Under the pieces are notes generated by a model, which was given only the letters and a program-made list of their open reading frames with translations, was not told where the DNA came from and did no database searches. A stretch of 64,000 bases of DNA, from the NCBI GenBank assembly GCA_016776925.1, contig JADHSL010000001.1, forward strand, positions 28,311 to 92,310. The letters run 5' to 3'. Numbering within the stretch: the first letter of the stretch is position 1; the number at the start of each line of letters is the position of its first letter. The position numbers were made by a program, and so were the translations under genes. Shown here in pieces: positions 1 through 64,000 of the stretch. Origin of the DNA: Pirellulales bacterium. GTDB lineage: Bacteria; Planctomycetota; Planctomycetia; Pirellulales; UBA1268.

Positions 1-170
1 ATGTTGTACGTTCGGTAAGGTTCTGGGTGAAGTTTTGCCGTAACAGCATTCGCTGCTTTACCAATTGACGCCAAACAGTTGGATTCAAGTAACTGAACTG
101 CATCGGCACGTGATAATCGATGGCCATCCGTAACCGAATCGAGAATTTTTTGAATCGCGTTTTCAGTCAC
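1..170 (-). CDS. radical-SAM futalosine-pathway enzyme (MqnC/MqnE type), 5' fragment; gene runs off the window start
   Basis: Own minus-strand translation from GTG at 170: VTENAIQKILDSVTDGHRLSRADAVQLLESNCLASIGKAANAVTAKLHPEPYRTYN. This resembles the N-terminus of MqnC/MqnE. The GTG overlaps the mqnA stop (GTGA). Absent from the ORF track because it is truncated. Confidence 0.45.
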   Translation of the reverse strand, partial: MTENAIQKILDSVTDGHRLSRADAVQLLESNCLASIGKAANAVTAKLHPEPYRTYN

Positions 171-1093
171 TGAGCACCAGTTGAAAAGTGTTTTGAATAT
201 TGGAATGCAGCATCAAAATTACGGTTGGATGGAGCAAGGCCAAGTTCCATGGCGTATTCGTGGAACAGCCGCAAGCCTCGTCGTTCATCGTATCCAAGAT
301 TGTAGTGCAGATTGTCGCTGAGATAGTCCAGACACTGAGGTACAGAAAGTCCGTGAGAAGGGGCTTCGATGGCTGCTATCGTTGCTAGATTAGCAAGTCC
401 GGCGTCGCGGGCAGCATTAAGTCGTCTACCTAACCGCTCAAAGTCAACAGAGGGGCGTGCTGCCCAGACAGCAAAAACAAAAGGAAGCCCTGTCCATTGA
501 TGCCATTCATCACCTAGATCCCAAACAGTTTGAAAGCCACCACTTGTTGGACCAATTGCACGGTCGCCGATTAGAAGTACCGCATCGGCATCAGTCGACT
601 CGATGTTGTTCCCGATTGGTAGCATTTCAAGTTTTGGACAAATGCCGAAACGTTTCGCTAATAAAATTCGGCAGAGCGCCACACTTGTTCTCGAGCCTTC
701 GTCTATCGCGATTCGAGTAGTTTTTTCTGGTCGGGTGCGAAAGAAGAGTCGAACACTCATGACTGGTCCGAGACAGGCTATGCACGCGTTAGAAACTACC
801 TGGTAGCGACCCTCACTTTGGGTCGACCAGTAATCTTCATTCATGGACGAATCAGATTGAGGCGAATCGAGCCGTTGGAAAAGTTCAATTGAGGGAATGA
901 GAGCGACATCCAGTTCATCAACTGCCAGTCGATCTGCTAGTTTGCTTGGAAGATCAAAATCCAGCGAGTCGCCGAGACCGTATATAAGCGGACGTGTATT
1001 TAAATATTGGACCGCACCAATCCGCTCGTTACCTTTTCCTACAGGGATTCGGCTGCTTTGCGATACCATCAGTGATTTTCGTGGACGAATCAT
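167..1093 (-). CDS. mqnA: chorismate dehydratase MqnA (futalosine route to menaquinone)
   Basis: 308-aa ORF. N-terminal RIGAVQYLNTRPLIYGL and the overall binding-protein-like layout are typical of MqnA/DUF178. Its stop overlaps the start of a radical-SAM Mqn partner. Confidence 0.8.
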   Translation of the reverse strand: MIRPRKSLMVSQSSRIPVGKGNERIGAVQYLNTRPLIYGLGDSLDFDLPSKLADRLAVDELDVALIPSIELFQRLDSPQSDSSMNEDYWSTQSEGRYQVVSNACIACLGPVMSVRLFFRTRPEKTTRIAIDEGSRTSVALCRILLAKRFGICPKLEMLPIGNNIESTDADAVLLIGDRAIGPTSGGFQTVWDLGDEWHQWTGLPFVFAVWAARPSVDFERLGRRLNAARDAGLANLATIAAIEAPSHGLSVPQCLDYLSDNLHYNLGYDERRGLRLFHEYAMELGLAPSNRNFDAAFQYSKHFSTGAQ

Positions 1094-1261
1094 TTTTTGC
1101 TAAGAATGCACTGCGAATTTCCCGGGTCTAATCAATATCCAACACTTAAACAATAGACGATTCAGCGAGTGAGGCCAGAAACCTGCGTAAATGAGCCAAG
1201 AAAAGAAGCTCGCGAGGGAGAGAACGGACCACAATGTTCTCAATGCTTCCAAAAGTAAGGC

Positions 1262-3001
1262 TCATGGCTCCAACTGCCGGAATGCGCGGATTCCAAGCAC
1301 TAACGGCAAAAAAGTAGCTAGCAGGCCACCTGCGATAATTATGAGGAGACTAGCAACTTGTCCGCCATAACTTCCGAGGAGCCGACTGGTTGTGTTCCCG
1401 GAGAGCTGCCCGATGGTTTGCTGCAAAAGATTGAAATGGTTTGTAAAGCCAACGGTGATCACGATAAGGATAATGAACATTGCACTGAGAACGAGGCTTA
1501 AGGTTCCCCCAAATCCTGCAGCAATTTTGGCAGGAGAAGATTCACGGAAATTTGGCATGCTTGCCCCCATTCCAACAGCGATACCAGAAAGGCCACCGCA
1601 GAGAGCAAGGCAGCACGTAAGGTGGACAAAGACTGCGCCCCAAGGCAACCCAAGCATGGAGTCACTTAGAAGGATTAACCCGAGGCACGGAATAAGGCCA
1701 CCTACAAATGAAAAAAGGAACTTTGACCATACAATTTGATCTCGATGTATGGGAAGGAGACCAAGGATCCAAAAGCGACGACCTTCAAGGCTTATTGATG
1801 GAAAGACAAATCGTGTTGTGAAAGTAGAAAGAATGAGGCCGACGACAGCTAAGTTGAGGTGTCCGATAAGAGACGCGTAAACGTGCGAATAGTTGAATGA
1901 GCGAAGGTTGTAAAAGTAAAGAGCCAGGAGGCCAAAAAAGATGACGAATTGAGACCATTGAGAAACGTCGCGGCGGAAAATCTGGAGATCTTTGACGAGA
2001 AGAAGTCGGATAGGATTCCCAACCTGCGACCCTGTACGTGAGAGTAATTCATCGAGCCAGAAAATCTTTCGATGCCTTCTAGTTGGTACTTCTGCCTGAA
2101 GGTTGCTGTACCCTTTGCGGTACGTCCAGCGAGCGACCCAACTCGCTACGAGGCTTAGGAAGAGTGCATTAGCAAGAATCAACCCCAGGAACTTCAATGC
2201 TTCGAGGGTGCTCTTGTGAGTCAGTTCGCGTGATTCCCCACGGAGTGCTGCATCGAGTAGGCCTGAGGAAAGCCACCAGCTCGGCAGAAATATTTGCTCG
2301 GTCATGGCAAGACGAGATAGGGTTTCCTCAAACCATGCGGGCGTGAGCGCTTGGCTCTGAACGGAGCCGAAAGTTGACCACGAAAACCAAAGGATTCCCA
2401 TCGCAACGAGAGCGAGTGAAATTGAGAGGGTATGGAGTCGTAGTCGAGGTAGCCCTGCAACCAGGAGCATGCACAATATGCTTCCGATAGACGCTGGAAT
2501 AATGACAAAAGTAACAATAAACGGTATGAGCATGATGAAGAAGCTCCAGGGAGCATCCCGCACGATGCCATATGCAATAAGCATCGGGCTACCGAGAAGA
2601 ATGAATCCCCAGCTCGAAAACCAGAGTGCCTCGGTGAATTTATGGGCATGAATCGCTTCGGCGCGTAGGGGGCACGTTAAGAGGAAAGACGACTCTCCAG
2701 ACCGGTACAAGCCGCCGTACATCAAGATGCCAGTTGAAAAGATCATCATTACCATCAAGGCAGAGAAAAAAGTATTGAATAGCAATGACATTACTTCGGC
2801 ATGCATAGAGTCAATGAAGTTGAATGCGTCGTAGAACAGGCAGAACACAGCCGCCCAGAAAATAGTACTGAGCACAAGGACAAGCCCGAAGCGGAAACGT
2901 GACTGCTGGAAGATTGTCGTGACAAGGTTCCAGGCAATTGTTCCTCGAAGTCTCCTCGTAAGCTGATTTTCCTGAGGAATATCAAGCAGTTGGTTCTGCA
3001 T
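1262..3001 (-). CDS. polytopic membrane protein, probable permease of the adjacent ABC exporter
   Basis: 579-aa ORF, very hydrophobic, with many membrane spans by eye (for example IMLIPFIVTFVIIPASIGSILCMLLVAGL). It starts 21 nt downstream of the ABC ATPase gene on the same strand. Confidence 0.6.
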   Translation of the reverse strand: MQNQLLDIPQENQLTRRLRGTIAWNLVTTIFQQSRFRFGLVLVLSTIFWAAVFCLFYDAFNFIDSMHAEVMSLLFNTFFSALMVMMIFSTGILMYGGLYRSGESSFLLTCPLRAEAIHAHKFTEALWFSSWGFILLGSPMLIAYGIVRDAPWSFFIMLIPFIVTFVIIPASIGSILCMLLVAGLPRLRLHTLSISLALVAMGILWFSWSTFGSVQSQALTPAWFEETLSRLAMTEQIFLPSWWLSSGLLDAALRGESRELTHKSTLEALKFLGLILANALFLSLVASWVARWTYRKGYSNLQAEVPTRRHRKIFWLDELLSRTGSQVGNPIRLLLVKDLQIFRRDVSQWSQFVIFFGLLALYFYNLRSFNYSHVYASLIGHLNLAVVGLILSTFTTRFVFPSISLEGRRFWILGLLPIHRDQIVWSKFLFSFVGGLIPCLGLILLSDSMLGLPWGAVFVHLTCCLALCGGLSGIAVGMGASMPNFRESSPAKIAAGFGGTLSLVLSAMFIILIVITVGFTNHFNLLQQTIGQLSGNTTSRLLGSYGGQVASLLIIIAGGLLATFLPLVLGIRAFRQLEP

Positions 3002-3022
3002 TTCTATAGCTTGTTTCTTTTT

Positions 3023-3781
3023 CTAAGTGTCGTCTGACGCGACTTCGTCCTCGCCTGTTTCGCTTGATGTGATTTCAAGATACAGGTTTTCAAGACTTCT
3101 TGTTTCCATGTCCACTTGTTCTCGCAGTTCTGAAACAGTTCCGAGAAATTTAAGATTTCCTTGCACCATGATGCCCATGCGGTCAGCCATTTCCTCGGCC
3201 ATCGCTAGCGTATGAGTTGACATGAATACCGTCATGCCATCTGCAGTTTTTGCTTTCAATAGATCTTTGACAATACGAACACTTCGTGGATCGAGACCAA
3301 CCATCGGCTCGTCGAGCACAAGAACATCAGGGTCGTGTAAAAATGCGGCTGCAAATACAAGCCGCTGCCTCATGCCCAGGGAATAGTTTTCAGCAAGTTC
3401 GTCAGCGAATTCATGAAGCTCAAACCGGTCGATTTCCCTCTTGATGCGTTCCTGCGAAAGGTCCCGTGGTATGCGATACATGTCAGCAATAAATCGTAGG
3501 AATTCATGGCCTGTAAGTTTGTCGTACAGGTAGGGCTCATCAGGCACGTAGCCCAAATGAAGGTGAGCAGAACGTGTCTCTGTTATGAGATCATGTCCGC
3601 AAACACGAATAACTCCACGAGAAGGGCGGAGCAAGCCAACCAACATCTTGATCGTTGTTGTTTTGCCCGCACCATTTGGTCCAAGGAGAGCAAATAATTC
3701 ACCTGAAGGTATTGTCAGGCTTAGGTCTGATACAGCAACCTTGTTGCCATACGTACGCGTGGCGTTTTCAAATTGAATCAT
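3023..3781 (-). CDS. ABC transporter ATP-binding protein
   Basis: Walker A GPNGAGKTTT, signature YSLGMRQRL, Walker B VLVLDEP, H-loop STHTL. Confidence 0.9.
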   Translation of the reverse strand: MIQFENATRTYGNKVAVSDLSLTIPSGELFALLGPNGAGKTTTIKMLVGLLRPSRGVIRVCGHDLITETRSAHLHLGYVPDEPYLYDKLTGHEFLRFIADMYRIPRDLSQERIKREIDRFELHEFADELAENYSLGMRQRLVFAAAFLHDPDVLVLDEPMVGLDPRSVRIVKDLLKAKTADGMTVFMSTHTLAMAEEMADRMGIMVQGNLKFLGTVSELREQVDMETRSLENLYLEITSSETGEDEVASDDT

Positions 3782-3826
3782 AATGGTATTACCGATACTG
3801 CGTTACTCTGTGCAGAAAACACATGG

Positions 3827-4771
3827 TTATTGGTTTGTTTGGGAAGAGTTTACACCCACTGCTTCGGGTTCCTTGAAAAGGCTCTTTACGTGATCCAGCC
3901 GGCTTGCAAGTGATAGAGCGACGGTGTCGGTACGTCTCATGAAAAGTAGTTTTGCACCAAGTATTGTTGACTCATGCTGTAAAACCTTGCCATGAGGGGC
4001 AACCCAAATCCTACTTCGTGGCGGTTGATGGTCATTGGGAGTGCTTCGGTAATTGACGATATCAGCATTCACAAGTTGATCATCAAAGTGCAGGGCTTCA
4101 TGGCCCGCAACACTCGCATAAAGAATTTCTATTGGCTTGTGACTTGGTCGCAGTGGGCTATAGATAGGAACGGTCCAGTGTTGCCCTTGGGAAATCCCTG
4201 GCATGGTCGCCTGAGGTGAAAGTTCGTCTCGGATTGATAAATTGTCCGGCAAATGACGAGTTGTTTCGTATTGCAAATTGCCAGAATGAAGCGATACAGT
4301 GACTTTGTTGCCAGGTGTGATTCTGCCACGCAATCGCACAGTCTGCAGAGATCCCGGGACTTTGACGATTGATTGAAAGTTTCTTAGTTCTCCTCGACTG
4401 TTGATCGTCATGCGGCCAAAAGCCTCAAGTTTTATTGAGGTATGGAGTGTGCCTCCATGAGCTCCAAGTAATGTATTTGCCCAAGGCGGCAACAAGTCAT
4501 TCAGGGGAAGGTCGACAAGTTGAAGGTTTGACCAGACGGTTACTGTGCCAGAAGGACTTGGCTCAACAATGCTTAATGCAGATCCGACCGGGCTGTCGTT
4601 AAGTGAAATCATCCAAGCTGTCGTTGAAGTGTCCTTCGTAGAAGCGTAAATCGACTGATAGCCCGGTGGCGTGTCGGAGGCGAGTGTTGGTAAAACTCTA
4701 GTGATAAACAACCAGCTGTTTGCTATAGCCGCAAAGGCCAGAATGAGCGCTGTCACGGTTGGGCGATACAT
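3827..4771 (-). CDS. membrane-anchored hypothetical protein, first gene of the ABC exporter operon
   Basis: 314-aa ORF with one N-terminal hydrophobic span (ALILAFAAIANSWLFI) followed by a beta-rich soluble part. Its stop lies 45 nt upstream of the ATPase gene start. No family recognised. Confidence 0.4.
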   Translation of the reverse strand: MYRPTVTALILAFAAIANSWLFITRVLPTLASDTPPGYQSIYASTKDTSTTAWMISLNDSPVGSALSIVEPSPSGTVTVWSNLQLVDLPLNDLLPPWANTLLGAHGGTLHTSIKLEAFGRMTINSRGELRNFQSIVKVPGSLQTVRLRGRITPGNKVTVSLHSGNLQYETTRHLPDNLSIRDELSPQATMPGISQGQHWTVPIYSPLRPSHKPIEILYASVAGHEALHFDDQLVNADIVNYRSTPNDHQPPRSRIWVAPHGKVLQHESTILGAKLLFMRRTDTVALSLASRLDHVKSLFKEPEAVGVNSSQTNQ

Positions 4772-5201
4772 AGGAATGGATTCCGGCTATGGTTTTCAAT
4801 TGAACACGAGGGACAGTCGTGGCATGTTGGTTACGAACGAGCGGCAGTGAACAAGTTATGTATGGTGTGCTTTAGGCTAGAGGCCCTTTCTTGAGACAAA
4901 TGTCTTCGACGATTATTTTCCGTCACCTCTAATGTACGAGATGTTTTCAAGACGGTTTTTCCGAGAGAAAGGCTGATTTTACCCGGGGCAGGTATTGGAG
5001 TTGCTAAAAACACGGCACAATTTTTATACTCTTTGAAGTCAGGCGGGGTGGGTTTTCAAAAATACTGCAGTAGATGGTTTTTTGTATGCCGTTCGTATGT
5101 TTTCAGTGAAGAATCATTCGTTCTCGGGCTGATTTGAGAATCCCTCTCTCGTTAAGGATAGCGATGTTCGGTCAACTGGAAAGAACCCAGGAGGTTGAGC
5201 G

Positions 5202-5483
5202 ATGAGCGATTCTGTCTACTACCATCAAGGATGTCCTGTATGTGGCAGGATGTTGCGAATAGGCGTCCGTTTGCTTGGTCAGCGTGTTTACTGTCAGCAT
5301 TGTGGCGGAGGATTTCGTGCAACGGATGAAACTCTTGAGGAAGATGAGGGGGCAGTTCGGGCGATGGAGCAAATTCAGGAAGATCGGATCGAAATGCTAT
5401 TGGAACGCGCTACTGAAGCGATTGGCAACTCGCTGAAGAGCGAGCAGTCTCAGGAAGAAGATATAGCACAGGAAACAGCCTGA
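5202..5483 (+). CDS. small zinc-ribbon protein with acidic C-terminal tail
   Basis: 93-aa ORF with CPVCG..CQHCGG cysteine pairs. A GGAGG ribosome-binding site lies upstream (ccaggaggttgagcgATG). Confidence 0.5.
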   Translation: MSDSVYYHQGCPVCGRMLRIGVRLLGQRVYCQHCGGGFRATDETLEEDEGAVRAMEQIQEDRIEMLLERATEAIGNSLKSEQSQEEDIAQETA

Positions 5484-5514
5484 CGTACTCGCTCGATTGC
5501 CGGTCGTTAGGTAT

Positions 5515-6831
5515 TTACTGTCTGCTTGTCTGAACCAACTCTTCTAATGCACTCCAGTAATTCGGAAAGGTCTTCCGGACACATGCTGGGTTGGTGATGC
5601 ATACTCCCTTTGACCGAAGCCCAACAAGTGACAGGCTCATGGCCATACGGTGATCGTCGTATGTTTGTATTTTTGCCGGCCGAAGGGGGGCAGGATGTAT
5701 TGTCAGTCCATCAGGCTGTTCGTCAACGATGGCCCCGAGGCGTTGTAGTTCACATGTGAGGTCGCTAATACGATCAGTCTCCTTGTCTCGTATGTGAGCA
5801 ACATTTCGAATCACGGTCGGTCCCTCGGCAAAAAGCGCAACAGCAGCGAGTGTCATGACAGTATCACTGATTGCATTCATGTCGATATCAATACCCTTTA
5901 AATCATTGCCTTGTATCGTAATGGATGGACATGACGAACTATTGCTTGACCATGTAACAGTGCATCCCATCTGTTCGAGTGCTGAGCAGAATTTGATATC
6001 ACCTTGCATGCTATTACGACCAAGTCCCTCCAGAGTGACTGTGCCATGCGTAATTGCAGCAGCAGCTGCAAAATAGCTGGCTGCAGATGCATCGGGTTCA
6101 ATTTCGTAATTTTTTGACACGTAACCTGTGGGTGCAATATGCCACTGGCGATCGTTACGAAGTTCACATTTTCCACCAAACGACTCAATAATTTTGCGAG
6201 TCATATCGAGATACGGCGTTGAGACAAGTGTTCCAGTTAGCTCAAGGGAAAGGCCTTCTGGCATACATGGTGCAACCAAGGCGAGTCCACTCGCAAATTG
6301 GCTGCTTGTTGTGCTCTGGATGCATGCCTCAGCGCTCGTTACTCCAGTGCTACGAATGGTAACAGGAGGGCACTCGCCTGCACTTCCTGCCTCCGCCTCG
6401 ACACCAAGCATTCGGAGAGCGTTCAGGAGGTCGCCGATTGGCCGCTGCCGCATGCGTGCGGTTCCATCGAGAACATAGTGGCCGTTTCCAAGGCTGACCA
6501 AAGCAGTAAGGAATCGCATTGTCGTTCCGCTGGCTTGACAATCAATGGAAGCCTGAGAATTTGGAATCAAACCTGCTGATCCATGAATGAACAATGTCTG
6601 TTTGTTCCAATCTGTGTCAACATTAAAGCCAAGGTTTTTTAAGCCACTAATCATGATGCGGGTGTCATCACTGTCGAGCGCACCGGTTATCTGACTTGTT
6701 CCATGAGCTAGTGCGGCACAGATCACGGCCCGATTGGTAATGCTTTTTGATCCGGGCGCACGGACACGGCCTTGGATCGGTCTTTGCACGGGTGTTACGG
6801 TAACTTCGTCAGGGAGCGAGTTTAGTGACAT
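5515..6831 (-). CDS. aroA: 3-phosphoshikimate 1-carboxyvinyltransferase (EPSP synthase)
   Basis: 438 aa. Contains PGSKSITNRA and ARMRQRPIGDL motifs and has the two-domain length of AroA. Confidence 0.9.
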   Translation of the reverse strand: MSLNSLPDEVTVTPVQRPIQGRVRAPGSKSITNRAVICAALAHGTSQITGALDSDDTRIMISGLKNLGFNVDTDWNKQTLFIHGSAGLIPNSQASIDCQASGTTMRFLTALVSLGNGHYVLDGTARMRQRPIGDLLNALRMLGVEAEAGSAGECPPVTIRSTGVTSAEACIQSTTSSQFASGLALVAPCMPEGLSLELTGTLVSTPYLDMTRKIIESFGGKCELRNDRQWHIAPTGYVSKNYEIEPDASAASYFAAAAAITHGTVTLEGLGRNSMQGDIKFCSALEQMGCTVTWSSNSSSCPSITIQGNDLKGIDIDMNAISDTVMTLAAVALFAEGPTVIRNVAHIRDKETDRISDLTCELQRLGAIVDEQPDGLTIHPAPLRPAKIQTYDDHRMAMSLSLVGLRSKGVCITNPACVRKTFPNYWSALEELVQTSRQ

Positions 6832-6963
6832 CAGACTTTAAAAGGCATTGATGAAGATGGATTCGAAGACTGCCAGGAGAAACGTTTCTCAGGTAGATTA
6901 TGCCATGTTGGATCGACAAGCACTATCAATTCTTAAACAACGCTACCATTCCTGAGGGATTGT

Positions 6964-8184
6964 GTGATGAAATCACTGCGGCAGAGTTCTGAGGTCAGTC
7001 GTAGTTCATATGATCTCACTGTCCCACCGGTTGTTCGCTTTGGTCATGGTCGGATCGCAGAGGTAGGCCACATCGCAGCCATTCTCGGTAAGCGAATCTG
7101 GCTTGTTGTTGGGAAGCATAGTTTCGCTGCATGCGGTGGCAGAGAGGGTTTATTAGACGGGTTTCATCAAAACGGATTGAGTTTTGATGAAATAGCTCAT
7201 TCGTGTGGTGAGCCAACAGTCCAGCAGATTGCGACCGCAATATGCAATATGCCAGTTGACCAACAGGATGTAGTAGTTGTCGCAGTTGGTGGCGGCGCAA
7301 CTATTGATTTTGGAAAAGCATTGTCAGCTCTAGCGACAAACATGAAACCAGAATCAGAAGAAGCAGCTGAGGAGATGATTCTCGATCGCTTGGAGGGCGT
7401 AGGCCGAGGTATTCCAATCGTCAATCCACCTCTACCTTTTGTAGCAGTGCCGACAACAGCAGGCACTGGTGCGGAAGCAACTCGCAATGCAGTGCTTTCG
7501 TGTCCCAAGCGAATGTTTAAGAAAAGTTTACGGAGCCCGCTGATGGTTCCGCGAGCGGTGATCCTTGACCCTAGCCTGATCGGCTCCTGTAGTCGTGACA
7601 TTATTGCCGCGTCAGGCATTGATTGCCTGACGCAGTTAATTGAATCATTTATCTGCCGTTTTCGGTGGGCTGTGCCAAGAGCATTGGTGCTTGATGCCTT
7701 TCCACAGGCGATGAGCGCGTTACCTCGTCTCCTTGAGAATCCATCTGATGAAATCGCGCAATCTGCAATGTCACACGCAGCATTCATTTCTGGTGTTTCA
7801 CTTGGTAATTCTGGTTTAGGACTGGCTCATGGCGTGGCAGCAGCGCTCGGAGTCGAGTGTGGGGCTCCTCATGGTTTGGCGTGTGCCGCATTATTACCGG
7901 TTGCACTTCGCGTCAATCAAAAGATTTCAGAGCGTGATCTGGCCAGGCTTGATCAGGAGTTAGATGGCGAACGGTTACCTCCGCCAGAAAGTGCCCAACG
8001 ACTCATAGAACGTGTTAAGGATTTGTGTCGACTGGCTGGGACGCCAGCTCGCCTTTCTGAATTTGGCCTGAAAAGAGAACGGCTCTCCTGGCTCGCAGAA
8101 CATTCAGGCGGGAATAGCATGAAGGGCAATCCATTACAACTGTCACCAGCAGAGTTAAGAGATGTGCTCGAGTCAGCGTTCTGA
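6964..8184 (+). CDS. iron-containing (group III) alcohol dehydrogenase family protein
   Basis: 406 aa. Has the GGGATIDFGKA nucleotide-site motif and the His-rich metal region LAHGVAAALG...PHGLACAALL. Confidence 0.8.
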   Translation: MMKSLRQSSEVSRSSYDLTVPPVVRFGHGRIAEVGHIAAILGKRIWLVVGKHSFAACGGREGLLDGFHQNGLSFDEIAHSCGEPTVQQIATAICNMPVDQQDVVVVAVGGGATIDFGKALSALATNMKPESEEAAEEMILDRLEGVGRGIPIVNPPLPFVAVPTTAGTGAEATRNAVLSCPKRMFKKSLRSPLMVPRAVILDPSLIGSCSRDIIAASGIDCLTQLIESFICRFRWAVPRALVLDAFPQAMSALPRLLENPSDEIAQSAMSHAAFISGVSLGNSGLGLAHGVAAALGVECGAPHGLACAALLPVALRVNQKISERDLARLDQELDGERLPPPESAQRLIERVKDLCRLAGTPARLSEFGLKRERLSWLAEHSGGNSMKGNPLQLSPAELRDVLESAF

Positions 8185-8212
8185 ATACGTTTTGGTGTGG
8201 TTTAAGGATTAC

Positions 8213-8551
8213 TCAAAACAGAAAAACAATTGCTCCGAGTGCACATGTAACGAGCGACAGTGTCAGAAGGATAAGCAACAGAAGTTTGGAATCTGATCTT
8301 TTTCTATTGGTTGCAATTGGTTTTATGACGATGCTCGGTTGGGCTGATTCAGTCGGATTATCTGTCTCGATTGAAAAGATCGGCCCGGCGGCCAGCTCTT
8401 GAAGGGTTTGGGGGGGAGTTGGCATGGCAAAGTTTTCTGCACCGGTCGTTGGTACAGGCGGGATGACTTGGTCTGCAGAAGAGGGGCGTGAATCATGCAT
8501 GGTATTCGGTAGTTGAGTGCCTGGCAGTTGCTGGGAGAAGGTGCGGTGCAA
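8213..8551 (-). CDS. hypothetical tail-anchored membrane protein
   Basis: 112-aa ORF with a Pro-rich N-terminus and a C-terminal span LLLLILLTLSLVTCALGAIVFLF. It lies 41 nt downstream of the methyltransferase gene on the same strand. Confidence 0.35.
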   Translation of the reverse strand: MHRTFSQQLPGTQLPNTMHDSRPSSADQVIPPVPTTGAENFAMPTPPQTLQELAAGPIFSIETDNPTESAQPSIVIKPIATNRKRSDSKLLLLILLTLSLVTCALGAIVFLF

Positions 8552-8592
8552 AAAAGAAGGCAGAGTTTAGTGCGGCTTCTTTCTGGGCGGTA

Positions 8593-9384
8593 CTATTCGA
8601 CGCGGTGCCAGGCTGTGAGTTCGGCTATCGTGTGTTGGTGTTTGCGACCAGTTTCACGAATGACAAACGGAATGTCTTCGCGACATCCCAGCTTGAAGTG
8701 TGGATGTAATGCTTTTGATAATCCCGTGAATGTATCAATAGGGATACCAGTATTGTCAATGTAGCCGCCTAACCAATAGCTCGGTGGGGTGTAGTCTTCT
8801 AGCCATGTGTAAGGTGACGTAATGACAAGCCATCCGCCGGCACGAATGCGTTGGGTTATTGAATCTAGAAAAAGCTGGGGCTGATAGAGACGATCAATTA
8901 GATTTCCTGCGAAAACGAGATCATAGTTATTCATTTCATCGAGAAGATTGCACGCATCGCCGGTTTGAAATGTGACTCGGTTGGCAATGGTGCTACCTAT
9001 CAGACTCTCAAGCGATGTCTGACAATCAGTCGACAATTGGCCCTCAGTTGGAATCTTGTATTGAATGGTACCGCTTTGCTGCAATTTTTTCGCCGCATCA
9101 ATGAAGCCGGATGAGTAATCGAGGGCATCAACATGCTGAAAGTGCTTTGCTAGCTCAAAAGAAGACCTTCCCACTGCACAGCCAATGTCGAGGCAGCGGT
9201 CACGGCTTTCAAATTGTACGGATTCCATCAAAAAATCGATGCATGCAGCAGGAAAATTGGGGACGCCGAGCACGGGTGGGCCGTAATGAAAGCCTAAATA
9301 CTGTGAGACAAGACTGGAGGTTTCATAAAGTGCAGAACCAGGTGTTTGTGGAGCTGTTAGTTTCATCTGTTCTTTTCGTTTCAT
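8593..9384 (-). CDS. class I SAM-dependent methyltransferase, resembles the stand-alone OvoA C-terminal (4-mercaptohistidine N1-methyltransferase-like) family
   Basis: 263 aa. SAM motif I LDIGCAVGRSS. The N-terminal YETSSLVSQYLGFHYGP is as I recall for the OvoA C-terminal domain family. This family call is from memory and was not searched. Confidence 0.55.
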   Translation of the reverse strand: MKRKEQMKLTAPQTPGSALYETSSLVSQYLGFHYGPPVLGVPNFPAACIDFLMESVQFESRDRCLDIGCAVGRSSFELAKHFQHVDALDYSSGFIDAAKKLQQSGTIQYKIPTEGQLSTDCQTSLESLIGSTIANRVTFQTGDACNLLDEMNNYDLVFAGNLIDRLYQPQLFLDSITQRIRAGGWLVITSPYTWLEDYTPPSYWLGGYIDNTGIPIDTFTGLSKALHPHFKLGCREDIPFVIRETGRKHQHTIAELTAWHRVE

Positions 9385-9390
9385 CGATAT

Positions 9391-10425
9391 TTAGTTGTTG
9401 AAAACACGTGGGGAGGCAATAAGGCCATCAATGAGGCTTTGAGGTAAAGGTGACGTCGCTGCCAGTAGCGAGCCGACAACACTACCTCGATGACAGGAGT
9501 CACCACCACATTGTGCATTTGAGCAGATTCCATTTGCTGGCTTACCGGCATGTCTGTATGCGAGAAACAGTGCGGCGGGAAATGCATCGGGAATGTAGCA
9601 GGCCGATGAGAGCATTCCGCCGACAACTACTCGATCAGGATAGTCTTCCCAGCGTGCGATCTTTGCCTTCGACACCCATTGAGAAGCCTCGTCAAGAATG
9701 ACCTCCTGTAAGGGTGCTCCAAGGCTTACGCCGGCCAGGATTCGAACAAGAACATCAGCCGCAGCAAGTACGTCATTGTCTTTGTGGGTAAGCGAGACAT
9801 GACTCTGTACTATTTCACGAATATCAGGATGTCGTGGACCGAGCGCGGCAACCAGCGCCGGAACACCGACAAGACCACCAATGTGAATGTCGCGGACTCC
9901 GCAATTAACCGCTTTTCGACCAGAGGCATAATTTGTAAAAAAGTGCCGGTGGTACTCTTCAGCGTAGGTGTCATTGTGCTTCTGAGGAGTAAGCATGAAG
10001 TTGATATAGTGATCGAGCCAGCGAATGGAATCATAGTGTCCCAAACGTCGAACCAATTCGAACAGTTCAATCGCCAGAAGTGAATTGAGGGTGTTTTCGC
10101 CAGCTGTTAGAAATTGGTGGTAGTGTACGCCACGTTTGCCCCAGTACTGCGACTGCTCACGCAAAATATCACCGTCTGCATTGAGTGGCTTGTATTCGGA
10201 TCGCCAGAGAATGCTGTCAGGATGCGTCTTTCTGGGCGAGTGATAGGAATCAAGTATCCCAAAGTCTCTCTCAATTGCAGATTGGTTGTAGTACCAATGA
10301 ACGGGCATTGCGATACTGTCGGCTACCAGGGCACCAAGCAATATTTGTTGGCCAAAAGAAACGGTCGAAAGCGTTTCGATGTCCACATGTTGTCTTTTTT
10401 CTTCATCTGATTGAGGAGTGTTCAT
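9391..10425 (-). CDS. ADP-ribosylglycohydrolase (ARH) family protein
   Basis: 344 aa. N-terminal LLGALVADSIAMPVHWYY and C-terminal GGDSCHRGSVVGSLL motifs are typical of the ARH/DraG fold. Its ATG overlaps the stop of the upstream ABC ATPase gene (ATGA). Confidence 0.8.
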   Translation of the reverse strand: MNTPQSDEEKRQHVDIETLSTVSFGQQILLGALVADSIAMPVHWYYNQSAIERDFGILDSYHSPRKTHPDSILWRSEYKPLNADGDILREQSQYWGKRGVHYHQFLTAGENTLNSLLAIELFELVRRLGHYDSIRWLDHYINFMLTPQKHNDTYAEEYHRHFFTNYASGRKAVNCGVRDIHIGGLVGVPALVAALGPRHPDIREIVQSHVSLTHKDNDVLAAADVLVRILAGVSLGAPLQEVILDEASQWVSKAKIARWEDYPDRVVVGGMLSSACYIPDAFPAALFLAYRHAGKPANGICSNAQCGGDSCHRGSVVGSLLAATSPLPQSLIDGLIASPRVFNN

Positions 10426-11150
10426 CGTAATACTTGCTCAAAAAAAGATGTGACTCGAGAGTTTTTTGAGTTTTCAAATACAGTTTTAGAGGGCCCATGC
10501 GACAAGACTTTACCGTCGCCTATAAAGGCAACTTCGTCAGCCACTCGACGAGCAAAGTTCATCGCGTGAGTGACAAGGACGAAATCAGTTCCGGAGTCTT
10601 TAAGGCCCTCAATCATATCAAGTACTTCAGCAGTCATCTCTGGGTCTAGGGCGGAAGTCGGCTCGTCAAGAAAGAGCCGCTTTGGTCTCACAACCATCGC
10701 ACGAAGTATTGCTATTCTCTGGTTTTGGCCACCAGAAAGTTCCGCTGGCCGTTTGTCAGCATGTTCATGAAGCTGGAATCGTCTCAAGGGCTCTTCAACT
10801 CTCGCTATGGCGTCATCACGACTGAATCCGTGGACGTGTACGAGTGGAAGGATTAGATTCTCACGAGCGGATAGGTGGGGAAAGAGGTTGTAGGATTGGA
10901 AAACTGTGCCAATGGTGCGACGATAGAGGCGAAGATTTGCTTCGTCCCGTTGCAGGACCGTTTCGTCGAATGTCACTGTCCCTCTGGTGGGTATGTCGAG
11001 GCCTGCGAGGATTCGAAGGAGCGTGGATTTTCCACCACCTGATGGGCCGACAAGGACGAGCGAGTTCACCATCCCGGTCTCGATTGATAGTTTGTCGAGA
11101 ACTCGCGTGGTGCCAAACGTCTGAGTGAGATCTTTTATGGTGAGCCGCAT
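10422..11150 (-). CDS. polar amino-acid ABC transporter ATP-binding protein
   Basis: Walker A GPSGGGKST, signature LSGGQNQRIAILRA, Walker B RLFLDEPTSALD. GlnQ/HisP-like. Confidence 0.9.
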   Translation of the reverse strand: MRLTIKDLTQTFGTTRVLDKLSIETGMVNSLVLVGPSGGGKSTLLRILAGLDIPTRGTVTFDETVLQRDEANLRLYRRTIGTVFQSYNLFPHLSARENLILPLVHVHGFSRDDAIARVEEPLRRFQLHEHADKRPAELSGGQNQRIAILRAMVVRPKRLFLDEPTSALDPEMTAEVLDMIEGLKDSGTDFVLVTHAMNFARRVADEVAFIGDGKVLSHGPSKTVFENSKNSRVTSFFEQVLR

Positions 11151-11170
11151 GGTGTTGCTTGGGGTGCTAG

Positions 11171-12046
11171 TTATCGTTCGTAACTAAATGAAGATTCGAG
11201 CCACCGGGCGGTAGCGGATAGCGGTAAAGTGAGCATTAAATAGCCAATCGCAAGAGGTACGTAACTCTCAAGTGTTGAGTATGTAAAAGAATTTACTTCA
11301 CGAGCATTAAGTGTGAACTCGGAGATGGCAATAACAGAGAGAAGAGAAGAATCTTTAATAAGAGACACGAGTTGACCTGCTATAGCAGGCAAGACAAGGC
11401 GCACAGCCTGAGGCAGGATAACAAGCCGAAATGATTGCCATTGTGTCAGCCCAATCGCACGAGCCGAGTCTCGCTGTGTTTTGGGGATGGCATTGAGTCC
11501 GCCTCGAAAAATCTCAGCCATGTAAGCTCCGCTAAAAGCAGCGAGTACCAAGGTGCCCACCACAAAACGATTTTCGATGCCAACGGCATTAGCTATGACA
11601 TAAAATCCGAGGAGCAACTGAACGAGAAGCGGAGTTCCCCGAATAATTTCAACATAGATCCTTCCGGTTGCCTCGATAAGAGGATTTCGAGCACCCAGGA
11701 ACAGCGCCACAACAAGCCCAATTGCAACACTGAGTACTAAGGCTGCAAGACTCAGTCCGAGAGTCACAAGCCAACCGGAAATGAATTTCTGTCGGTATTC
11801 CCAGACCCCAGACCAGTTCCAGTCACCGGGTACCTGAAAGCAGGCAAGGACGAGCAGGCAGGTAACAGCCGTTGCAACAATGAGGTGAGCGAAAGATCGA
11901 GACATGCTTATAGCATAGAGCGTTCGGCTGGAAATATAGAGTAGTAATCCTGTTGCGGGTCTCTTTGCCGTCTCTGTGATGAAGCCAAAGGCTGCAAGGA
12001 GTCCCTTTTTTCGAACTATTGGAATCCTTGTTTTTACTTTTGTCAC
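11171..12046 (-). CDS. amino-acid ABC transporter permease (HisM/GlnP type)
   Basis: Permease core with ARAIGLTQWQSFRLVILPQA (EAA-type loop). The true start may be the internal ATG at 11905 (MSRSFAHLIV...). Confidence 0.85.
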   Translation of the reverse strand: MTKVKTRIPIVRKKGLLAAFGFITETAKRPATGLLLYISSRTLYAISMSRSFAHLIVATAVTCLLVLACFQVPGDWNWSGVWEYRQKFISGWLVTLGLSLAALVLSVAIGLVVALFLGARNPLIEATGRIYVEIIRGTPLLVQLLLGFYVIANAVGIENRFVVGTLVLAAFSGAYMAEIFRGGLNAIPKTQRDSARAIGLTQWQSFRLVILPQAVRLVLPAIAGQLVSLIKDSSLLSVIAISEFTLNAREVNSFTYSTLESYVPLAIGYLMLTLPLSATARWLESSFSYER

Positions 12047-12082
12047 CCACTAGCGGACACAGAACAGACCACGAGCGTGCAT

Positions 12083-12895
12083 TCAGAAATAGAAAGGAAT
12101 GTTATTGGCTTTAAAATAACCCTTTTCCTCAGATAAAAACGTTTCTCCAAGTTTTTCAAAGCCACCTGCATCTTTAAATTCTTGCAGGAATTCATTGATT
12201 GACTGAAGCAGTGCGACGTCCTGTTTTCGAAGCCCAATGGCCCAGGTTTCCTGATGAAATGGATTGAGGATGGCTCGGGTTGTTTTTGGGTGGCGGCGGT
12301 GATGGCGGTAGACAGAAAGTGAGTCGTAAATGAAAGCATCTACTTTGCCTTGCATGACTTCAAGTACAGCAGCGGACTCCATGTCTAAGACAAATACGTT
12401 GGCATCTTTGAGCTGTTGAGCCGCGTATTTGTGAGCAGATGTTCCTAATTTTACAGCGATACGAACACCTGTTTTTGTTATGTCATCAGGTGACAGGATC
12501 GGCGAATTTCTTCCAACGAGAAGAGTGAGTCCAGTTTTCAAGTATGGGTTCGAGAAGGCGATTGCCTTGGCCCGCTCTGGCGTTGATGTCATGGATGAAA
12601 TAATACAGTCAATTGTACCTGTTCGAAGTGCTGGAATCAGACCATCGAACGCGATGTTTTCAATGATAATCGTACGTCCAAGATATTTTCCAAGTGATTT
12701 TGCCAGCTCCACACTGATGCCCTCTGGCCGGCCGGCTGTGTCAGTCATTTCAAATGGTGGATAAGAAAGTTCCATGCCAACCCGAAGAGCGGGTTGAGCT
12801 GCCTTAACTGTGTTTAGTGAAATTTCCTCAGTTGATGCGATTAGTGCGATGAGGATTCCAATCGCGTAATATATAGATAGTCCTTGTTTCCGCAT
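12083..12895 (-). CDS. amino-acid ABC transporter substrate-binding protein
   Basis: 270 aa with a signal-like N-terminus and a type-3 periplasmic binding protein pattern (LRVGMELSYPPFEM, DAFIYD). Confidence 0.85.
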   Translation of the reverse strand: MRKQGLSIYYAIGILIALIASTEEISLNTVKAAQPALRVGMELSYPPFEMTDTAGRPEGISVELAKSLGKYLGRTIIIENIAFDGLIPALRTGTIDCIISSMTSTPERAKAIAFSNPYLKTGLTLLVGRNSPILSPDDITKTGVRIAVKLGTSAHKYAAQQLKDANVFVLDMESAAVLEVMQGKVDAFIYDSLSVYRHHRRHPKTTRAILNPFHQETWAIGLRKQDVALLQSINEFLQEFKDAGGFEKLGETFLSEEKGYFKANNIPFYF

Positions 12896-13251
12896 GTGAT
12901 TGTCCAGGAGGCATTATTTAATTGTTTTTTTCAGTATATGAAACCAGAGAGCACTGTAGGAAGACACACGGCGGTTCGGCTAATGATAGATTTTTTGATG
13001 CTGGGAATACTCGATATTTCAGTCAGTGTACGTTCAGAGTCCGCTTTGGCGTCGGCTGCCCCACTTCTTCATTTGTTGGAAATGAAATTTGTGGTGATCT
13101 CATACGACGGCGATATTTCTTTCCCGGAGGGGATCAGGTCACAAGAAGTCCAAGTCCATTCATCCAAATCTCGAAAACGAGATATTGTCGCTGTGAAGGG
13201 CCGAAATAACCAGTGACACTGTTTTGATTAGTCGCCATCTGCGCCGCAATT

Positions 13252-14211
13252 TTATCTTCTGGTGGCTTGAGTGAATCCAGCCTCAATAAGATCTTGATAG
13301 CCGGGCTGTAACGCACGTGCGTCATAGCCATGAGATAATAGAATACGTGCTGCCTCAAGGCAGCGGCCGCCGGATAAACAGTGACAGTAGATAATTTGAT
13401 TACTAGGAAGTCGATTACGTAGTTTGTTCTCGGCAGTGGTTCGAAGTTCACTGAGGGGAAGAGACTGGGCACGAGATAGATGGCCACGAAACCATTCTTT
13501 TTGCTCACGAACATCTATGAGAATAGCATCTTGATTCATTACGTTGTGTTTGACCTCAGCAAGCGTGTCCTTCGTGTGGGTGTCGGCAAAGACAGAAGTG
13601 AATGCTCCAAGAAGGATCGCCAGTAGAAATCCTGTAATCTTGCATGCATTTTCGGAAGAACAAGATTGATTCCATGGCATCTTTGCAATGACCATCCCCA
13701 TTCCGCATGTGTCGGTGATGCCGGCAAAAACCAGACCTACTCCAATGAAGCCGGCAAGGCATAAGCCGGCAAGTTGGATCACATAGATTCCGCCGAATGC
13801 TGCCAAAAGAACACCAGCGAAGACAAGCAGTCCTGCTGAAATTCGGACCTGTCTTTCCAGAGATATTGATTTGCGGCCTCGAACAACAGGGAGCCCTGCG
13901 ACCTCGCAGGCGACGGTTCCTCCTTCAATATTAACGACGTTCTTGAAGCCAGCAGCAGACATGGCGTCGCAGGCCTTTTTACTGCGCCCTCCCGACTGGC
14001 AAATGAAGTACAGGAATCCGTCTTTGCCAGGACTCGAAGCCAGCGACGCTGTTTCGAGGCGATCAAGCGGTATGTTCTCCACATTCCGAACGTGAAGGGT
14101 ACTGAACTCCGCTGGTGTACGAACGTCAATAATCCTCATGGAGTCGTTGTTTTGAAAGCGGTTAAGAAGTTCTCGAGGGGAGATGTTTTCAGCCATATGC
14201 TCTTCCTTCAC
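13252..14211 (-). CDS. membrane rhodanese: rhodanese - DUF2892-like membrane hairpin - rhodanese
   Basis: The N-terminal rhodanese domain has active-site loop CQSGGRS. The central hydrophobic region (GFIGVGLVFAGITDTCGMG) is YgaP/DUF2892-like. The C-terminal rhodanese domain has loop CHCLSGGR. Confidence 0.8.
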   Translation of the reverse strand: MKEEHMAENISPRELLNRFQNNDSMRIIDVRTPAEFSTLHVRNVENIPLDRLETASLASSPGKDGFLYFICQSGGRSKKACDAMSAAGFKNVVNIEGGTVACEVAGLPVVRGRKSISLERQVRISAGLLVFAGVLLAAFGGIYVIQLAGLCLAGFIGVGLVFAGITDTCGMGMVIAKMPWNQSCSSENACKITGFLLAILLGAFTSVFADTHTKDTLAEVKHNVMNQDAILIDVREQKEWFRGHLSRAQSLPLSELRTTAENKLRNRLPSNQIIYCHCLSGGRCLEAARILLSHGYDARALQPGYQDLIEAGFTQATRR

Positions 14212-14500
14212 GTCGCACGTTCCGTTTGTGTGACAATGAAAACGTTGTAGATACGGAAGCCTAGTTCTGCTTCAGGATAGGCTTCTTGTACCCGTTTCGT
14301 ACAGTGCTCTATGAAGTCAACGTTATTTTGTCAAAATTCTAGAATAAGTAGTTGATGCCAAAATTCAATTTGTAATTTGTGAGGTGGTTTGGCTATCGAG
14401 GGGTGGTGGTTCTTGATTTATTCACTGGATTAAATCTGCCATCGCGCATTTTGCAAAAGACTTTCCAATTCTGTTTTGAGTAATAGCAAGGAATTCTTGA

Positions 14501-16186
14501 ATGGGTTCAGAAAAAAAAGGACACGATCGCCTGATGACGGAGCGATCGCAACTTGAAGAAGCTCAGGATGCCGGTATTGGACGTACACTGGCAACGTACA
14601 CGCGGCTGTCGGGACCTGGTTGGTTGCAATCAGCCATAACGCTCGGTGGTGGATCTCTGGCAGGATCGCTTTATTTGGGAGTCATTGGTGGCTATGAGTT
14701 CCTCTGGCTGCAGCCCCTCATGATGATTCTCGGGATCGTAATGCTTTCTGCAATTGCGTACGTGACCCTTTCGACTGGGAAGCGACCGTTTCAGGCTATG
14801 AATGAGCATGTTAGTCCGGTGCTCGGTTGGGGCTGGCTTCTTGCTGCAATGATGGCAAACCTTGTCTGGGCAATGCCCCAGTTTTCTTTGGGTACAGCAG
14901 CGCTTCAGCAGAATTTATTTCCACACTATCTTGCTGGTGATTCTGCAAAAGTTATTTGCGTTCTTGGTTTGTTTCTGATTGCAACGGCAGTGGTTTGGTT
15001 TTATGACTCACCAGGATGGGGAGTTCGTGTCTTTGAGTTATCTCTCAAAGCAATGGTTGGTCTTGTAGTGCTTAGTTTTTTTGGCGTTGTGGTAGCAATG
15101 TCCTGGAAAGGTGAGTTGGATTGGATGAGTATTGCGAAAGGTTTTGTGCCGGATCTCAGCCTTCTTTGGCGTCCTGTAACTGGACTGCATGGCTTTATTG
15201 ATGAATCGAGTGCTCGTGATTATTGGACCACCACAATTCTTCACGCGCAACGGGAACGAATGATAGCCGCTGCCGCTACTGCAGTGGGAATTAATATGAC
15301 GTTTTTGTTGCCATACTCGATGCTTCGGAAGGGCTGGGATCGTGCTTTTCGAGGACTTGCAGCTTTCGATCTTTCAACAGGCCTCTTTATTCCATTTCTT
15401 GTTGCAACAAGCTGTGTTGTGATTGCTGCTGCCAGCCAGTTTCATGCTCAGTTTGATGAAAGAATTATCAGTCAGCCTGCTGCTGATACTGCCGGTTCAT
15501 ATAGAGATAACCTTGAAAAAAGAGTCAGGGCGGAGTCCGGCTCAGAGGATCGTTCTGTCCTCAGTGAGTCAGAGATGAATGCAAAGATCGATGCTTTGCC
15601 GTCAGCAGATCGAAAGCTCGCATATATGCTTATCAAGAGAGATTCTCTCGATCTTGCAACTGCTTTAGAAAACCTGTTCGGGAAGGGTGGTCTTACACAA
15701 AAAGTTTTTGGTATTGGCGTTCTTGGGATGGCTATTTCAACGATAGTGATTTTGATGGTTATTAATGGATTCTGTGTTACTGAGATGACAGGGCGTGATA
15801 GTGACCGAGTTGTTCAGCGGCTCGGTGCACTATTTCCAGGTGTTGTTGGTGGTCTTGGATTCCTTGCCTTGTGGGGAGATGATCAGGCAAGGTTCTGGCT
15901 TGCGGTGCCTACAAGTAATTTTGGCATGGTGCTTTTACCAATTGCATACATCGCATTCTTTTTCATGATGAATAGCCCATCTTTGCTCGGTGATGCAATG
16001 CCCAGAGGTCTGTTACGAGTTGTTGTCAATGTCGTAATGCTTGTTGCGATTATTGCTGCGAGTATCGGCGCTGGCTTGAGCGTATGGGCGAACGTCGGTT
16101 GGATTGGTGTAGTCTTTGCAGCCGTATTTGTTGTGATTAGCGTAGTCAATGCGGGTTCAAAACGACCAGCATTGAAACAACACTAA
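14501..16186 (+). CDS. NRAMP-fold transporter, divergent (canonical metal site not conserved)
   Basis: 561 aa. TM1 aligns by eye with MntH (GPGWLQSAITLGGGSL versus GPAFIAAIGYIDPGNF; GYEFLW versus GYQLLW). About 11 hydrophobic spans. Confidence 0.65.
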   Translation: MGSEKKGHDRLMTERSQLEEAQDAGIGRTLATYTRLSGPGWLQSAITLGGGSLAGSLYLGVIGGYEFLWLQPLMMILGIVMLSAIAYVTLSTGKRPFQAMNEHVSPVLGWGWLLAAMMANLVWAMPQFSLGTAALQQNLFPHYLAGDSAKVICVLGLFLIATAVVWFYDSPGWGVRVFELSLKAMVGLVVLSFFGVVVAMSWKGELDWMSIAKGFVPDLSLLWRPVTGLHGFIDESSARDYWTTTILHAQRERMIAAAATAVGINMTFLLPYSMLRKGWDRAFRGLAAFDLSTGLFIPFLVATSCVVIAAASQFHAQFDERIISQPAADTAGSYRDNLEKRVRAESGSEDRSVLSESEMNAKIDALPSADRKLAYMLIKRDSLDLATALENLFGKGGLTQKVFGIGVLGMAISTIVILMVINGFCVTEMTGRDSDRVVQRLGALFPGVVGGLGFLALWGDDQARFWLAVPTSNFGMVLLPIAYIAFFFMMNSPSLLGDAMPRGLLRVVVNVVMLVAIIAASIGAGLSVWANVGWIGVVFAAVFVVISVVNAGSKRPALKQH

Positions 16187-16202
16187 CAGACTCTTTGATT
16201 TC

Positions 16203-16757
16203 ATGCCTTATGAGGACTCTCTTCCGCTGCTTGCATCTTTTCTGCTGCTTACAACTATTTTCATTTGGATCTGGCGATCAAGTGGGCAGTACCAATGGAT
16301 GATTGTGGCGATGCTGGCTTGTGGAGCAGGTTGCGGTGCGGCTGCGATTGATTTTTTTGTTCAGACTGATCGAGAGCAGGTGGAAATCCTGCTTCCCGTG
16401 CTTGCTCAGGCTGTTGAGAAAAAAGATCTCGAGACCCTTCTTGAAGCAATTGCCCCTGAAATACGACCGGTTCAGGAGCAGGCAGAGAAAGCTGTTTTGG
16501 AGATTAAGCCCAGGCAGGTACTCATAACACGTCTTGATGTAGATGTTCTGTATGGTCAGAGATTTCCGAAGGCAGTTGCTGATTTGCTTGTTCGAGTTAC
16601 GGGAAAATTTGTTGGGAGAGAGGAGGGGACTGCCATTGTCAGTGCCATGGTGACCCTGGAGAAACGCAAACGGTGGCTTGTAACAGAATGTATTGTGAAA
16701 CCGGCCGAGCTACTGAATAAAAGAAAAACAACACGGGCCGGACAGATCTTACGTTGA
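16203..16757 (+). CDS. hypothetical membrane protein
   Basis: 184-aa ORF with two N-terminal hydrophobic spans. It starts 17 nt after the transporter gene. Confidence 0.4.
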   Translation: MPYEDSLPLLASFLLLTTIFIWIWRSSGQYQWMIVAMLACGAGCGAAAIDFFVQTDREQVEILLPVLAQAVEKKDLETLLEAIAPEIRPVQEQAEKAVLEIKPRQVLITRLDVDVLYGQRFPKAVADLLVRVTGKFVGREEGTAIVSAMVTLEKRKRWLVTECIVKPAELLNKRKTTRAGQILR

Positions 16758-16770
16758 CCGCCGGCCCGTG
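16715..16770 (-). terminator. intrinsic terminator for the minus-strand gene 16793..17881
   Basis: CACGGGCCGG (16732-16741) pairs with CCGGCCCGTG (16761-16770). On the minus strand the hairpin is followed by TTGTTTTTCTTTT. It overlaps the 3' end of the convergent plus-strand CDS. Confidence 0.55.
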
Positions 16771-16792
16771 CCGCTACCAGTTGTTTCTTGAT

Positions 16793-17881
16793 CTATGAAT
16801 CTGATCGAAGCACATTCTCTAGACTAAATGTGGTATCGAATTCTTTACCTTGTTCCTCAACAATCTTTTTGTAATCACTAATCTGATTGCTGATTTCTTC
16901 GATCACGGCAGGCTTGTTGCTGAGATTAGGATTCGCCATGAGGCTCGCCTGTAACGCAGTGAGTCCTTCCTCGTACGCAGATTGTGCTGCCTCAAAATCG
17001 CCATCTTGGGCAGCTTGACTCGCTCGTTGTAGTGATTCACGTGCCCTTATGCCATCTGGTGTTGATGCAATTGTTGAGACTGCCATCCAGTAGTCGTAGT
17101 TAAGTACATCTCGACATGAGCTTATGCCACGATAGTTCTCTTTGGCATCGGACAGAACGATACACAGGTTTTCTGCTCGAGAGCGTAGAGGTTCGACAAG
17201 AGTACCTGCTGCAGTTCTCCAGGAAACTGAAGTAGCCTTCTCCGCAACTGCTGCGAGATCAGCCTGCTCTTCCGTTCTGCTCTCAGGGGCAATTTGTAGT
17301 GCGACCTGCTGCTCTTGCGGGAGCGACTGCACGCGAAGTGAGTGAATCATGTCCCGGGCTTCACCGAGCATGTCCGTAAGCTTCTCCTCAAGACGCACGA
17401 TACGTTGTTTTTCTGCCGAATGAATCCAGAGAGGCAACGATTTATTGTGAATCATAACAAAGCGAGTGGCGAGTTCCTTTCCTTCTTCTTGAACAGTTTT
17501 CCAGGCTGCCTGTGTTTCAGGACTAAACTCGCGATTGTTCTCGAGTTCATTCACCTTTCGTAATGCATTTAACATCGGCTGTGCTGCATCGATTAGTGGA
17601 ACGCCGACAGTATCGGAATCAAACCTGCTTGTAGGTGCGAAGCCCGCTATAGATTGCTTCATCAATGACTTGCTTGCTGAAGCGGTAGAAAGTACGGTGC
17701 TTGGCATCTGTGCAAAAGCATAGAGAAGCCCGGTTATTACCATGCAAATACCGAGAATTACTTCTTCGGTAAAAAGCACACGACTTGGATGTGTGAGCTC
17801 ATCAGTGACATCTTTGAGATTGTGTTCTGACTGAGGTGTAGGATTTTTTCGACTACCCAACCGAGATGTTGCGAAAAACAT
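16793..17881 (-). CDS. hypothetical membrane-anchored helical protein
   Basis: 362-aa ORF with one span (VILGICMVITGLLYAFA); the rest is helical and charged. No family recognised. Confidence 0.4.
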   Translation of the reverse strand: MFFATSRLGSRKNPTPQSEHNLKDVTDELTHPSRVLFTEEVILGICMVITGLLYAFAQMPSTVLSTASASKSLMKQSIAGFAPTSRFDSDTVGVPLIDAAQPMLNALRKVNELENNREFSPETQAAWKTVQEEGKELATRFVMIHNKSLPLWIHSAEKQRIVRLEEKLTDMLGEARDMIHSLRVQSLPQEQQVALQIAPESRTEEQADLAAVAEKATSVSWRTAAGTLVEPLRSRAENLCIVLSDAKENYRGISSCRDVLNYDYWMAVSTIASTPDGIRARESLQRASQAAQDGDFEAAQSAYEEGLTALQASLMANPNLSNKPAVIEEISNQISDYKKIVEEQGKEFDTTFSLENVLRSDS

Positions 17882-18218
17882 GTCAGGGACCCTTTCTGCT
17901 GGTATAAATCGCAGAGAGTGGAGATGGAGTGCTTCAAATAGGAAGCATGGTCAGCTCAACTCGCTACTTTTTTCACTCGATGGCCTGCCCCTGACTGCCG
18001 CCACCAAGTTCTTTCAATGAACGATAGGCACACTGATGAATCTCAAATCGGTAGAATGCTGAAAAATTTGAGTGTTCCTGTAAAATCCGAATGAAACTAA
18101 CAATTGCTTGCTAACCATCACGGTTTTTCAGATCAGACACTTAGGAAATATTCATTTTTTATGGACTGAAAAGTCAAAATATCAAGAAATATTGGGCAAT
18201 ACGACTTTCTTTCAATTC

Positions 18219-19280
18219 TCATGTTCTTGTCGGTTCATCGTTCGAGGTTTGAACAAGGTCATCGCGAAGTTCCCTTTTTGGACGCAGGGACTTTTCTTTA
18301 AGAACTGCGTGATAGCCACGAACGGCCTCTTCCGGCGAAAGTTCGTCATCGATAACTGCCCGAAGAAATTTGACAAAAGAGCGTTGGTCCTCTGCCGAAT
18401 TAATTTTTCTTCCAAAAATGGCAGCACGGGCACCGTATTTTTTTGCGTTTGCAGCTAGAGTGAATGCATCGCACGTTGTCCCAGAACTACCACCCAGAAT
18501 CCCAATTATGATATTTTTGTCGTAGGCTGCTAACTGTTCCATGACGGCAGGCCGGAGGTAGGGGATTTTCAGAAAGAGAGGTCTGTTTTTTCGTGGGATG
18601 CCCGCGAGACAGCGGACAGCTTGATCCGCAATGAAGCGATCAAGGTCAGGAATCTGACGACGACGTTCAAGACAGTTTGGGTAAAAGATTTCAAGAAAGT
18701 GTTTGAAGTTATTCTGTTCGGCATCGAGCCGAAAATTCTTATATGCATTAAGAATTGGTTGGTCGACGGAGGCTTGATCATTCAGGGTTAGGGAGAACAG
18801 TCCGAGATTTGCACCGGGGACAGTATCCGAACTGGGGGTGTCCGTCTTAGTTTTCAAAGGATTCCAGCCATACTGGGCTTCTTTGATCGTGCAGGTTGAA
18901 AAAGGTAGTGCGGGTTGTGTTGAATAGCTCCCAGTGCCAGCGGATAGCCAGATGTCTGTCGTGTCATTCATGCGGACTGCTGGAGTGACAGACGACGTCT
19001 CGAATAATTGCTTGTCGATTGTGAGTTGTGCATTGGTGTTTGCACTCATCAGCATGACGTCAATATGCCCATCAGCAACAATCCCGCAAATTTGTTCGCG
19101 GTAAAATTCCATTGTTCGGAAGAGGTTATCTTCAGCAACGTGATTCGAAAGTACGCCCGGTGCTGCCAGACCAAAAGCCATATCTGCATCTTTGGCATCG
19201 ACCAGAAGGAAATCACGACATGATGTGTTGGTGAGTATGCGAGCAATTCGTGTGTCCAGAGATTTTTGTTGTGTATTCAT
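18219..19280 (-). CDS. hypothetical protein, possibly an aldolase-like TIM-barrel sugar-phosphate enzyme
   Basis: 353 aa. The C-terminal GILGGSSGTT...AAIFGRKI resembles the phosphate-binding end of class-I aldolases (LacD/DhnA-like). It is divergent from a PfkB kinase gene. The function call is weak. Confidence 0.3.
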   Translation of the reverse strand: MNTQQKSLDTRIARILTNTSCRDFLLVDAKDADMAFGLAAPGVLSNHVAEDNLFRTMEFYREQICGIVADGHIDVMLMSANTNAQLTIDKQLFETSSVTPAVRMNDTTDIWLSAGTGSYSTQPALPFSTCTIKEAQYGWNPLKTKTDTPSSDTVPGANLGLFSLTLNDQASVDQPILNAYKNFRLDAEQNNFKHFLEIFYPNCLERRRQIPDLDRFIADQAVRCLAGIPRKNRPLFLKIPYLRPAVMEQLAAYDKNIIIGILGGSSGTTCDAFTLAANAKKYGARAAIFGRKINSAEDQRSFVKFLRAVIDDELSPEEAVRGYHAVLKEKSLRPKRELRDDLVQTSNDEPTRT

Positions 19281-19545
19281 GGCGTGGTGTGCGAATGAAT
19301 TAAATGAGGTTTATGGTTACTATCTCACTCATTCGTGTTCGGTAAGAACAGTCCTTTCATTGCGGTGTTTATTGAGAAGGGAAACGCGTTTGGTTTTACA
19401 AATTCCCCGTTTACAATCTAGCTTATTTTTGGCAAAAAGATTGTGGAGAGAGATGTTTTGGACCGATCCGGGGAGGTGGTTTTTCATTTCGAAGAAGTAA
19501 CTACGTGAACGTTTTCAGTCCGCGTAGCCTTTTAAAAGGAACATC

Positions 19546-20505
19546 ATGGAAAAGAAGTTTGATTGCCTTGTTTGCGGTACTGCGGTTGTCGATGCAATTG
19601 TGAAACCAGTGCCGCTTGAAGAGCCAATCGGTAAGGGGAAGTTGCTGCATGTTGGTCCACTTGCTGTTACCACAGGAGGTCTCGTCTGTAATGCAGGTAT
19701 AGCCATGCGAAAACTGGGCCTGAAAGTTTCATCGGTAGGGCTCGTGGGTCATGATTTCTGGGGAGAATTTATTTCAAGTGCGTTATCATGTGAAGGTATT
19801 GATACGACCGGATTGAAAAGTCTGGAGGCCATATCGACGAGTAGCACAGCGGTCTTCATTGATGTTTCCGGTGAAAGAACCTTTGCTCATCACGTTGGCA
19901 GTTGTGCCAAGCTGAATTCAGATTTTATTTATGACCATCTCGGCCATTTTTCAAAGAGTCAATATGCTCTGATTGGCTATGTAGGCCTTTTGCCAGGACT
20001 CGAGCCGAATCTTTTCGAGGTTCTTAGGGAAATTCAAAATACGGGTTGTCGTGTAGCAGTTGAGACAGCTGGGGATGGTGGCAGTCTTGAATATGTTGCA
20101 TCTGCCCTGCCGTACATCGACTATTTTGTACCAAGCTTTGATGAGGCGAAAAGTCAAACGGGGATAGAAGACCCGCGGGGCATCCTACAGTTCTACCGCT
20201 CTCTGGGAGCTCGTGGGCTGATTGGTGTAAAAATGGGTTCTGCGGGCACAATTCTAAGTCCATCTCACGGTGAATGTATTCAGGTTCCTTGTGTTGGGGC
20301 GCCGGGGCCAGTCGTTGATACAACAGGTGCTGGTGATTCGTGGCTGGCGGGCTTTTTAGCGGGCATTCTTCGTGGACAAAATGTCTACCAGTCAGCCCTT
20401 TTAGGAGCAGCCACAGCGGCTTGCTGTGTCACGGGGCTTGGTGCAACGGATGGCTTACGAGACTTCGATCAGACACAACATCTGATCGAAGGTATTTTGC
20501 CGTAG
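19546..20505 (+). CDS. PfkB-family carbohydrate kinase
   Basis: 319 aa. Contains the DTTGAGDSWLAGFLAG signature and an N-terminal GG motif (VTTGGLVCNAG). Confidence 0.85.
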   Translation: MEKKFDCLVCGTAVVDAIVKPVPLEEPIGKGKLLHVGPLAVTTGGLVCNAGIAMRKLGLKVSSVGLVGHDFWGEFISSALSCEGIDTTGLKSLEAISTSSTAVFIDVSGERTFAHHVGSCAKLNSDFIYDHLGHFSKSQYALIGYVGLLPGLEPNLFEVLREIQNTGCRVAVETAGDGGSLEYVASALPYIDYFVPSFDEAKSQTGIEDPRGILQFYRSLGARGLIGVKMGSAGTILSPSHGECIQVPCVGAPGPVVDTTGAGDSWLAGFLAGILRGQNVYQSALLGAATAACCVTGLGATDGLRDFDQTQHLIEGILP

Positions 20506-20543
20506 TTACGATTCAGGAGATCGTTTCTTTAATTATCAAGTTC

Positions 20544-21836
20544 TTAAAGCGATACGGAGCTAATGCGGTAAAGATGAGATTTTGTACGAATGAGTAGATC
20601 GTCTCCAAAAACAGCCGGCGACGCCATGCACCCATCGTTAAGTTTGTTTTCTGAAACTATTTCAAAGAATTGAGGATTAGCTTTGAACACGATGCAGGTA
20701 CCGTCCTCATCGCATGCATAAAGCCTTCCCCCGGACTCAATGAGTGAAGCTGAATAGCGTCCGCTATGTCGTTCGCTCCAGCGTACCTTCCCGGTCTCGA
20801 TATCTATACAACTAAAAATACCAGTATCGCTCACCATATAAAGTTGGTCAGCCACAACAGATTGGCTCGGTCGAGTTGGAGCCGATTTTCCAAACTTCCA
20901 AACCACATTTTCATCTGTGATATCCCCTGTTCCATCAGGTCGAACTGCTAGTAAACGATCGCCTTGAGCTGTACAAATAACCACAAGCCCGTGGCTATAA
21001 AGAGGTCGGGCTGCTGCATTGAATCCACCGTGATAAACCGTCCAAAGTTCTTCGCCATTATCTGGGTCATATGCAACAGTTGCGACTGCTGCTGGACTCA
21101 CAAGTTGTGTTCGATTGTTGTGAGTCACAATCGTAGGGGTGCAATATGCTTTCTTAAAGTCGCCATCATCAGATCCATAATGAATAGATCGATCTGTCCG
21201 CCAGATTGTTTTTCCAGTCTTTGCATCGAGAGCGATGACATATTGCTGATCGAATCCATCGAAAGTCAAAAATAGTTTATCCTCAAAAACAATTGGAGAT
21301 GACCCTGGTCCTCGGTGGTGATCACATGGTAGGTCCTGGCGAGTCCATGTGATTACATCCGTCGCTGTGTCAATGCAGGCAGTTCCGGCACTACCGTAAT
21401 GAACGTAGAGACAGCCATCTTCAACAACAGGGGTTGGGCTTGCGTAGCTGTTAAACGGGTGGCAAAACATCGGTTCCTCAATTTCGAAGACCGTAATGTC
21501 TTTACGTATCATTCCCGTTTTTGCATTCACTGCGAGTAGCGAAAGTCGGCGACCGTCTTTAGTAGCGTTGGAAAGCCATATGGTATTTCCTGAAACAACA
21601 GGACTAGACCATGCTTTGCCTGAGACAGGCGTTTTCCAGCGTATGCCCGTTGTTTCATTCCATCCAATGGGCAGGTTTGGCGAATGTGATTTGCCGTCAG
21701 CAGTCGGTCCACGAAACTGATTCCAGGAATACTCTGTCGCTTCGGTTGCGAAAGCTTCTCTGTCAATCGGCTTTTCAGAAAAAGGAAGCACATAAAGCAG
21801 GCTTGCGACAAAGAGCAGGAAAGATTTAGAGTGCAT
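20544..21836 (-). CDS. secreted PQQ-like/BamB-like beta-propeller repeat protein
   Basis: Signal peptide followed by repeated blade motifs (GTIWLSNA, GCLYVHYG, GKTIWRTD, EELWTVYHGG, GKVRWSERH, GRLYACDE). Confidence 0.7.
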   Translation of the reverse strand: MHSKSFLLFVASLLYVLPFSEKPIDREAFATEATEYSWNQFRGPTADGKSHSPNLPIGWNETTGIRWKTPVSGKAWSSPVVSGNTIWLSNATKDGRRLSLLAVNAKTGMIRKDITVFEIEEPMFCHPFNSYASPTPVVEDGCLYVHYGSAGTACIDTATDVITWTRQDLPCDHHRGPGSSPIVFEDKLFLTFDGFDQQYVIALDAKTGKTIWRTDRSIHYGSDDGDFKKAYCTPTIVTHNNRTQLVSPAAVATVAYDPDNGEELWTVYHGGFNAAARPLYSHGLVVICTAQGDRLLAVRPDGTGDITDENVVWKFGKSAPTRPSQSVVADQLYMVSDTGIFSCIDIETGKVRWSERHSGRYSASLIESGGRLYACDEDGTCIVFKANPQFFEIVSENKLNDGCMASPAVFGDDLLIRTKSHLYRISSVSL

Positions 21837-21860
21837 TTTTGAGGTTATTTTGGGCTTAAA

Positions 21861-22880
21861 TTATTGTATTTGTTTTCGACGAGGTAGCTTTCGGCTTGGT
21901 ATCGATTGAGTTGAGATCTCATGGTTCTTACCATCGAATTGATTTTCAAGAAAAAGCCTAATGCGGTCGTCAAGTTCGCTCAGTTGAGGGCGACCATGAC
22001 CACCACCCTCAATTGGGATAAGCCTGCTTGCTACTCCAGCGTTCTGTAGTGAGTCATGGAGTTGAACAGACTGTTCAAAAGGTACAAGTGAGTCCTTCGT
22101 CCCGTGAATTGTCAGGAAAGGCGGATCGTCCTTTGAGACATACGTAATCGGTGACGCCGTTCGAGCAATTTTCTTGTTGTCTTGCACTGGTCCACCAAGC
22201 AGTAGTGATTCTGGTGAGTCAGGATTGTTATGCCAACCACCCATTGAAGTGAAGTCGCTCGGGCCAAAGAAATTGACAACACCTTGGACTCTGCTACTTT
22301 TTTTGCCCCAAATTCCGAGCTCACCCTCAAGATCTGGAACATCCCCAGACGTTCCGAGTACGGCGACGAGATGGCCTCCAGCAGACGATCCAGCCACAAC
22401 AATCTTCTCCGGGTCAGCCGTATATTTCGCAGCATTCGCTCGCAGCCAGCGGATGGCCGCTTTGCAATCATGTATTTGTGCTGGCCAGGTCGCCTCATCA
22501 GTCAATCGATAGCCAATTGATACTCCGATATACTTTCCGGTTCGAACAAGCGGACCTAAAAAACTAAGACCACTGCGGCGACTACCATTTCGCCACCCAC
22601 CACCGTGAATAAAGGCAACAATAGGGAGGGGGGTATCATTCACTCGGTTGTGTGGAAGAAAGAGATCAAGCTGTTGCCGAGGGTTCTCAGTGTCTGCGTA
22701 CGGAATATTTTCAATGATCTCTAGCCGTTGCGATTTGCTTCGAGAGCCGGGGCTTTTATTCTGTTGGCTACGATTTCCTGACTCATCTGGCGATTGTGCA
22801 AGGTCGGTATCTACAAAGACCAGATTGGAAATGCAGAATATGAAAAGGAGAGAAATATTCCGCAGTTGTCGGAAGTTCAT
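21861..22880 (-). CDS. secreted alpha/beta hydrolase (esterase/lipase)
   Basis: Oxyanion motif FIHGGGW, nucleophile elbow GSSAGGH, C-terminal HGTKDSLVP and GGGHG. Confidence 0.8.
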   Translation of the reverse strand: MNFRQLRNISLLFIFCISNLVFVDTDLAQSPDESGNRSQQNKSPGSRSKSQRLEIIENIPYADTENPRQQLDLFLPHNRVNDTPLPIVAFIHGGGWRNGSRRSGLSFLGPLVRTGKYIGVSIGYRLTDEATWPAQIHDCKAAIRWLRANAAKYTADPEKIVVAGSSAGGHLVAVLGTSGDVPDLEGELGIWGKKSSRVQGVVNFFGPSDFTSMGGWHNNPDSPESLLLGGPVQDNKKIARTASPITYVSKDDPPFLTIHGTKDSLVPFEQSVQLHDSLQNAGVASRLIPIEGGGHGRPQLSELDDRIRLFLENQFDGKNHEISTQSIPSRKLPRRKQIQ

Positions 22881-22922
22881 GTGGATGCCTTCTTGAAGAT
22901 CAACGGATGCAGTGGCCTGAAA

Positions 22923-24356
22923 TTAGTCCAATCGTTGTACCTTAAAACTCCGGAATTCAACTGGGTCATTGTGTCCGGCGAGGCCGATAGAGCCTTTCCT
23001 TCGGTCAAGGCCACCCGGGACATGGTCCATTTTACTTCGGTTGAGTGTGTCGAGGTTGACATCCAGAATACATGTTCCATTGAGCGTGACGGTCAACTTT
23101 TGGTCCTGAAGGATGATCTCTTCAAAATTCCATTCACCAGCAGGTCTGAGATAGCCTTGCTTAGCCCCAACACAAAAATAAAGACTGCCGTGATGTTGAT
23201 AATCCTTGAGTCTTGGCTTGCCTGCAGACGTGAGTCTGGTGTTGTACCCGTCATCATCGATGACCTGAATTTCCATGCCGTCATGGGCGCTATGGCCACC
23301 TTCAGGAACTCGTAGTGCGATTCCATTGTTGCCCGCTGTTGGAAGTTTGAACTCGACCCTGACAATCACGTCACCAAAGGAATCCTTTGTGAGTAGGTCC
23401 CCACCCTTACTGGGCTTGCAGACAATGTTGCCCTCACAAACCTCGTAACTGTCGGTAGCTCCCTGCCAGTTTGATAGGTCCTGCCCGTTATTCAGTTCAG
23501 CAAAGTCACTGTCGTTTTGTGATCGGAGGAAGTCATCGGCCTCATCTACAGGGATTTCCCGAATGTAAATGTTGCGCCATCGAATCTCACTTCCATGAGT
23601 CTGTAGCTGGATAGGGCCTCGCGGTGGTACAGGGTCCACAAGAGGGTTGGTTGTTTCACCGCTGTTCTCCTCTTTTTTCTTTTTCCGATGGGCAAAATAG
23701 TTGTCCATGACAGCATTCTGAACAACAACTTTCCCATTGAGCTCAACGGTTACTCGTTCACCAATCATCTTGATGCGGAAGTGATTCCATTCACCAAACG
23801 GACGGTCCATCAATGCAAGGGGGTGTTTCCCTTCATTACGTTTGTTGTTCCAAAGTCCACCAGAACCCTTGTCGGCCCCTAGCTTGAATTTCTTTTCCTC
23901 AGTCGAATCCCATATCTGAACCTGTGGTATGCCGCGAAGATAAATTCCACTGTCGCCGAGAGGCTGCATTTTATAATCCACCAAAAGCTCGAAGTCTCCA
24001 AATTCCTTATCTGTTGTAAGATAAAGCCCTTTCCCGTCATTGATTACTTCGCCATTTTCTACTCGCCAGTGCGCGTTGATGTGATCGTTTGTGTCTTTTC
24101 CTTTTGCATTAAGAAGCCCACCGCTAATAGATTTTTCTTTGTAGTCAGCTTGCTCTTCGGGCGACATGTTTCTGAAATCACTCGGGTCCTGCGTGCCCCA
24201 TCCATACCACCCATTCAAATTCTTACCATTAAATAGAGGAACAAATCCGTCTGGGGTAACATTGTTGTTCTGCATTGCAGTAGCTTTTCGGTGGTCGTTA
24301 GTTATGAACGTTACAGCAAATAGGAGAAGAAGTAAGTTTTTCATTGGTTCTTCCAA
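22923..24356 (-). CDS. secreted protein with two DUF1080 (3-keto-disaccharide hydrolase-like) domains
   Basis: The motif set occurs twice: HWRVENGEV / FGDFELLVDYK / DSGIYLRG / IRWRNIYIREI, and then YEVCEGNIV / FGDVIVRVEFK / NNGIALRV / VEFRSFKVQRL. Confidence 0.75.
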   Translation of the reverse strand: MEEPMKNLLLLLFAVTFITNDHRKATAMQNNNVTPDGFVPLFNGKNLNGWYGWGTQDPSDFRNMSPEEQADYKEKSISGGLLNAKGKDTNDHINAHWRVENGEVINDGKGLYLTTDKEFGDFELLVDYKMQPLGDSGIYLRGIPQVQIWDSTEEKKFKLGADKGSGGLWNNKRNEGKHPLALMDRPFGEWNHFRIKMIGERVTVELNGKVVVQNAVMDNYFAHRKKKKEENSGETTNPLVDPVPPRGPIQLQTHGSEIRWRNIYIREIPVDEADDFLRSQNDSDFAELNNGQDLSNWQGATDSYEVCEGNIVCKPSKGGDLLTKDSFGDVIVRVEFKLPTAGNNGIALRVPEGGHSAHDGMEIQVIDDDGYNTRLTSAGKPRLKDYQHHGSLYFCVGAKQGYLRPAGEWNFEEIILQDQKLTVTLNGTCILDVNLDTLNRSKMDHVPGGLDRRKGSIGLAGHNDPVEFRSFKVQRLD

Positions 24357-24443
24357 TAAAGGTTATTCGTCCATGCGTACTATTACTTGTGAGTAAGCTT
24401 GGGCCGTGAATAATGAGTGGTTCGAAGAGACAGGGTGACGACA

Positions 24444-25859
24444 CTACACCTCGCCAGGTGCCATTTCGAAAAAGTTGACAGCATTTTGGTAACTGACACA
24501 ACGAATCATATTTTTCATCACGCTTAGATCATCGGGGAGAAGTCCCTGCTCGATATCATTTCCTAAAAGGTTGCACAGAAGCCGGCGGAAATATTCATGC
24601 CGTGGATACGAAAGGAAACTTCTTGAGTCTGTCAGCATGCCTACGAAATTTGACAAAAGTCCGATTTGTGAAAGCGTGTTAATTTGCCATCGCATGCCGT
24701 CGAGTTGATCGAGAAACCACCATCCGCTGCCGTACTGTATTTTGCCAGCAATTCCATCACCCTGAAAGTTGCCGCAAGCAGCGGCGATGGCATAGTTGTC
24801 TGAAGGGTTGAGATTATAAAGCACCATCTTTGGAAGTGACTCTCGTTTATCGAGTTCATCCAGATATTCAACGAGTAGCCCTACCTGCTGAAAATCACCG
24901 ATAGAGTCATAGCCTGCATCTGCGCCAAGTTGAAGACGACCGCGACTATTCGTGTTTCGTAGTGCGCCAAGATGAAGCTGCTTGGTCCATTTTCTTTTGG
25001 CGTCAAGTTCACCAAAGTAAACCATCATATAGCCGCGATAGGCCTGAAGTGCTTCGTCTGATATTAGTTCTCCCCGGCGAGCAGCATCATAAACTTTTGC
25101 TGCCTGGTCTCTTGTGCCACCTCTGCCAAAACATTGCTCAAGCCCATGATCTGAGATGCGGCTACCAAGATCATGAAAAAAACTGTGGCGAGAAGCGATT
25201 GCCTCAAGAAACGAGCCAAAATCCTGGCATGGAGTCCCGGTGCTTCGCTCAAGCCGCTGAATCCATGTTTGGAAAACCTCTGAGTCATCGGCTGCGAGCG
25301 CCTTATCGGGACGAAAAGTTGGGTACACACGAGTTCCTAAATCACTCTTTGCGATTTGAGAATGATGAGCAAGGCTGTCACACGGATCATCTGTCGTACC
25401 GATAGCCGCTACACGAAAACGCTTTAGTAATGTCCGGGCAGAAATTTTACTAAGTTGTGTATTGGCTTCGTCCCAGATACGTTGAGCAGATGATGTGTTC
25501 AGAACCTCATTAATGCCAAATACTCGAGACAGCTCAAGGTGGCTCCAGTGCCACAAAGGATTTCGCAAAAGTCTCGGCATTGTTTCTGCGAACGCGAGAA
25601 ACTTCTCGTAGGCCGTTGCATTGCCTGTGATGTACTTTTCTGATACGCCAGCAGCACGTAGGGCTCTCCATTTGTAGTGATCTCCGGCAAGCCAGACATC
25701 AGCTAAGTTCTCCCACTGTTTGTCCTGAGCAATTTCTTGAGGAGGAAGGTGGCAGTGGTAATCGTAAATAGGCTGCTCAGCCGCGACTGTGTAGAGCTCT
25801 TTCGCGGCATCATTTGAGAGAAGAAAGTCAGGGTTTGTTACAGGGTTTTTTTGTCGCAC
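24444..25859 (-). CDS. uxaC: glucuronate (uronate) isomerase
   Basis: 471 aa. Matches E. coli UxaC along its whole length by eye (IYDYHCHLPPQEIA, GDHYKWRA, GSGWWF, MLTDSRSFLSYPRHEYFRR). Confidence 0.92.
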   Translation of the reverse strand: MRQKNPVTNPDFLLSNDAAKELYTVAAEQPIYDYHCHLPPQEIAQDKQWENLADVWLAGDHYKWRALRAAGVSEKYITGNATAYEKFLAFAETMPRLLRNPLWHWSHLELSRVFGINEVLNTSSAQRIWDEANTQLSKISARTLLKRFRVAAIGTTDDPCDSLAHHSQIAKSDLGTRVYPTFRPDKALAADDSEVFQTWIQRLERSTGTPCQDFGSFLEAIASRHSFFHDLGSRISDHGLEQCFGRGGTRDQAAKVYDAARRGELISDEALQAYRGYMMVYFGELDAKRKWTKQLHLGALRNTNSRGRLQLGADAGYDSIGDFQQVGLLVEYLDELDKRESLPKMVLYNLNPSDNYAIAAACGNFQGDGIAGKIQYGSGWWFLDQLDGMRWQINTLSQIGLLSNFVGMLTDSRSFLSYPRHEYFRRLLCNLLGNDIEQGLLPDDLSVMKNMIRCVSYQNAVNFFEMAPGEV

Positions 25860-25887
25860 AGGTCACACTGGTAATGATATGGAAATA

Positions 25888-27432
25888 TTATGTTCGATCG
25901 TTCCGTCCGACCGGCCGGTTCTGAGTTCCCTTTGCATTCTGAAGACTGTCACCAAGCGTCTTTCGGTAACGGGCCGCTATATCAGTAAGTTTCTTGACAA
26001 TCTCAGGGTGATCGGAGGCTATGTTTTTTGATTCACCAATATCAGTACCCAGGTCGTAGAGTGACAGTGGTAGTTCACGAACGACATAACCATGGCGACT
26101 AGCAATGCCTTCAATACCACTGTTACTAATGGACTGCGGTGCGAGCCTGCCAAAACCAGCTGGCTTTCCATCCGTCCTTGTTTCTCCATTCACAACGAGG
26201 TATTTGTGAGGAAAATGGATCTTCCATTGCCCGTCTCGAACAGCCTGCAGTTCACTTCCGGCGTAAAATACGAGGCCATCTCGACCTTCAACCGTATTGG
26301 TTTTGCCTTCAAGGACGTCAGCGATATTTATGCCATCAATTGTATTACGAGGCAGTGGAGCTTTCGCCAGATGGCAGAATGTTGGAAGAAAGTCGATTGA
26401 AATAATCGGAGTGCTGCAGGTATGTCCTGCTGGTATCTGTCCCGGCCAGCGAGCGACCATTGGTACTCGAACACCACCCTCAAACGTCGTTAGTTTGCCA
26501 CCACGTAGAGCACCCGACTGACCAGCATGCGTTCCATAGCTAAGGAATGGGCCATTGTCGTTAGTGAAAATTACTAATGTATTTTCCGTAAGACTGAGTC
26601 TATCGATTGTTTTTACGATCTCTCCTACTGACCAGTCAATTTCTTCAATGACGTCGCCGTACAGGCCCCGTGCAGATTTTCCTCGGAAACGGTCTGAGGC
26701 AAAAATTGGTACATGAGGCATGATGTGAGGAACGTAAAGGAAGAATGGCTCGTCTTTGTGGTTTTCAATAAATTGGACAGCTCGATTCGTGAGCCTCTTA
26801 GTAAAAAGTCGCTGGTCCGGATCGGTCTCAATAACAGAGTCGCCATCGTACAGAGGAAGTGGTGGCATCGAATCTGCCAGAACTGGATGATATTTTGTGT
26901 TGTCGTTGGAGTATGGGATACCAAGCCATTCCTGAAAACCATTTTTTGAAGGTGCAAAAAATGGAGGGAGTCCAAGATGCCACTTCCCGAACATTCCTGT
27001 TGCGTATCCTGCTTTTTCGAGAAGTTCTGGAAGTAATTCTTCTTCAGGTGCAATGCCGGTCGTGCTCGTGTGATTGAGCGCGCCTTCAAGCCCGACACGG
27101 TTGGCGTAGCATCCAGTCATGAGGGCCGCACGAGAGGCTGTGCAGACTGCTTGCGCGACATAGAAGTCATTAAACTTTGTGCCTTCAGTAACAAGTTGTT
27201 CAATGTTTGGTGTCCGAATCTTTGACTGAGGTGTGAAATTGGGAAGGTCGCCCCATCCCATGTCATCAGTAAAGATGAGAACGATATTTGGATGAGCGAC
27301 TTCTGCGGCAGAGATGAAATTCGGGGTAGCGATAGCGACTATGAGCACTGCCATGCTCAGCGTAAAAGGGCTCATTTTCATTCGGTTGCTCTTCTCGGTT
27401 CGGAGACGAAAATAAAGTTTGTGAAAAAGCAT
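25888..27432 (-). CDS. sulfatase (formylglycine-dependent arylsulfatase family)
   Basis: Contains IFTDDMGWGD and CTASRAALMTG (the C-x-x-S-R formylglycine motif). The likely true start is the ATG at 27381 (MKMSPFTL..., signal peptide). Confidence 0.9.
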   Translation of the reverse strand: MLFHKLYFRLRTEKSNRMKMSPFTLSMAVLIVAIATPNFISAAEVAHPNIVLIFTDDMGWGDLPNFTPQSKIRTPNIEQLVTEGTKFNDFYVAQAVCTASRAALMTGCYANRVGLEGALNHTSTTGIAPEEELLPELLEKAGYATGMFGKWHLGLPPFFAPSKNGFQEWLGIPYSNDNTKYHPVLADSMPPLPLYDGDSVIETDPDQRLFTKRLTNRAVQFIENHKDEPFFLYVPHIMPHVPIFASDRFRGKSARGLYGDVIEEIDWSVGEIVKTIDRLSLTENTLVIFTNDNGPFLSYGTHAGQSGALRGGKLTTFEGGVRVPMVARWPGQIPAGHTCSTPIISIDFLPTFCHLAKAPLPRNTIDGINIADVLEGKTNTVEGRDGLVFYAGSELQAVRDGQWKIHFPHKYLVVNGETRTDGKPAGFGRLAPQSISNSGIEGIASRHGYVVRELPLSLYDLGTDIGESKNIASDHPEIVKKLTDIAARYRKTLGDSLQNAKGTQNRPVGRNDRT

Positions 27433-27615
27433 GGTAGTCTTTCAGTGGTCTGTCTATATGAGATGAAGATCCCGGGCTCCCGCTTGTGTTCTAACGTATC
27501 TGGTTCATGGCTTCGAGGGGTGACACGAAAAGAGGCTGGTGAGCTTCAGTTTTTTGAGAAGGTGTTTTCGTTGTCTGCTACTCAGGCAGTTGTCAGTTGG
27601 AACAAAAAAATGTGT

Positions 27616-29796
27616 CTATGCATTCCGCGGAGTATAGGTGACCTCAAAAATAATTGATGAGGCCACGGTGTTGCCAAAGTTTGGTTGGTCTGCGGCAATA
27701 CCCCCAAACATGTATCCAAGTACAGTCTCCGTGGTTAAAGAGTCGAGGTCGATGATGCCATCAGTTAGTACAGGAGCATCATGGGCTGGGAAGAAGCGGG
27801 CATTGGCACCAAAATAAAGAAGTTTTCCATTGCCATCATAAACATTTGGGAAATCGGTTATGTATTGTTGCCGATATGTACCAGATGCATCCCGCAACGC
27901 CGCTGTTATTTGCCTGTGAAAGCCATTGTTCTCGTCGTACGTGAGTTGCTCCGTAACTGAGTCGAATGTATTTGCTGAAATACCACCGAGAAGGACTTGA
28001 GTCATCTCTCCAGAGTTCTGGGAGTAAAGTCCGATTTTGCCAGATTCATACTGGTTCATAGCCTGCCTAAACACGTCGGGCTCAGTTGTCGGGTTTTCGG
28101 TTGTTGGGATACCGTCTGATCCGATTTCAACCGGCACAGTCCACACCCCTACGCCGTTGTAGAAAACACCAGCCAATGCAACAGTACTCTTCGTAGTGCC
28201 ACCCTGATCGTTGGGTGAAAGAATTGGGAACACATTCAAATCACGGCGACGAAACCGGCTTGGGTCTCCACCTGAAGGAGCAATATCAACGTTACTATAA
28301 GAAAGAGTTCCATTAGTGAAGTCATAATCAATATCAAAACTGCGAACCTGGGAGGTATAGACTTGGAAAGTCGTTGATCCGTGTGCGTACGGACCTTCAA
28401 ACTTCTGTCCAAAAACCAGTTGATAGCGATTTCCTATTTTTTCCAAGCCTCCGCCAGTCACCTGAAAAAACCCACCATCATACGAGCCGTCAGGAGACTC
28501 TTCTCCAGCAACCTGTACGATGGTATTTGTGTGGAGCGTTTCATCTGTCCCTTTGACCCAATCTACAAGTGTTGGTAGATCGATAGCTGAAAGCGCATTG
28601 TAGGTTGTGAAGTTATTAATCGCACGAGAGTAAACGTATCCACCCACGACATATAGCGTGTTTCCATCCTGGTAAGACTCGGTGTTGGTTGATGACAAAC
28701 TGTCGATTTCACTCGAAGTAAGACCGCTGCTGGTATCGTCCAGTGAGCGACTCCATGTCTCCTTCGATACTGGGTCAATAACCCACACGTCGGTGTTTTG
28801 GTACCTCGGTGGAAAATTGGCTAACCCGTCATCAGAGAAACCATGGAGTCCATTGGTGCGACCAGCAATGAGCACCCACTGGCCGTTGTAAATGCCACCG
28901 GCAAACGATTGAAGTGTTGGGACCGATACTGTTCCCATGTCATATTCAGCAAAAGTAAGGTCGTAGTCACCAGACCAATTCGTTACCTGACTAAAAGTAG
29001 GTGTCTGGTCCTTCGAGGGTGCTGCTGAAATGCTTGAAGTTGGTCCCGTTACATGCGCATCTGTATCTGTTGCCCAGACCCAGAATGTGTATGGGACACC
29101 GGTTTCCAGGTCTGAAACGTTTTTACTAGTGGATGTTGTTATGAATGTCGTGTTCGTTGATCCATTGTCAATTGTCACTGTGTAATTCAACGAGCCAACA
29201 AATGATGCTGGTGGGTCCCAGCTAACCGTCAATGAATTTGCGTCTTCTGATTGGCCAAATCTCAGATTTTGAACCTCGGAGGGCGCTTCGATGGATGGTG
29301 GAGTTATTGGGTTTCCATCATCCCATCCAACAACATCAAACGCCTTGTCGAAGTCCAGTGGGCTTGTTGACTGCGAAGGCGTCCACTGGATGCGGTCGCC
29401 TTGCTGGATCAGACGGAGTTGAAGTAACTTGAGAAGTTCCATCGGATTCGATGTGGTTGGAACTGCTGAGACGTTTACCCAGCGTTCTGTTGCTGGTAGC
29501 CATTTTTCTACAACACCGTTTGCGACAGATGTAATAACAAAGCTATTAGTTTCGTCTCCAATAATCTCAGACTTGTTCATTATTATCGGTGCCGGACCGA
29601 TTAGCGAATTTAAATAGACAGAATCTGTTTGTTCTAACGGCGGGCGGGAAACAGTGCCTGTATCTGCAGCAAGTGCGAGACGGTTTTCAAGAAGTTCAAG
29701 GCTGCCGAGTCTCTGCTGAGCAGGTGCTTGAAGAAGAGCAGTAGGCCTCACTGTATTACTAAAAAAAAACTTTTTATTTCCAAAAAAACGCTTCAT
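27616..29796 (-). CDS. large secreted protein with an FN3-like segment and Kelch/beta-propeller-like repeats
   Basis: I place the start at the ATG at 29796 (MKRFFGNKKFFFSN...). N-terminal LELLENRLALAAD motif, FN3-like LTVSWDPP...YTFWVWA, and repeats such as YVVGGY and FQVTGGG. Confidence 0.55.
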   Translation of the reverse strand: MKRFFGNKKFFFSNTVRPTALLQAPAQQRLGSLELLENRLALAADTGTVSRPPLEQTDSVYLNSLIGPAPIIMNKSEIIGDETNSFVITSVANGVVEKWLPATERWVNVSAVPTTSNPMELLKLLQLRLIQQGDRIQWTPSQSTSPLDFDKAFDVVGWDDGNPITPPSIEAPSEVQNLRFGQSEDANSLTVSWDPPASFVGSLNYTVTIDNGSTNTTFITTSTSKNVSDLETGVPYTFWVWATDTDAHVTGPTSSISAAPSKDQTPTFSQVTNWSGDYDLTFAEYDMGTVSVPTLQSFAGGIYNGQWVLIAGRTNGLHGFSDDGLANFPPRYQNTDVWVIDPVSKETWSRSLDDTSSGLTSSEIDSLSSTNTESYQDGNTLYVVGGYVYSRAINNFTTYNALSAIDLPTLVDWVKGTDETLHTNTIVQVAGEESPDGSYDGGFFQVTGGGLEKIGNRYQLVFGQKFEGPYAHGSTTFQVYTSQVRSFDIDYDFTNGTLSYSNVDIAPSGGDPSRFRRRDLNVFPILSPNDQGGTTKSTVALAGVFYNGVGVWTVPVEIGSDGIPTTENPTTEPDVFRQAMNQYESGKIGLYSQNSGEMTQVLLGGISANTFDSVTEQLTYDENNGFHRQITAALRDASGTYRQQYITDFPNVYDGNGKLLYFGANARFFPAHDAPVLTDGIIDLDSLTTETVLGYMFGGIAADQPNFGNTVASSIIFEVTYTPRNA

Positions 29797-29948
29797 GCAG
29801 AGGCCCCTTCGACGACACGTCCCCATATCCCACAATGATTAAGACTAATTCAAGCAGTCACAGAAGGCAAAGAACCGGCCGTTGAGCATGAAATAGAACC
29901 GGATGGTCAAGAAGGACTTCGGCCAAAAGCATATTCAGCGTTGCCGCT

Positions 29949-29965
29949 ACCTCTTAGATGCTAAA
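29949..29965 (+). repeat. left copy of the 17-nt core ACCTCTTAGATGCTAAA
   Basis: Exact match to 34694-34710. Embedded in the hairpin TACCTCT(29948-54)/AGAGGTA(29971-77). Confidence 0.9.
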
Positions 29966-30451
29966 GACGTAGAGGTACCCGATAGAAAACCTTGAAAGAG
30001 ACAAAACAGCCTTAGTCATGGCGTTTTTAAAATCGTGCCCGTTCTCTCGGTTGGTGTAAACCGATCGTTTCGATCGTTTATCGGGTACGAAAACGGGTAC
30101 AGCTATCCACCTCCTTTGCATCAACCTCCGCTGCCAATCATCCCTGGATCGGGATGCCGAATCTTGGAGTCATCGTCACCCCGGTTGGATCAGACAGGGG
30201 CGGCGTTTTTTTGTATTCGCTTTCTGTCTCATTCTTCCGCCGAACCCCACCTATTAGCAACAAATGTTGGGGTCCTGTGTTCGTATTTTGGACAACGCCA
30301 GGACGTCCTGAATCTGCCACTTTTGCCGTCGTAATATCCCTACGCAACTTGGCCCGTCCGTAGGTTTCGTCATTTCCGTACGGGCGGGCTTTCTCATGCA
30401 CCAAACGAAACGCATTTTCACCCGTAGTAATTACTGGAAGCCACATCTGAA

Positions 30452-30494
30452 CCCGTCAGCAGCACATCCCCGTTACCTGCTGGCGGGTTTTTCT
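30452..30494 (+). terminator. intrinsic terminator-like hairpin plus T-tract
   Basis: CCCGTCAGCAG (30452-62) pairs with CTGCTGGCGGG (30477-87), giving 11 bp with one G-U pair. It is followed by TTTTTCT. Confidence 0.55.
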
Positions 30495-30522
30495 ATGCAC
30501 ACCGCTTCGTGCAGCAGTCTGT

Positions 30523-30551
30523 TAAACTGCACCCATGCAAGACGATCCACC
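30523..30551 (+). repeat. start module copy 1 (TAAACTGCACCCATGCAAGACGATCCACC)
   Basis: One of three near-identical 29-nt blocks. TAAACT lies 6 nt upstream of the ATG. Confidence 0.9.
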
Positions 30552-30630
30552 GACAGACGAGCCTGACGAATTCGATGGTATGTTAGACGATGCACCGTCA
30601 ACAGGGCTGCACATGCCTGAAGAAGACTAG
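30535..30630 (+). CDS. 31-aa acidic peptide MQDDPPTDEPDEFDGMLDDAPSTGLHMPEED
   Basis: Own translation (below the ORF-track cutoff). Shares the N-terminus with two neighbouring ORFs and MLDDAP(S/T)T with the third. Supported by paralogy only. Confidence 0.4.
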   Translation: MQDDPPTDEPDEFDGMLDDAPSTGLHMPEED

Positions 30631-30748
30631 GGCCGCATGGCCAATTCATACGCCCTGCCTTGTTTGCTGTAATGAAACCCTAATCGATTCTTCATTTAGG
30701 CCTAACTTAAGTCTGCAATAAAAATAAAGGAGTTGGAGAACCTCCGCC

Positions 30749-30804
30749 AGAACCACTCTTATCTTTTGATCCCCAATGCGAAGGTAAGAGTGGTTCTTCT
30801 TTAT
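30749..30804 (+). terminator. 13-bp perfect hairpin followed by a T-rich run
   Basis: AGAACCACTCTTA (30749-61) pairs with TAAGAGTGGTTCT (30785-97) across a 23-nt loop, followed by TCTTTAT. Confidence 0.35.
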
Positions 30805-30833
30805 CTAGCCCCGTCTTGTTTGCGGTAGTCTTC

Positions 30834-30862
30834 TAAACTGCACCCATGCAAGACGATCCACC
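30834..30862 (+). repeat. start module copy 2
   Basis: TAAACTGCACCCATGCAAGACGATCCACC, identical to copy 1. Confidence 0.9.
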
Positions 30863-31040
30863 TGAAGACGAATTCGACGGCATTCCGCTGGTTACGTGTA
30901 CATTTTGTAACAAACAGGTAAGCGACAGCGTGAAGCGATGCCCCTACTGCGGAAGGCAATTAATTGCAGAATGGAACTGGTTAATTTGGATGTATGTTGT
31001 GGTTATTGCTGGTGCATCATATTACCTATTTCGGCAATAA
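30846..31040 (+). CDS. 64-aa protein: MQDDPP acidic N-terminus, zinc ribbon, C-terminal membrane span
   Basis: ORF track. CTFC..12..CPYC zinc ribbon, then WNWLIWMYVVVIAGASYYLF. Confidence 0.5.
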   Translation: MQDDPPEDEFDGIPLVTCTFCNKQVSDSVKRCPYCGRQLIAEWNWLIWMYVVVIAGASYYLFRQ

Positions 31041-31051
31041 ATAACCCAGAA

Positions 31052-31080
31052 TAAACTGCACCTATGCAAGACGATCCGCC
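31052..31080 (+). repeat. start module copy 3
   Basis: TAAACTGCACCTATGCAAGACGATCCGCC (2 mismatches). Confidence 0.9.
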
Positions 31081-31156
31081 AGAAGACGACGATGATCTGA
31101 GCGAAATGCTGGACGACGCACCCACCACACCACCAAATCCATACGGGGAGGAATGA
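31064..31156 (+). CDS. 30-aa acidic peptide MQDDPPEDDDDLSEMLDDAPTTPPNPYGEE
   Basis: Own translation. Its stop TGA overlaps the ATG of the next gene (ATGA at 31153-31156). Confidence 0.45.
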   Translation: MQDDPPEDDDDLSEMLDDAPTTPPNPYGEE

Positions 31157-31512
31157 TGAAGTTTTCAGTTGCTGCTGTGGTTCTTCTTGCGTTGGGTGGG
31201 TGTTCACAAAAAGTAACTCTTGAAGACTTGGGTAACCTCAAACACGAGACAAGTCTTAGTGACGTTAAAAGGCTTTTGGGGGAACCCGACCGGGAATTAG
31301 CATTTGGTACAACTCCTGATTATCGTCTTCATCTAGTGGTATATGTAGTTGGTTGGGAGGAGTTTCTACTGATCTTCGATAGAGGATCAGAACTGCCAGA
31401 ATCAGAATTTATTTTGAATGGGAAACAAAGACTCACAGCCAAAAAGAAAAAATTGTTAGCGGATGATTATTTGAACAAGTTTGAAAAACCTATCCCACTG
31501 TCTTGGCAATAA
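31153..31512 (+). CDS. small lipoprotein
   Basis: 119 aa. Signal peptide plus lipobox (VVLLALGGC). The SLSDVKRLLGEPD segment is reminiscent of BamE/SmpA-OmlA-like small lipoproteins. Confidence 0.55.
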   Translation: MMKFSVAAVVLLALGGCSQKVTLEDLGNLKHETSLSDVKRLLGEPDRELAFGTTPDYRLHLVVYVVGWEEFLLIFDRGSELPESEFILNGKQRLTAKKKKLLADDYLNKFEKPIPLSWQ

Positions 31513-31546
31513 CAAAAAGGGCGGTAACGAATAAACGCTGCCGCCC
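31506..31546. repeat. repeat/hairpin copy 1 (GCAATAACAAAAAGGGCGGTAACGAATAAACGCTGCCGCCC)
   Basis: Stem 31519-26 / 31539-46. Near-identical to 32765-32801. Confidence 0.85.
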
Positions 31547-31623
31547 TCACTACTGTTCGTAGCGGGGCTCTCGTCTAATCCCAATAGAACGGATTAAACC
31601 GCTGTAGGCGATTGCTGTAGACT

Positions 31624-32745
31624 TTGTCCGAATGTCCGAAAGTTTTTACTCAGAAGGGGGAAAGTATTATTAAAAAGAGTGAGGCCATAAAAGGTGCTTT
31701 TTTTGGCGCTGTAGTCGCGGACGCACTTTGTTTGGGAAGTCATTACGAATATGACGCCCAAAAGATTTATGAGGCCTGTGGCAAAAAATCGATTGAGAAA
31801 TTCATGTCTCCCGGTGAAATGATGGGCGGTCAAACTCATGGCATTGGATGGGGCGAGAGAAACTATCATCCCGGTAAAAAAGCGGGCGGCACAACCGACT
31901 ACGGCGATTATAATATTTTGGTCTTAGAACATTTGGCGGAAATAGCTGATCCACCCAGACCGTTCAGTGTCGCCGCGTTGATTCCCCACTGGATGAACCG
32001 CCTTGAACAGAGTTGGGGTTCATGGATCTGTACCATGACGCAAGAGACCTATGCCCAGGTCAAACAAGGTGTTCCGACTAAACATTTGGGCGGCATATCC
32101 AATGCCATGGCCATTCGCCATGTCGCAGCCCATGCCTATTATGAATCGGAAGAGGAGCTTGTTGATGTTGCCAGAAAGTCGATGTTTACACACAAAGACG
32201 CTCATGCCCTTGGTGGCGGAGAATTTTTTGCCCGCGTGACGCACCGGGTGATCCATGGCATGAAACCAAGGAGAGCTATTGAGGAGGTTGCCGCGCAGAT
32301 GGGCGGCTTTATCAAGGACAAAGCACTACAGGCAATCGCCAAGGTGGAAGAAGAAGCGGATCCAAATTCCGCACTTTTTAAAGAAGCGTTTAGCGACGAT
32401 CTCGCACTTACAAGTATGGCCAGACTTTGGGATGTCGGCCGCTCGGAACCGATCAAGGTAGGAAAAGCGAGCCCAACAGAGGGAACTCTACCGGGTGCCG
32501 TTTACTTTATCTTAAAATATGCCGAGCAAGAAGAGGGACTAAAAGGGGCGATGCAGGCCAATGCCATGGTAGGAGGCGACAACGCATCACGCAGTATCGC
32601 GATCGGCATGGTACTTGGAGCCTATAAGGGGGTTGAAGCAATTCCGCCAGAGTGGAAAGAGACATTCGATCAATGGACGTATTGCGAAAATTTATTAAAA
32701 AAGCTCCCCTTGCTCAGGAAAGTAACAATCATCGATCAGGACTAA
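31624..32745 (+). CDS. ADP-ribosylglycohydrolase family protein (islet-borne)
   Basis: 373 aa with a TTG start in the track. GAFFGAVVADALCLGSHYEYD and GGDNASRSIAIGMVLGA motifs of the ARH fold. Confidence 0.75.
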   Translation: MSECPKVFTQKGESIIKKSEAIKGAFFGAVVADALCLGSHYEYDAQKIYEACGKKSIEKFMSPGEMMGGQTHGIGWGERNYHPGKKAGGTTDYGDYNILVLEHLAEIADPPRPFSVAALIPHWMNRLEQSWGSWICTMTQETYAQVKQGVPTKHLGGISNAMAIRHVAAHAYYESEEELVDVARKSMFTHKDAHALGGGEFFARVTHRVIHGMKPRRAIEEVAAQMGGFIKDKALQAIAKVEEEADPNSALFKEAFSDDLALTSMARLWDVGRSEPIKVGKASPTEGTLPGAVYFILKYAEQEEGLKGAMQANAMVGGDNASRSIAIGMVLGAYKGVEAIPPEWKETFDQWTYCENLLKKLPLLRKVTIIDQD

Positions 32746-32764
32746 ACTTTCGGCGTTCGCTTCA

Positions 32765-32801
32765 GCAATAAAAAGGGCGGCAACGAATAAACGCTGCCGC
32801 C
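32765..32801. repeat. repeat/hairpin copy 2; probable terminator of the minus-strand nuclease gene
   Basis: GGCGGCA pairs with TGCCGCC (7 bp). On the minus strand the hairpin is followed by TTTTT. It sits between the convergent ARH and SNase genes. Confidence 0.6.
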
Positions 32802-32817
32802 GAATCTGATTAACGCC

Positions 32818-33281
32818 TTACCGTTTCCCCTTCCGCCAATCCCGCGGTGCTATTGGGTTCGGATCAGCCCACAGGCCGATCTTGCTTTCTTTGGCGTATC
32901 GTTCGGCGCGTTCTCTCATTCTTCCGTCTTGTCGTAACGGCGATACCACCACGCCATCCCCATACGCACCATCATGGTATTGATGGCCTGATCTTCAATG
33001 AAGATATATCCCAGCGTCCTGCCATAGCGATCCTTGCCACTACTCTTGATGGAGGCAGTCTTTCCAAAGGCAACGGCTGAGAGTGCTTGTTTGGCGTTGT
33101 TCCCAAAGGGCTGGCCCAGTTCCAGCGTATCAATACCAGACAGCCTTACCTTCAGTGTTTCATCTTCAGTGCGTAGCGTTAGCGTGCCGTCGTCATGAAC
33201 ACCAACCACCTTGCCAACGATCGTTGTGTCAGCGGCAAGGGTGAGGAGTGCTAGCAGGCAGAAGAGGGTTAGGGTTTTCAT
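32818..33281 (-). pseudogene. staphylococcal-nuclease (thermonuclease/SNase) homologue split by a frameshift
   Basis: The 121-aa ORF carries a signal peptide and the SNase core (VRLSGIDTLE, QPFG, DRYGRTLGYI). The expected C-terminus RERAERYAKESKIGLWADPNPIAPRDWRKGKR is in another frame (32919..32818). The two frames overlap as ATGA at 32916-32919. Confidence 0.7.
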
Positions 33282-33490
33282 GGCTGCAATGTACGCATTT
33301 TCTGCCGTGCGTTTTCTGGCTGATTCTTCGCCTAGATCCGAACTGCCAGCATTAAATAGGGGTGCCGCTTGTACGTCTTTTGGCTACCCTTGAACGGCTA
33401 GTGAACCGCCTGTCGTACTTGCCGTAATAGTGTGTATGTGGGAAGGGAACAGCCGCAGAAATTACTTACAAACAAACAAGGAATAAAAAG

Positions 33491-33772
33491 ATGACTTCTT
33501 TTTTAGATGCGGCACGACTTAGAATAGTGGTGCTGTGCTTTGTTATGTCACTCTTTGCATTTGCGGCTACGGTCAAGTTCAATCGCCACTGTCCCATTTG
33601 TTATTCGCCAGTGAAGGTTGAGTATGCTTTAAGTCTTGGCGTTTTAAGGTACCTCGGCGACTTCGATATAATCCATGAAAGCTGCATGGCTGCTTGGAGT
33701 GGTAATGGAGATCTTCTGAATTTCTTTAGCTTAGAATTTCTTAATAACGATTCTCAAAAGCATTCTGGGTGA
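33491..33772 (+). CDS. hypothetical small membrane protein with a CxxC...H..C motif
   Basis: 93-aa ORF with an N-terminal span IVVLCFVMSLFAFAA, then CPICYSP and HESC. Confidence 0.4.
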   Translation: MTSFLDAARLRIVVLCFVMSLFAFAATVKFNRHCPICYSPVKVEYALSLGVLRYLGDFDIIHESCMAAWSGNGDLLNFFSLEFLNNDSQKHSG

Positions 33773-34027
33773 AGCACCTTAAAGCCTTCAATAAACTCTG
33801 GTGACTTCCTGTGCTTCACTTTGTCAAGCAGAACGCAGATGGAAGGACGCGGTGGCGTGCGAAATCCCCCTAGAAATTAACTAAGTTGTTGCACGGCTGT
33901 CCTAGCCAGAGGTTTCGGCACTTCCTGAGCGCAGCGTTGGTATAGCCCCCCAAGGTTTTTATATCTCGTCATTGACAACTTCTGAACAGTGTCTTCTCAT
34001 ACGTCCTACTACTGAAACTAACAAAAG

Positions 34028-34354
34028 GTGGACGTGATGAAACTTTTTATAACCTTGAGTTTGTCGATTTGCCTGAGTCTGTATGTAGTGCAGACGGCGA
34101 GAGGTGCAGATCAACCTCCTACACAGGCCTCTTTTGAGAAATCGTTATTGGGTAAAAACCCTACAGAGGTGATGGCAATTATGGGTGGCCCACCGGGAAG
34201 GGTACGAGACACAGGCCTGGCGAAGTGTTGGAGATATTACTACCCGACCTATGATCCAGATTCTGAAAAAGTATTTGAGGAAGCATGTATCCATTTTGAC
34301 TTAGACAAAATCGTTGATCGCTGCTTTTATTTCGAAAAGTGCTATTTCAAGTAG
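34028..34354 (+). CDS. hypothetical small secreted protein
   Basis: 108-aa ORF; the likely start is the ATG at 34037. Signal peptide LFITLSLSICLSLYVVQTARG. Contains an LLGKNPTEVMAIMGGP motif similar to the 31153 lipoprotein. Confidence 0.45.
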   Translation: MDVMKLFITLSLSICLSLYVVQTARGADQPPTQASFEKSLLGKNPTEVMAIMGGPPGRVRDTGLAKCWRYYYPTYDPDSEKVFEEACIHFDLDKIVDRCFYFEKCYFK

Positions 34355-34513
34355 GACATTGGGACCAGCAAGAATTGCAGCACGTCTTTCGTCGGCTTGT
34401 CTCGTGCCGGGTTTACCTAACCAAAACTCGCGACCGTTTACTCGTAAACGTAAAAGACCTTTAACGGGGTGTAACCGTGGCTCAGGAAATGCCTTGTTAG
34501 ATCGTCTACCCAT
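34301..34513 (-). pseudogene. tyrosine-integrase N-terminal stub
   Basis: A GGAGGG ribosome-binding site precedes the ATG at 34513. MGRRSNKAFPEPRLHPVKGLLRLRVNGREFWLGKPGTRQADERRAAILAG resembles integrase N-terminal arm-binding regions. There is no catalytic domain. The 3' end is overlapped by another ORF. Confidence 0.45.
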
Positions 34514-34536
34514 CTTCGTACCCTCCGGATCGGCTC

Positions 34537-34574
34537 TTTTATCGGGTACGGTTTGAAATGCGTACCCGATAAAA
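34537..34574. promoter_or_regulatory. 14-bp perfect palindrome upstream of the integrase stub
   Basis: TTTTATCGGGTACG (34537-50) and CGTACCCGATAAAA (34561-74) are separated by 10 nt. The palindrome lies 24-61 nt upstream of the stub ATG. Confidence 0.5.
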
Positions 34575-34685
34575 ATGGAAACCATGATCCGAGCGGCACG
34601 ATCACGACGGGTGATCGGTACAGGTTTGTCCTTTGTTTCTACAGGCGTTCGACATTGCCGACAAACATTTGGTGCGGCATGCTTC

Positions 34686-34724
34686 AAAAACGAACCTCTT
34701 AGATGCTAAAAAAGAGGTTTTTGT
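34686..34724 (-). terminator. terminator of tRNA-Met (looks bidirectional); contains the right copy of the 17-nt core (34694-34710)
   Basis: AACCTCT (34693-99) pairs with AGAGGTT (34713-19). T5 runs follow the hairpin on both strands. Confidence 0.65.
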
Positions 34725-34738
34725 CTGAAGAAAGGAAA

Positions 34739-34812
34739 TAGCGGCGGCCGGACTTGAACCGGCGACCCCAGGCTTATGAAGCCTGTGCTCTAACCAACTG
34801 AGCTACACCGCC
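34739..34812 (-). tRNA. tRNA with CAU anticodon (elongator Met, or Ile2 if lysidine-modified)
   Basis: The reverse complement GGCGGTGTAGCTCAGTTGGTTAGAGCACAGGCTTCATAAGCCTGGGGTCGCCGGTTCAAGTCCGGCCGCCGCTA folds as a cloverleaf. D arm GCTC/GAGC; anticodon stem CAGGC/GCCTG with loop TTCATAA; T arm GCCGG-TTCAAGT-CCGGC. No CCA is encoded. Pair 1-72 is G-U in my fold. Confidence 0.85.
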
Positions 34813-34926
34813 CTCCTGAAAGTTCTGCCTGAAGAAGAACCTCGTCATAAGGTATCCACTATACCCCATCTTTTCAGTGGTGCATCTGTGAATAAAAAAG
34901 GTCTCGTGGGAAGAGAATTCTGACTT

Positions 34927-34965
34927 AAAAAAACAGGCTCGGGCTTCCTTTCAGAAACCCGAGCC
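34927..34965 (-). terminator. intrinsic terminator of gene 35017..35604
   Basis: GGCTCGGG (34936-43) pairs with CCCGAGCC (34958-65). On the minus strand the hairpin is followed by T7 (34927-33). Confidence 0.7.
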
Positions 34966-35016
34966 AACTATTGAGTCTGCCTGCTGTCCAAACAGAATTG
35001 GAAATCAGCGAATTGA

Positions 35017-35604
35017 CTATTCAACTAAGCCGCATGCAGCTTCGACAATGGTATTGATCTTTCCATCGTCCAATTCACCCTTTTTCAGAGCATGACTTGA
35101 GACAACTTTACTGCTCTTGTAACAGACAACAGTGAGGTCGGCTTCCGGAGCAATTTTGAGATTATCTGGTCCATTTTGAGAATCTTCGGGCACAACGAAT
35201 GCCACATTTTGAATACCATTGTCTTCTACGAACTTTGTTGCCGCATTTTTCAGGCTATCGCTATCTCCGCCGATCATGTTGACGAAGCCACAGAGTTTTG
35301 CATCGGCGTGTTCTTTGATTTCACCTTCAAGTTCAGTAACAAGTTTTGCCAATGATTGATCAGCAGTTCGGGCAAAGATCATGACAACAGGCCGACTGCC
35401 CATTCTGCATCGGTAACAAAGTCGTTTGCCATCTTCTACGCCATCACTTGGATTGCCAGCAGCCTTGGTTACGGTGAAGGCGCCAACACCGTCTCCTGGT
35501 TGCGGGCCACTTACAAGGTCTGCCATGCAGTAACTTGCTGTGGATACTAAAGCAATTGCCGCTATTCCGGCTGTGAGTCGTTGAAATGGTTTCAGGAACT
35601 CCAT
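35017..35604 (-). CDS. secreted hypothetical protein (possibly thioredoxin-like fold)
   Basis: 195 aa with a signal peptide (IAAIALVSTASYC) and a CYRC motif. No confident family. Confidence 0.4.
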   Translation of the reverse strand: MEFLKPFQRLTAGIAAIALVSTASYCMADLVSGPQPGDGVGAFTVTKAAGNPSDGVEDGKRLCYRCRMGSRPVVMIFARTADQSLAKLVTELEGEIKEHADAKLCGFVNMIGGDSDSLKNAATKFVEDNGIQNVAFVVPEDSQNGPDNLKIAPEADLTVVCYKSSKVVSSHALKKGELDDGKINTIVEAACGLVE

Positions 35605-36023
35605 CGAAAACTCCTACGTATATGTGGTGTACTGTTCGCTGACGGGCGAGTGATTTGTAATAAATCATCCGCTCAGCATCTTTCCGCACAATGTCGGGAA
35701 CACATGCCACGCTGGCATGAGGTAATCCCTGACTCAATATATAATAGTCTCTTCTTATTCTTTCGAACATAGCGCGGGTACGGTACATTCGGCAAGCGTG
35801 TCATAACAAAGCTCGATATCGTGTGGTTTCGGTAGTGCCAAGAAAAATGAGGTTCGAAATGCCCCCGCCAGTTCCCAAACCACACATTAAGCAGACGCAC
35901 TTATTTATTAATGGCCAATGGATTCCAGCGCAGTCTTGATGCCTACTTAGAGGATAAGACAGTCGCTGTTCGCCTAGGGTGAGTAGCTAAGTCAACGACC
36001 AATGCGATTGAAAGGGTACGTTC

Positions 36024-38327
36024 ATGTCAAAAGTCCGAACAGGTGGTGGTTGGAGAGCGATACGGTACACCCTCAGGAAGGCGTATGACGCAGGAGGTTT
36101 CTGGTCGTTGTGGAAAGCGATGCGAAGTAAAAATACATGTAAAACATGTGCCCTCGGCATGGGTGGGCAGGCTGGCGGCATGGTTAATGAGGCTGGCCAC
36201 TTTCCCGAAGTGTGCAAGAAATCATTTCAAGCCATGGTGGGCGACATGCAAGGCGGAATCCCAGATGATTTTTTTCAAACATACTCACTTGCACAGCTTA
36301 GTAAATTTACACCATATCAAATGGAGCATGCAGGAAGACTCGTAAAGCCGCTCCTACTGGAAAAGGGGAGTCAACATTATCAGCCAATTACGTGGGGTGA
36401 GGCGATGGAGCGTATCGTCACGAAACTTCGTAACACAAAGCCACGAAAAAGCTTTTGGTATTTCTCAGGACGTTCAAGTAACGAGGCGGGCTTTTTATTG
36501 CAGTTGTTTGCAAGACTTTACGGGACAAACCACGTCAACAATTGCAGTTACTACTGCCACCAAGCAAGTGGTGTCGGGCTCACAAGTGTCATTGGTACCG
36601 GGGCTGGCACAATTAAGTTGGACGACCTTGAGAAAAGTGACTTTGTCATACTGATAGGAGGCAATCCGGCAAGCAATCACCCTCGCATGATGAGATCATT
36701 GATGATGGTTCGGCGACGCGGCGGAAAAGTCGTTGTTGTGAATCCCATGATTGAAACAGGCCTTGTGAACTTCTCAGTCCCCAGCGATCCTGTGAGCCTG
36801 CTATTCGGGACTAAAATAGCAAGCACGTACGTTCAGCCATGTCTTGGCGGTGATCTTGCGCTCATCTACGGAATCATGAAGCGATTGAAAGAGATGCATG
36901 CTTTGGAGCGTGGGGACACGCCGGAACCAATTGTTGATGAAGAATTCCTTGCTAACCACACGCAGGGTTGGGATGCATTAGCGGAACGTCTCGAATCGTT
37001 GTCATGGGATGAGATTGTTGAAAAGTCAGGAGTTGGGAAAGAGGAGATCAACGATATCACGGCACAGTATGCGGCGTCGAAGCGTGCCGTTTTTTCCTGG
37101 ACAATGGGTGTCACGCATCATCTTCACGGTTCAGCCACCGTGCAGGCTATCGCTCAACTTGCACTAATGCGACGCATGATCGGTCGCCCGGGCGCTGGAC
37201 TCCAGCCAATCCGAGGCCACTCAAATATTCAGGGAATGGGCACGGTTGGTGTAACTCCAAAACTGAAAGAAACAATATTTGAACGACTTGAATCCGAACT
37301 CGGTGTGACACTGCCATCATTTCCTGGTTTTGACACGCTCGAGTGCCTTGAAGCAGCCGATCGTGGGGACATGCAGTTTGCGTTTTGTCTAGGAGGAAAT
37401 CTCTACGGGGCTAGTCCGGATGCCAGTTTTTCTAGACGGGCGATCGGGCGTACTGATATGACCGTTTATATGAGCACATCGTTGAATACCGGGCATGCTA
37501 GTGGGCTCGCACGAGACGAAACAATTGTTCTTCCTGTTCTCGCTCGTGACGAAGAGCCAGAACCCTCCACTCAAGAAAGTATGTTTAGTTATGTGCGGCT
37601 TTCTGATGGAGGAAAACCGAGACATGAGCAAAGTGCTCAGTATGGGCCACGAAGCGAAGTCGAAATCATCTCGGAACTAGGGTGCCGAATTCTCGGAACG
37701 AGTGGCCCCGTAAACTGGCTGGAAATGTCACATACGAGCACGATTCGTAAAGCGATTGGTCGTATGATTCCAGGCCTTGAACAGATTTCTAAGATGGACC
37801 AAACCAAAGAAGAGTTCTCCATCCCTGGTCGCACGCTCGATACGCCGACATTTCCTACCGCGAATGGAAAAGCAACCTTTCATGTCCATGACTTGCCAGA
37901 TGCGCCAGAGGGGTTGCAGTTAATGACGATCCGCAGCGAAGGCCAATTCAATACGGTTGTCTACGAAGAGGAAGACCTGTATCGAAATCAAAGTCGGCGA
38001 GATATTGTCTTAATGCACCCTGACGATATTCACAGTCATGGCCTGTCAGAAGGTAGTCTTTGTCGTGTTCAAAGTGATTCTGGCGAAATGCGTAGGGTGA
38101 CCATCTCAGCGTACCCAGAAATTCGCCAAGGGTGTGTGGCGATGTATTATCCAGAAAGTAATGTCCTTGTTCCAAAAGGAGTCGATCCACTTTCTCGAAC
38201 ACCATCCTATAAACGAGTGGCTGTAAAAATTGTGAAAGATGAAAGTCTGGGTCTGGCTGACAACAGTCCCAGAAATATTCCTACGATCAGAGCAGGTACG
38301 CCACGTGAGAAAATGAACCAGTGCTAG
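36024..38327 (+). CDS. molybdopterin oxidoreductase, FdhF/YdeP family
   Basis: 767 aa. N-terminal GGGWRAIRYTL and Cys cluster CKTCALGMGGQ. Molybdopterin-oxidoreductase-length core with a C-terminal barrel. Confidence 0.8.
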   Translation: MSKVRTGGGWRAIRYTLRKAYDAGGFWSLWKAMRSKNTCKTCALGMGGQAGGMVNEAGHFPEVCKKSFQAMVGDMQGGIPDDFFQTYSLAQLSKFTPYQMEHAGRLVKPLLLEKGSQHYQPITWGEAMERIVTKLRNTKPRKSFWYFSGRSSNEAGFLLQLFARLYGTNHVNNCSYYCHQASGVGLTSVIGTGAGTIKLDDLEKSDFVILIGGNPASNHPRMMRSLMMVRRRGGKVVVVNPMIETGLVNFSVPSDPVSLLFGTKIASTYVQPCLGGDLALIYGIMKRLKEMHALERGDTPEPIVDEEFLANHTQGWDALAERLESLSWDEIVEKSGVGKEEINDITAQYAASKRAVFSWTMGVTHHLHGSATVQAIAQLALMRRMIGRPGAGLQPIRGHSNIQGMGTVGVTPKLKETIFERLESELGVTLPSFPGFDTLECLEAADRGDMQFAFCLGGNLYGASPDASFSRRAIGRTDMTVYMSTSLNTGHASGLARDETIVLPVLARDEEPEPSTQESMFSYVRLSDGGKPRHEQSAQYGPRSEVEIISELGCRILGTSGPVNWLEMSHTSTIRKAIGRMIPGLEQISKMDQTKEEFSIPGRTLDTPTFPTANGKATFHVHDLPDAPEGLQLMTIRSEGQFNTVVYEEEDLYRNQSRRDIVLMHPDDIHSHGLSEGSLCRVQSDSGEMRRVTISAYPEIRQGCVAMYYPESNVLVPKGVDPLSRTPSYKRVAVKIVKDESLGLADNSPRNIPTIRAGTPREKMNQC

Positions 38328-38910
38328 GCTATTTTTTTCCGGGATGGCTTGCCAGCCATGAGAATCAGTTGTTTTCCTTTAGCGTCATGTGCTGTGTTTC
38401 TAGCGTGGGCCACCAGAGTCCCTATCAAGCAGATTCAGAAAAAGGTCTTTTGTTTTCGATTTTTCATGCTGCTACCTGTGTTTTTGCTTACGAAGGCTTT
38501 TTGAGCCTTCGTAAATGAATTTCAAGGGAGTTCGGCTGAAGGGCCGGGATTGAGTTGTTGTTACCGCAACCGATATTGGCAATTTCATGGTGGCGTAAAA
38601 GTCGATGCGCTCCGTTGGCTGTGGAATTAGTGGATTCAAAACAACTGGACACCTAGGCGATGAGAAACTTGCGATCTGCGCAGTTTCTAGGCAGGCAGGG
38701 CGATGCCCGCATTCCAAACACGAGTGACTGGTTTCTGGGCAGTCGGACAAGGTGCGTCCTAAGTCGTTGATAGCAAACAACTTGCAGTCAATGCTTGACT
38801 CCTTGTGCACAGTTAATTCGGTTTCGTTTGTGAGAGAGTTCTGTTTGTGCTGAGTGAATTATGCAGCCTGGCTCTCTTCTACCTGAGTCGACATATGGAA
38901 GGAGTCATGA

Positions 38911-39357
38911 ATGCCAGCGTTTATCCAAAAAGAATCCGGGGGCTTTGCCGATAACGCGGTAGGGCACGGTTCGCAGGCAATTCTTGAGGTAGCAGAACGG
39001 CTCTTCGCTGCTGAACCAGACTGGATCGTTTTTTTTCGTGAGATAATGGGTCTTGATGGCATAGTTCGGCGGACCTATCAGACTCCAGACTCTCTCATGC
39101 GTTTTGAGTGTTCCACTGAATATGCACGAATTCGTGAAATGTTGGATGCTCTGCGGCAGAAACAGCAGGAAAAATCACCAGTTCGGGAAGCACAGCGTGT
39201 TGTCACTGTCAGGATGCCCATGTCACTTCACGAAACACTCAAAGCAGAGGCTCAGGAGATGAATGTGAGCATCAACAAGCTCTGTATCTCAAAATTGCTC
39301 AAATTACTGGATGAAAATGCATGCCGGGACCTCGTGCCCGAAGAGCACATCGAATGA
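38911..39357 (+). CDS. protein with a C-terminal ribbon-helix-helix (HicB/Arc-like) domain
   Basis: 148 aa. VVTVRMPMSLHETLKAEAQEMNVSINKLCISKLL matches the RHH pattern. No toxin partner is adjacent. Confidence 0.5.
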   Translation: MPAFIQKESGGFADNAVGHGSQAILEVAERLFAAEPDWIVFFREIMGLDGIVRRTYQTPDSLMRFECSTEYARIREMLDALRQKQQEKSPVREAQRVVTVRMPMSLHETLKAEAQEMNVSINKLCISKLLKLLDENACRDLVPEEHIE

Positions 39358-39390
39358 GGTTCACCGGACCATTGGGCAAGTCTTAAAAAA

Positions 39391-39860
39391 GAATCTGAGT
39401 GGGCCTGTAAGCCGGGTTTTGTTCTTTTGGGTCAATTTCCCAAAAGAGGCAATCATTTCTCTACGACGGCAGTTACCTGCAGTCTCAAGCAGCCCACCCG
39501 AAAAGAAACTGAAGCGGATCGCCTCAGGCCGCTGTTTAGAGCGGACTCTCTTCTGTTCGGCCTTGCTCCCGATGGGGTTTACCGAGCCAGACCAGTCACC
39601 CGGCCTGCTGGTGAGCTCTTACCTCACCGTTTCACCCTTACCAGCAGACAGGAGCCTGCTGGCGGTCTAATTTCTGTGGCACTTTCCCTAACCTTACGGC
39701 TGGTGGGGGTTACCCACCATCGCATCCTTCGGAGCCCGGACTTTCCTCTCGCCAGAATGTTTTTGGCACAAAAAATGCAGCTTAATCTCGAAAGATAGAA
39801 ATGCACATTTCACAATCCAAATCCGTATCTGACCAGCGACTGCCCGGCCCACTCAGATTC
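39391..39860 (-). ncRNA. rnpB: RNase P RNA (bacterial type A)
   Basis: The minus strand carries GAGGAAAGTCCGGGCTCC (the universal CR-I motif) and ACAAAACCCGGCTTAC near the 3' end. The termini pair as P1: GAATCTGAGTGGGCC (39860-39846) with GGCCCACTCAGATTC (39405-39391). Confidence 0.9.
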
Positions 39861-40069
39861 CTTCAAAATCGTCGCACGGCACACGACGAAGAGCAAGCGG
39901 TGCTTACTACTTTGGGGTGCTAGTGATTAATCAGGATGAGATCACGTGAAATGAAGCAAAACATGAATACGTACTATGCGGGACAGTTTTTCTTATCGTA
40001 TAGTTCAAATAGTATGCTAAGAGACGAAAATTACTTTGTTGCGGGCCATCACGCCGGAGAATTCAACTG

Positions 40070-40459
40070 ATGTTCGGCGAATTACAACCCATTGGTGGAG
40101 GGGACTCGATTCCTCTGCTGAAGAAGACCCTCGTGGTTGGCCGGCGAGAGTCTGCTGATGTTGTGCTGAGATTCCCAACAATTTCAGGAAGTCATTGTGA
40201 ACTTGTTGTTGAGGAAGGGATTTGGGTTGTACGAGATCTCAACAGTAGCAATGGAACAAAAGTGAATGGTGTTCGTGTGAATGAACAGCATGTCAAGCCA
40301 GGTGATACGCTATCAATCGCCAAATATGCTTTTGAGGTCTTCTACGATCCTGCAGAGTTGGGTGCAACCGATGATGCAAAGAGTAAACTTGCTGAGACGA
40401 ATGTTTTCAGTCGCAGCCTTCTTGAGGCCTCTGGATTAGAGTCTCGCCGCAGGCGGTGA
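40070..40459 (+). CDS. FHA domain protein
   Basis: 129 aa. Contains VVGRRESADVVL...ISGSHCEL...DLNSSNGTKVNG, the FHA core pattern. Confidence 0.85.
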   Translation: MFGELQPIGGGDSIPLLKKTLVVGRRESADVVLRFPTISGSHCELVVEEGIWVVRDLNSSNGTKVNGVRVNEQHVKPGDTLSIAKYAFEVFYDPAELGATDDAKSKLAETNVFSRSLLEASGLESRRRR

Positions 40460-40539
40460 TTTTCGGCAGCAGGGGGGCGTAGCCGTGGCGTCAACTGGAG
40501 GAGTATCAATGCAAGTGTCCTGCTGTGTATGCTTGAGGA

Positions 40540-41661
40540 ATGAAGAATTCTCGAACATCTCGGGTCGCCTTTCGCAAAAACCGTCATGCGCGGCGACGGC
40601 AAACTGATGTTACCCGACAATTCGAAAATGATGGCGATGTGAGCGAGAATCTTGCGTCAACAGAGAGGCTTTCTGGCAAGGGGGATCTTACTCGAAAACG
40701 GACAGTAAAGCTGCCTGCTGTTGAAGGCGGTGTCAATGGTTCTGGGAGTGGAAATGATGCGTGGCGAGGACAAGTGCTCCACGCCCATGGTTTAGACAGC
40801 TTTGTGCGCGATGAGTTTGGGCAGATTGTACGGTGCGCAATTCGTCAGGTCCTACATGATGTTGCGACAGATCAACGCCATCCAGTATCCGCTGGCGATT
40901 GGGTGCACGTGCAGGGGCGAGGTGAAGAGGCGGCCATTTGTTTCATCGAACCTCGACGCAGTGCTTTAAGTCGATCCAGCCGTGGCCGCCGACATACTCT
41001 TGTTGCGAATGTTGACCAATTGTTTATCGTTGGCAGTGCTGCCCAGCCAGACTTGAAGCCCGGCTTGATTGACCGGATGCTTGTGGCTGCGGAGTCTGCT
41101 GGCATCCGGCCCGTGATCTGTATTAATAAAATCGATCTGATCGACCCTGCCGAACTTCTGCCGCTCGCCGGGGTGTACGCTCGCATGGGCTACCCGGTTA
41201 TCCTCTGCTCGTCAGTAACTGGATATGGTCTTTCTCGACTAAAAATTGAGTTAGACGGGCAAGTCACTGCCGTGGTTGGACAGAGCGGTGTCGGTAAGTC
41301 ATCACTACTCAATCGTCTCGAGCCAGTACTCGAATTGCCTGTCTCTGATGTAAGTCGTGATAATGAAAAGGGGCGGCATACAACTACTGCTGCAAGATTG
41401 CTTCCGCACTCGTATAACGGCAGTTTTGTTGATACTCCCGGTGTGCGTCAGTTTCAGCTTTGGGAAACCGTTCCAGCTGAGGTTCCGTCTGCCTTCCGGG
41501 ACTTACGCCCTCTTGCGAATCACTGCCGCTATCCTGACTGTAGTCATTCGCATGAATCTGGATGTGCGGTGAAGGATGCTGTTGCTGATGGTCTCCTCGA
41601 TACTCGACGCTGGGAAAGTTGTTGTTACCTTGCAGCAGGAGCGGAGGATAGTCGCGAGTGA
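40540..41661 (+). CDS. rsgA: ribosome small-subunit-dependent GTPase A
   Basis: Circularly permuted GTPase motifs (NKIDL, then GQSGVGKSSLLN) and the C-terminal zinc knuckle CRYPDCSHSHESGC. Confidence 0.9.
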   Translation: MKNSRTSRVAFRKNRHARRRQTDVTRQFENDGDVSENLASTERLSGKGDLTRKRTVKLPAVEGGVNGSGSGNDAWRGQVLHAHGLDSFVRDEFGQIVRCAIRQVLHDVATDQRHPVSAGDWVHVQGRGEEAAICFIEPRRSALSRSSRGRRHTLVANVDQLFIVGSAAQPDLKPGLIDRMLVAAESAGIRPVICINKIDLIDPAELLPLAGVYARMGYPVILCSSVTGYGLSRLKIELDGQVTAVVGQSGVGKSSLLNRLEPVLELPVSDVSRDNEKGRHTTTAARLLPHSYNGSFVDTPGVRQFQLWETVPAEVPSAFRDLRPLANHCRYPDCSHSHESGCAVKDAVADGLLDTRRWESCCYLAAGAEDSRE

Positions 41662-43007
41662 GTCTCCCGGAACGTACCACTGGCGTAGAGTCAGAGCGAA
41701 CTGTGCTTGTTGGTGTGTATATCAATACGCCCGTGAACCCCAAAGATCCTTTGTTGGAGTTGTCAGGTCTGGCAATCACGGCAGGCGCACACGTTGTGGC
41801 CGAATTGGTCCAGCGAAGACACGAACCAGATCAGCGGACATATATCGGCCGAGGAAAGCTCAAAGAACTTTTTTCTATTGTTGAGCATCATGATGCCGAT
41901 GTTGTCATGTTTGATAATGATCTTTCACCGGCACAAATACGAAACCTTGAGCATGAGTTGGATTGTAAAGTGCTGGATCGTTCAGAGGTCATCCTTGATA
42001 TATTTGCTGCACGCGCACGGACGTATGAAGCGAGGTTGGCTGTAGAGTTAGCACAGTTGGAGTATTCGTTGCCAAGGCTCAAGCGGATGTGGACACATCT
42101 CTCACGTCTGAAGATGGGCATTGGGATGCGAGGTCCTGGTGAAAAGCAACTTGAGGTGGACCGGCGGCTTGTCGAGAAGAGGATACATGACCTGAAGCAG
42201 GAATTGTTAGTTATTCACCGTCGCCGTGAGCGACAGGTTGCAGCGAGGCATGAGCAGCGAACGGTGTCTCTCGTTGGATATACAAATGCAGGTAAAAGCA
42301 CGCTGCTCAATGCCCTCACTCACGCAGACGTTCTCGCTGAAGACAAGCTCTTTGCCACACTGGACACTCGTACTAGGCGATGGAAGTTGCCAAGTTGGGG
42401 GCCCGTGTTGTTGAGTGATACTGTTGGCTTCATTCGTGATTTACCACATCATCTGATTGCAAGCTTTAAGGCAACGCTCGAAGAGACTCAGCAAGCCGAC
42501 TTATTGCTTCATGTGGCAGACGCCTCGAGTCCATTTGTTGAAAATCAGATCAAAGCCGTCCATTCTGTACTCGAAGAGCTATGTGTTGATGTAAAAGACA
42601 CGATACTTGTTTTGAATAAACTCGATGCAGTGACCGATCGCATCACACGAAATCGATTATGTGATAGGTACCCTTATGCCGTGGGTGTTTCTGCTCACTC
42701 AGGCTATGGCTTAGAAAATCTTGCGGTACGTACGAGTGATGCTTTAGGGCGAAACTTCCGGAATGTTGAAGTAGAAACAGATTGTGGAAACGGCCGTCTC
42801 TTGGCTTGGCTTGCGAAGCATGGTGAAGTTCTGTCGAAGCGATTTGGTGATGAGCGAATGATAATTCACTGTCGTATACCGCCGGCAGTTCTGGGGCGTA
42901 TCGATCCGGATGAAGCAACTGTTAGAGATTGTGATAATGAGGTGTGCGAGCAGTCGCGATCTCCATTGTCCTCTTCAACACAGTCTCCAGTAACGGAAGC
43001 TACATGA
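41658..43007 (+). CDS. hflX: GTPase HflX
   Basis: HflX N-terminal domain (ELAQLEYSLPRL, GPGEKQLE), G1 motif GYTNAGKSTLLNALT, DTVGF, NKLD. The GTG start overlaps the rsgA stop (GTGA). Confidence 0.92.
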   Translation: MSLPERTTGVESERTVLVGVYINTPVNPKDPLLELSGLAITAGAHVVAELVQRRHEPDQRTYIGRGKLKELFSIVEHHDADVVMFDNDLSPAQIRNLEHELDCKVLDRSEVILDIFAARARTYEARLAVELAQLEYSLPRLKRMWTHLSRLKMGIGMRGPGEKQLEVDRRLVEKRIHDLKQELLVIHRRRERQVAARHEQRTVSLVGYTNAGKSTLLNALTHADVLAEDKLFATLDTRTRRWKLPSWGPVLLSDTVGFIRDLPHHLIASFKATLEETQQADLLLHVADASSPFVENQIKAVHSVLEELCVDVKDTILVLNKLDAVTDRITRNRLCDRYPYAVGVSAHSGYGLENLAVRTSDALGRNFRNVEVETDCGNGRLLAWLAKHGEVLSKRFGDERMIIHCRIPPAVLGRIDPDEATVRDCDNEVCEQSRSPLSSSTQSPVTEAT

Positions 43008-43008
43008 C

Positions 43009-43809
43009 GTGTTGCATCGTAAAGTAAGAAATCTTTCTGGGCGGTGTGGCATTTTAACCGGGGCAACCTCCGGTGTAGGTAGAGCACTTGCAAGATTGCT
43101 TGCGGAGCGAGGTGTACGGCTTGTCATTTCTGGTCGTCGTGAATCAAGGCTAAACGATCTCGCCTCGGAATATCCCGGAGTGCTCATTCCTCTTTCTGGA
43201 GATATTACAAATAGTAAATTTCAGGAAGAACTTGTCGGAAAGGCAGAGGCAGCGTTTGGTGGTGTTGATTTGGTCATAGCAGCAGCAGGAGCAGGAGCTG
43301 TAGGGTCTTTTTCAGAGTCATCATTGGATACGATGAGGAGAGTGTTTGAAATTGATTTTTTTGCTCCAGTAGAACTTGTATACAAATCACTTCCGCAACT
43401 TAAGAATGGCCATGCACCAGCTGTTGTATTGATTGGTTCTATACTCGGAGTGCATCCGTTACCCTTGCATGGTGGGTATGCAGCAGCAAAAGCCGCACTG
43501 CATGGGTTTGCTCGTGCAGTTCGGCCGGAGTTGGCATCTCTTGGCATTGATGTAAACCTCGCAATACTTGGCCCGACTGAATCAGAGTTCTGGAATAATC
43601 TTGTTGCTGGTGAACGGGCCAGCTGGTCGCAGGGCCGTTCCTTACCGGCAAAGACTACAGCCGCAGCAATTATTGCTGCACTTGAACGAGGCTCGCCAGC
43701 TGTGATCCCTGGCTGGCGAGCGAAAACCTATGTCCTTTTGTCACGATTTTTTCCAGTACTTATTGACTTTTTTGTTCGTTGGAAACGTCGACTTTCTCGG
43801 CAATCGTGA
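43009..43809 (+). CDS. short-chain dehydrogenase/reductase (SDR)
   Basis: TGATSGVGRA (TGxxxGxG) and YAAAK (YxxxK). It starts 1 nt after the hflX stop. Confidence 0.85.
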   Translation: MLHRKVRNLSGRCGILTGATSGVGRALARLLAERGVRLVISGRRESRLNDLASEYPGVLIPLSGDITNSKFQEELVGKAEAAFGGVDLVIAAAGAGAVGSFSESSLDTMRRVFEIDFFAPVELVYKSLPQLKNGHAPAVVLIGSILGVHPLPLHGGYAAAKAALHGFARAVRPELASLGIDVNLAILGPTESEFWNNLVAGERASWSQGRSLPAKTTAAAIIAALERGSPAVIPGWRAKTYVLLSRFFPVLIDFFVRWKRRLSRQS

Positions 43810-44653
43810 GTAGTTCCTCTGCATCGAGCCACTGGTCGTTTGTTTGAAACAGCTGCTGGATTGCTGCTTTATGGAGTTTCATTTTTATTTCTCCGACGCC
43901 GAGGGCGCCGTAAAGAATTTTTGTACCATCACGTCGCGCGGTATCGGTTGCCTGAATGCCAGTTATTCCAGCTGGTGGCACTGCATTGAGGTCAATGCAG
44001 ACCGTGGTGGAAATCGCTTGTGAAAGTTGTGCCTCGGTAAGCATCTCGACCCCCGGTCCACCTGCTGAAACAATTAGATCTACGGATCCAATTACCTTCT
44101 CAAGCATTTTGATTGAAGTAGGCTCAAGGCGAGCGAGAGGGAAATTTTTGTTGAGTAGCTTGCAGTGTTGGGATGCGCGCTCAAAGGATCGTGAGGCAAG
44201 ATGGACGTGGGCTCCTTGATTTGCAAGAAGCCGGCTCACTCGTTGTCCAACAGGGCCAGTGCCGCCGAGTACAAGAGCTTGACATGCTTTTGACTTAGTC
44301 GAGGGTTGGAAGGAAATATGTCGTTTTGCTGCAATGACCGTTGCGGCTGCGGTTGTGTTTGCACCTGCTGGATCAATGAGGACACTAACACGAACCGAGT
44401 TGAAAAAGGTGTTTGAAATCTGAGAAGCAATCTCTTCCACCTGAGCAATATTTTTGCCCCCAAGGAAAATGCTCGTTGAGGCAAGATCAGATCCTGCTCG
44501 GGTGAACATTGCTCCATGGATCAGTGAAACAACATTCTTTGGTGAGACGTTGCCGTGTTGCAAAAGAACATCGGCGCCCGCATCAACAGCAACAACCGCA
44601 TCAAATGAACAGGGCTGGGGATCAACATCAAGTTGCAGGAGAATTTTCTTCAT
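43760..44653 (-). CDS. methylene-tetrahydromethanopterin dehydrogenase (MtdA/MtdB family)
   Basis: 297 aa. N-terminal KILLQLDVDPQPCSFD and Rossmann motif LVLGGTGPVGQR as in Mtd proteins. Adjacent to fae. Confidence 0.75.
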   Translation of the reverse strand: MKKILLQLDVDPQPCSFDAVVAVDAGADVLLQHGNVSPKNVVSLIHGAMFTRAGSDLASTSIFLGGKNIAQVEEIASQISNTFFNSVRVSVLIDPAGANTTAAATVIAAKRHISFQPSTKSKACQALVLGGTGPVGQRVSRLLANQGAHVHLASRSFERASQHCKLLNKNFPLARLEPTSIKMLEKVIGSVDLIVSAGGPGVEMLTEAQLSQAISTTVCIDLNAVPPAGITGIQATDTARRDGTKILYGALGVGEIKMKLHKAAIQQLFQTNDQWLDAEELLTIAEKVDVSNEQKSQ

Positions 44654-44685
44654 GGAAGAAAGCTAGCATAGTCATTCGTTTTGTA

Positions 44686-45180
44686 CTAAAAGCCCCGGAA
44701 CGGATGGGTAGCATCTTTTCCTGCAATCATCTCTTCTACCGTAGGTTTGCCGTGCATGGCGTTTGCAATCGAGTCGAGCGTTGCCTTGTAGTTGTTGTCG
44801 TAAATCTTTTTATCATCCTCTGCCAGCCAGTGAATGAATACGCCACAAACGATAACAAGATCTTCGGCTTGATCTTTTGGAATGACTCCACTTTCAACAC
44901 TGTCTGCAACGGCTTTTGCTACTGCTGCCTGTGCAGGACCAAACATCTGAACTGCCTGTTTTGCTCCCTTGATAGTTACTTTCGTAATCATCACTGTTGC
45001 AGGCTTGACGGCAAGATTTGGTGTCAGGACTGCAAGCAGGTTGGAATGCCCCTCGCTCTGGCGCGAAAGAGCGTTGGCAAATGCTGTACCGACAGGGCCT
45101 TCCTTGGTGCCAATCAATAAATCGATATGAGCAACTTCATTGCCATCACCGGCTAACGATTCACCTATAAACATCGACAT
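44686..45180 (-). CDS. fae: formaldehyde-activating enzyme (5,6,7,8-tetrahydromethanopterin hydro-lyase)
   Basis: 164 aa. GDGNEVAHIDLLIG, LLAVLTPNL, QMFGPAQAAVA and VFIHW closely parallel Methylobacterium Fae. Confidence 0.9.
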   Translation of the reverse strand: MSMFIGESLAGDGNEVAHIDLLIGTKEGPVGTAFANALSRQSEGHSNLLAVLTPNLAVKPATVMITKVTIKGAKQAVQMFGPAQAAVAKAVADSVESGVIPKDQAEDLVIVCGVFIHWLAEDDKKIYDNNYKATLDSIANAMHGKPTVEEMIAGKDATHPFRGF

Positions 45181-45348
45181 GTGGGAGATCTCCTCGAAAC
45201 GAGTGCAGAAAGTGCTGATGGTGCCTACCAGGATAAAGTATCCTGCTAGGCGAAAAGGTATCGTATGGAGGCATTATCAGCAATGAGGTGAAGTTTGTGA
45301 TCCTCACGATAACGTTTTCGAGCCACAGTACTCTGGGTTTAATGCCGG

Positions 45349-46530
45349 GTGTGTACAAATTTGCTTGTTATTGGTGCTAGTGCTCGTGCATTTGCAGCAT
45401 CTGCACGTCGTCTTGGAATAAAGGTCAATGCTATTGATCTTTTTGGGGACAACGATCTCCGAGAGGTTTGTGGCCGCGTGGTCCAGGTTCATTCAGGCGA
45501 CTACCCCGATGGCTTGCCTGCGATCGCAGCTACATTTCCGGAAAGCCCTGTCGTTTATACAGGTGGTTTAGAAAACCATGCCAACGTTCTCAGTAGGCTG
45601 TCACGCGAGAGAACACTCATAGGAAATATTCCAGCGGCGGTGGAGCGGGTTAGAGATCCGACTTTCATTCAAGTGTTAGCTCGCGAGAACGGCTGCAGTT
45701 ATCCAGCAACTTTTTCAAGCCCATTCGGCCTGCCAAAAGACGGAACATATTTGAGAAAACCAACGGCGAGTGTCGGTGGTACGGGGATTATACGATGGGT
45801 GGGTTTGGATGGAAAACCTTGTGCCGACGGTGCACTCTGGCAAGAGTTTGTTACAGGCGTTCCAATGTCTGCCAGTTTGTTGGTAGGCCCAGAAGGGATT
45901 GAAGTGCTCAGTGTGTGCCGGCAACTCATTGGACGTGGGTGGTGTCAAGCCAAGCAATTCAGTTTTTGTGGTGCCGTTGAACTTTCGAATGCTGGCTTGA
46001 AGCAAGATATGCGCACACGGTTGCTCGAGTTCGCGAGTGCTCTTGTTGAAAGGGCAGGCCTTATGGGACTCATTGGCATTGATTTTATAATGCCCCGAAA
46101 GACGACAAAAGACCCAATTGGAAAACCAATTGTTCTTGAGGTTAACCCAAGGCCCACAGCCACGATGGAATTGGCTGAACGTCGTACCGGGCGAAGCCAG
46201 GCAGGTCTGCACCTTTCGGCATACGGTTTTCCTTTGCCTACAAAGTCAATTGCTCCAACATGTGGACGAGATGTCTGCTGGGGAAAAGCGATTGTGTTTG
46301 CCGAGAAGCCGGTCTATGTCTCTTTGGCTTTTGATCGCCATCTCACAAGGTGTGCATCATTGATGGAGGACCAAAGTCTGGGATGGCCAATGGTCACAGA
46401 TCGGCCACGTTGTGGGACTGTGATTCAAGCCGGCCATCCAATCTCGACCATTTTTGCATCAGCACAAACACCGGGCAATGTACTTCGTAGTTTGCGAGAA
46501 CATGTTGGTGAAATCGTACGAGTTCTGTGA
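45349..46530 (+). CDS. ATP-grasp family protein associated with the H4MPT C1-transfer gene set
   Basis: 393 aa with an ATP-grasp-like core (GGTGIIRW, GIDFIM, LEVNPRPTATMEL). Divergent from fae, as in methylotroph H4MPT clusters. Confidence 0.6.
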   Translation: MCTNLLVIGASARAFAASARRLGIKVNAIDLFGDNDLREVCGRVVQVHSGDYPDGLPAIAATFPESPVVYTGGLENHANVLSRLSRERTLIGNIPAAVERVRDPTFIQVLARENGCSYPATFSSPFGLPKDGTYLRKPTASVGGTGIIRWVGLDGKPCADGALWQEFVTGVPMSASLLVGPEGIEVLSVCRQLIGRGWCQAKQFSFCGAVELSNAGLKQDMRTRLLEFASALVERAGLMGLIGIDFIMPRKTTKDPIGKPIVLEVNPRPTATMELAERRTGRSQAGLHLSAYGFPLPTKSIAPTCGRDVCWGKAIVFAEKPVYVSLAFDRHLTRCASLMEDQSLGWPMVTDRPRCGTVIQAGHPISTIFASAQTPGNVLRSLREHVGEIVRVL

Positions 46531-46545
46531 GGAAAGTAGATGCTC

Positions 46546-47061
46546 TTAGCCCGCAAGCCTGCGGGTTGTTGTGTCCTCATTAGCTTCAGCAAGAAAATGC
46601 ATCAAGTAAGCATCTTCTGTGGTGTCCTGATAGAAGTCGCGGAGGACACTTGTTGCAAGAAATCCTAGTGAACGGAAAAAAACTTGAGCAGGAAGATTCG
46701 TTTCACGGACTTCTAAAACGATTCTGTTACGTCGCTGAGGGCTAAGTTTAGAAATTAATTTCGTCAGCATTGCTGTGCCGATTCCCAGTCGTCTGTGTGT
46801 GCGTGCGACGGCAAAGTTTAGGACATGCACTTTTGTTCGGTGGAGTTCGTACAGCATATAGCCCACAACGCCACCGCTTATTTCGGCAACCATGCCTATG
46901 CAGTTTCGTTGTCGTAAACATCGGGTGAAATCAGTATCAGCCCAAGGGAACTCAAATGATTCTTCCTCAATACAGAGAATCTCAGCCATGTCTCGACGGA
47001 TCATCCAGCGAATTTGCACCTGGTCGGTTGAGGAAAGCTGGTGGTCGTAGGTGGTTTTCAC
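46546..47061 (-). CDS. rimI: GNAT N-acetyltransferase, RimI-like
   Basis: 171 aa. Acetyl-CoA motif A HRRLGIGTAML. RimI-like length and layout. Confidence 0.7.
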   Translation of the reverse strand: MKTTYDHQLSSTDQVQIRWMIRRDMAEILCIEEESFEFPWADTDFTRCLRQRNCIGMVAEISGGVVGYMLYELHRTKVHVLNFAVARTHRRLGIGTAMLTKLISKLSPQRRNRIVLEVRETNLPAQVFFRSLGFLATSVLRDFYQDTTEDAYLMHFLAEANEDTTTRRLAG

Positions 47062-47239
47062 AGAATTTTCTCCGAAGATCTCTTTGTCTTATATATATGG
47101 AAATAAGGCGGGGATTACGTGTGTTTACACTGCTCACTTGCCTGTTCGCCGGTTTTGCTTTGGCGAGACGCTAGCAGGTCTTGGCGAGCCAACCAAGATG
47201 TTTCCTGCCCACGAAACTGCCTTGACCGCCTCGTAGGAA

Positions 47240-49087
47240 GTGCCTACTTTCCCCGGGTCTGCCAGCCTCCGTTCTGTGCTGGCTTCACCTCGGTTGTTGG
47301 ATAGTTGCATGAATTGGTTGCACATGCTTTCGCAACGAATGCGAGGCCATACATATTGTGGATTTATTTATTACACCGCTCTTGGCGTGATGGTGCTTGG
47401 GTGCGCTGGCCCTGCTATTCGTAGCCAGAGTCCAGAGCTTGAGGCTTTGGTGGCGGTTGAATCTGCAACACAGCTTGTAGGCGACTATGCTTCGCCATGG
47501 GGACTCAATAGCCAGCGAATTGAAAGGGCGGCACTTGTTACTGGCTTGTCTGATACGGGCAGTGATCCACCACCTGACCCGCGTCGGCAGATGCTCTTGG
47601 AGGACATGCAGGCAAGAGGAGTCGTCGATCCAAATCGCCTACTTGCATCACGATCAACTGCGCTTGCTTGGGTGAGAGGAACACTCCATCCGGGTATTCG
47701 TAAGGGCGATAGATTTGACGTCATTGTCGAAGTGCCTGGAAATCATGACACGACAAGTCTTTCAGGTGGTTGGCTTATGGAATCCCGGCTTGTTGAGATG
47801 GCGGTTCTGGGGAATCGTATCCGTGACGGTCATACGCTCGGCGTGGCAGAGGGGCCATTGCTTGTCGATCCCGTTTCTACCGGTGCAGTCGATTCAGTCG
47901 CAACTCTTCGTGGTCGAGTGCCCGGCGGTGGTATCGCGTTGACTTCACGGTCTATTGGTCTATCGATACATCCAGAGCATCGGTCTGTCGGTCTGTCGAA
48001 ACGAATTGGCGATTGTATTAATCAAAGATTTCATGCAATTATTCGAGGCGTGAAGCGTGGTGTTGCAACTCCGAAAACAGACCGCTTTATCGAACTTGAG
48101 GTTCCAGAGGTCTATAGAAATAATTTAGGCCGCTATGTAAGTGTTCTTCGGTCGTTAGCGGTTGCCGAGCCGAGTGGTAATCGTCACGCAAGGTTAGAGC
48201 TTCTCTCGAGGCAGCTTGAAGACCCTGTTACTGCACCACGAGCAGCATTACGACTTGAAGCTATTGGGAAAGAAGCAATCGGCACTCTTCGTGAGGGGCT
48301 TGAATCAACAGATGCGGAGGTGCGTTTTGTCTCGGCCGAAGCGCTTGCATATCTCGGAGAGTCACTTGCGGCCGAAAGACTTGCAGAGGCGTCTCGTGAC
48401 CTGAGAAGTGCTCGCCCGAAAGCATTAGCTGCACTCGCAATCTTAGATGATGCGAATGGAATCGATGCACTTCGTTCCCTTCTCAGTAGTCGTAGTGCAG
48501 AAACTCGTTACGGTGCGTTTCGTGGTCTTTCTATGATCGATGCTAGTTTGCCAGACATTCGTGGAGACATGCTCGGCGAAGCATGTCGGCTTCATGTTAT
48601 TGATGTTTCCGGGGAACCTCTGATTCATGCTACTAGAGCGGCTCGAGCGGAGGTGGTGCTCTTTGGAGGTTCACATCCTGTGAGTGATGGGCTTCGGGTT
48701 GAAGCAGGGCCGTCAATTGTGGTTGTGGTGGAAGGAAATGGTGCGGTTGTGAACTGCTTTAAGCCAGATGAACCGGACGTCATAAAGAAAGTAGACCCTC
48801 AGGTAGAAGAGATTCTTCATGCAATTGTGGAGTGTGGAGGAGGGTATCCAGATGTTATTCAATTTTTGCAGCAGGCGGCAGCACAACGAAAAATAAAAAG
48901 TCGGCTTGCGTTTGATGCAATCCCTACAGAGTTTGACGGACGGCTCAGCGTTCCGAGGGAAGTCGTAAACAGGAACCAAGATGTAAAGGAAGAGGATGAT
49001 CAAAGTGAGGGTGACGATAGCGGGGACGAGTCAGAAAGTTACTGGCCTTCTCTGTTTGACACAGCCCTGCTGGAATCCGGCGCATGA
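47240..49087 (+). CDS. FlgI (P-ring)-like N-terminal domain fused to HEAT repeats; probable lipoprotein
   Basis: LVTGLSDTGSD..QMLLEDMQARGV..DVIVEVPG..SLSGGWL follows the FlgI pattern. The C-terminal half has HEAT/PBS-lyase repeats (AEVRFVSAEALAYLGE, ETRYGAFRGL). The likely start is the ATG at 47339, giving MRGHTYCGFIYYTALGVMVLGC (lipobox). Confidence 0.5.
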   Translation: MPTFPGSASLRSVLASPRLLDSCMNWLHMLSQRMRGHTYCGFIYYTALGVMVLGCAGPAIRSQSPELEALVAVESATQLVGDYASPWGLNSQRIERAALVTGLSDTGSDPPPDPRRQMLLEDMQARGVVDPNRLLASRSTALAWVRGTLHPGIRKGDRFDVIVEVPGNHDTTSLSGGWLMESRLVEMAVLGNRIRDGHTLGVAEGPLLVDPVSTGAVDSVATLRGRVPGGGIALTSRSIGLSIHPEHRSVGLSKRIGDCINQRFHAIIRGVKRGVATPKTDRFIELEVPEVYRNNLGRYVSVLRSLAVAEPSGNRHARLELLSRQLEDPVTAPRAALRLEAIGKEAIGTLREGLESTDAEVRFVSAEALAYLGESLAAERLAEASRDLRSARPKALAALAILDDANGIDALRSLLSSRSAETRYGAFRGLSMIDASLPDIRGDMLGEACRLHVIDVSGEPLIHATRAARAEVVLFGGSHPVSDGLRVEAGPSIVVVVEGNGAVVNCFKPDEPDVIKKVDPQVEEILHAIVECGGGYPDVIQFLQQAAAQRKIKSRLAFDAIPTEFDGRLSVPREVVNRNQDVKEEDDQSEGDDSGDESESYWPSLFDTALLESGA

Positions 49088-52000
49088 TAACACTGAAAGC
49101 CCTGGAGCTTTTCGGATTCAAGAGTTTTGCTGACCGAACGAGATTTGAGTTTCCGGAAGGCATTACCGTTGTTGTTGGTCCAAATGGCTCAGGAAAATCG
49201 AATGTAGTAGATGCAATCAAGTGGGTGCTTGGTGAGCAATCTGTTCGTAATCTCAGGGGCAAGGCGTCCACTGATGTCATCTTTGCTGGTTCAGCAGCAA
49301 GAAAAGCACTGAATGCTGCTGAAGTGTCCCTTATCTTCGACAATACTACTCGCGAACTGCCCGTCGAATCAGATGAAGTTCGAATTATGCGGCGGGTTTA
49401 TAGAAGTGGAGAGAGTGAATACCTCGTCAATGATGGTATCAGCCGTCTCCGAGATATTCGCGAGATCCTCAGTGGCACAGGTGCAGCAACAGACTCATAT
49501 AGTGTTATTGAGCAAGGTCGAGTGGATGCCCTGCTGGTTGCCTCTGGTAAGGAGCGACGAGCCGTTTTTGAAGAGGCTGCGGGGATTACAAAATTTCGAA
49601 CACGTCGGGCCGAGGCTATTCGGCGTTTGGATCGAACAGAGCAGAATCGTCAGCGGCTAGCAGATATTGTGGGCGAGGTCGCATCTCGCTTAGATACGGT
49701 CAAAAAACAGGCTGGGCGGGCCCGGCGATGGAAGCGGATGACAGAAAGGTTGCAGGCGCTACGGTTTGCTGCAGCATCTGCTGACCTTGTTGGCGTGAAT
49801 ACTGTGCTAGAAGAGGTGTCACTATCAATCAAAGAGGCGCAGCAACGGTCTGAAGCGGCTCGGGCTGAAAAAATATCCGCTGAAATGGAAATTCAGAGTC
49901 TCGAAGAACAGCAGAAGGAGATTGACCCAAAGCTCACGGCGATTCAAGAAGACTTAGCAGCCGATCGGGAAAATGTTGCTGCGATGGAAGCCAGACGTGA
50001 GGCCTTGCGAGTGCGTTGTGTTGATGTAGAGGAAGAATTCGCGTCAGCTGTCAGTTCTGTTCGTACGACTGAGGTCCAACTGCAGTCGACGTATCAGGCA
50101 ATTGATGTGATTCAGGCTGATTGCAGTTCAGCATCTGCCGATTTGCAGCACGTTGAAGGTGAGTTGCGCCAACAAGAGAAGGCAATTGTAGGTTCGCGTG
50201 AAGATGCTCAATCAGCTCAAAGGCGGCTGTCAGAGTTGCGGAATACCAAAGAGCGGCAGTCACTTGATCATCAAAAATTTGAGGCTGTCGTCATTCAGCG
50301 AAAAGGTGAAGCGAAGGCGGCTTTGGATGCGGTCGAGCGAAGTCAAAACGAGTTAGATAAGTCATGGGCCTTAGTTCATCGTTTGGAAGAAAGTGCTGCA
50401 TCACTCGAAGGCACGGTCGATGTTCTCGGCCAACGCCGTGTGGAATTACAGTCTCGGCATGATCAGCTTGATGTCGAACAGCAAAGTGCTACGCAGAAAG
50501 TCGAACAGGCTTGGCAGAACCTCGCTGAGAGGCAGGGCCGACTTGAGTCACTTCGTGATCGTCAGAAATTACTTGAAGATTTAATTACCTCTCATGAAGG
50601 TGTCTCTGAGGCCACTCGCCAGGTGCTCGATCGTTTTGCCGACGACATACCCGGTTTGTGCGGCCTGCCAGCTGATCTCATCGTTGCCAACAGTCAATGG
50701 GCTGGCCTTGTCGACATAGCGGTTGGAGTGCTTGGTCAGCGGCTTGTTGTGGAACGCCTCTCAGACATGCTTGACTGGTATGAACGCTGGCAGAATTCTT
50801 CATCTGCCCAGGGACTGGCCTCGACAAGTGGCCGTGTCGGTTTTCTCGCGGTTGACAAGTTGCCTGAGCCTCCTTCATTGAACCTGTTAGAAATTTTTGG
50901 TGAGGGTGAGACTGGTGTCGTTGGCAGGCTTGATGATCTTGTTTCAGATGAGTTCGAAGAATCAAGTACGGGTGAGCAACACCCTGCACTTGATTCAATT
51001 TATGAATATGGGCCAGAGCCGCTTCACAAGAAGGCAGCACCGCAGAACGACGGGACTGATGTAAGCGATCTATTGAAGAGGCGGCTGCTTGGTCGGGTCT
51101 GGATTGTTGAATCAATTAACGTGGCGCGGCGGGTCATCGAACGCATGCCCCCCGGTTTGGTTTTTCTAGATCGAGCAGGTAGTTGGCTTTCGAGTGACGG
51201 CGGATTTGAGGCGGGCGCAAGCGGAGCTGGCGCAGGGCTTGTTTCTCGCCACAGCGAATTGCGTACTGTGAAAATAGACCAGCAGACGGTTTTGGTAGCA
51301 GTGCGCGATGCCAAGCTTGAATTGCAGAATTGTCAAAAGAAGCTTGAAGATTTACGGGAAGAACAGAAACGTCTTGTTGCTAAACAGCATGAATTAGCAG
51401 AATCGATAGCATCGAGTAGGGGCGAGCAGCAGCGGTTTCAGCGAGAAATGCTCGTAGCTCGTAGTCAGGTTGACAAACAGCAGCAGTCGTTGCACGAAGC
51501 AGAGTCTCAAGCAGTGGAAGCAGCTGATGCTGTTCGTTCTGCTGCAAGCGAGAGTGGAAAGCTTTCGGCAGAGATTAGCAGAACAGACAAGACGCTCGGG
51601 GAGGTGGAATCAAATCTCGAGTCACTCGGCCAGTCGCACGAGCAGGTCCTTGAGCGAATCGAAGAGTTTCGCGACCAGTTGTCCATCTGTAGAGAGCGTG
51701 TAGCAGGGCTTGAGGCAACTATCATTGCTAAGCAGGCTGATAAAACTCGGCAGGAAGCAGAGTTGGCTACGGCGGTGTCAAAGGAGAAGGCCGTCAAGGA
51801 AAGGGTGTCTCGTATTGAACTCGACTTGCTTGTCGCCGGTGATAGATATGCAGAAGCCTGCTTGTTGGCGGAGCGATCGGCTCGACTGGTCTCAACGCTA
51901 GTTAGTCAGCGAATGGCAATTCGTAGTGCTGAAAAGAAAGCTACAAATGTTCTTGATGGTGCTCGTGAAACTCTTCAGGACTGTAGCTCAATTAGCCATG

Positions 52001-52827
52001 CTGCTGATCTGAAGAAGGAAACGGCTATGCATCAGCGGACACGTGTCTTGGAGCGATTGCACGATGACTATGGAATCGACCCAGTGGCTGACTTACCACG
52101 TCCGGCAGAGGCCGACTCCGAAGGAAATGCAATTGAAGTTCCTGAAGACCGTGAAGAACTGGATGGCACAATAGAAGAAACGAGAAGAAAGCTTGGCACT
52201 GTGGGGTCGGTGAACCTCGAGGCGCTGGCGGAATCAGAAGCCCTCGCGGAACGATTAGCTGGCCTTGAGTCTCAACTTGTTGATGTCACTGATGCAAAAC
52301 ATTCAGTTGAAAAATTAATTGATCGTATTGACGAAGAGAGCCGTCGTCTGCTCGGAGAGACTATCGAAAAAGTAAGAGCCGAATTTTCAGTGCTTTTTGA
52401 GCGGCTTTTTGGAGGGGGGCAGGCAGATATTATTCTTGATCCAGAGATCGATCTTCTTGAAACCACAGTTGAAATCATGGCACGGCCGCCTGGAAAGGAG
52501 CCACGCAATATTTCATTGTTATCTGGTGGAGAGAAGACAATGACCTGCGTTGCACTCTTGCTCGCAATTTTTCAATCACGCCCCAGTCCTTTCTGCGTGC
52601 TCGATGAGGTGGACGCTGCGCTTGATGAAGCGAACGTCGACCGGTTCGTTGGGGTATTACGGGATTTCCTATCGTCAACCCAGTTTATCGTCGTTACGCA
52701 TTCGAAAAAGACGATGGCAACCGCTACTACTTTGTACGGCGTCACCATGGAGGAATCTGGTGTGTCGAAGCGGGTGGCTGTGCAATTTGAGTCAAATTCA
52801 TCTTCTGTACAGCCGAAAGCGGCCTGA
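49084..52827 (+). CDS. smc: chromosome segregation protein SMC
   Basis: 1247 aa. Walker A GPNGSGKSN, long coiled coils with a central hinge, signature LSGGEKT, Walker B FCVLDEVDAALD. Confidence 0.95.
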   Translation: MITLKALELFGFKSFADRTRFEFPEGITVVVGPNGSGKSNVVDAIKWVLGEQSVRNLRGKASTDVIFAGSAARKALNAAEVSLIFDNTTRELPVESDEVRIMRRVYRSGESEYLVNDGISRLRDIREILSGTGAATDSYSVIEQGRVDALLVASGKERRAVFEEAAGITKFRTRRAEAIRRLDRTEQNRQRLADIVGEVASRLDTVKKQAGRARRWKRMTERLQALRFAAASADLVGVNTVLEEVSLSIKEAQQRSEAARAEKISAEMEIQSLEEQQKEIDPKLTAIQEDLAADRENVAAMEARREALRVRCVDVEEEFASAVSSVRTTEVQLQSTYQAIDVIQADCSSASADLQHVEGELRQQEKAIVGSREDAQSAQRRLSELRNTKERQSLDHQKFEAVVIQRKGEAKAALDAVERSQNELDKSWALVHRLEESAASLEGTVDVLGQRRVELQSRHDQLDVEQQSATQKVEQAWQNLAERQGRLESLRDRQKLLEDLITSHEGVSEATRQVLDRFADDIPGLCGLPADLIVANSQWAGLVDIAVGVLGQRLVVERLSDMLDWYERWQNSSSAQGLASTSGRVGFLAVDKLPEPPSLNLLEIFGEGETGVVGRLDDLVSDEFEESSTGEQHPALDSIYEYGPEPLHKKAAPQNDGTDVSDLLKRRLLGRVWIVESINVARRVIERMPPGLVFLDRAGSWLSSDGGFEAGASGAGAGLVSRHSELRTVKIDQQTVLVAVRDAKLELQNCQKKLEDLREEQKRLVAKQHELAESIASSRGEQQRFQREMLVARSQVDKQQQSLHEAESQAVEAADAVRSAASESGKLSAEISRTDKTLGEVESNLESLGQSHEQVLERIEEFRDQLSICRERVAGLEATIIAKQADKTRQEAELATAVSKEKAVKERVSRIELDLLVAGDRYAEACLLAERSARLVSTLVSQRMAIRSAEKKATNVLDGARETLQDCSSISHAADLKKETAMHQRTRVLERLHDDYGIDPVADLPRPAEADSEGNAIEVPEDREELDGTIEETRRKLGTVGSVNLEALAESEALAERLAGLESQLVDVTDAKHSVEKLIDRIDEESRRLLGETIEKVRAEFSVLFERLFGGGQADIILDPEIDLLETTVEIMARPPGKEPRNISLLSGGEKTMTCVALLLAIFQSRPSPFCVLDEVDAALDEANVDRFVGVLRDFLSSTQFIVVTHSKKTMATATTLYGVTMEESGVSKRVAVQFESNSSSVQPKAA

Positions 52828-53188
52828 ATGGCGGCCTTACCAAAATCTTCCGGAAGAACGGCTCAAGTCTCACGACATGAAATTTCGATCTAACCTCTTG
52901 GACGGTCATGTTTGCTGAAACTGATTCACTGTGAAGCAGATTTCTCACACATGAAGCAGGGGGGGCCTGCAAGTCATAGTATTCACCGATCTGAAGATGA
53001 AAGTCTTTGGTTTGTGAGGCGGAATGCTTTGGCTTGACTTCTCTTTGTTTTCACCGCCCCTGTCGGAAAGTGGCGACGCGGCCAAACCGACAGATGTGCC
53101 GCGTCGGGGGGGCTGTGTTCGCTACTCTTTACGAGTAATGGGCTGGCCGAAAATGAGTTCGGACACGAAGACAAAATGGAGTCTAGTA

Positions 53189-53761
53189 ATGAAGGTGTTT
53201 ACGACAGGCCAGGTCGCGAAGATCTGTAAAGTTGCTCCGCGAACCGTGAGTAAATGGTTCGACTCGGGACGGCTTAAAGGATATCGCATTCCAGGATCGC
53301 AAGATCGCCGCATTCCACGCGAATATCTTATTAAGTTTTTGAAAGAGCACGGAATGCCTTTGGGCGACTTGGAAGACGAGGCCATGGCCAAAGTCTTGCT
53401 CGTCGGACAAGATCAACTGCTCATTGAAAATCTCAAGAGGCACTTGCCCGTAGAAAATTCTTTCAAGATACAGGTTGCTGCCAGTGGCTTTGAGGCTGGT
53501 ATACAGGCCGAAAGTTTTCACCCGGATTGTATTGTGGTCGATTATGCAATCGGTCGAATTGATGCTCAGCAAATCTGTCAGAATCTTCGCCGGAATGCTG
53601 AGTATTCAGAGACAATTGTCATTGCTTTGCTCCCCGATGATGGGTCGCAGATAACAGTTGACAGAAACCATGTGAATGAGAGTTTTAAGAAGCCGTTTGA
53701 TGTGGCTTTACTCGCTGAGAGACTCAGGACACTCATCGGTTCACGAAAAGAATTGGTATAA
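53189..53761 (+). CDS. response regulator with an N-terminal excisionase/MerR-type HTH and a C-terminal receiver domain
   Basis: I place the start at the ATG at 53189, with a GGAG ribosome-binding site upstream. FTTGQVAKICKVAPRTVSKWFDSGRLKGYRIP is the HTH. The receiver has the acceptor Asp in CIVVDYAIG and the conserved Lys in FKKPF. Confidence 0.7.
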   Translation: MKVFTTGQVAKICKVAPRTVSKWFDSGRLKGYRIPGSQDRRIPREYLIKFLKEHGMPLGDLEDEAMAKVLLVGQDQLLIENLKRHLPVENSFKIQVAASGFEAGIQAESFHPDCIVVDYAIGRIDAQQICQNLRRNAEYSETIVIALLPDDGSQITVDRNHVNESFKKPFDVALLAERLRTLIGSRKELV

Positions 53762-53787
53762 GAAGTTCTACTAGATGACTCCATGCA

Positions 53788-53829
53788 GGGGGTCGGCAGT
53801 CTGAAGAGGCCGCCGACCCCCGTGTGTTT
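53788..53829 (+). terminator. GC-rich hairpin terminator after the response-regulator gene
   Basis: GGGGGTCGGC (53788-97) pairs with GCCGACCCCC (53812-21), followed by GTGTGTTT. Confidence 0.6.
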
Positions 53830-53839
53830 AAGGAGTCAA

Positions 53840-54355
53840 ATGGGTATGCTTCAATCGATGGATAAGCACATGCAACCCGTTAAGATGATTGATGTTGGCC
53901 ACAAATTGGTAACGGTACGGACTGCAGAAGCTTCAGGCTCTCTCTTGCTGCAGCTGAAGACGCTTGATCAGATTCGTGCTGGCGAGCTCGCTAAAGGGGA
54001 TGCGATCAATACGGCACGAGTTGCTGGAATTATGGCTGCGAAGCGGACAGCCGAATTTGTACCACTCTGTCATCCTTTGCCGCTCGATGCTGTTGACGTT
54101 GACATACGCTTTGAAAAAGGTGGTGACGGCCGTCGGGCGGCTGTAACAGCTACCGCGAAGGTCGTTACGAGTGCGAAAACAGGTGTGGAGATGGAGGCGT
54201 TGACGGCTGTCGCAGCTGCTCTTATGACCCTGTATGACATGGCAAAATCGATTGACCGAGAAATGGTGATCAGCGATATCCAGCTCGATACAAAAACAGG
54301 TGGGAGTCGAGGCAATTATGTGAGGTCCGATGGTGCAGCTGCGCCTTCGGAATGA
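53840..54355 (+). CDS. moaC: cyclic pyranopterin monophosphate synthase
   Basis: I place the start at the ATG at 53840, with an AAGGAG ribosome-binding site upstream. MIDVGHK..T.R.A and LIPLCHPL-type (FVPLCHPLPL) and GVEMEALTAV motifs of MoaC. Confidence 0.85.
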   Translation: MGMLQSMDKHMQPVKMIDVGHKLVTVRTAEASGSLLLQLKTLDQIRAGELAKGDAINTARVAGIMAAKRTAEFVPLCHPLPLDAVDVDIRFEKGGDGRRAAVTATAKVVTSAKTGVEMEALTAVAAALMTLYDMAKSIDREMVISDIQLDTKTGGSRGNYVRSDGAAAPSE

Positions 54356-54837
54356 GTAGACTTTGTACCCTGTTGAGATCGGTAGGATTCGGCAAGAATA
54401 GGCTCGAGTTCGTCTACGAAATCCCGTACATCCTTGAATTCGCGATAAACACTAGCGAAGCGTACGTATGCCACTTGGTCAAGATGACGGAGAAGTTCCA
54501 TGAGTCGTGCACCAAGAACGCCACTGGGAAGCTCGCTTTCGTAAGCTCCATAGAGTTCTGTTTCAAGTGTTGTGATCACCCCTTCGATATCATCTTCCGT
54601 AACGGGTCGTTTCCAACATGCTTTCGCAAGACCTCTTTTGATTTTATCCCGGTCAAAGGGTTCTTTTTCACCGTCTTTTTTCACAACAGCAAGAAATTGC
54701 CGTTCGAACCGCTCGTATGTTGTGAATCTTTTCTTGCAACTGAGGCATTCTCGACGGCGGCGTATGCTCGCACCGTCATCACCAGCTCTCGAGTCTATGA
54801 CTCGGTCATTGTCAGAACGACAGAATGGACAACGCAT
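54316..54837 (-). CDS. nrdR: transcriptional repressor NrdR
   Basis: MRCPFCRSDNDRVIDSR...CLSCKKRFTTYE zinc ribbon followed by an ATP-cone. Confidence 0.92.
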   Translation of the reverse strand: MRCPFCRSDNDRVIDSRAGDDGASIRRRRECLSCKKRFTTYERFERQFLAVVKKDGEKEPFDRDKIKRGLAKACWKRPVTEDDIEGVITTLETELYGAYESELPSGVLGARLMELLRHLDQVAYVRFASVYREFKDVRDFVDELEPILAESYRSQQGTKSTHSEGAAAPSDLT

Positions 54838-54907
54838 TAAAAATTCCTCGTAAGGCGAGGCTTATCAAAAAACAACTAAATGAGTATGGACTAAAATTAT
54901 TTTATTT

Positions 54908-56482
54908 TTATTCAGAAACCGGATTGTGGGTCGGATTATCTTGTAATTGCCTTGACAGTTTCCAATCTCGTCGCTGCCGTGAACTTGGGATATTCATTGC
55001 TTTTCGATATTTGGTGACTGTTCTACGTGCGACAGTGATGCCCTGCTTCGCAAGTTCCTCAACTAGTTCATCATCACTAAATGGCTTTTCTTTGGATTCG
55101 TCGAGGACAATCTCTTGAAGCTTTTTACGAACTGCGTCCCAGGCAACTTCACCGCCGTCGGCGTTTACCGTGCCACCAACAAAGAATTTCCGTAGTGGGA
55201 AAAGTCCTCGTGGTGTCTGAAGCCATTTGTCGTCAACAGCACGGCTCACGGTGGTGACATGCATACCTATACGATCAGCAATTTGTTGCATTTTCAGCGG
55301 CTCGATCGCTTCTGGACCCTCACTAAAAAAGCGAGTTTGGTGATCAACAATAGCCTGTGCCGTTTTGAGTAGGGTGCCTCGTCTTTGCTCAATGGCCTCT
55401 ATAAGCCATTGCGCAGAATTGATTTTCCGTTTGATATATTCCCTGGTCTGAGCGTCCGTATCAGAAGATTGTAGAATTCGCCTATACGTTGGGCTAATGC
55501 GAAGGCTTGGCAGGTCAACGTCTTCAAGCCGAACTTTCCATGTGCCATCGGTTTGCTGTTCAGCAAAGACATCAGGTTTTACAGGTGGTACAAGGGGCGT
55601 AGTGAAGATCGCGCCGGGCTTCGGATCAAGACTGTGCAGAATGTCACGAAGGTTTTCGATTTCTTCGATCGTAAGTCCCGTTTTGCGCTCAATTAGCGGG
55701 AGTCGGTTTGCCGCAAGATTTTCAAGATGATCCTGAATGAGTTGTCGAATGTGCGCAGCATAAGCCACTTCGTCTGGAACCTGCAGGAGGAGGCACTCTT
55801 TGAGATCACGGCCGCCGACACCTCGCGGATCCATGCTTTGCACGATATGAAGACCTGATTCAAGGAGTGATTTTTGTTCTTTGAAGAAAGCTTCCTTGTC
55901 TTCGACCAAAGACTGTCCAGTTGAGTCTGTTGGTGGAGCATCCACGAGTTCGTCAAGAGGCATTGGTAGGTATCCATTTGCATCAAGATTAAAGATGACT
56001 TTATCGGCAGCTTTCTGAATTTCCGGCGATGTTTCGTAATTAGCCAACTGGTCATGGAGATGGTTGAAGAGGGTCTCAGGGCGATCTTCCATGTTCGCAA
56101 TCGTGTCAAAATAGCGATCGGAGGTTTCCTCGCTTCGGCCTGCTGAAGGCCGTCGTCTATCTTCGTCAGTATCTGGATATTCGTTTGACCAATCGTATGA
56201 CCGCTCAAAGTCGTCTTTGTTCGCATGTTCCTGGTCGACGACAAGGGGTTGTTCAGAAGCTGTTGTTTGTGCTGCCTCTGTGGGAGTCTCAACAGGAGCG
56301 TTACTATCGATCTCAGGCTCAACTAATTCGAGCGTTTCATTATTTTGGATTTCCTGTTCGATTCGCTCTTCCAGAGCCAGTAGCGGGAGTTGAAGGATTT
56401 CCATGGACTGGATCATTCGGGGCGAAAGCACTTGCTTTTGCGCCATCCGCATCTCCTGACCAAAAGACATCCGCATCGACAT
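54908..56482 (-). CDS. rpoN: RNA polymerase sigma-54 factor
   Basis: QKQVLSPRMIQSMEILQLPLLALEERIEQE (region I) and the RpoN box ARRTVTKYR. I place the start at the ATG at 56482; the longer track ORF would overlap recR. Confidence 0.9.
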   Translation of the reverse strand: MSMRMSFGQEMRMAQKQVLSPRMIQSMEILQLPLLALEERIEQEIQNNETLELVEPEIDSNAPVETPTEAAQTTASEQPLVVDQEHANKDDFERSYDWSNEYPDTDEDRRRPSAGRSEETSDRYFDTIANMEDRPETLFNHLHDQLANYETSPEIQKAADKVIFNLDANGYLPMPLDELVDAPPTDSTGQSLVEDKEAFFKEQKSLLESGLHIVQSMDPRGVGGRDLKECLLLQVPDEVAYAAHIRQLIQDHLENLAANRLPLIERKTGLTIEEIENLRDILHSLDPKPGAIFTTPLVPPVKPDVFAEQQTDGTWKVRLEDVDLPSLRISPTYRRILQSSDTDAQTREYIKRKINSAQWLIEAIEQRRGTLLKTAQAIVDHQTRFFSEGPEAIEPLKMQQIADRIGMHVTTVSRAVDDKWLQTPRGLFPLRKFFVGGTVNADGGEVAWDAVRKKLQEIVLDESKEKPFSDDELVEELAKQGITVARRTVTKYRKAMNIPSSRQRRDWKLSRQLQDNPTHNPVSE

Positions 56483-56600
56483 GGGGTTACCGCTTGCTAA
56501 GAATATGGTGGTGTACACTCGTGTCGACCGAGTCGACGACGACTCTTCAAGCATACCATTCCTGATATCTTTCAGGATGAACCAATTGATACCTGAATTC

Positions 56601-57200
56601 TCAAAATGGCTGTCGGCTTGCGATAGCATCAGCCAGCATGTCTCGATTTGCTTGTTCTAGAGAGGCTCCTACCGTCAGCCCCCGGGCGAGACGGGTGATC
56701 GTTATTGGAAGTCCGGCGAGACGGGTCGCGATAGCGAGTGCCGTGCCATCCCCCTCAACATTTGGGGTTGTGCCCATGATGACTTCATGAATCACGCCTT
56801 CTTTGAGTCGAGCCACAAGTTTGTTGATCGATAATTGTTCCGGGCCAACTCCATCGAGGGGGGATAATCGTCCTTGTAGAACGTGATAGACCCCGCGAAA
56901 ACTGCCCGCCTGCTCTATCGCGAGAAGGTCTCGCACCTGTTCAACAACACACAAGACGTTTTGATCGCGGCGAGGATCCTTGCAGATGTCGCATTCCTCA
57001 TTTTCTGAAAGGTTGAAGCAGGTTTTACATGGTCTCAGATTTTCTTTAACAGCTCGGATACTTTCGGCAAATTCGAGCGCCTCCTCATTGGGCATTTTAA
57101 GAACATGGTAAGCAAGCCGCTCAGCACTCTTTTTACCGATACTTGGGAGACTGGCAAAAGCATCGATCAATCGACTGATCGGCGAATTCGATTGAGCCAT
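56601..57200 (-). CDS. recR: recombination protein RecR
   Basis: 199 aa. HhH N-terminus, zinc finger CKTCFNLSENEECDIC, Toprim domain. Confidence 0.92.
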   Translation of the reverse strand: MAQSNSPISRLIDAFASLPSIGKKSAERLAYHVLKMPNEEALEFAESIRAVKENLRPCKTCFNLSENEECDICKDPRRDQNVLCVVEQVRDLLAIEQAGSFRGVYHVLQGRLSPLDGVGPEQLSINKLVARLKEGVIHEVIMGTTPNVEGDGTALAIATRLAGLPITITRLARGLTVGASLEQANRDMLADAIASRQPF

Positions 57201-59008
57201 TATGTTGCTCCGCTTTCTTCCGTATTGGTTTCTTCTGCTTCACCCATGTCTTGGTGCGAGTTGACTGGCTTTCTTGGTGGATCAACTTTTCGAATGGCCG
57301 CATCAAAGGTTGTCAGGGCATGACTTACAAGTGGGTTCTGTACGGTCTCTTTAAGAAGACCGGCAGAAGATATGACCGTTTTCTTAGACGGCGTTGATTG
57401 TTTGCTGGACGAGCCATTCTGAGCAGGAATAGACCCCGAAGAATTTGTGGTTCCTTTTTCCTGAAGAACAACTGAATAACGGCAGGATTGACCCGTGAGG
57501 GTTTCCAATGCGCTTTGAAACTGTTTGGTGATTTCATTCCGACTCAGGAAAGCAGTTGCGGATCCTGCCGATGCCGGGAACTCGATCTTGAAATGGCTTG
57601 CCTCTTGTGAGACTGAGGCGGCCATGGCAGCAAAGTCGCTGGCAAGCCCCCCAACTAGTTCTCCTGCATTTTTCCAGATGACGAGTGGCTCAGCGCCTAC
57701 GCTGGGCGTAGTTGTTTTGTCTGCTGTCCAGGAGTTTGGCGTTTTTGCTTTGACGCTTGAAGAGGTCGCGGGTGCGGTTTGATCCGCCTTGTCGGCTTTT
57801 TGGTTAGTTGTTGGCGTCAGCTTTTTTTTTTCGTGCCGAAGTGGTTGTTTTTTTTCTTCGGTTGGTTGTATTCCTGAAATTATCTCACTGAGATTGTCGA
57901 GATCTTCAAGTGCGGCAAGACGAACAATTGCCATTTCGGCAAGAACGGTTGTGTGCGTGCTCAGCCGCATTCGTGCAAGTGAATGATCAATGATCTGAAG
58001 CATGGCAAGCATAGTTGCTGTTCCCGCTTGCTTGCCAAGTTCTGCAAAGTCGACACCACACGAAGTGCTGCCGATAAATGTTTCAGGCCCACAGCCTACG
58101 CTAGCAACTAAGCAATTACGGAGAGCGGTGAGCAGTTGTTCAAGTACTCCTCCAGCATCAGCTCCCTGTGTAAGGCACTCGTGGAGTGCAGATAGCGCCG
58201 CAGGAGAGTCTCGGTTGATAAGTGCTTGAGCAAGTTCACCAACTTTTTCATCTTTGCCCGTCCCGGTAATAGCATGAACATCTTCAAGCTCAATGTTCTT
58301 CTTATCACCAGCTGCGATTCCAAAAAGTTGCTCGAGTAGGGACTGGCTGTCTCGCATGCTACCAGCTGCTCGTCGAGCAATGAGTTCAAGTGCAGCAGGT
58401 GCGACTGTCAGGCCTTCACTCTCGACTATTTGTGCAAGGCGTTGTGCGATGGCGACCGTATCAACAGACTGAAAGTCAAATCGCTGACACCGAGACAAAA
58501 TGGTAATAGGTAGTTTCTCTGGCTCTGTGGTGCAGAGTACAAATTTCACATGAGGTGGCGGTTCCTCGAGGGTTTTCAAGAGTGCGTTGAACGCCTCTCT
58601 AGTTAGCATGTGAACTTCGTCAATAATGTATGTCTTGTGGTTGCCGTTCGCTGGCCTTACAGCAACGTTCTGTCGCAGTTGACGAATTTCATCGATTCCT
58701 CGGTTACTCGCTGCATCGATTTCAATTACATCCACGTCTTGTCCAGCGGAAATCGCCTGACAGCGTTCACAAAGATTGCAAGGTTCACCGGATTTCCGAT
58801 TGGTGCACTCGAGTGCTTTGGCGTAGATGCGAGCCGCACTTGTTTTCCCAACGCCTCGGGCACCGGTGAAGAGGTAGGCGTGGCCAACGCGGCCGGAATC
58901 GATCGCTCCGGCAAGCCCGCGAGCAACATGTTCTTGACCAATTAAATCAGCGAATTGCTGTGGCCGATACCGGCGAGCAACAACCTGATAGGCAGCCGGA
59001 TCAGCCAT
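57200..59008 (-). CDS. dnaX: DNA polymerase III subunit tau (and possibly gamma)
   Basis: RYRPQQFADLIGQEH, Walker A GARGVGKTS, zinc module CNLCERC, box VII SRCQRF. I place the start at the ATG at 59008, because the longer track ORF overlaps the SRP RNA. Confidence 0.92.
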   Translation of the reverse strand: MADPAAYQVVARRYRPQQFADLIGQEHVARGLAGAIDSGRVGHAYLFTGARGVGKTSAARIYAKALECTNRKSGEPCNLCERCQAISAGQDVDVIEIDAASNRGIDEIRQLRQNVAVRPANGNHKTYIIDEVHMLTREAFNALLKTLEEPPPHVKFVLCTTEPEKLPITILSRCQRFDFQSVDTVAIAQRLAQIVESEGLTVAPAALELIARRAAGSMRDSQSLLEQLFGIAAGDKKNIELEDVHAITGTGKDEKVGELAQALINRDSPAALSALHECLTQGADAGGVLEQLLTALRNCLVASVGCGPETFIGSTSCGVDFAELGKQAGTATMLAMLQIIDHSLARMRLSTHTTVLAEMAIVRLAALEDLDNLSEIISGIQPTEEKKQPLRHEKKKLTPTTNQKADKADQTAPATSSSVKAKTPNSWTADKTTTPSVGAEPLVIWKNAGELVGGLASDFAAMAASVSQEASHFKIEFPASAGSATAFLSRNEITKQFQSALETLTGQSCRYSVVLQEKGTTNSSGSIPAQNGSSSKQSTPSKKTVISSAGLLKETVQNPLVSHALTTFDAAIRKVDPPRKPVNSHQDMGEAEETNTEESGAT

Positions 59009-59094
59009 TGCACTCACTGATTTGGATAAAAAATGAAAAAACGCATTTGACGGGGGTTTCAAAGCCCTTATTGCGCAGGAAAATCTGCGAATCA

Positions 59095-59212
59095 GAGCGA
59101 CTGCCGATGAGAGGCCCACCGCACAAAGAGACGACTGCTTATGGCTGCTGCGGTTAAGCCCTGACCAGGTTCGCAGGCCTCCATCGCAGGGGCCCCTCAT
59201 CGGCCTCCGCTC
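59095..59212 (-). ncRNA. ffs: signal recognition particle RNA (4.5S type)
   Basis: The minus strand carries GAACCTGGTCAGGGC....GCAGCAGCCATAAG (domain IV motifs GGUCAGG / AGCAGCC). The termini pair (GCCGATGAGGGGCCC with GGGCCTCTCATCGGC). It sits in the classic position upstream of dnaX. The apical loop is atypical (CTTAAC). Confidence 0.75.
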
Positions 59213-59266
59213 TCACTAAGTTTTACGTCCTTCTCGCGGTTCGGTAAAGGCTGCTACATTCCTGAC

Positions 59267-61849
59267 ATGGCTTCCCCCATGATGCAACAATTTGAGGCAG
59301 CGAAGGCCCGTTGTCCGGGCGCTCTGGTACTGTTCCGGATGGGGGACTTTTATGAACTTTTCGGAGACGATGCAAAACGAGCAGCGGAACTACTTGACCT
59401 CACTCTGACCAGTAGAGACAAGGGACCAAATGCAACCCCGATGGCCGGCTTTCCACACCATCAGCTAGATCCACAACTCGTGAAACTTGTTGCGGCTGGG
59501 GAACACGTCGCAATTTGTGAACAAATAGATGACCCAAAAACGACGAAAGGTCTTCTGCGGCGTGAGGTGACGCGGATTGTTACTCCTGGGATCGCTTCAG
59601 ATGAATCGTTGCTTCAGCCTGATAGAGCAAACCATCTTGTAGCGATTGCGCCGGAGGCTCTTCTGTCACAAGAGAATTCTGGCAAAGAATTGTCTGAGCG
59701 TGACGCGACTATTGGAATTGCATGGATCGATGTTTCGGTTGGTCGCTTTCAAGCAGCAGTTCGAAATCTTGAAGAATTAAAAGATCATCTGTTGAGGCTT
59801 GATGCATCTGAGATACTTTGTAGTGAACGGGATCGGTCGTTTATAGAAAAAATCCTTGCTGAATCTGGAATCAAAACAGTATTGACTGTACGGCCTGAAT
59901 GGTGGTTTGAGGATAAGCAGGCTGAAGCAAAGGTGACCTCGGCAATTGGTAGCCTTCGTTTCGATGGGCTGGGATTTAATCTACCGGAAGAACAGTTGGC
60001 ACTCACTGCGGCTGGAGGAATCCTTGCATATCTCGATGAAAATGAACCGGCAGCAATCGGTCGTATTAAGACTCTTGCAGCCTGGAGGTCGGGATCACGG
60101 ATGGAAATTGATGAAGCAACTCGGCGGAGTTTGGAACTTATACGAGGATCTTCGCAGTCTGGACATCGTCGAGATGGTTCGCTGGCTGGTGTCTTTGGAA
60201 AAACGCGTTCGGCTATGGGGAGCCGGCTTCTGGTCGATTGGCTGAGTGCTCCGTTGGTTGAGAAAACTGCAATTGATGAACGAATAGACGCAGTCTCCGT
60301 TCTTGTGGATCACCCCGGTATTGCTAGTCAACTGACAGCAACACTTCAGGGCGTCGGTGATATTGAGCGATTGATAGGACGTGTAATGTCAGGTCGAGCA
60401 GGACCGCGAGACATTGAGCGAATCGGTCACGTCACAAAGATTCTACCGGAATTAATCACATTGCTTGGTAAGGCGGGTGCACTTGTGGCAACAGATGCCC
60501 CCAACGGGTCTACGCTACTGGCTAATTTCGGTGATCATCTTGATCCGTGTTTCGATCTTTCAAAGAAAATTATGGCAACGCTTCGTGATGGCTGTCCGAC
60601 GTTTGCTCGTGATGGTGGTTTCATCCGGCCAGGATTTGATAGTCGCTACGATGAGTTCGTCGAACTCGCGACAGGTGGAAAGGCGTGGATTGCGAAATAT
60701 CAAGCCTCAGAGAGTGAGCGGACGGGCATTCCAAGACTGAAGGTCGGGTTTAACCGTGTATTTGGATTCTTCCTGGAAGTTGGTCGAGGATATTCAGACA
60801 AAGTACCTTCCGAATATGTTCGTAAGCAGACCGTGAAAAATGCTGAACGATATACGACACCAGAACTTGATGAACGGCAGCGACAAGTTCTCGGTGCCGA
60901 GGAAGAAGGTGTTCGTCGTGAACTTGAACTTTTTGAGGACTTGCGAAATTTTGTAGCACATCATCGGGAGCGTCTGGATAATGTCGCGGAGCAGGTAGCA
61001 ACAGTTGATGTACTTTTGACCTTTGCGGATGTGGCCAGGTCGCGTCGATGGGTTCGGGCTGACATTTCTAATGACTCGGTACTTGCTATCGATCAGGGGC
61101 GACATCCAGTACTTGAGCAATTGTTGCCTGCAGGCACGTTGGTGCCGAATGATCTGGCGCTTGTTGGGAGACGTGCGGAGGGTGCTGGTGAGAATTCTCT
61201 TCCTTCGATCTTGTTAGTTACCGGACCAAATATGGGTGGGAAAAGCACGTTCATCAGGCAGGCCGCGTTACTCGCAGTCCTGGCTCAGGCCGGCTCATTT
61301 GTGCCGGCAAAGGCAGCGAGGATTGGAATAGTTGACAGATTATTCGCCCGAATTGGGGCTGGTGATGATCTTGCCAGCGGCGCGAGTACGTTTCTTGTTG
61401 AAATGTCACAGACAGCACGTATTCTCAACAGGGCCACTGAGAAAAGCCTGGTGATTCTGGATGAGGTTGGCCGGGGTACAAGCACATTCGACGGTCTCGC
61501 TTTGGCTCAGTCTGTCGTTGAGTACCTCTATAAAAAGCTGTATTGCAGGACTTTATTTGCAACGCATTATCTTCAGCTTGCAGCGCTCGAGAAATACTCA
61601 GGCGTCGCGAATGCCAAGGTTCTTGTCGAACAGCATGAAGGACAACTGATTTTTCTTCATCAGGTTACTTCAGGTGCGGCAGATAAAAGTTGGGGAGTGC
61701 ATGTCGCCAGGCTTGCTGGTGTTCCCGATGCTGTTATTAATAGGGCCAGGGATCTGTTACTCGCATACGAAGCTGGTGGAACACAGAAGTCTCCAAAAGC
61801 AAAACGTTCCCACGGTTCAAGCGAAGGACAGTCACTTTTATTTGACTAA
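59267..61849 (+). CDS. mutS: DNA mismatch repair protein MutS
   Basis: 860 aa. N-terminal MMQQF...FYELF mismatch-binding motif, Walker A GPNMGGKST, DEVGRGTSTFDG. Confidence 0.95.
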   Translation: MASPMMQQFEAAKARCPGALVLFRMGDFYELFGDDAKRAAELLDLTLTSRDKGPNATPMAGFPHHQLDPQLVKLVAAGEHVAICEQIDDPKTTKGLLRREVTRIVTPGIASDESLLQPDRANHLVAIAPEALLSQENSGKELSERDATIGIAWIDVSVGRFQAAVRNLEELKDHLLRLDASEILCSERDRSFIEKILAESGIKTVLTVRPEWWFEDKQAEAKVTSAIGSLRFDGLGFNLPEEQLALTAAGGILAYLDENEPAAIGRIKTLAAWRSGSRMEIDEATRRSLELIRGSSQSGHRRDGSLAGVFGKTRSAMGSRLLVDWLSAPLVEKTAIDERIDAVSVLVDHPGIASQLTATLQGVGDIERLIGRVMSGRAGPRDIERIGHVTKILPELITLLGKAGALVATDAPNGSTLLANFGDHLDPCFDLSKKIMATLRDGCPTFARDGGFIRPGFDSRYDEFVELATGGKAWIAKYQASESERTGIPRLKVGFNRVFGFFLEVGRGYSDKVPSEYVRKQTVKNAERYTTPELDERQRQVLGAEEEGVRRELELFEDLRNFVAHHRERLDNVAEQVATVDVLLTFADVARSRRWVRADISNDSVLAIDQGRHPVLEQLLPAGTLVPNDLALVGRRAEGAGENSLPSILLVTGPNMGGKSTFIRQAALLAVLAQAGSFVPAKAARIGIVDRLFARIGAGDDLASGASTFLVEMSQTARILNRATEKSLVILDEVGRGTSTFDGLALAQSVVEYLYKKLYCRTLFATHYLQLAALEKYSGVANAKVLVEQHEGQLIFLHQVTSGAADKSWGVHVARLAGVPDAVINRARDLLLAYEAGGTQKSPKAKRSHGSSEGQSLLFD

Positions 61850-62743
61850 TTAATGGCGGCCGACGTGAGGCTTTGAGTCGAAGTGGTGGCGGATAGTATT
61901 CAGTATCGCAGCCGATATGTTTTCCTGTGTCACCGTTTGAAGTGCCTGCCAACCCGGGACTGCATTGACTTCAAGTACCCATGGTGATCCATCACTGCCA
62001 GGTAATATGTCAACGCCAGCAATGTTGGCACCAAGTGCATGAGCAGCTAAATGAGCGAGTTGGAGCCATTCTTTCGGCGGAGTAAATGATTCAGCTCGTC
62101 CGCCACATGAGATGTTTGTCCGCCATTCGCCGTCTGCGGCAACTCGTCTCATTGCAAATGCCTCAGAACCAACAACAAGAATACGTGCATCCCAACCAGC
62201 ATTGGCAATGTGCTCTTGGGCTACGGCCACACCAGCTTCAGAAAAAAAAGGAGGAAGCTGTTTTGTGTCTCCTTCAAACAGGACAAGTCCTTGACCATTG
62301 GACCCAAAAATAGGCTTGAGCACCGCAACGCCACCGAATTCATCAGCACAACTTCTGAGGTCCGTAGATGATTGGACAATCGCTGACCGGGGAACGGGTA
62401 TTCCAGCATCCATGAGCCGTGTCGTTGTCACATATTTATCAATAGCTGATTCCAGAGATTTGGGATTGTTGAGTACGACGCTCCCTCTATTGGAAAGTCG
62501 TGCAAGCATGTCCATGCGGCTGATGACCTGCTCGAGTGTTCCTGCAGGCATGGTGCGGACCAAGATTGCATCTGCGTTGTGAAGAGAAGCCGGACGAAAG
62601 CGTTCCCCCTGCCTATCAGCAAAGGATCCTATTGTCCCCCAGTCGATTACAGAGCAGCAGATGTTTTGGGAAGAGCACGCCTTAAGAAGTTCGGCGACAT
62701 GCCAACTCTTGGCCGACCCTAGTATGGCGAGCGACGAAAGCAT
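61850..62743 (-). CDS. RimK-type ATP-grasp ligase, candidate tetrahydromethanopterin:alpha-L-glutamate ligase (MptN-like)
   Basis: 297 aa. VLKPIFGSNGQGLVLFEG and AGVDILPGSDGSPWVLEVNAVPGW. Immediately downstream of mch. Confidence 0.65.
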   Translation of the reverse strand: MLSSLAILGSAKSWHVAELLKACSSQNICCSVIDWGTIGSFADRQGERFRPASLHNADAILVRTMPAGTLEQVISRMDMLARLSNRGSVVLNNPKSLESAIDKYVTTTRLMDAGIPVPRSAIVQSSTDLRSCADEFGGVAVLKPIFGSNGQGLVLFEGDTKQLPPFFSEAGVAVAQEHIANAGWDARILVVGSEAFAMRRVAADGEWRTNISCGGRAESFTPPKEWLQLAHLAAHALGANIAGVDILPGSDGSPWVLEVNAVPGWQALQTVTQENISAAILNTIRHHFDSKPHVGRH

Positions 62744-62750
62744 TATGGGA

Positions 62751-63833
62751 TTAACCGGTAGCTAAGAAAGATTTTTCAACGATCTCTGGTGATATAAAAC
62801 CAAATTGGTGGTGACGACCGGAGTCAAGGTTTCTCAATTCGAGTATCGCTGGTGCAAAGAGGCCTGGATCAAGTGCGTAGAAGTCTTGGTTTGCCTGTTT
62901 GAACAAATCAGAAAATGATTCACCATGAAGATTTGAGTAGCTGCTGACAGCATGAGGACCAATAGCCTCTAAGCTGTCATCGTCACCGACTACATCAAGT
63001 CGTACGACACTGCCGTAAAGAATCGCATCGTTTGCGCAGCCAATTGCGTGGAGTGATCCTTGTATTTCAGGCGGAAGGGGGGCGGTCCCAGTGCCTCGAA
63101 CAATGCGTTCTAAATCAAAACCACGCTCGTGAAGTTGGTGAAGCGCTGTTTCGAGCGATCGAGCAATGACCTGGACCATTCCGGCCGGACTCTTTGTGGC
63201 GGCGACAAGTAGTGTAATAGCGTGAGTAGGGAGACCGGTTAGGGAGGCGAGTTCATGGCAGACAGTTTCTGGAGGCAGTCGATTCGTTTCGAGTAAACCG
63301 ACCGTTGTTTCCGGTTGTTCTCGACGACCAATCGTTTCAAAAAGTTTTTCTTTTCCGATTGCCGCGCGAATTGGTCCACTTGCCATCGCTTTGAAGTTCT
63401 CATGATCAATCTGCCAGCCTGCATACTGCGAGGCAAGGCAAGCGGATACGGGATCGTTCGAATGTACCTGAACAAGGGGCCACGGGCACTCCGGCCAGAT
63501 ATCTGGAAGAGACAGTGAGCTACTATTGGAATTCAATTCGGTTTTCCCGCGGCCACCCATTGCGACGTCAGCCATAATGACGCCGAGTTCCGCTGTTCCT
63601 TGAGCTTCCACACCACAATCAAGTATTCGTGTGCCAGAACAGTCAACGATAGCTGCCAGGTGTTTTTCTGGAGAGGCAAGAAGCCCACGAAGGCATAATG
63701 CTGCACCATCACTCAGTGACTTTACCGCAGGTGAAGAGCTACTTGTTGGAGTCTCTGTATTATGCAACAGGGAATGATATGTTAAGAGGAAGTTGGTGAC
63801 AGTGAATGCGAAATGGCCGGTGTGGAAATACAT
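62751..63833 (-). CDS. mch: methenyltetrahydromethanopterin cyclohydrolase
   Basis: GTRILDCGVEAQGTAELGVIMADVAMGG and later segments follow the Mch pattern. The 360-aa ORF is longer than typical Mch, so the true start is probably internal. Confidence 0.75.
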   Translation of the reverse strand: MYFHTGHFAFTVTNFLLTYHSLLHNTETPTSSSSPAVKSLSDGAALCLRGLLASPEKHLAAIVDCSGTRILDCGVEAQGTAELGVIMADVAMGGRGKTELNSNSSSLSLPDIWPECPWPLVQVHSNDPVSACLASQYAGWQIDHENFKAMASGPIRAAIGKEKLFETIGRREQPETTVGLLETNRLPPETVCHELASLTGLPTHAITLLVAATKSPAGMVQVIARSLETALHQLHERGFDLERIVRGTGTAPLPPEIQGSLHAIGCANDAILYGSVVRLDVVGDDDSLEAIGPHAVSSYSNLHGESFSDLFKQANQDFYALDPGLFAPAILELRNLDSGRHHQFGFISPEIVEKSFLATG

Positions 63834-63941
63834 GTCTCGACCACGCGTTTATCAAGACGGTATTTTGATTGGCCGCGAATGAAGTCGTGCCGTGCCTAGT
63901 ATTAGTGTACACCGATTGTTCTTATTTTTCCGGAGATTGTT

Positions 63942-64000
63942 GTGCCAAGCCTTACGGTGGAAAATTACATCAAAGCGATATATCAAATCTCTGTCCAGCA
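63942..64000 (+). CDS. DtxR/MntR-family metal-dependent regulator, first 19 codons only
   Basis: GTG start preceded by a GGAG ribosome-binding site. VPSLTVENYIKAIYQISVQ matches the characteristic N-terminus (TxENYLKxIY). Truncated by the window end. Confidence 0.45.
   Translation, partial: MPSLTVENYIKAIYQISVQ

Follow-up and report, generated by a model that had tools for sequence, protein, structure and literature searches.

An extended -10-like start cassette heads three tandem small genes in a marine planctomycete and suggests leaderless mRNAs

Introduction

Leaderless genes in which the -10 element abuts the start codon are familiar from phage lambda, where cI is expressed from PRM, and many further cases occur in Mycobacterium, Streptomyces and Deinococcus. 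Promoters of the extended -10 (TGn) class are active without a -35 element, as in E. coli promoters of the galP1 type, and Gram-positive bacteria use a -16 region of the form TRTGn. In the upstream homology boxes of Borrelia and the vlp genes of Mycoplasma, a conserved 5' expression block made up of a promoter and N-terminal coding sequence is joined to variable bodies. On leaderless genes, see also PMC5397173 and the 2015 study by Shell and co-workers that it cites. Finally, stop codons that overlap starts (ATGA and TGATG pairs) couple adjacent genes by termination and re-initiation (PMC6728339).

The locus described here, three copies of a short start module in a 64-kb window (the whole stretch of DNA analysed) from a marine planctomycete, resembles each of these systems in part. 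As judged from sequence alone, it shares with leaderless genes a TAnnnT element that ends 6-7 nt before an ATG, no Shine-Dalgarno (SD) sequence, and a promoter hemmed in by the terminator upstream of it and the start codon; unlike them, it is a multi-copy cassette in which the first 17 coding bases are fixed, synonymous sites included, and unrelated proteins follow. About two thirds of the related units, whose products begin MQDDPP, carry a TG at -15/-14, one variable base and then a hexamer, with no recognisable -35, which is the layout of an extended -10 promoter, but the family hexamer is TAAACT or TAGACT followed by a conserved GCA, and within the window the TG is present in copy 1 only. 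Stop-start coupling has its counterpart in the ATGATGA overlap between ORF3 and the adjoining lipoprotein gene, and in the motif-less MQDDPP genes of relatives that begin 2-11 nt past a stop codon; it covers only part of the family, however, and in the window it concerns the gene after ORF3 rather than the three module copies. The likeness to the Borrelia and Mycoplasma families lies in a single promoter-plus-start block on diverse tandem coding bodies, although the N-terminus here is an acidic hexapeptide rather than a lipoprotein signal peptide and there is no sign of phase or antigenic variation. On our analysis, a cassette combining a promoter with a leaderless start is the best-supported explanation of the three copies, with a probability of about 0.62.

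Results

The start module and its copies

A pattern search of the 64-kb window matched TAAACTGCACCYATGCAAGACGATCCRCC at 30523-30551, 30834-30862 and 31052-31080 on the + strand. No further copy was found in the window at up to 3 mismatches, 100 shuffled sequences gave no match, and the chance expectation is 0. The first-pass annotation had reported three copies at these positions and described their arrangement correctly: the hexamer TAAACT is followed by six nucleotides and an ATG in 3/3 copies, the spacers read GCACCC or GCACCT and lack an SD sequence in all three, and each ATG opens a small ORF (ORF1, 31 aa; ORF2, 64 aa; ORF3, 30 aa). Its suggestion that further copies be sought bore fruit in relatives, where 33 unique motif-to-ATG units have the identical 6-nt spacing. 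The three-copy layout is present in 13/13 near-identical metagenome contigs. Within this population the first T of the hexamer can be A, C or G, single examples being AAAACT in copy 1 of one contig (L002) and CAAACT in copy 3 of another (L010).

Copies 1 and 2 share more than the module. In a repeat search they were 86% identical across 51 nt, including the common sequence AGTCTnnTAAACT, in agreement with the earlier description of shared upstream sequence. The block at 30808-30827, upstream of copy 2, does recur at 30652-30671 (+ strand), with 17/20 identity against a rough chance expectation of about 0.05 per 1.9-kb stretch, so that the match is real but weak. No -10/ATG module follows the block at 30652-30671 in the sequence. 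The accompanying claim that this "orphan" is a decayed unit is plausible only: the block is possibly a remnant of the T-run or upstream part of such a unit.

Three small genes and a coupled lipoprotein gene

ORF1 (30535-30630, + strand) encodes a 31-aa acidic peptide, MQDDPPTDEPDEFDGMLDDAPSTGLHMPEED, with family matches down to an E-value of 1e-12. ORF3 (31064-31156, +) encodes a 30-aa acidic peptide and is paralogous to ORF1 from end to end; ORF2 (30846-31040, +) resembles both over roughly the first 12 residues only. The 64-aa ORF2 product combines the MQDDPP start with a zinc ribbon (Pfam Zn_Ribbon_1, E 1.6e-6, 28.2 bits, cut-off 25) and a C-terminal TM helix, and has orthologues in the related contigs L016 and L046. 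Beyond ORF3 lies a lipoprotein gene (31153-31512, +; 118/119 aa, lipobox LGGC), to which a Pfam/NCBIfam search assigned no family. It appears to be translationally coupled to ORF3, the terminal YGEE codons of which contain its SD sequence, GGAGG (31147-31151, +), and the stop codon of which (TGA, 31154-31156) overlaps the ATGs at 31153 and 31156 in the string ATGATGA. L016 and L046 show the same order of ORF2, acidic peptide and then a gene for a secreted protein or lipoprotein, and in L056 peptide and lipoprotein form one fused ORF.

To characterise the family, loci were gathered with a pattern on the coding sequence only, which left the upstream region free of selection and gave 55 unique MQDDP starts; these units share descent, and conservation counts across them are not independent. 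With a profile built from the three ORFs, 64 proteins were retrieved, every one of them from a marine metagenome or a Pirellulales bin. Most are peptides of about 30 aa that read MQDDPPEDxxDEFDGMLDDAP(T/S)T and then PPNxYGEE or GPHMPEE. In a set of 1.84 billion proteins the family amounts to 39 cluster representatives (E<=1e-3), 43 marine metagenome contigs carry its loci, and five loci occur in four Planctomycetota/Pirellulales MAGs among 185,579 species genomes; on this distribution it appears confined to a narrow marine Pirellulales clade. A search of Pfam and NCBIfam with ten family proteins returned Zn_Ribbon_1 in ORF2 as the sole match, and the small acidic protein family is undescribed in the sense that it is in neither database. 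Within the conserved DDAP motif the residues are invariant while the second Asp is encoded by GAC in 17 cases and GAT in 23 and the Pro by all four codons. Such synonymous variation over invariant residues points to purifying selection on the peptide, and the ORFs can accordingly be read as real genes of a small-protein family whose acidic peptides are presumably cytoplasmic proteins acting as short motifs.

The upstream half of the module resembles an extended -10 promoter

Across the 33 units the sequence directly ahead of the ATG follows the consensus (GC)AGTCTGnTA[A/G/C]ACTGCAyCy. The strongest conservation (in units that share descent) falls on T-7 (100%), A-11 (95%), C-8 (93%), A-9 (91%) and T-12 (86%); the TG element, with G-14 at 68% and T-15 at 64%, occurs in about two thirds of copies. 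Positions -13, -10 (A, G or C), -3 and -1 vary, as does +18, and -11, -7 and -4 stay fixed. Since -7 and -4 are both fixed, the profile is not codon-periodic, and it fits an extended -10 element of the form TGnTAnnnT. The GCA at -6 to -4 is conserved at 89-98%, on a par with the hexamer, which exceeds what a generic promoter or discriminator would need. TAAACT matches TATAAT at 4/6 positions. A consensus promoter scan for -35/-10 pairs returned 0 sites, and no TTGACA-like hexamer lies 16-18 nt upstream of the -10, where the sequence consists of hairpin and T-run without a conserved hexamer. The upstream regions of the RNase P RNA, SRP RNA and tRNA genes were uninformative as guides to the -10 consensus.

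The ATG lies exactly 6 nt past the hexamer in 33/36 unique motif copies, without indels, a distance that would put the A of the ATG at the canonical +1; -1 is a pyrimidine in most units. In the other three copies (L022, L031, L050), which share upstream context with MQDDPP units, the motif is followed by a leader of about 36 nt with AGGAGGG and then by the ATG of an unrelated gene of 67-72 aa. As the motif works independently of the ATG in these three contigs, it would act as a promoter rather than as a translation signal. That TAAACT is -10-like, as the first-pass annotation proposed, is thus well borne out by 95% conservation at A-11 and 100% at T-7 with -10 and -13 variable, by the fixed spacing, and by the SD-leadered gene behind the same motif.

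Presence of the motif also depends on context. An ORF ends 11 nt or less upstream of only 4/33 motif-bearing units, convincingly so in one case, whereas 10-12 of the 17 motif-less units lie 2-11 nt behind another ORF, often starting 3 nt past its stop codon (TAA-CCY-ATG, for example GTT TAA CCC ATG). In five units (class D) AAAACTGCA lies within a longer ORF, the TAA having become AAA and the peptide being fused to a 2-TM protein; ACTGCA is retained inside these fused ORFs. The 29-nt module is thus best regarded as a composite of an upstream promoter-like part and a coding part. The idea of a single promoter-plus-start unit stands in so far as both halves exist, and fails in so far as they are separable, the coding half being kept alone in coupled and fused contexts.

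In the window, the P1 candidate TGtTAAACT occupies 30520-30528 (hexamer 30523-30528, + strand) according to the motif search and the conservation profile. P2 and its upstream block extend over 30808-30839 (+; hexamer TAAACT at 30834-30839); here the TG reads TTc, the T at position 30832 standing against a G (TGc) in 12 related contigs. P3 is the hexamer at 31052-31057 (+), which in its orthologues reads TAGACT (L016 3114, L046 8002). Copy 3 may be mainly co-transcribed with ORF2, because it lies 23 nt behind the ORF2 stop and lacks a TG; no terminator was detected between ORF2 and this copy.

Terminator-like hairpins precede and follow the units

Several hairpins frame the genes on the + strand. 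T2 (30351-30395, tail UUUCU) folds at -26.8 kcal/mol (z -4.6) and is not followed by a promoter module. T3 (30449-30494, stem 30449-30490, U-run to 30494; -24.5 kcal/mol, z -4.9) is terminator-like, was also picked up by a terminator scan, and ends about 40 nt short of the ORF1 ATG; in L040 the T3 hairpin precedes a different MQDDPP gene. A 17-18-bp hairpin with a U-rich tail (30749-30809, hairpin 30749-30797; -25.7 kcal/mol, z -6.2; inverted repeat I2) lies ahead of P2 and probably terminates the ORF1 transcript. Past the lipoprotein gene, a hairpin at 31518-31547 (-18.4 kcal/mol, z -3.4), in which a U-run is not clear, marks the end of the transcription unit.

Within the 64-kb window the T2/T3-type family consists of T2 and T3 only, and relatives contain it beside MQDDPP genes, to a total of 20 unique copies with compensatory pairs. 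The predicted stem is confirmed by compensatory changes: at one pair, 14 copies have C-G, 4 have A-U and 1 has U-A. A GC-rich hairpin of 13 bp, with a U-run and a fold of -24 to -27 kcal/mol, ends 30-46 nt ahead of many motif-bearing units. Two 5' flanks are conserved in the family, and one contains TAATAT 14 nt before the stem (30332-30337 in the window). Re-pairing of the 5' flank as an antiterminator (CCTACG with CGTAGG) was rejected, there being no covariation in hairpins of the CAGCAGG type. Some copies stand 5-10 nt ahead of the SD and ATG of other genes, so the hairpin is probably transcribed through in some cases.

This last point bears on the main alternative to a promoter in each copy, namely that the 12 upstream bases merely hitch-hiked: that they were kept by recent duplication and gene conversion, that transcription comes from further upstream through the hairpins, and that ribosomes initiate internally at the ATGs independently of an SD. 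Same-family hairpins 5-10 nt before the SD and ATG of other genes imply read-through at least sometimes, copy 3 and the fused class D units retain ACTGCA internally, and the region from T2 through T3 to the promoter, at 91% identity, shows no extra conservation over neighbouring coding DNA (88.6%). Initiation without an SD would also suit a window in which only 11/41 long genes have an SD-like sequence. Recent copying is nevertheless hard to reconcile with variation at -13, -10, -3, -1 and +18 around fixed bases at -11, -7 and -4, which indicates that divergence has been sufficient and has left a -10-like pattern. Nor would it explain why most units placed 2-11 nt after a preceding ORF lack the motif, or why the motif is also found before an unrelated leadered gene. 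We consider this alternative unlikely, though it is the one to be taken most seriously.

The same layout at other gene starts

The layout is not peculiar to the MQDDPP genes. The 64-kb window contains three instances of TGNTANNNT-N6-ATG, each at the first ATG of an ORF: at ORF1, at mutS (59267) and at an mtdA-like gene (44653, - strand). In the mutS product, MutS domain I begins at residue 4. Two more genes, rsgA (40540) and one for an SNase lipoprotein (33281, - strand), begin with the looser TANNNT-N6-ATG. When the offset of TAnnnT was scanned over 132 non-redundant gene starts, the peak fell at -12, with 9 matches against a mean of 1.9 per offset, and 6 matches remained at this peak when the MQDDPP family was left out.

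The absence of an SD had been offered as a sign of leaderless transcripts. It is indeed absent from 3/3 spacers, but this is weak evidence of leaderless starts because only 11/41 long genes of the window have SD-like sequences and the phylum is SD-poor. Planctomycetes have been described as such, with upstream biases ascribed to leaderless mRNA and/or ribosomal protein S1, in the one comparative-genomics paper (PMC5397173) that our literature search on planctomycete transcription starts, promoter motifs and leaderless mRNAs returned. MQDDPP starts are never SD-led among the 55 unique starts, and the neighbouring lipoprotein gene has a strong SD at 31147-31151. The layout at other genes makes leaderless starts a probable general feature of this organism, which is poor in SD sequences, and the mechanism proposed here is probably an ordinary one for it.

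The coding half is constrained beyond the needs of a promoter

The coding half of the module, ATGCAAGACGATCCACC, comprises the first 17 coding bases (MQDDPP) and is present in all 55 starts. Many unrelated proteins, 29-355 aa in length, begin with it, and at least eight unrelated ORF bodies are among them. They include acidic peptides, zinc-ribbon/TM, 2-TM and tail-anchored proteins, and longer acidic proteins (138-355 aa). In read-through fusions MQDDPP is joined to a sirtuin-like gene, to a lipoprotein or to an HTH protein. The portability that the first-pass annotation ascribed to the unit is evident from this use of one cassette on at least eight unrelated bodies.

The third bases of codons 2-5 are near-fixed in every context (CAA 53/55, GAC 53/55, GAT 55/55 and CCA 49/55, in starts related by descent), and that of codon 6 is free to vary. 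For comparison, the two Asp codons are used 148 and 161 times in the rest of the same ORFs; for the long ORFs of the window the split is 446/310. As the constraint is equally strong in coupled and in promoter-headed units, a promoter alone does not account for it. Positions +1 to +17 roughly match the mRNA segment that occupies the ribosomal channel during initiation, and they encode D-P-P-E/Q, a motif of the EF-P-dependent kind. The sequence also contains evenly spaced palindromes, TGCA-N4-TGCA-N4-GATC, from -7 to +13. We treat the ribosome-held stretch, the D-P-P-E/Q motif and the TGCA/GATC pattern as leads on the codon constraint and not as results.

One way to read these features is that the segment from -18 to +17 is mainly bound by a common DNA- or RNA-binding protein, or by a small RNA, that governs all MQDDPP genes, its resemblance to a -10 element being secondary. 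The near-fixed synonymous sites of codons 2-5, the palindromes at -7 to +13 and the GCA at -6 to -4, conserved at 89-98%, would all find a place in such a site. We found no candidate regulator or complementary RNA on either strand of the window, however, and the upstream half is dispensable in coupled units; moreover, binding of this kind is compatible with a promoter rather than opposed to it. As the main function of the segment, regulation in trans seems to us improbable. Also improbable is the idea that the MQDDPP head is a dedicated cassette for SD-independent initiation of the 70S type, every family member being translated from an AUG at the 5' end or by re-initiation within a few bases of a preceding stop codon, with the first 17 nt kept fixed by selection at the nucleotide level and the small proteins forming a post-transcriptional regulon tuned by the state of ribosome or EF-P.

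Discussion

What comparison with relatives establishes at the level of sequence is the motif, its fixed spacing, the pattern of conservation, its dependence on context and its use before a leadered gene. A promoter joined to a leaderless start would account for these features as follows. The three copies would be the heads of three tandem small genes, each head consisting of a sigma-70-type extended -10, TGnTA[A/G]ACT without a -35, and ATGCAAGACGATCCACC, with the promoter usually placed just past an intrinsic-terminator-like hairpin. Transcription would start at the A of the ATG or within 1-2 bases of it, and translation would begin at the 5'-terminal AUG. Metagenomic contigs from Logan/ENA were also checked as possible transcript assemblies, and none starts at an ATG.

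Two transcription units can be proposed on this basis. In the first, ordered T3, P1, ORF1 and the hairpin at 30749-30797, ORF1 would be expressed as a monocistronic leaderless mRNA that ends at this hairpin. The second leaderless transcript would start at ORF2 and run on through ORF3, in the order P2, ORF2, P3, ORF3, lipoprotein gene and the hairpin at 31518-31547; ORF3 would retain a weaker internal promoter copy, and translation of the lipoprotein gene would proceed through stop-start coupling with an SD of its own. The mechanism is of a known kind, and what is new is a cassette common to a heterogeneous family and the synonymous constraint at its start.

Our literature searches turned up neither a transcription-start map nor a promoter motif for Planctomycetes. 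The cassette and the mutS/mtdA-like layout together supply a concrete -10 motif and predict that leaderless mRNAs are common in marine Pirellulales. The cassette also defines a family made up of acidic peptides of about 30 aa and of small membrane proteins related to them, which gene callers often overlook or join to neighbouring genes. Finally, the near-fixed third bases of codons 2-5 indicate a constraint at the coding start beyond that of a promoter.

The conserved 5' block could alternatively be a homology anchor by which ORF bodies are swapped at one expression site, as in variable surface-protein families. The same head does occur on at least eight unrelated bodies, mosaic and fused variants among them, and the copies are tandem direct repeats, but neither a recombinase nor an integrase lies within +/-10 kb, attC-like core sites are not conserved (-13 varies, hence GTTRRRY is not kept), the three-copy layout is identical in 13/13 population contigs, and the block is conserved between genomes and not merely within one; this makes a recombination cassette highly improbable. 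Tandem precursor peptides of the RiPP type, with a conserved leader and variable cores, are barely credible, for although the N-terminus of the short tandem ORFs is conserved and the rest varies more, the common part is only 6-8 residues, the C-terminal MLDDAPTTPP is conserved too, the peptides are acidic and without Cys, the neighbouring genes include no modifying enzyme, protease or transporter, and the same start is found on proteins of 180-355 aa.

Several further classes were rejected. A sigma-54 promoter (GG-N10-GC) would require a GG 12 nt before the GC of CTGCA, which is absent, and its start would land inside the ORF. An integron cassette or attC site (RYYYAAC...GTTRRRY) is contradicted by GTTAAAC occurring in copy 1 only and by the lack of an integrase within +/-10 kb, and a genome-wide REP/MITE repeat by the restriction of the module, in 64 kb, to this cluster and of the hairpin to T2 and T3. 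Rfam covariance models run over the cluster region gave no match at the gathering score, those at E<=5 being at chance level. An sRNA in the T2-T3 interval was discarded, the 91% identity between window and L040 showing no excess over the 88.6% of the lipoprotein gene, and a small stem GCAGT/ACTGC around the hexamer is broken without compensation in L037, L051 and L027.

Two observations may be added. Against random windows, ORF2 and ORF3 have fairly open predicted 5' ends (top 6-7%) and ORF1 an average one, which is weak evidence. The window around the cluster contains sulfatases, DUF1080-type hydrolases and H4MPT-linked genes, and its host is a marine planctomycete.

Sequence constraint within the start module

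On sequence comparison, codons 2-5 of the MQDDPP ORFs, right where the reading frame opens, are constrained at the level of the nucleotide sequence in every context. The synonymous third positions of these codons (Q D D P; window 30538-30549 in ORF1) are almost invariant in the window and in all 55 relatives, whereas the third position of codon 6 is free. We also observed that evenly spaced 4-bp palindromes, TGCA-N4-TGCA-N4-GATC, run across positions -7 to +13 of the 29-nt start module. The series occupies window 30528-30547 and the same stretch of the other two module copies, and all three palindromes are 98-100% conserved in relatives.

A variant was seen ahead of ORF2, the small gene behind the second module copy. 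Window position 30832 is a T, which abolishes the TG of the preceding extended -10 (promoter-like TGnTAnnnT); 12 closely related metagenome contigs carry G at the same position.

Read-through or fusion joins the acidic peptide to its neighbour in relatives (L026 5779-6636, minus strand; L056 ~215, minus strand; L016 4418-4732, plus strand; P0076; P0014). The partner is a sirtuin-like protein, the lipoprotein, a 2-TM protein or an HTH_17 protein. Where it is the 2-TM protein, AAA replaces the TAA of TAAACT, and some of these fusions have ATT, ATA or ACG in place of ATG.

Non-coding region and hairpin family upstream of ORF1

Between ORF1 and a divergent 726-aa fn3 gene lies an unusually long non-coding stretch of ~740 nt (29797-30534). 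It contains three plus-strand hairpin/T-run elements, the first at ~30174-30213, and no plus-strand gene for them to terminate. A minus-strand 102-aa ORF (30138-30446) is annotated as a gene on several metagenome contigs; it lacks a family assignment and shares sequence with the hairpin elements, and is therefore probably spurious.

Conserved GC-rich hairpins of 13 bp with a U-run lie at 30351-30395 and 30449-30494. The family numbers 20 unique copies across the window and related loci L014-L061, with compensatory pairs, and is restricted to these small-gene clusters. Its 5' flanks are of two conserved types, one with TAATAT (window 30332-30337), and the Shine-Dalgarno sequence and ATG of other genes follow some copies by 5-10 nt. 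Possible roles for the hairpin are terminator, attenuator or small RNA.

Promoter-like layout at other genes

TGcTAnnnT precedes the first ATG by exactly 6 nt at mutS (59252-59269, plus strand) and at an mtdA-like (Mpt_N) gene (44651-44668, minus strand), making both candidate leaderless housekeeping genes. TAnnnT-N6-ATG also occurs at rsgA (40540) and at an SNase lipoprotein gene (33281, minus strand). Across 132 gene starts from the window and loci, TAnnnT shows a second excess at offsets -21 and -20 from the start codon, where 8 and 6 hexamers begin, against a mean of 1.9.

Three structured RNAs lie on the minus strand of the window: a tRNA (34739-34812), a class A RNase P RNA (39392-39855) and a small SRP RNA (59103-59201).

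What the first reader, a model, noticed from the sequence alone, without database searches (positions are those of the whole stretch)
30535..31512. A mosaic family of MQDDPP-headed mini-proteins, one translationally coupled to a lipoprotein gene
The three module-driven ORFs encode:
- A: MQDDPPTDEPDEFDGMLDDAPSTGLHMPEED (31 aa)
- B: MQDDPPEDEFDG followed by a CxxC..CxxC zinc ribbon and a membrane span (64 aa)
- C: MQDDPPEDDDDLSEMLDDAPTTPPNPYGEE (30 aa)

A shares DEFDG with B and MLDDAP(S/T)T with C. The three are therefore recombinant mosaics rather than simple duplicates.

A and C each have 12 Asp/Glu residues and no Lys or Arg. The stop of C overlaps the start of the lipoprotein gene at 31153 (ATGA), so the two are very likely co-translated.

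I do not recognise these sequences as any described family. Extremely acidic, proline-containing peptides could be disordered antitoxin-like or inhibitor peptides, DNA or protein mimics, or a shared sorting tag. All of that is speculation.
Basis: partly seen in the sequence, partly recalled or inferred. Interest (0 to 1): 0.55.

Follow-up and report, generated by a model that had tools for sequence, protein, structure and literature searches.

The report
Shared start cassette on shuffled genes
The three MQDDPP mini-ORFs are real, translated members of a gene family confined to marine Pirellulales, in which one nearly invariant 17-base start segment heads dozens of unrelated small genes and marks the point where gene bodies are swapped; the two tiny acidic peptides are the cargo-less form, and one of them hands ribosomes to the lipoprotein gene.

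Summary
ORFs A (30535-30630), B (30846-31040) and C (31064-31156) exist as described, and C's TGA overlaps the lipoprotein ATG.

Related marine metagenome contigs (Pirellulales, Planctomycetota) carry more than 120 ORFs that start with ATGCAAGACGATCCACC. These include tiny acidic peptides, zinc-ribbon and tail-anchored membrane proteins, large acidic proteins and a Sir2 deacetylase. They sit in tandem, co-oriented arrays inside strain-variable islands.

- The head is invariant even at synonymous sites. The following tag shows a coding signature: third-position diversity is highest, pN/pS is 0.50 in frame against 0.81 and 1.25 out of frame, and all length differences keep the frame.
- The head is a junction. 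37 copy pairs share at least 85% identity upstream but have unrelated cargo; 12 pairs show the reverse.
- A and C are a head joined directly to one of two tail modules. The C tail ends in GGGGAGGAATGATG and is followed by the next gene's start within -4 to +7 nt in 14 of 18 contexts. That gene is usually exported. The A tail has no coupled partner.

Best reading: this is a portable start/leader cassette that is also a recombination hotspot, not an antitoxin or mimic. A peptide-level role is not excluded. No described family matches.

The parts
30105..30349 (+). Repeated non-coding element X. It has an upstream half ending in a T-run and a downstream half, X2, which recurs upstream of many island genes in related contigs.
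   Evidence: blastn of this stretch against the related loci gave about 30 hits, including two copies in L001. No Rfam match.
30309..30335 (+). ECF-sigma-type promoter look-alike inside X2: TGAAT (consensus TGAAC), 16 nt, CGTAAT. Inferred, not shown.
   Evidence: In 15 X2 copies the blocks GTCCTGAAC and CGTAATAT are the best conserved and keep a 16-nt spacing. The AAC/CGT resemblance to ECF promoters rests on general knowledge.
30351..30389 (+). GC-rich RNA hairpin H1 (GCCCGTCCGTAGG...CGTACGGGCGGGC), followed by TTTCT.
   Evidence: It belongs to a family of 30 unique hairpins. Mean folding energy is -24.1 kcal/mol on the gene strand and -19.5 on the opposite strand (Wilcoxon p = 6e-6), with 49 G-U pairs. 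Also listed by the terminator scan.
30450..30488 (+). GC-rich RNA hairpin H2 (CCCGTCAGCAG...CTGCTGGCGGG), followed by TTTTTCT.
   Evidence: The same H1-spacer-H2 unit precedes MQDDPP genes in L001, L005, L017, L018, L057 and L077.
30515..30551 (+). Start module copy 1: CAGTCTGTTAAACTGCACCC plus the head ATGCAAGACGATCCACC.
30535..30630 (+). ORF A, 31 aa. Cargo-less tag with the A-type tail (APSTGLHMPEED) and no coupled downstream gene.
   Evidence: Orthologous or paralogous A-type peptides occur in L020, L045, L053 and L065. The same tag is fused in frame to Sir2 in L019. None of 5 A-type contexts is coupled.
30580..30596 (+). Internal degenerate copy of the head (ATGTTAGACGATGCACC, encoding MLDDAP).
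   Evidence: 14/17 match to the head. In L077 the equivalent codons serve as the start of a 16-aa ORF, MVDEAPTTPPDMYGEE.
30749..30797 (+). 17-bp inverted repeat followed by a T-rich run. Terminator-like hairpin between A and B.
   Evidence: inverted repeat I1.
30826..30862 (+). Start module copy 2.
30846..31040 (+). ORF B, 64 aa: head, EDEFDG, a CxxC...CxxC zinc ribbon and a C-terminal membrane span. An ordinary cargo-bearing member of the family.
   Evidence: Pfam Zn_Ribbon_1. Homologues P0001-P0003 and many loci keep the head.
31053..31080 (+). Start module copy 3 (2 mismatches).
31064..31156 (+). ORF C, 30 aa. Cargo-less tag with the C-type tail (APTTPPNPYGEE). Acts as a leader ORF.
31145..31158 (+). 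Junction module GGGGAGGAATGATG: a Shine-Dalgarno-like run, the stop of C, and the overlapping ATG (then a second ATG) of the next gene.
   Evidence: The same junction occurs in 21 unique contexts behind upstream ORFs of 5 to 140 aa. 11 C-type contexts overlap by exactly 4 nt.
31153..31512 (+). Lipoprotein gene, 119 aa. Lineage-restricted, with an OsmE/BamE-like predicted fold.
   Evidence: Only 12 homologous clusters were found. Model pLDDT is 76. The best PDB fold matches are OsmE 4dm5 and BamE, at weak significance (E = 9e-3, TM 0.48-0.63).
31513..31548 (+). Right-end module AAAAAGGGCGGTAACGAATAAACGCTGCCGCCC. Terminator-like, and recurs at the ends of arrays.
   Evidence: Present in L001, L005, L077 and L084. 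In other contigs it is read in frame as a ...KKGGNE* C-terminus.

Best explanation
ORFs A, B and C belong to a Pirellulales-specific family of strain-variable accessory genes. The family is built from interchangeable modules.

The module common to all members is a start cassette. Its core is ACC(C/T)ATGCAAGACGATCCACC, that is, the translation start region plus codons 1-6 (MQDDPP). An acidic, proline-rich, presumably disordered linker often follows.

Shown:
- The cassette heads many unrelated coding bodies arranged in tandem, co-oriented arrays.
- It is the point at which upstream context and cargo reassort between related genomes.
- The tag codons downstream of it evolve as translated sequence.

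Inferred:
1. The cassette works mainly as a portable translation-initiation/leader unit, and its repeated identical sequence is the crossover site for recombinational cargo exchange.
2. When the cargo is cytoplasmic or tail-anchored (ORF B, Sir2), the head is simply fused in frame.
3. When the cargo needs its own N-terminal signal peptide, the head is joined to a tail module that ends in GGGGAGGAATGATG. The short ORF (C) then terminates on the cargo's start codon, and ribosomes loaded at the head re-initiate on the lipoprotein gene (termination-reinitiation). Most genes in this genome lack a Shine-Dalgarno sequence.
4. ORF A is the same head joined to the alternative tail. It has no partner and is followed by a terminator-like hairpin, so it is a cargo-less end unit.
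5. Transcription probably starts at an ECF-type promoter in the repeated X2 element upstream and passes through conserved RNA hairpins.
For: Family size and diversity:
- One metagenome scan returned 58 contigs. Together with the first ten loci and the window, they hold 119-126 ORFs with this head.
- All copies within a locus are co-oriented, with typical spacings of 3, 9, 19 or 23 nt.

Nucleotide invariance of the head:
- CAA, GAC and GAT are used in about 98-100% of copies. Background usage in window genes is 0.49, 0.42 and 0.58. The third base of codon 6 varies freely.
- This holds in 19/19 copies that do not match the upstream half (TARACTNNANNN) of the search pattern.
- It also holds in 5 of 6 head-type copies on three contigs (L077-L079) that were found through the protein search rather than the DNA pattern; the sixth reads ATGGAAGACGATCCACC, MEDDPP.

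Translation of the tag:
- 37 unique tags all reach the tail motif in frame despite differing linker lengths.
- Diversity by codon position is 0.34, 0.26 and 0.49. pN/pS is 0.50 in frame and 0.81 and 1.25 in the shifted frames. Conserved Pro, Thr and Asp columns vary only at the third position.
- The whole tag is fused in frame to a Pfam-confirmed Sir2 domain.

The head as a junction:
- L029, L044 and L055 are about 97% identical for 180 nt up to ATGCAAGACGATCCA. Beyond that they carry Sir2, a tag-only ORF and an unrelated membrane protein respectively.
- Among 6441 copy pairs, 37 have at least 85% identity upstream and under 55% downstream; 12 show the reverse.

Coupling:
- 14 of 18 evaluable C-type contexts have the next start within -4 to +7 nt of the stop, 11 of them at exactly -4. 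The redoxin leaders overlap by 8 or 11 nt. None of 5 A-type contexts is coupled.
- Minimal 12-aa and 16-aa forms keep only the head (or head-like start) and the junction.
- The junction recurs in 21 contexts.

No specific peptide-lipoprotein partnership:
- Lipoprotein homologues keep the junction but not the tag.

Genome and context:
- Most window genes lack a Shine-Dalgarno sequence.
- X2 promoter-like blocks are conserved, and the hairpins are strand-specific RNA structures.
- No integrase or transposase was found within about 10 kb of the island or among the recurrent neighbouring proteins sampled.
Against: - There are no expression data of any kind. Transcription start sites, promoters and re-initiation are all inferred.
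- The tag shows residue-specific amino-acid conservation (for example DDAP(T/S)TPP with synonymous variation). A mere ribosome-delivery ORF would not need this.
- The lipoprotein gene has its own strong Shine-Dalgarno-like GGGGAGG, so coupling may not be required.
- ORF A has no downstream partner, so the leader role does not explain it.
- The predicted accessibility of the start region is only slightly above background (0.49 against 0.46).
- A shared core of about 21 nt is short for RecA-type recombination.
- Invariance of synonymous sites could have another cause, such as a binding site.
- Some apparent shuffles could be assembly chimeras at the repeat. Against this, several arrangements recur in independent samples and in long contigs that appear from their record names to be long-read assemblies.
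Confidence: 0.55

Rival explanations
1. The tag is a functional protein-level signal: a short linear motif or disordered acidic domain that targets or recruits its carriers to a common partner, location or turnover pathway. The free peptides A and C would then act as soluble competitors or regulators of that interaction.
For: - There is purifying selection on amino acids in the tag, with specific conserved residues.
- The tag is retained in frame on cytoplasmic and tail-anchored cargo, including Sir2.
- Tag-only peptides are conserved in many contigs and in 133 protein clusters.
- The A-type peptide has no coupling role to explain it.
Against: - Only the 6-codon head is universal, and it is conserved at synonymous sites, which a peptide signal does not require.
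- Many members carry no more of the tag than the head and a short acidic stretch.
- pN/pS of 0.5 is weak constraint.
- Gly-substituted tags exist (MQGDPPEGGDDLGG...), as do 12-aa and 16-aa minimal forms.
- No partner is known and there is no similarity to any Pfam or PDB entry.
Confidence: 0.2
2. The head is the core site of a dedicated site-specific cassette-exchange system, with a recombinase or homing nuclease encoded elsewhere. It would not simply be a repeat used by general recombination. Cargo would be inserted or excised at ACCYATGCAAGACGATCCACC, producing in-frame fusions and tandem arrays.
For: - The boundaries are sharp on both sides of a core of about 21 nt.
- The core is invariant in at least five different upstream contexts and across contigs from different samples.
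- The genes form tandem co-oriented arrays of small ORFs.
- A T5orf172 (GIY-YIG-like) gene is among the island cargo in L054.
Against: - No integrase, transposase or recombinase was found within about 10 kb of the window island or among the recurrent neighbours.
- The core has no dyad symmetry (read directly from the sequence).
- There are no attC-like sites. The hairpins are selected at the RNA level, with G-U pairs on the gene strand.
- Mosaic breakpoints also lie inside the tag and at the tail modules, as expected for recombination between any repeats.
Confidence: 0.12
3. A and C are regulatory leader peptides. Ribosome pausing at the EF-P-dependent motifs DPP(E/D/Q) (codons 4-7) and TPP(N/D) (six codons before the stop) would gate initiation and expression of the downstream gene.
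For: - Both Pro-Pro motifs are the best conserved parts of the tag. They persist in the 12-aa (MQDDPPNPYGEK) and 16-aa (MVDEAPTTPPDMYGEE) minimal forms.
- A ribosome paused at PPN would sit next to the junction Shine-Dalgarno sequence and ATG (geometry inferred).
- The strength of DPP and PPN/PPD as stalling contexts is general knowledge from E. coli.
Against: - There is no alternative RNA structure or sensor logic to link a pause to an output.
- 5-aa MYGEE uORFs and start-less remnants of the junction occur in front of homologous cargo.
- The head is also fused to long proteins, where such a pause would simply lower yield.
- The internal head-like repeat has lost its Pro-Pro motif (DDAP).
Confidence: 0.08
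4. The small ORFs are not translated. They would be chance reading frames across a repeated non-coding element, or products of metagenome mis-assembly at a repeat.
For: - The head and junction are conserved as DNA even where no start codon precedes the tail (L084).
- The repeat of about 37 nt could confuse assemblers.
Against: - The coding signature is frame-specific.
- 37 tags keep the frame despite length differences.
- In-frame fusions to real domains exist.
- The same arrangements are recovered from several samples (window, L013, L035 and L062; L001-L004; L019, L043 and L047) and on long contigs of 0.45-4.1 Mb.
Confidence: 0.03

Closest known systems
ORF-11, ORF-17 and ORF-18 of the class 1 integron attI1 site (short leader ORFs that raise translation of the first cassette by coupling; review PMC8876359, read)
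   Same: A short ORF with its own start sits at a recombination junction. It ends at or near the start of whatever cargo lies downstream. It can become fused in frame to cargo. It is thought to deliver ribosomes to cargo that has poor initiation signals.
   Different: There is no IntI, attI or attC here. The ORF start, not its end, is the conserved junction. Every array position can carry the head, not only the first. The peptide is longer, shows some amino-acid constraint, and is itself the N-terminus of many proteins.
PeSL mobile regulatory cassettes of T4-type phages (promoter plus stem-loop motifs that mediate modular shuffling; PMC2839356; PMC4122927)
   Same: Short conserved regulatory repeats, including stem-loops, flank small ORFan genes in hyperplastic regions. 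They are the breakpoints of insertion, deletion and replacement between close relatives.
   Different: This is a bacterial chromosome, not a phage. The repeat that marks the junction includes the start codon and the first six codons, so shuffling creates protein fusions. Promoter activity is not shown.
Promoter reuse and putative mobile promoters in prokaryotes (PMC3575422)
   Same: Highly similar 5' regulatory sequences occur in front of non-homologous genes within one genome. The X2 element and the start module behave this way.
   Different: The conservation here extends into the coding sequence and is strongest there. Copies lie in tandem arrays rather than dispersed.
Variable surface lipoprotein families of mycoplasmas (vsp, vlp, vsa) with a near-identical 5' region and signal peptide on divergent bodies
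   Same: A multigene family shares a nearly identical 5' end with variable remainders, clustered in one locus and prone to recombination.
   Different: There the shared part is a lipoprotein signal peptide, and variation is phase-variable within a clone. Here the shared head is cytoplasmic and acidic, the cargo is unrelated in fold, and variation is seen between strains.

Membership tests
Integron / attC cassette array | An IntI-type tyrosine recombinase gene next to the array | tested here: not met
   Pfam scans of the ORFs within about 10 kb on both sides of the island, and of the recurrent neighbours in related loci, found no integrase. Precomputed Pfam lists for L077-L084 also show none.
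Integron / attC cassette array | attC sites (R''-L''...L'-R' with a GTTRRRY core) between cassettes | tested here: not met
   The intergenic hairpins are GC-rich stems without AAC/GTT cores. They are more stable on the transcribed strand and contain 49 G-U pairs, which indicates RNA-level structures.
Translational-coupling leader ORF (ORF-11-like) | A short upstream ORF whose stop overlaps or abuts the start codon of the downstream gene | tested here: met
   ATGA overlap at 31153-31156. 14 of 18 C-type contexts have the next start within -4 to +7 nt. The junction recurs in 21 contexts.
Translational-coupling leader ORF (ORF-11-like) | The effect depends on translation of the ORF, not on its peptide sequence | tested here: inconclusive
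   For: minimal 5-, 12- and 16-aa forms and unrelated uORFs use the same junction. Against: pN/pS is 0.5, with conserved residues. The functional effect cannot be tested with these tools.
PeSL-type mobile regulatory cassette | A conserved regulatory repeat lies at the breakpoints of gene replacement between close relatives | tested here: met
PeSL-type mobile regulatory cassette | A composite of a strong sigma-70 promoter and a terminator stem-loop, in a phage genome | tested here: not met
   The sigma-70 scan found no promoter-like site in 29700-31800. The context is chromosomal: RNase P RNA, SRP RNA, a tRNA and housekeeping genes.
Zinc-ribbon domain proteins (Pfam PF13240) - ORF B only | A CxxC...CxxC ribbon matching the family model above its cut-off | tested here: met
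   28.2 bits against a cut-off of 25, E = 1.6e-6.
Any described peptide or protein family for the acidic tag | Significant similarity to a Pfam model, a solved structure or a published sequence | tested here: not met
   No Pfam hit for tag sequences at E <= 1. The best PDB E-value is 3.4. No paper contains MQDDPP. All database homologues are unnamed or labelled 'hypothetical protein'.
Ribosome-arrest / monitoring leader peptides (SecM, MifM, VemP, ApdA type) | The leader carries its own signal or membrane segment and an arrest motif, upstream of a secretion-machinery gene | tested here: not met
   A and C have no hydrophobic segment. The downstream genes are assorted cargo, not Sec or YidC components. 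Arrest itself is not testable here.

The most novel reading that the evidence does not exclude
The 17-21-nt head is not just a reused repeat. It would be a dedicated signal of an undescribed system in Pirellulales. One possibility is that it is the in-ORF core site of a cassette-capture platform that builds arrays by creating in-frame N-terminal fusions; this would be functionally integron-like but without IntI or attC. The other is that it is a start-codon-proximal recognition element defining a co-regulated, possibly ECF-sigma-controlled, set of envelope mini-proteins.
Probability: 0.2. Interest if true: 0.85.

Novelty: new variant of a known kind. Interest (0 to 1): 0.6.

Why it matters
Planctomycetes genomes are full of unannotated small genes, and how their accessory gene pool turns over is poorly understood. 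Here a single short start cassette, invariant even at silent sites, is attached to dozens of unrelated small membrane, secreted and cytoplasmic proteins. It also marks where gene bodies are exchanged between strains.

If the cassette supplies translation initiation and a recombination handle at once, it is a simple natural plug-and-play system for expressing newly acquired genes in a lineage that mostly lacks Shine-Dalgarno sequences. It would also be a useful genetic part for a group with few tools.

The finding further shows that 30-aa ORFs usually discarded by gene callers can be evolutionarily maintained.

The unexplained synonymous-site invariance is a concrete, testable question. The candidates are a crossover site, an initiation signal or a binding site.

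Tried and rejected
- **Known RNA family:** Rfam searches at gathering and at permissive thresholds found nothing in 29700-31700.
- **GTDB species genomes:** a scan with a head pattern gave two matches. The one inspected (L011) lies inside a longer ORF and looks like a chance match; the other (L012) could not be read. The lineage is therefore absent or masked there, and copy number per genome could not be measured.
- **Module as a leaderless-mRNA promoter (TGnTAAACT, 6 nt, ATG):** I considered this because the spacing fits. I dropped it as the main reading for four reasons. The TAA is often the stop codon of the preceding ORF. Other upstream contexts lack it altogether. Part of its apparent invariance was forced by my search pattern. 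A better promoter candidate lies in X2.
- **A stem pairing TGCAG with CTGCA around the module:** not maintained across copies (position frequencies).
- **A trans-acting antisense partner:** no complementary site exists elsewhere in the window.
- **Integron/attC reading of the hairpins:** rejected (and the integrase searches).
- **ORF A as a truncated remnant of the Sir2 5' end:** unlikely, because the ...PH(M/L)PE(E/D) tail is conserved in many contexts.
- **Start-region accessibility:** only a small effect.
- **Lipoprotein sequence searches:** no Pfam family. The fold search gives only a weak OsmE/BamE-like match.
Full report
**1. The observation**

- A is 30535-30630 (31 aa).
- B is 30846-31040 (64 aa). 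It has a CxxC...CxxC ribbon that passes the Pfam Zn_Ribbon_1 threshold and a C-terminal hydrophobic span.
- C is 31064-31156 (30 aa).

A and C each contain 8 Asp and 4 Glu and no basic residue. C's TGA (31154-31156) overlaps the ATG (31153-31155) of a 119-aa ORF with a lipoprotein-type signal, MMKFSVAAVVLLALGGCSQ.

A 28-nt module spanning the start codon occurs three times in the window with at most 2 mismatches. Dinucleotide-preserving shuffles of the window gave none (family D1).

**2. The ORFs belong to a large, lineage-restricted family**

A protein search with B found three homologues that keep the MQDDPP head. Their contigs also carry C-like peptides directly downstream.

One scan of metagenome contigs with the module as a DNA pattern returned 58 marine contigs. 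Together with the first loci and the window, these hold 119-126 ORFs beginning M(Q/R)(D/G)DPP. The ORFs include:
- acidic peptides of 12-36 aa;
- 39-aa membrane peptides;
- zinc-ribbon/TM proteins;
- several families of acidic proteins with a C-terminal membrane anchor;
- acidic proteins of 164-355 aa;
- a 272-285-aa protein whose body is a Pfam-confirmed Sir2 deacetylase.

A profile of the tag found 133 clusters among 5.8 billion proteins. Nearly all are 28-80 aa and none has a Pfam domain; one is named by NCBI as coming from a Pirellulales bacterium. An exhaustive profile search of 1.84 billion cluster representatives found only 42.

Neighbouring genes fit a marine planctomycete: sulfatases, DUF1583, DUF1501/PSD1 and H4MPT-pathway MtdA. 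A scan of GTDB species genomes with a head pattern gave two matches. The one inspected lies inside a longer ORF and looks like chance; the other could not be read. No paper in the library contains MQDDPP.

**3. Anatomy of the family**

Within every locus all head-bearing genes point the same way. They usually lie 3, 9, 19 or 23 nt apart.

The genes are built from recurring modules.
- **Head.** This is the universal module: ACC(C/T)ATGCAAGACGATCCACC.
- **Acidic linker.** It comes in two flavours, ...EDEPDEFDG and ...DPDDDDLSD.
- **Second, degenerate head.** ATG(C/T)TGGACGA(C/T)GCACC, encoding MLDDAP. In ORF A this is a 14/17 match to the head. In L077 it serves as the start of a 16-aa ORF.
- **Two homologous 12-residue tails.** These are AP(S/T)TGPH(M/L)PE(E/D) (A type) and APTTPPN(P/M)YGEE (C type).

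Cargo can sit between head and tail (for example L031, L056 and L061). A and C are a head joined directly to a tail, with nothing in between.

The C tail ends in GGGGAGGAATGATG. This junction occurs in 21 unique contexts, behind upstream ORFs ranging from MYGEE (5 aa) to a 140-aa membrane protein.

**4. Are the mini-ORFs translated?**

Thirty-seven distinct tags all reach the tail motif in frame, even though their linkers differ in length.

Beyond codon 6, nucleotide diversity is 0.34, 0.26 and 0.49 at codon positions 1, 2 and 3. pN/pS is 0.50 in the ORF frame, and 0.81 and 1.25 in the two shifted frames. Conserved Asp, Pro and Thr columns vary almost only at the third position.

The entire tag is also found fused in frame to Sir2 and other bodies.

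**5. The head is conserved as nucleotides and is a junction**

Codons 2-5 are CAA GAC GAT CCA in essentially all copies. Background usage in window genes is 0.49 for CAA, 0.42 for GAC and 0.58 for GAT. The third base of codon 6 is free (A, T or G).

This is not an artefact of my DNA pattern. It holds in 19/19 copies that lack the upstream half of the pattern. It also holds in 5 of 6 head-type copies on three long contigs retrieved through the protein search, which have yet other upstream sequences; the sixth copy begins ATGGAAGAC (MEDDPP).

Three contigs are about 97% identical for 180 nt up to ATGCAAGACGATCCA. After that they carry Sir2, a tag-only ORF and an unrelated membrane protein.

Over all 6441 copy pairs, 37 share at least 85% identity in the 120 nt upstream with unrelated sequence downstream, and 12 show the reverse. 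Upstream context and cargo therefore reassort at the head.

A caveat is that assemblers can mis-join at repeats. Against this, several arrangements recur in independent samples (window, L013, L035 and L062; L001-L004; L019, L043 and L047; L027, L044 and L048). The architecture is also present in contigs of 0.45-4.1 Mb.

**6. Coupling to the lipoprotein gene**

Of 18 evaluable C-type contexts, 14 have the next start codon within -4 to +7 nt of the stop, and 11 overlap by exactly 4 nt as ATGA. Four redoxin leaders overlap by 8 or 11 nt. None of five A-type ORFs is coupled.

The downstream genes are mostly exported or membrane proteins with similar MM(K/R)F... signal peptides. There is also a zinc-ribbon protein and others.

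The lipoprotein itself is lineage-restricted, with 12 clusters. Its model has pLDDT 76, and the best, though weak, fold matches are OsmE and BamE.

Its homologues elsewhere keep the junction sequence but not the tag.
- L082 and L083 have a different uORF, MSNKRRERNMYGEE.
- L084 has the tail sequence with no start codon upstream.
- L080 has a minimal in-frame fusion, ATGCGACGAGGAATGATG.
- L001 has a 55-aa ORF ending ...TSGDE*.

The conserved relationship is therefore with the junction, not with peptide C as a partner of this lipoprotein.

**7. Surroundings**

Upstream lies a repeated non-coding element, X (30105-30349). It recurs in the related loci, twice in L001.

In 15 copies of its downstream half (X2), the best conserved blocks are GTCCTGAAC and CGTAATAT, 16 nt apart. 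In the window these are TGAAT at 30309-30313 and CGTAAT at 30330-30335. That is the layout of ECF-sigma promoters (general knowledge). This is an inference.

X2 is always followed within about 10 nt by a GC-rich hairpin. The same hairpin family also occurs after genes. Thirty unique copies are significantly more stable on the gene strand and contain 49 G-U pairs, so they are RNA structures.

A 17-bp terminator-like hairpin follows A. A conserved right-end module follows the lipoprotein gene; elsewhere it is read as a ...KKGGNE* C-terminus.

No integrase or transposase was found near the island or among the recurrent neighbours. One cargo gene in L054 encodes a T5orf172 domain.

Most genes in the window lack a Shine-Dalgarno sequence.

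**8. Interpretation**

Shown:
- a translated, lineage-specific family;
- a head invariant at the nucleotide level that is the reassortment point;
- tandem co-oriented arrays;
- a conserved stop/start overlap for C-type tails.

Inferred:
- The head plus its flank works as a portable translation-start unit.
- Its identical copies are the substrate for recombinational cargo exchange, which in turn keeps them identical.
- It is fused in frame to cytoplasmic or tail-anchored cargo.
- For cargo that needs a free signal peptide, it is closed by the C tail, so that terminating ribosomes re-initiate on the cargo.

ORF A is a cargo-less end unit.

This most resembles the integron attI1 leader ORFs (PMC8876359) combined with the modular shuffling seen at PeSL motifs in T4-type phages (PMC2839356). 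It fails the defining tests for either family.

Three things remain open:
- why silent sites of codons 2-5 are frozen (crossover site, initiation signal or binding site);
- whether the residue-level conservation of the tag reflects a peptide function;
- whether the two Pro-Pro motifs act as translational pauses.

**9. Verdict**

The finding is a new variant of known kinds of system (leader-ORF coupling and repeat-mediated modular shuffling) in an under-studied phylum, with one unexplained feature. Interest is 0.6.

Noticed in passing
window 30226-30349 (X2); conserved blocks at 30309-30313 and 30330-30335: A repeated non-coding element lies upstream of many different first genes of these islands. 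Its conserved blocks TGAAC-N16-CGTAAT resemble an ECF-sigma promoter, which suggests envelope-stress control of the arrays.
   Followed up: partly
window 30351-30389 and 30450-30488; 30 unique copies in related loci: A family of 12-13-bp GC-rich hairpins followed by TTTCT. They are more stable on the gene strand and contain many G-U pairs. They occur both directly after the promoter-like element and after genes, so they could be 5' stabilisers, partial terminators or both.
   Followed up: partly
window 31513-31548: A conserved right-end module, AAAAAGGGCGGTAACGAATAAACGCTGCCGCCC, recurs at array ends (L001, L005, L077, L084). In other contigs it is translated as the C-terminus ...KKGGNE* of unrelated proteins, making it a third reusable junction.
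   Followed up: partly
window 30652-30671 versus 30808-30827: A degenerate copy of the sequence just upstream of the start module (GCCCTGCCTTGTTTGCTGTA) lies shortly after ORF A. It looks like the scar of a lost module or cargo.
   Followed up: no
L019 5779-6636(-) and L029 11669-12487(-): A CobB/Sir2-type deacetylase, the only recognisable enzyme in the family, carries the whole acidic tag as an N-terminal extension. The two contigs have two different linker flavours.
   Followed up: partly
proteins P0068, P0103, P0112, P0118, P0119; L077 about 9700-9990: A second head family (MMTKEADETPEEIVEHLAELGL...) is joined to the same DLSDMLDDAPTTPPNMYGEE tail. The tail is therefore an independent module.
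   Followed up: no
L054 433-1041(-); L056 326-964(+): In L054 a protein combining a T5orf172 (GIY-YIG-like) domain (Pfam match) with a C-terminal membrane region sits directly behind the X2 element and hairpin. L056 carries a related-looking protein in the same position, but it had no Pfam hit. These are possible mobile nuclease-type genes inside the islands.
   Followed up: partly
window 31153-31512: The lipoprotein has no Pfam family, but its model (pLDDT 76) resembles the OsmE/BamE small lipoprotein fold. Several other coupled cargo proteins show the same G-M-T-x-x-E-V-x-x-L-G-x-P sequence signature.
   Followed up: partly
window 31624-32745 and 32916-33281(-): An ADP-ribosylglycohydrolase gene and a staphylococcal-nuclease-like lipoprotein gene flank the island. 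The nuclease gene is the conserved right-hand neighbour of the array in L001 and in L077, which lies on a 4.1-Mb contig. This marks a stable chromosomal site for a variable island.
   Followed up: partly
window 39392-39855(-), 34739-34812(-), 59103-59201(-): RNase P RNA (class A), tRNA-Met and SRP RNA are present, confirming that the window is ordinary bacterial chromosome.
   Followed up: yes

Follow-up and report, generated by a model that had tools for sequence, protein, structure and literature searches.

The closest described counterpart of the locus analysed here is dnaX of Thermus thermophilus, in which, as the work of Larsen et al. (2000) is summarised in PMC1088944 and PMC5009743, the gamma subunit is made by transcriptional slippage on a run of nine A's (A9). 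According to the same summaries, stops lie near in both non-zero frames, so that any change in the number of A's other than by a multiple of three results in a truncated gamma. The dnaX element of E. coli is built differently, with the slippery heptamer A AAA AAG as part of an A6G run, the motif AGGGAG 10-16 nt upstream of it and a strong hairpin 6 nt downstream. In the two-ORF dnaX genes of Chlorobi and other groups, which carry A10 or shorter runs, it is tau that needs a change of frame (Antonov et al. 2013, PMC3711429). Caulobacter crescentus obtains gamma by partial proteolysis of tau by ClpXP (PMC5009743, bioRxiv 10.1101/2022.11.10.516041).

The existence of three unrelated routes to gamma has been cited as evidence that this subunit matters. 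Screens based on disrupted ORFs cannot detect a layout in which tau is read in the zero frame (PMC4066793), and since earlier genome-wide screens left out shifts that shorten the product, dnaX genes with a single ORF and an A-run have gone unsurveyed. A full-text literature search found no paper that links dnaX slippage with Planctomycetes.

A full-length dnaX gene with an A10 tract past domain III

We analysed a 64-kb stretch of DNA (the window) from an uncultured marine member of the Pirellulales. Its dnaX gene lies on the minus strand between an ATG at 59006-59008 and a TAA at 57200-57202, and is identified as DnaX (DNA polymerase III gamma/tau) by its AAA+ domains I-III and by similarity over the full length. 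The three clamp-loader domains occupy residues 25-377 in Pfam (PF13177, PF22608 and PF12169), of which domain III takes residues 240-377. The NCBIfam gamma/tau equivalog NF004046 aligns with residues 6-552 at 474.7 bits against a cutoff of 400, TIGR02397 likewise matches, and more than 100 near-identical full-length homologues exist. We take the ATG at 59008 as the real start because an SRP RNA gene (ffs; 59103-59201, Rfam cmscan) stands 94 nt upstream of it and because homologues open with the same MADPAAYQ. The only tRNA within the window is a tRNA-Met; tRNA-Lys genes, which bear on how readily A AAA AAG shifts, are absent from it.

Past the linker, the protein alignment contains further conserved blocks. 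This C-terminal region is covered by the full-length NCBIfam models only; it had no match in Pfam at E <= 10 and none in a profile search of PDB sequences. The features of the gene that bear on the argument are the following.

57200..59008, minus strand: dnaX coding sequence, from ORF and translation; the zero-frame product is a full-length tau-like subunit of 602 aa (64.1 kDa)
57200..57820, minus strand: tau-only part, codons 397-602 and the stop, made up of a variable linker and the conserved C-terminal region; absent from any gamma-like product
57822..57831, minus strand: A10 tract (T10 on the plus strand) inside codons 393-396, GAA AAA AAA AAG; proposed slippage site
57821..57827, minus strand: heptamer A AAA AAG in the zero-frame X XXY YYZ register; possible site of a ribosomal -1 shift
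57817..57819, minus strand: TGA stop of the +1 frame, which would be reached with one A fewer or two extra; predicted products of 396/397 aa ending EKKS/EKKKS
57804..57806, minus strand: TAA stop of the -1 frame, which would be reached with one extra A or by a ribosomal -1 shift; predicted product of 401 aa ending KKKADANN
57848..57855, minus strand: A8 tract, 16 nt upstream of the A10

Tau is read through the A10 as one uninterrupted ORF. The tract lies 16 codons past the end of the Pfam domain III, at 66% of the protein, and both shifted frames close soon: the -1 frame reads GCT GAC GCC AAC AAC TAA, with a stop after five codons, and the +1 frame reads AGC TGA, with a stop after one. The original prediction had described the A10 at codons 393-396, the heptamer, both stops and the A8, and each of these proves correct when checked against the coordinates.

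Like that of Thermus, the locus has at least nine A's in a row on the sense strand past domains I-III, tau in one ORF, and a nearby stop in each of the shifted frames. It differs in its phylum, Planctomycetota, in a run of ten A's that ends in G and so includes the E. coli heptamer, and in the position of the site, which in the summaries cited above lies at about seven-eighths of the Thermus protein. Furthermore, those summaries report slippage in Thermus from experiment, whereas here we infer it from sequence. Like the E. coli element, the window has A AAA AAG in the same register with a -1 stop soon after, and a predicted gamma that would end past domain III, at about two-thirds of tau; the shorter A6G run and the flanking motif and hairpin of E. 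coli set that element apart. The two-ORF genes likewise have about ten A's at the gamma/tau boundary, for which transcriptional realignment has been proposed, but there tau depends on the shift, whereas the unshifted frame of the window encodes tau and shifting would yield the short forms. With Caulobacter the locus would have in common two DnaX forms from one gene, the short form being without the C-terminal domains, although the Caulobacter mechanism is post-translational and uses no slippery sequence.

The A10 run and chance expectation

The A10 is the longest homopolymer of the window, and by itself it is no better than chance. One such run per 64 kb is expected in AA/TT-rich sequence of this kind: dinucleotide-preserving shuffles average 0.72 A10/T10 runs over the length of the window, with at least one in 38 of 100. 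Out-of-frame stops are also fairly common at 49% GC, with null medians of 11 and 19 codons for this dnaX, and both other frames are closed as fast as observed at 3% of random codons of the gene. Because the single run is within chance, the case rests on comparison with relatives.

Conservation of the run in Planctomycetota and beyond

For the clade we gathered 64 metagenome loci with an alignment of the C-terminal part of DnaX, 61 of which cover the linker. A broad background of 80 dnaX genome loci from all Bacteria came from a full-length alignment scan with generic AAA+ motifs. Among the related Planctomycetota, 57 of the 61 linkers hold an A9 or A10 run, counts that are not independent since the loci share ancestry, and across the clade it starts 13-214 nt past the end of domain III. 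In the protein alignment, the EKKK that it encodes is nearly invariant within an otherwise unalignable linker. The run is found as well in lineages with 58-76% GC, and in Gemmata, Planctomycetaceae, Phycisphaerales and the cultured Aporhodopirellula aestuarii (L010). The A. aestuarii run is an A10 followed by C (strain ICT_H3.1). No such run exists in L003, L007 (Thermoguttaceae) and L013 (Scalindua). Among the broad-set loci that carry it, its length is A9 to A11, and the shortest example is an A8 in a locus of Sedimentisphaerales (L068).

The position of long runs within the gene is equally restricted. None of the 80 broadly sampled dnaX genes has a run of A8 or longer inside domains I-III, and wherever a run of A9 or longer occurs in them it follows domain III, for the most part at codons 381-424. 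A like arrangement occurs in single loci of Desulfobacteraceae, Ignavibacteriota, Bacteroidota and Fibrobacteria, which hints that it may be widespread.

What the relatives retain is the run length, whereas the final G of the heptamer is not kept. In most of them the run is an A9 with a C after it, in place of A AAA AAG; A AAA AAA C is the sequence of the A9 subclades, and A AAA AAG is kept strictly in the A10-G subclades only, that of the window among them. Outside the nearest relatives and one further locus (L092), which have it as A8 or A9, the A8 tract is A6 or absent. Slippage at the A8 is computed to meet the same two stops as slippage at the A10, and judging from its distribution the A8 is probably no selected element.

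Selection on nucleotides and closure of the other frames

In the 36 high-GC loci, AAA accounts for 17% of lysine codons and GAA for 30% of glutamate codons outside the run, and despite the rarity of these codons every run is written xAA AAA AAA. The peptide that it encodes differs by lineage (EKKK, EKKT, QKKT, EKKM, EKKN, AKKN and SKKN). As the rare codons are kept while the peptide varies, the comparison shows that what is selected is the nucleotide sequence rather than the amino acids.

The stops behave in a similar manner. Throughout the marine clade, the -1 stop falls exactly five codons past the run while its identity switches between TAA, TGA and TAG, and the +1 frame reads AGC TGA or AGC TAA with its position kept, with one exception (L082); conservation is tighter at the +1 stop than at the -1 stop. 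High-GC lineages have other sequence downstream of the run (A9-CGACCGACCTGA and others), in which the +1 frame is closed after about three codons and the -1 frame after 9-14, against null medians of 40-125 codons for the same genes. At least eight different downstream sequences close both frames, and the joint probability of both closures at a random codon has a median of about 2% over 53 distinct loci. For the low-GC clade, the -1 stop is just mildly nearer than the null, at five codons against a median of about ten. Conservation of the tract and of both stops among relatives was the check that the original prediction had named, and it holds across Planctomycetota; together with the selection on nucleotides, it lends support to the idea put forward there that a shortened gamma-like DnaX is plausible at this locus, whether by a frameshift of the E. 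coli kind or by slippage of the Thermus kind.

Absence of E. coli-type stimulators

No Shine-Dalgarno (SD)-like motif (GGAG, GAGG, AGGA or AGGG) occurs within 25 nt upstream of the tract in the window, nor in most relatives. The 45 nt downstream of the window's tract fold at -4.9 kcal/mol (z = -0.3), and the clade mean is likewise z = -0.3. As a control, the same pipeline applied to a verified E. coli sequence recovered AGGGAG at -16 to -10 together with the downstream hairpin (-19.7 kcal/mol, z = -2.0). The Rfam DnaX element was not matched: cmscan of positions 56000-60000 at E <= 1 gave the SRP RNA alone. An emphasis on the heptamer as E. coli-type needs refining, given the missing SD-like and hairpin stimulators, the missing Rfam element and the A9-C of most relatives. 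Since stimulators are absent and most relatives have A9-C, the site resembles the Thermus case. The Thermus slippage site is not known to need an SD-like or a hairpin stimulator.

One structure was found on the other side of the tract.

57836..57861, minus strand: local hairpin CCGAAG-N14-CTTCGG with the A8 in its loop, ending 4 nt short of the A10; folding energy -6.4 kcal/mol, with z between -3.4 and -3.7 relative to shuffles

We considered this upstream hairpin as a slippage stimulator and rejected it: it is confined to the closest relatives, and upstream folds across the clade are about as stable as those of shuffles (mean z = -0.3). Because it is not kept past the nearest relatives, it is left out of the mechanism. 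The T10 was also considered as a terminator or promoter, and nothing of either kind was found at the tract.

Proposed mechanism

The layout of the sequence is directly established, as are its conservation, the action of selection on nucleotides and the lack of E. coli-type stimulators. On these grounds we consider it probable that the A10 is a selected recoding site, most likely one that acts through slippage of RNA polymerase, by which one dnaX gene would supply two clamp-loader subunits. Transcriptional slippage is favoured because published descriptions of the Thermus gene name these same traits: nine or more A's in a row, tau in one ORF, and a nearby stop in either shifted frame. RNA polymerase would slip on the T10 template and release mRNAs with varying numbers of A's. 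Transcripts with 10 or 13 A's would encode full-length tau of 602 or 603 aa, and those with 9, 11, 12 or 14 would lead into the other frames, which are closed within 1-5 codons, to give gamma-like products of 396-402 aa and about 43 kDa. These short forms would stop just past domain III, without the tau-only C-terminal region. The predicted products by number of A's in the mRNA are listed here.

9 A's: gamma-like, 396 aa, 42.7 kDa, would end EKKS
10 A's: tau, 602 aa, 64.1 kDa, would be full length
11 A's: gamma-like, 401 aa, 43.2 kDa, would end EKKKADANN
12 A's: gamma-like, 397 aa, 42.8 kDa, would end EKKKS
13 A's: tau with one additional Lys, 603 aa, 64.3 kDa, would be full length
14 A's: gamma-like, 402 aa, 43.3 kDa, would end EKKKKADANN

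That slippage takes place at the tract is inferred, as are its efficiency and the function of the short product as gamma. Ribosomal -1 shifting could add to the 401-aa form, and it is counted as a possible contributor since A AAA AAG forms the end of the tract; within the subclade of the window, the translational contribution might even be dominant.

As the main mechanism, programmed -1 ribosomal frameshifting of the E. coli type appears unlikely. It would have tRNA-Lys slip back on the heptamer and reach a stop five codons on, so that a single 401-aa gamma is made. The heptamer is exact, in the correct register and strictly kept in the A10-G subclades, but the A AAA AAA C of most relatives is reported to be much less prone to shifting than A AAA AAG, and the SD-like element and downstream hairpin that the E. 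coli control displays are lacking in the window and the clade, as is the Rfam DnaX element. A -1 stop held at five codons throughout the marine clade, with its codon changing identity, is what such frameshifting would call for, yet the tighter conservation of the +1 stop is left unexplained. The bare heptamer is reported to give about 14-16% -1 shifting in vitro with E. coli ribosomes. Seven bases are enough for ribosomal shifting, however, and E. coli uses A6G; the near absence of runs below nine is not accounted for.

Tract-length variants in the species-level population

Public assemblies from the same species-level population contain the full-length allele in about 105 contigs against about six variants. 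Contigs with A9 (L148, L149 and L150) are 14-35 kb long and 99.4-99.5% identical to the window, with the tract as the sole gap, and their 396-aa product is exactly the predicted one; L150 has a coverage of 27.5x. Others carry A11 (L145, P0125 and P0128), and outside the tract the variant contigs match the window at 98.7-99.5% identity. The metagenomes behind L148-L150 and L145 are ERR2098377, ERZ806364, EMOS17-1 and ERR599001. Truncated DnaX proteins in the databases were traced to DNA that does have A9 or A11. The A9 contigs have no haplotype in common, and the variants are therefore recurrent events, which could be either true hypermutation of the tract or repeated homopolymer miscalls.

If real, the A9 and A11 contigs (L145 and L148-L150) would have the exact layout of the two-ORF dnaX genes, and tau in those strains must come from recoding. 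For an A11 allele, rescue would be open to transcriptional slippage or +1 ribosomal shifting only, and -1 frameshifting could not achieve it.

Such contigs are also what one would find if the tract were a hypermutable DNA locus, at which replication slippage converts A10 to A9 or A11 and the in-frame product differs by cell or strain. We regard this as an improbable account of the tract, as tau is essential in studied bacteria according to a cited paper, and a frameshifted allele would be viable only with recoding; hypermutation would therefore supplement the main explanation without displacing it. Lacking a common haplotype, the A9 contigs are fitted as well by miscalls or a chimeric consensus as by real mutation, and one variant contig has merely 1.4x coverage.

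A more speculative and rather doubtful extension of the slippage reading is that A9, A10 and A11 alleles coexist in one marine Pirellulales population, with tau and gamma swapping the roles of standard and recoded product and essential tau supplied through highly efficient slippage in both directions, and that slippage on A-runs after domain III is perhaps the commonest bacterial route to gamma.

Least credible is the absence of any recoding function, with the run a lysine-rich linker motif or a chance occurrence and the nearby out-of-frame stops incidental: the chance expectations for the single window would accommodate it, but the run survives at 70-75% GC against codon usage while its peptide changes, long runs are confined to the part of the gene beyond domain III, and both frames are closed in 3-14 codons where the null medians lie far higher.

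Distribution and significance

Both the proposed mechanism and the biological reasoning behind it have a precedent in Thermus, and the present case is no new kind. What it adds is a Thermus-like A-run kept at the gamma/tau boundary phylum-wide against strong GC pressure, in a phylum with unusual cell biology, which strengthens the case for selection on gamma. The finding suggests a far wider occurrence of the Thermus mode than the handful of cases in print would indicate. Aporhodopirellula aestuarii is a cultured organism that carries the tract and is suited to testing the proposal. For metagenome bins, the arrangement means that a dnaX gene split at the tract should not automatically be called a pseudogene.

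Sequence surroundings of the dnaX A-tract

The A10 tract of dnaX (57822-57831) and its A8 neighbour (57848-57855) are the only long A-runs in the window that lie clearly within a confirmed gene. Four other runs are present:

14511-14518: A/T run of 8-9 nt
29761-29769: A/T run of 8-9 nt
39029-39036: A/T run of 8-9 nt
62242-62249: A/T run of 8-9 nt

These four runs sit at the very ends of long ORFs or within short, doubtful ORFs and are therefore probably intergenic; GGA or GGAGG comes after two of them.

A local hairpin lies at the two dnaX tracts:

57836-57861, minus strand: hairpin CCGAAG-N14-CTTCGG, z about -3.5

This hairpin, found in the closest relatives only, ends 4 nt before A10 and carries the A8 tract in its loop. 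The 8 codons that separate A8 and A10 in the window (57822-57855) are missing from the linker in the dnaX loci of four relatives (L087, L088, L091 and L096), which encode the peptide DEKKKLTP where the window has EEKKQPLRHEKKKLTP. The pattern resembles loss of the stretch from one A-run to the other by deletion; these loci retain one run, still A10. The near stop in the +1 frame has a sole exception in the marine clade, the locus L082, a single contig in which CCG replaces CTG just after A10 (tract + 1-6 nt; Leu to Pro), abolishing that stop and leaving the next +1 stop 41 codons away.

Variation in tract length

A9 or A11 takes the place of A10 in the dnaX loci L145, L146, L148, L149 and L150 and in the database proteins P0098, P0118, P0121, P0123, P0125 and P0128. 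In these assemblies dnaX is broken into an ORF of 396-400 aa and an orphan ORF of 141 aa, and such genes would be labelled truncated by annotation pipelines. The A9 state occurs across differing SNP haplotypes.

Distribution of A-runs in dnaX

No run of at least 8 A follows domain III in the dnaX of L003, L007 (Thermoguttaceae) or L013 (Candidatus Scalindua), and the tract is thus not universal among Planctomycetota. Outside this phylum, A9-A11 runs are found in dnaX of Desulfobacteraceae (L019), Ignavibacteriota (L022 and L024), Bacteroidota (L035) and Fibrobacteria (L062), in each case at codons 387-422 and with both alternative frames closing in 0-8 codons. No run of this kind was seen in the dnaX loci sampled from Firmicutes, Nitrospira and Chloroflexi. 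Trichlorobacter sp. (L015) also has an A10, but at codon 514 (about position 1820), a location that differs from the gamma/tau boundary and leaves only 45 residues of zero frame.

Boundaries of dnaX

Features at the two ends of the gene:

59103-59201, minus strand: ffs, encoding the bacterial small SRP RNA (score 49.5 bits; gathering score 40)
57198-57202, minus strand: TAATG overlap of the dnaX stop and recR start

In the window, 94 nt separate ffs from the dnaX start downstream of it. Calling dnaX by its longest ORF (666 aa, start 59200) is wrong because that ORF traverses ffs. With TAATG shared between them, dnaX and recR are probably translationally coupled. No ybaB/ebfC-like gene intervenes in the window. 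The 3' end of recR is in turn overlapped by the longest rpoN (sigma-54) ORF, at 56601-56629.
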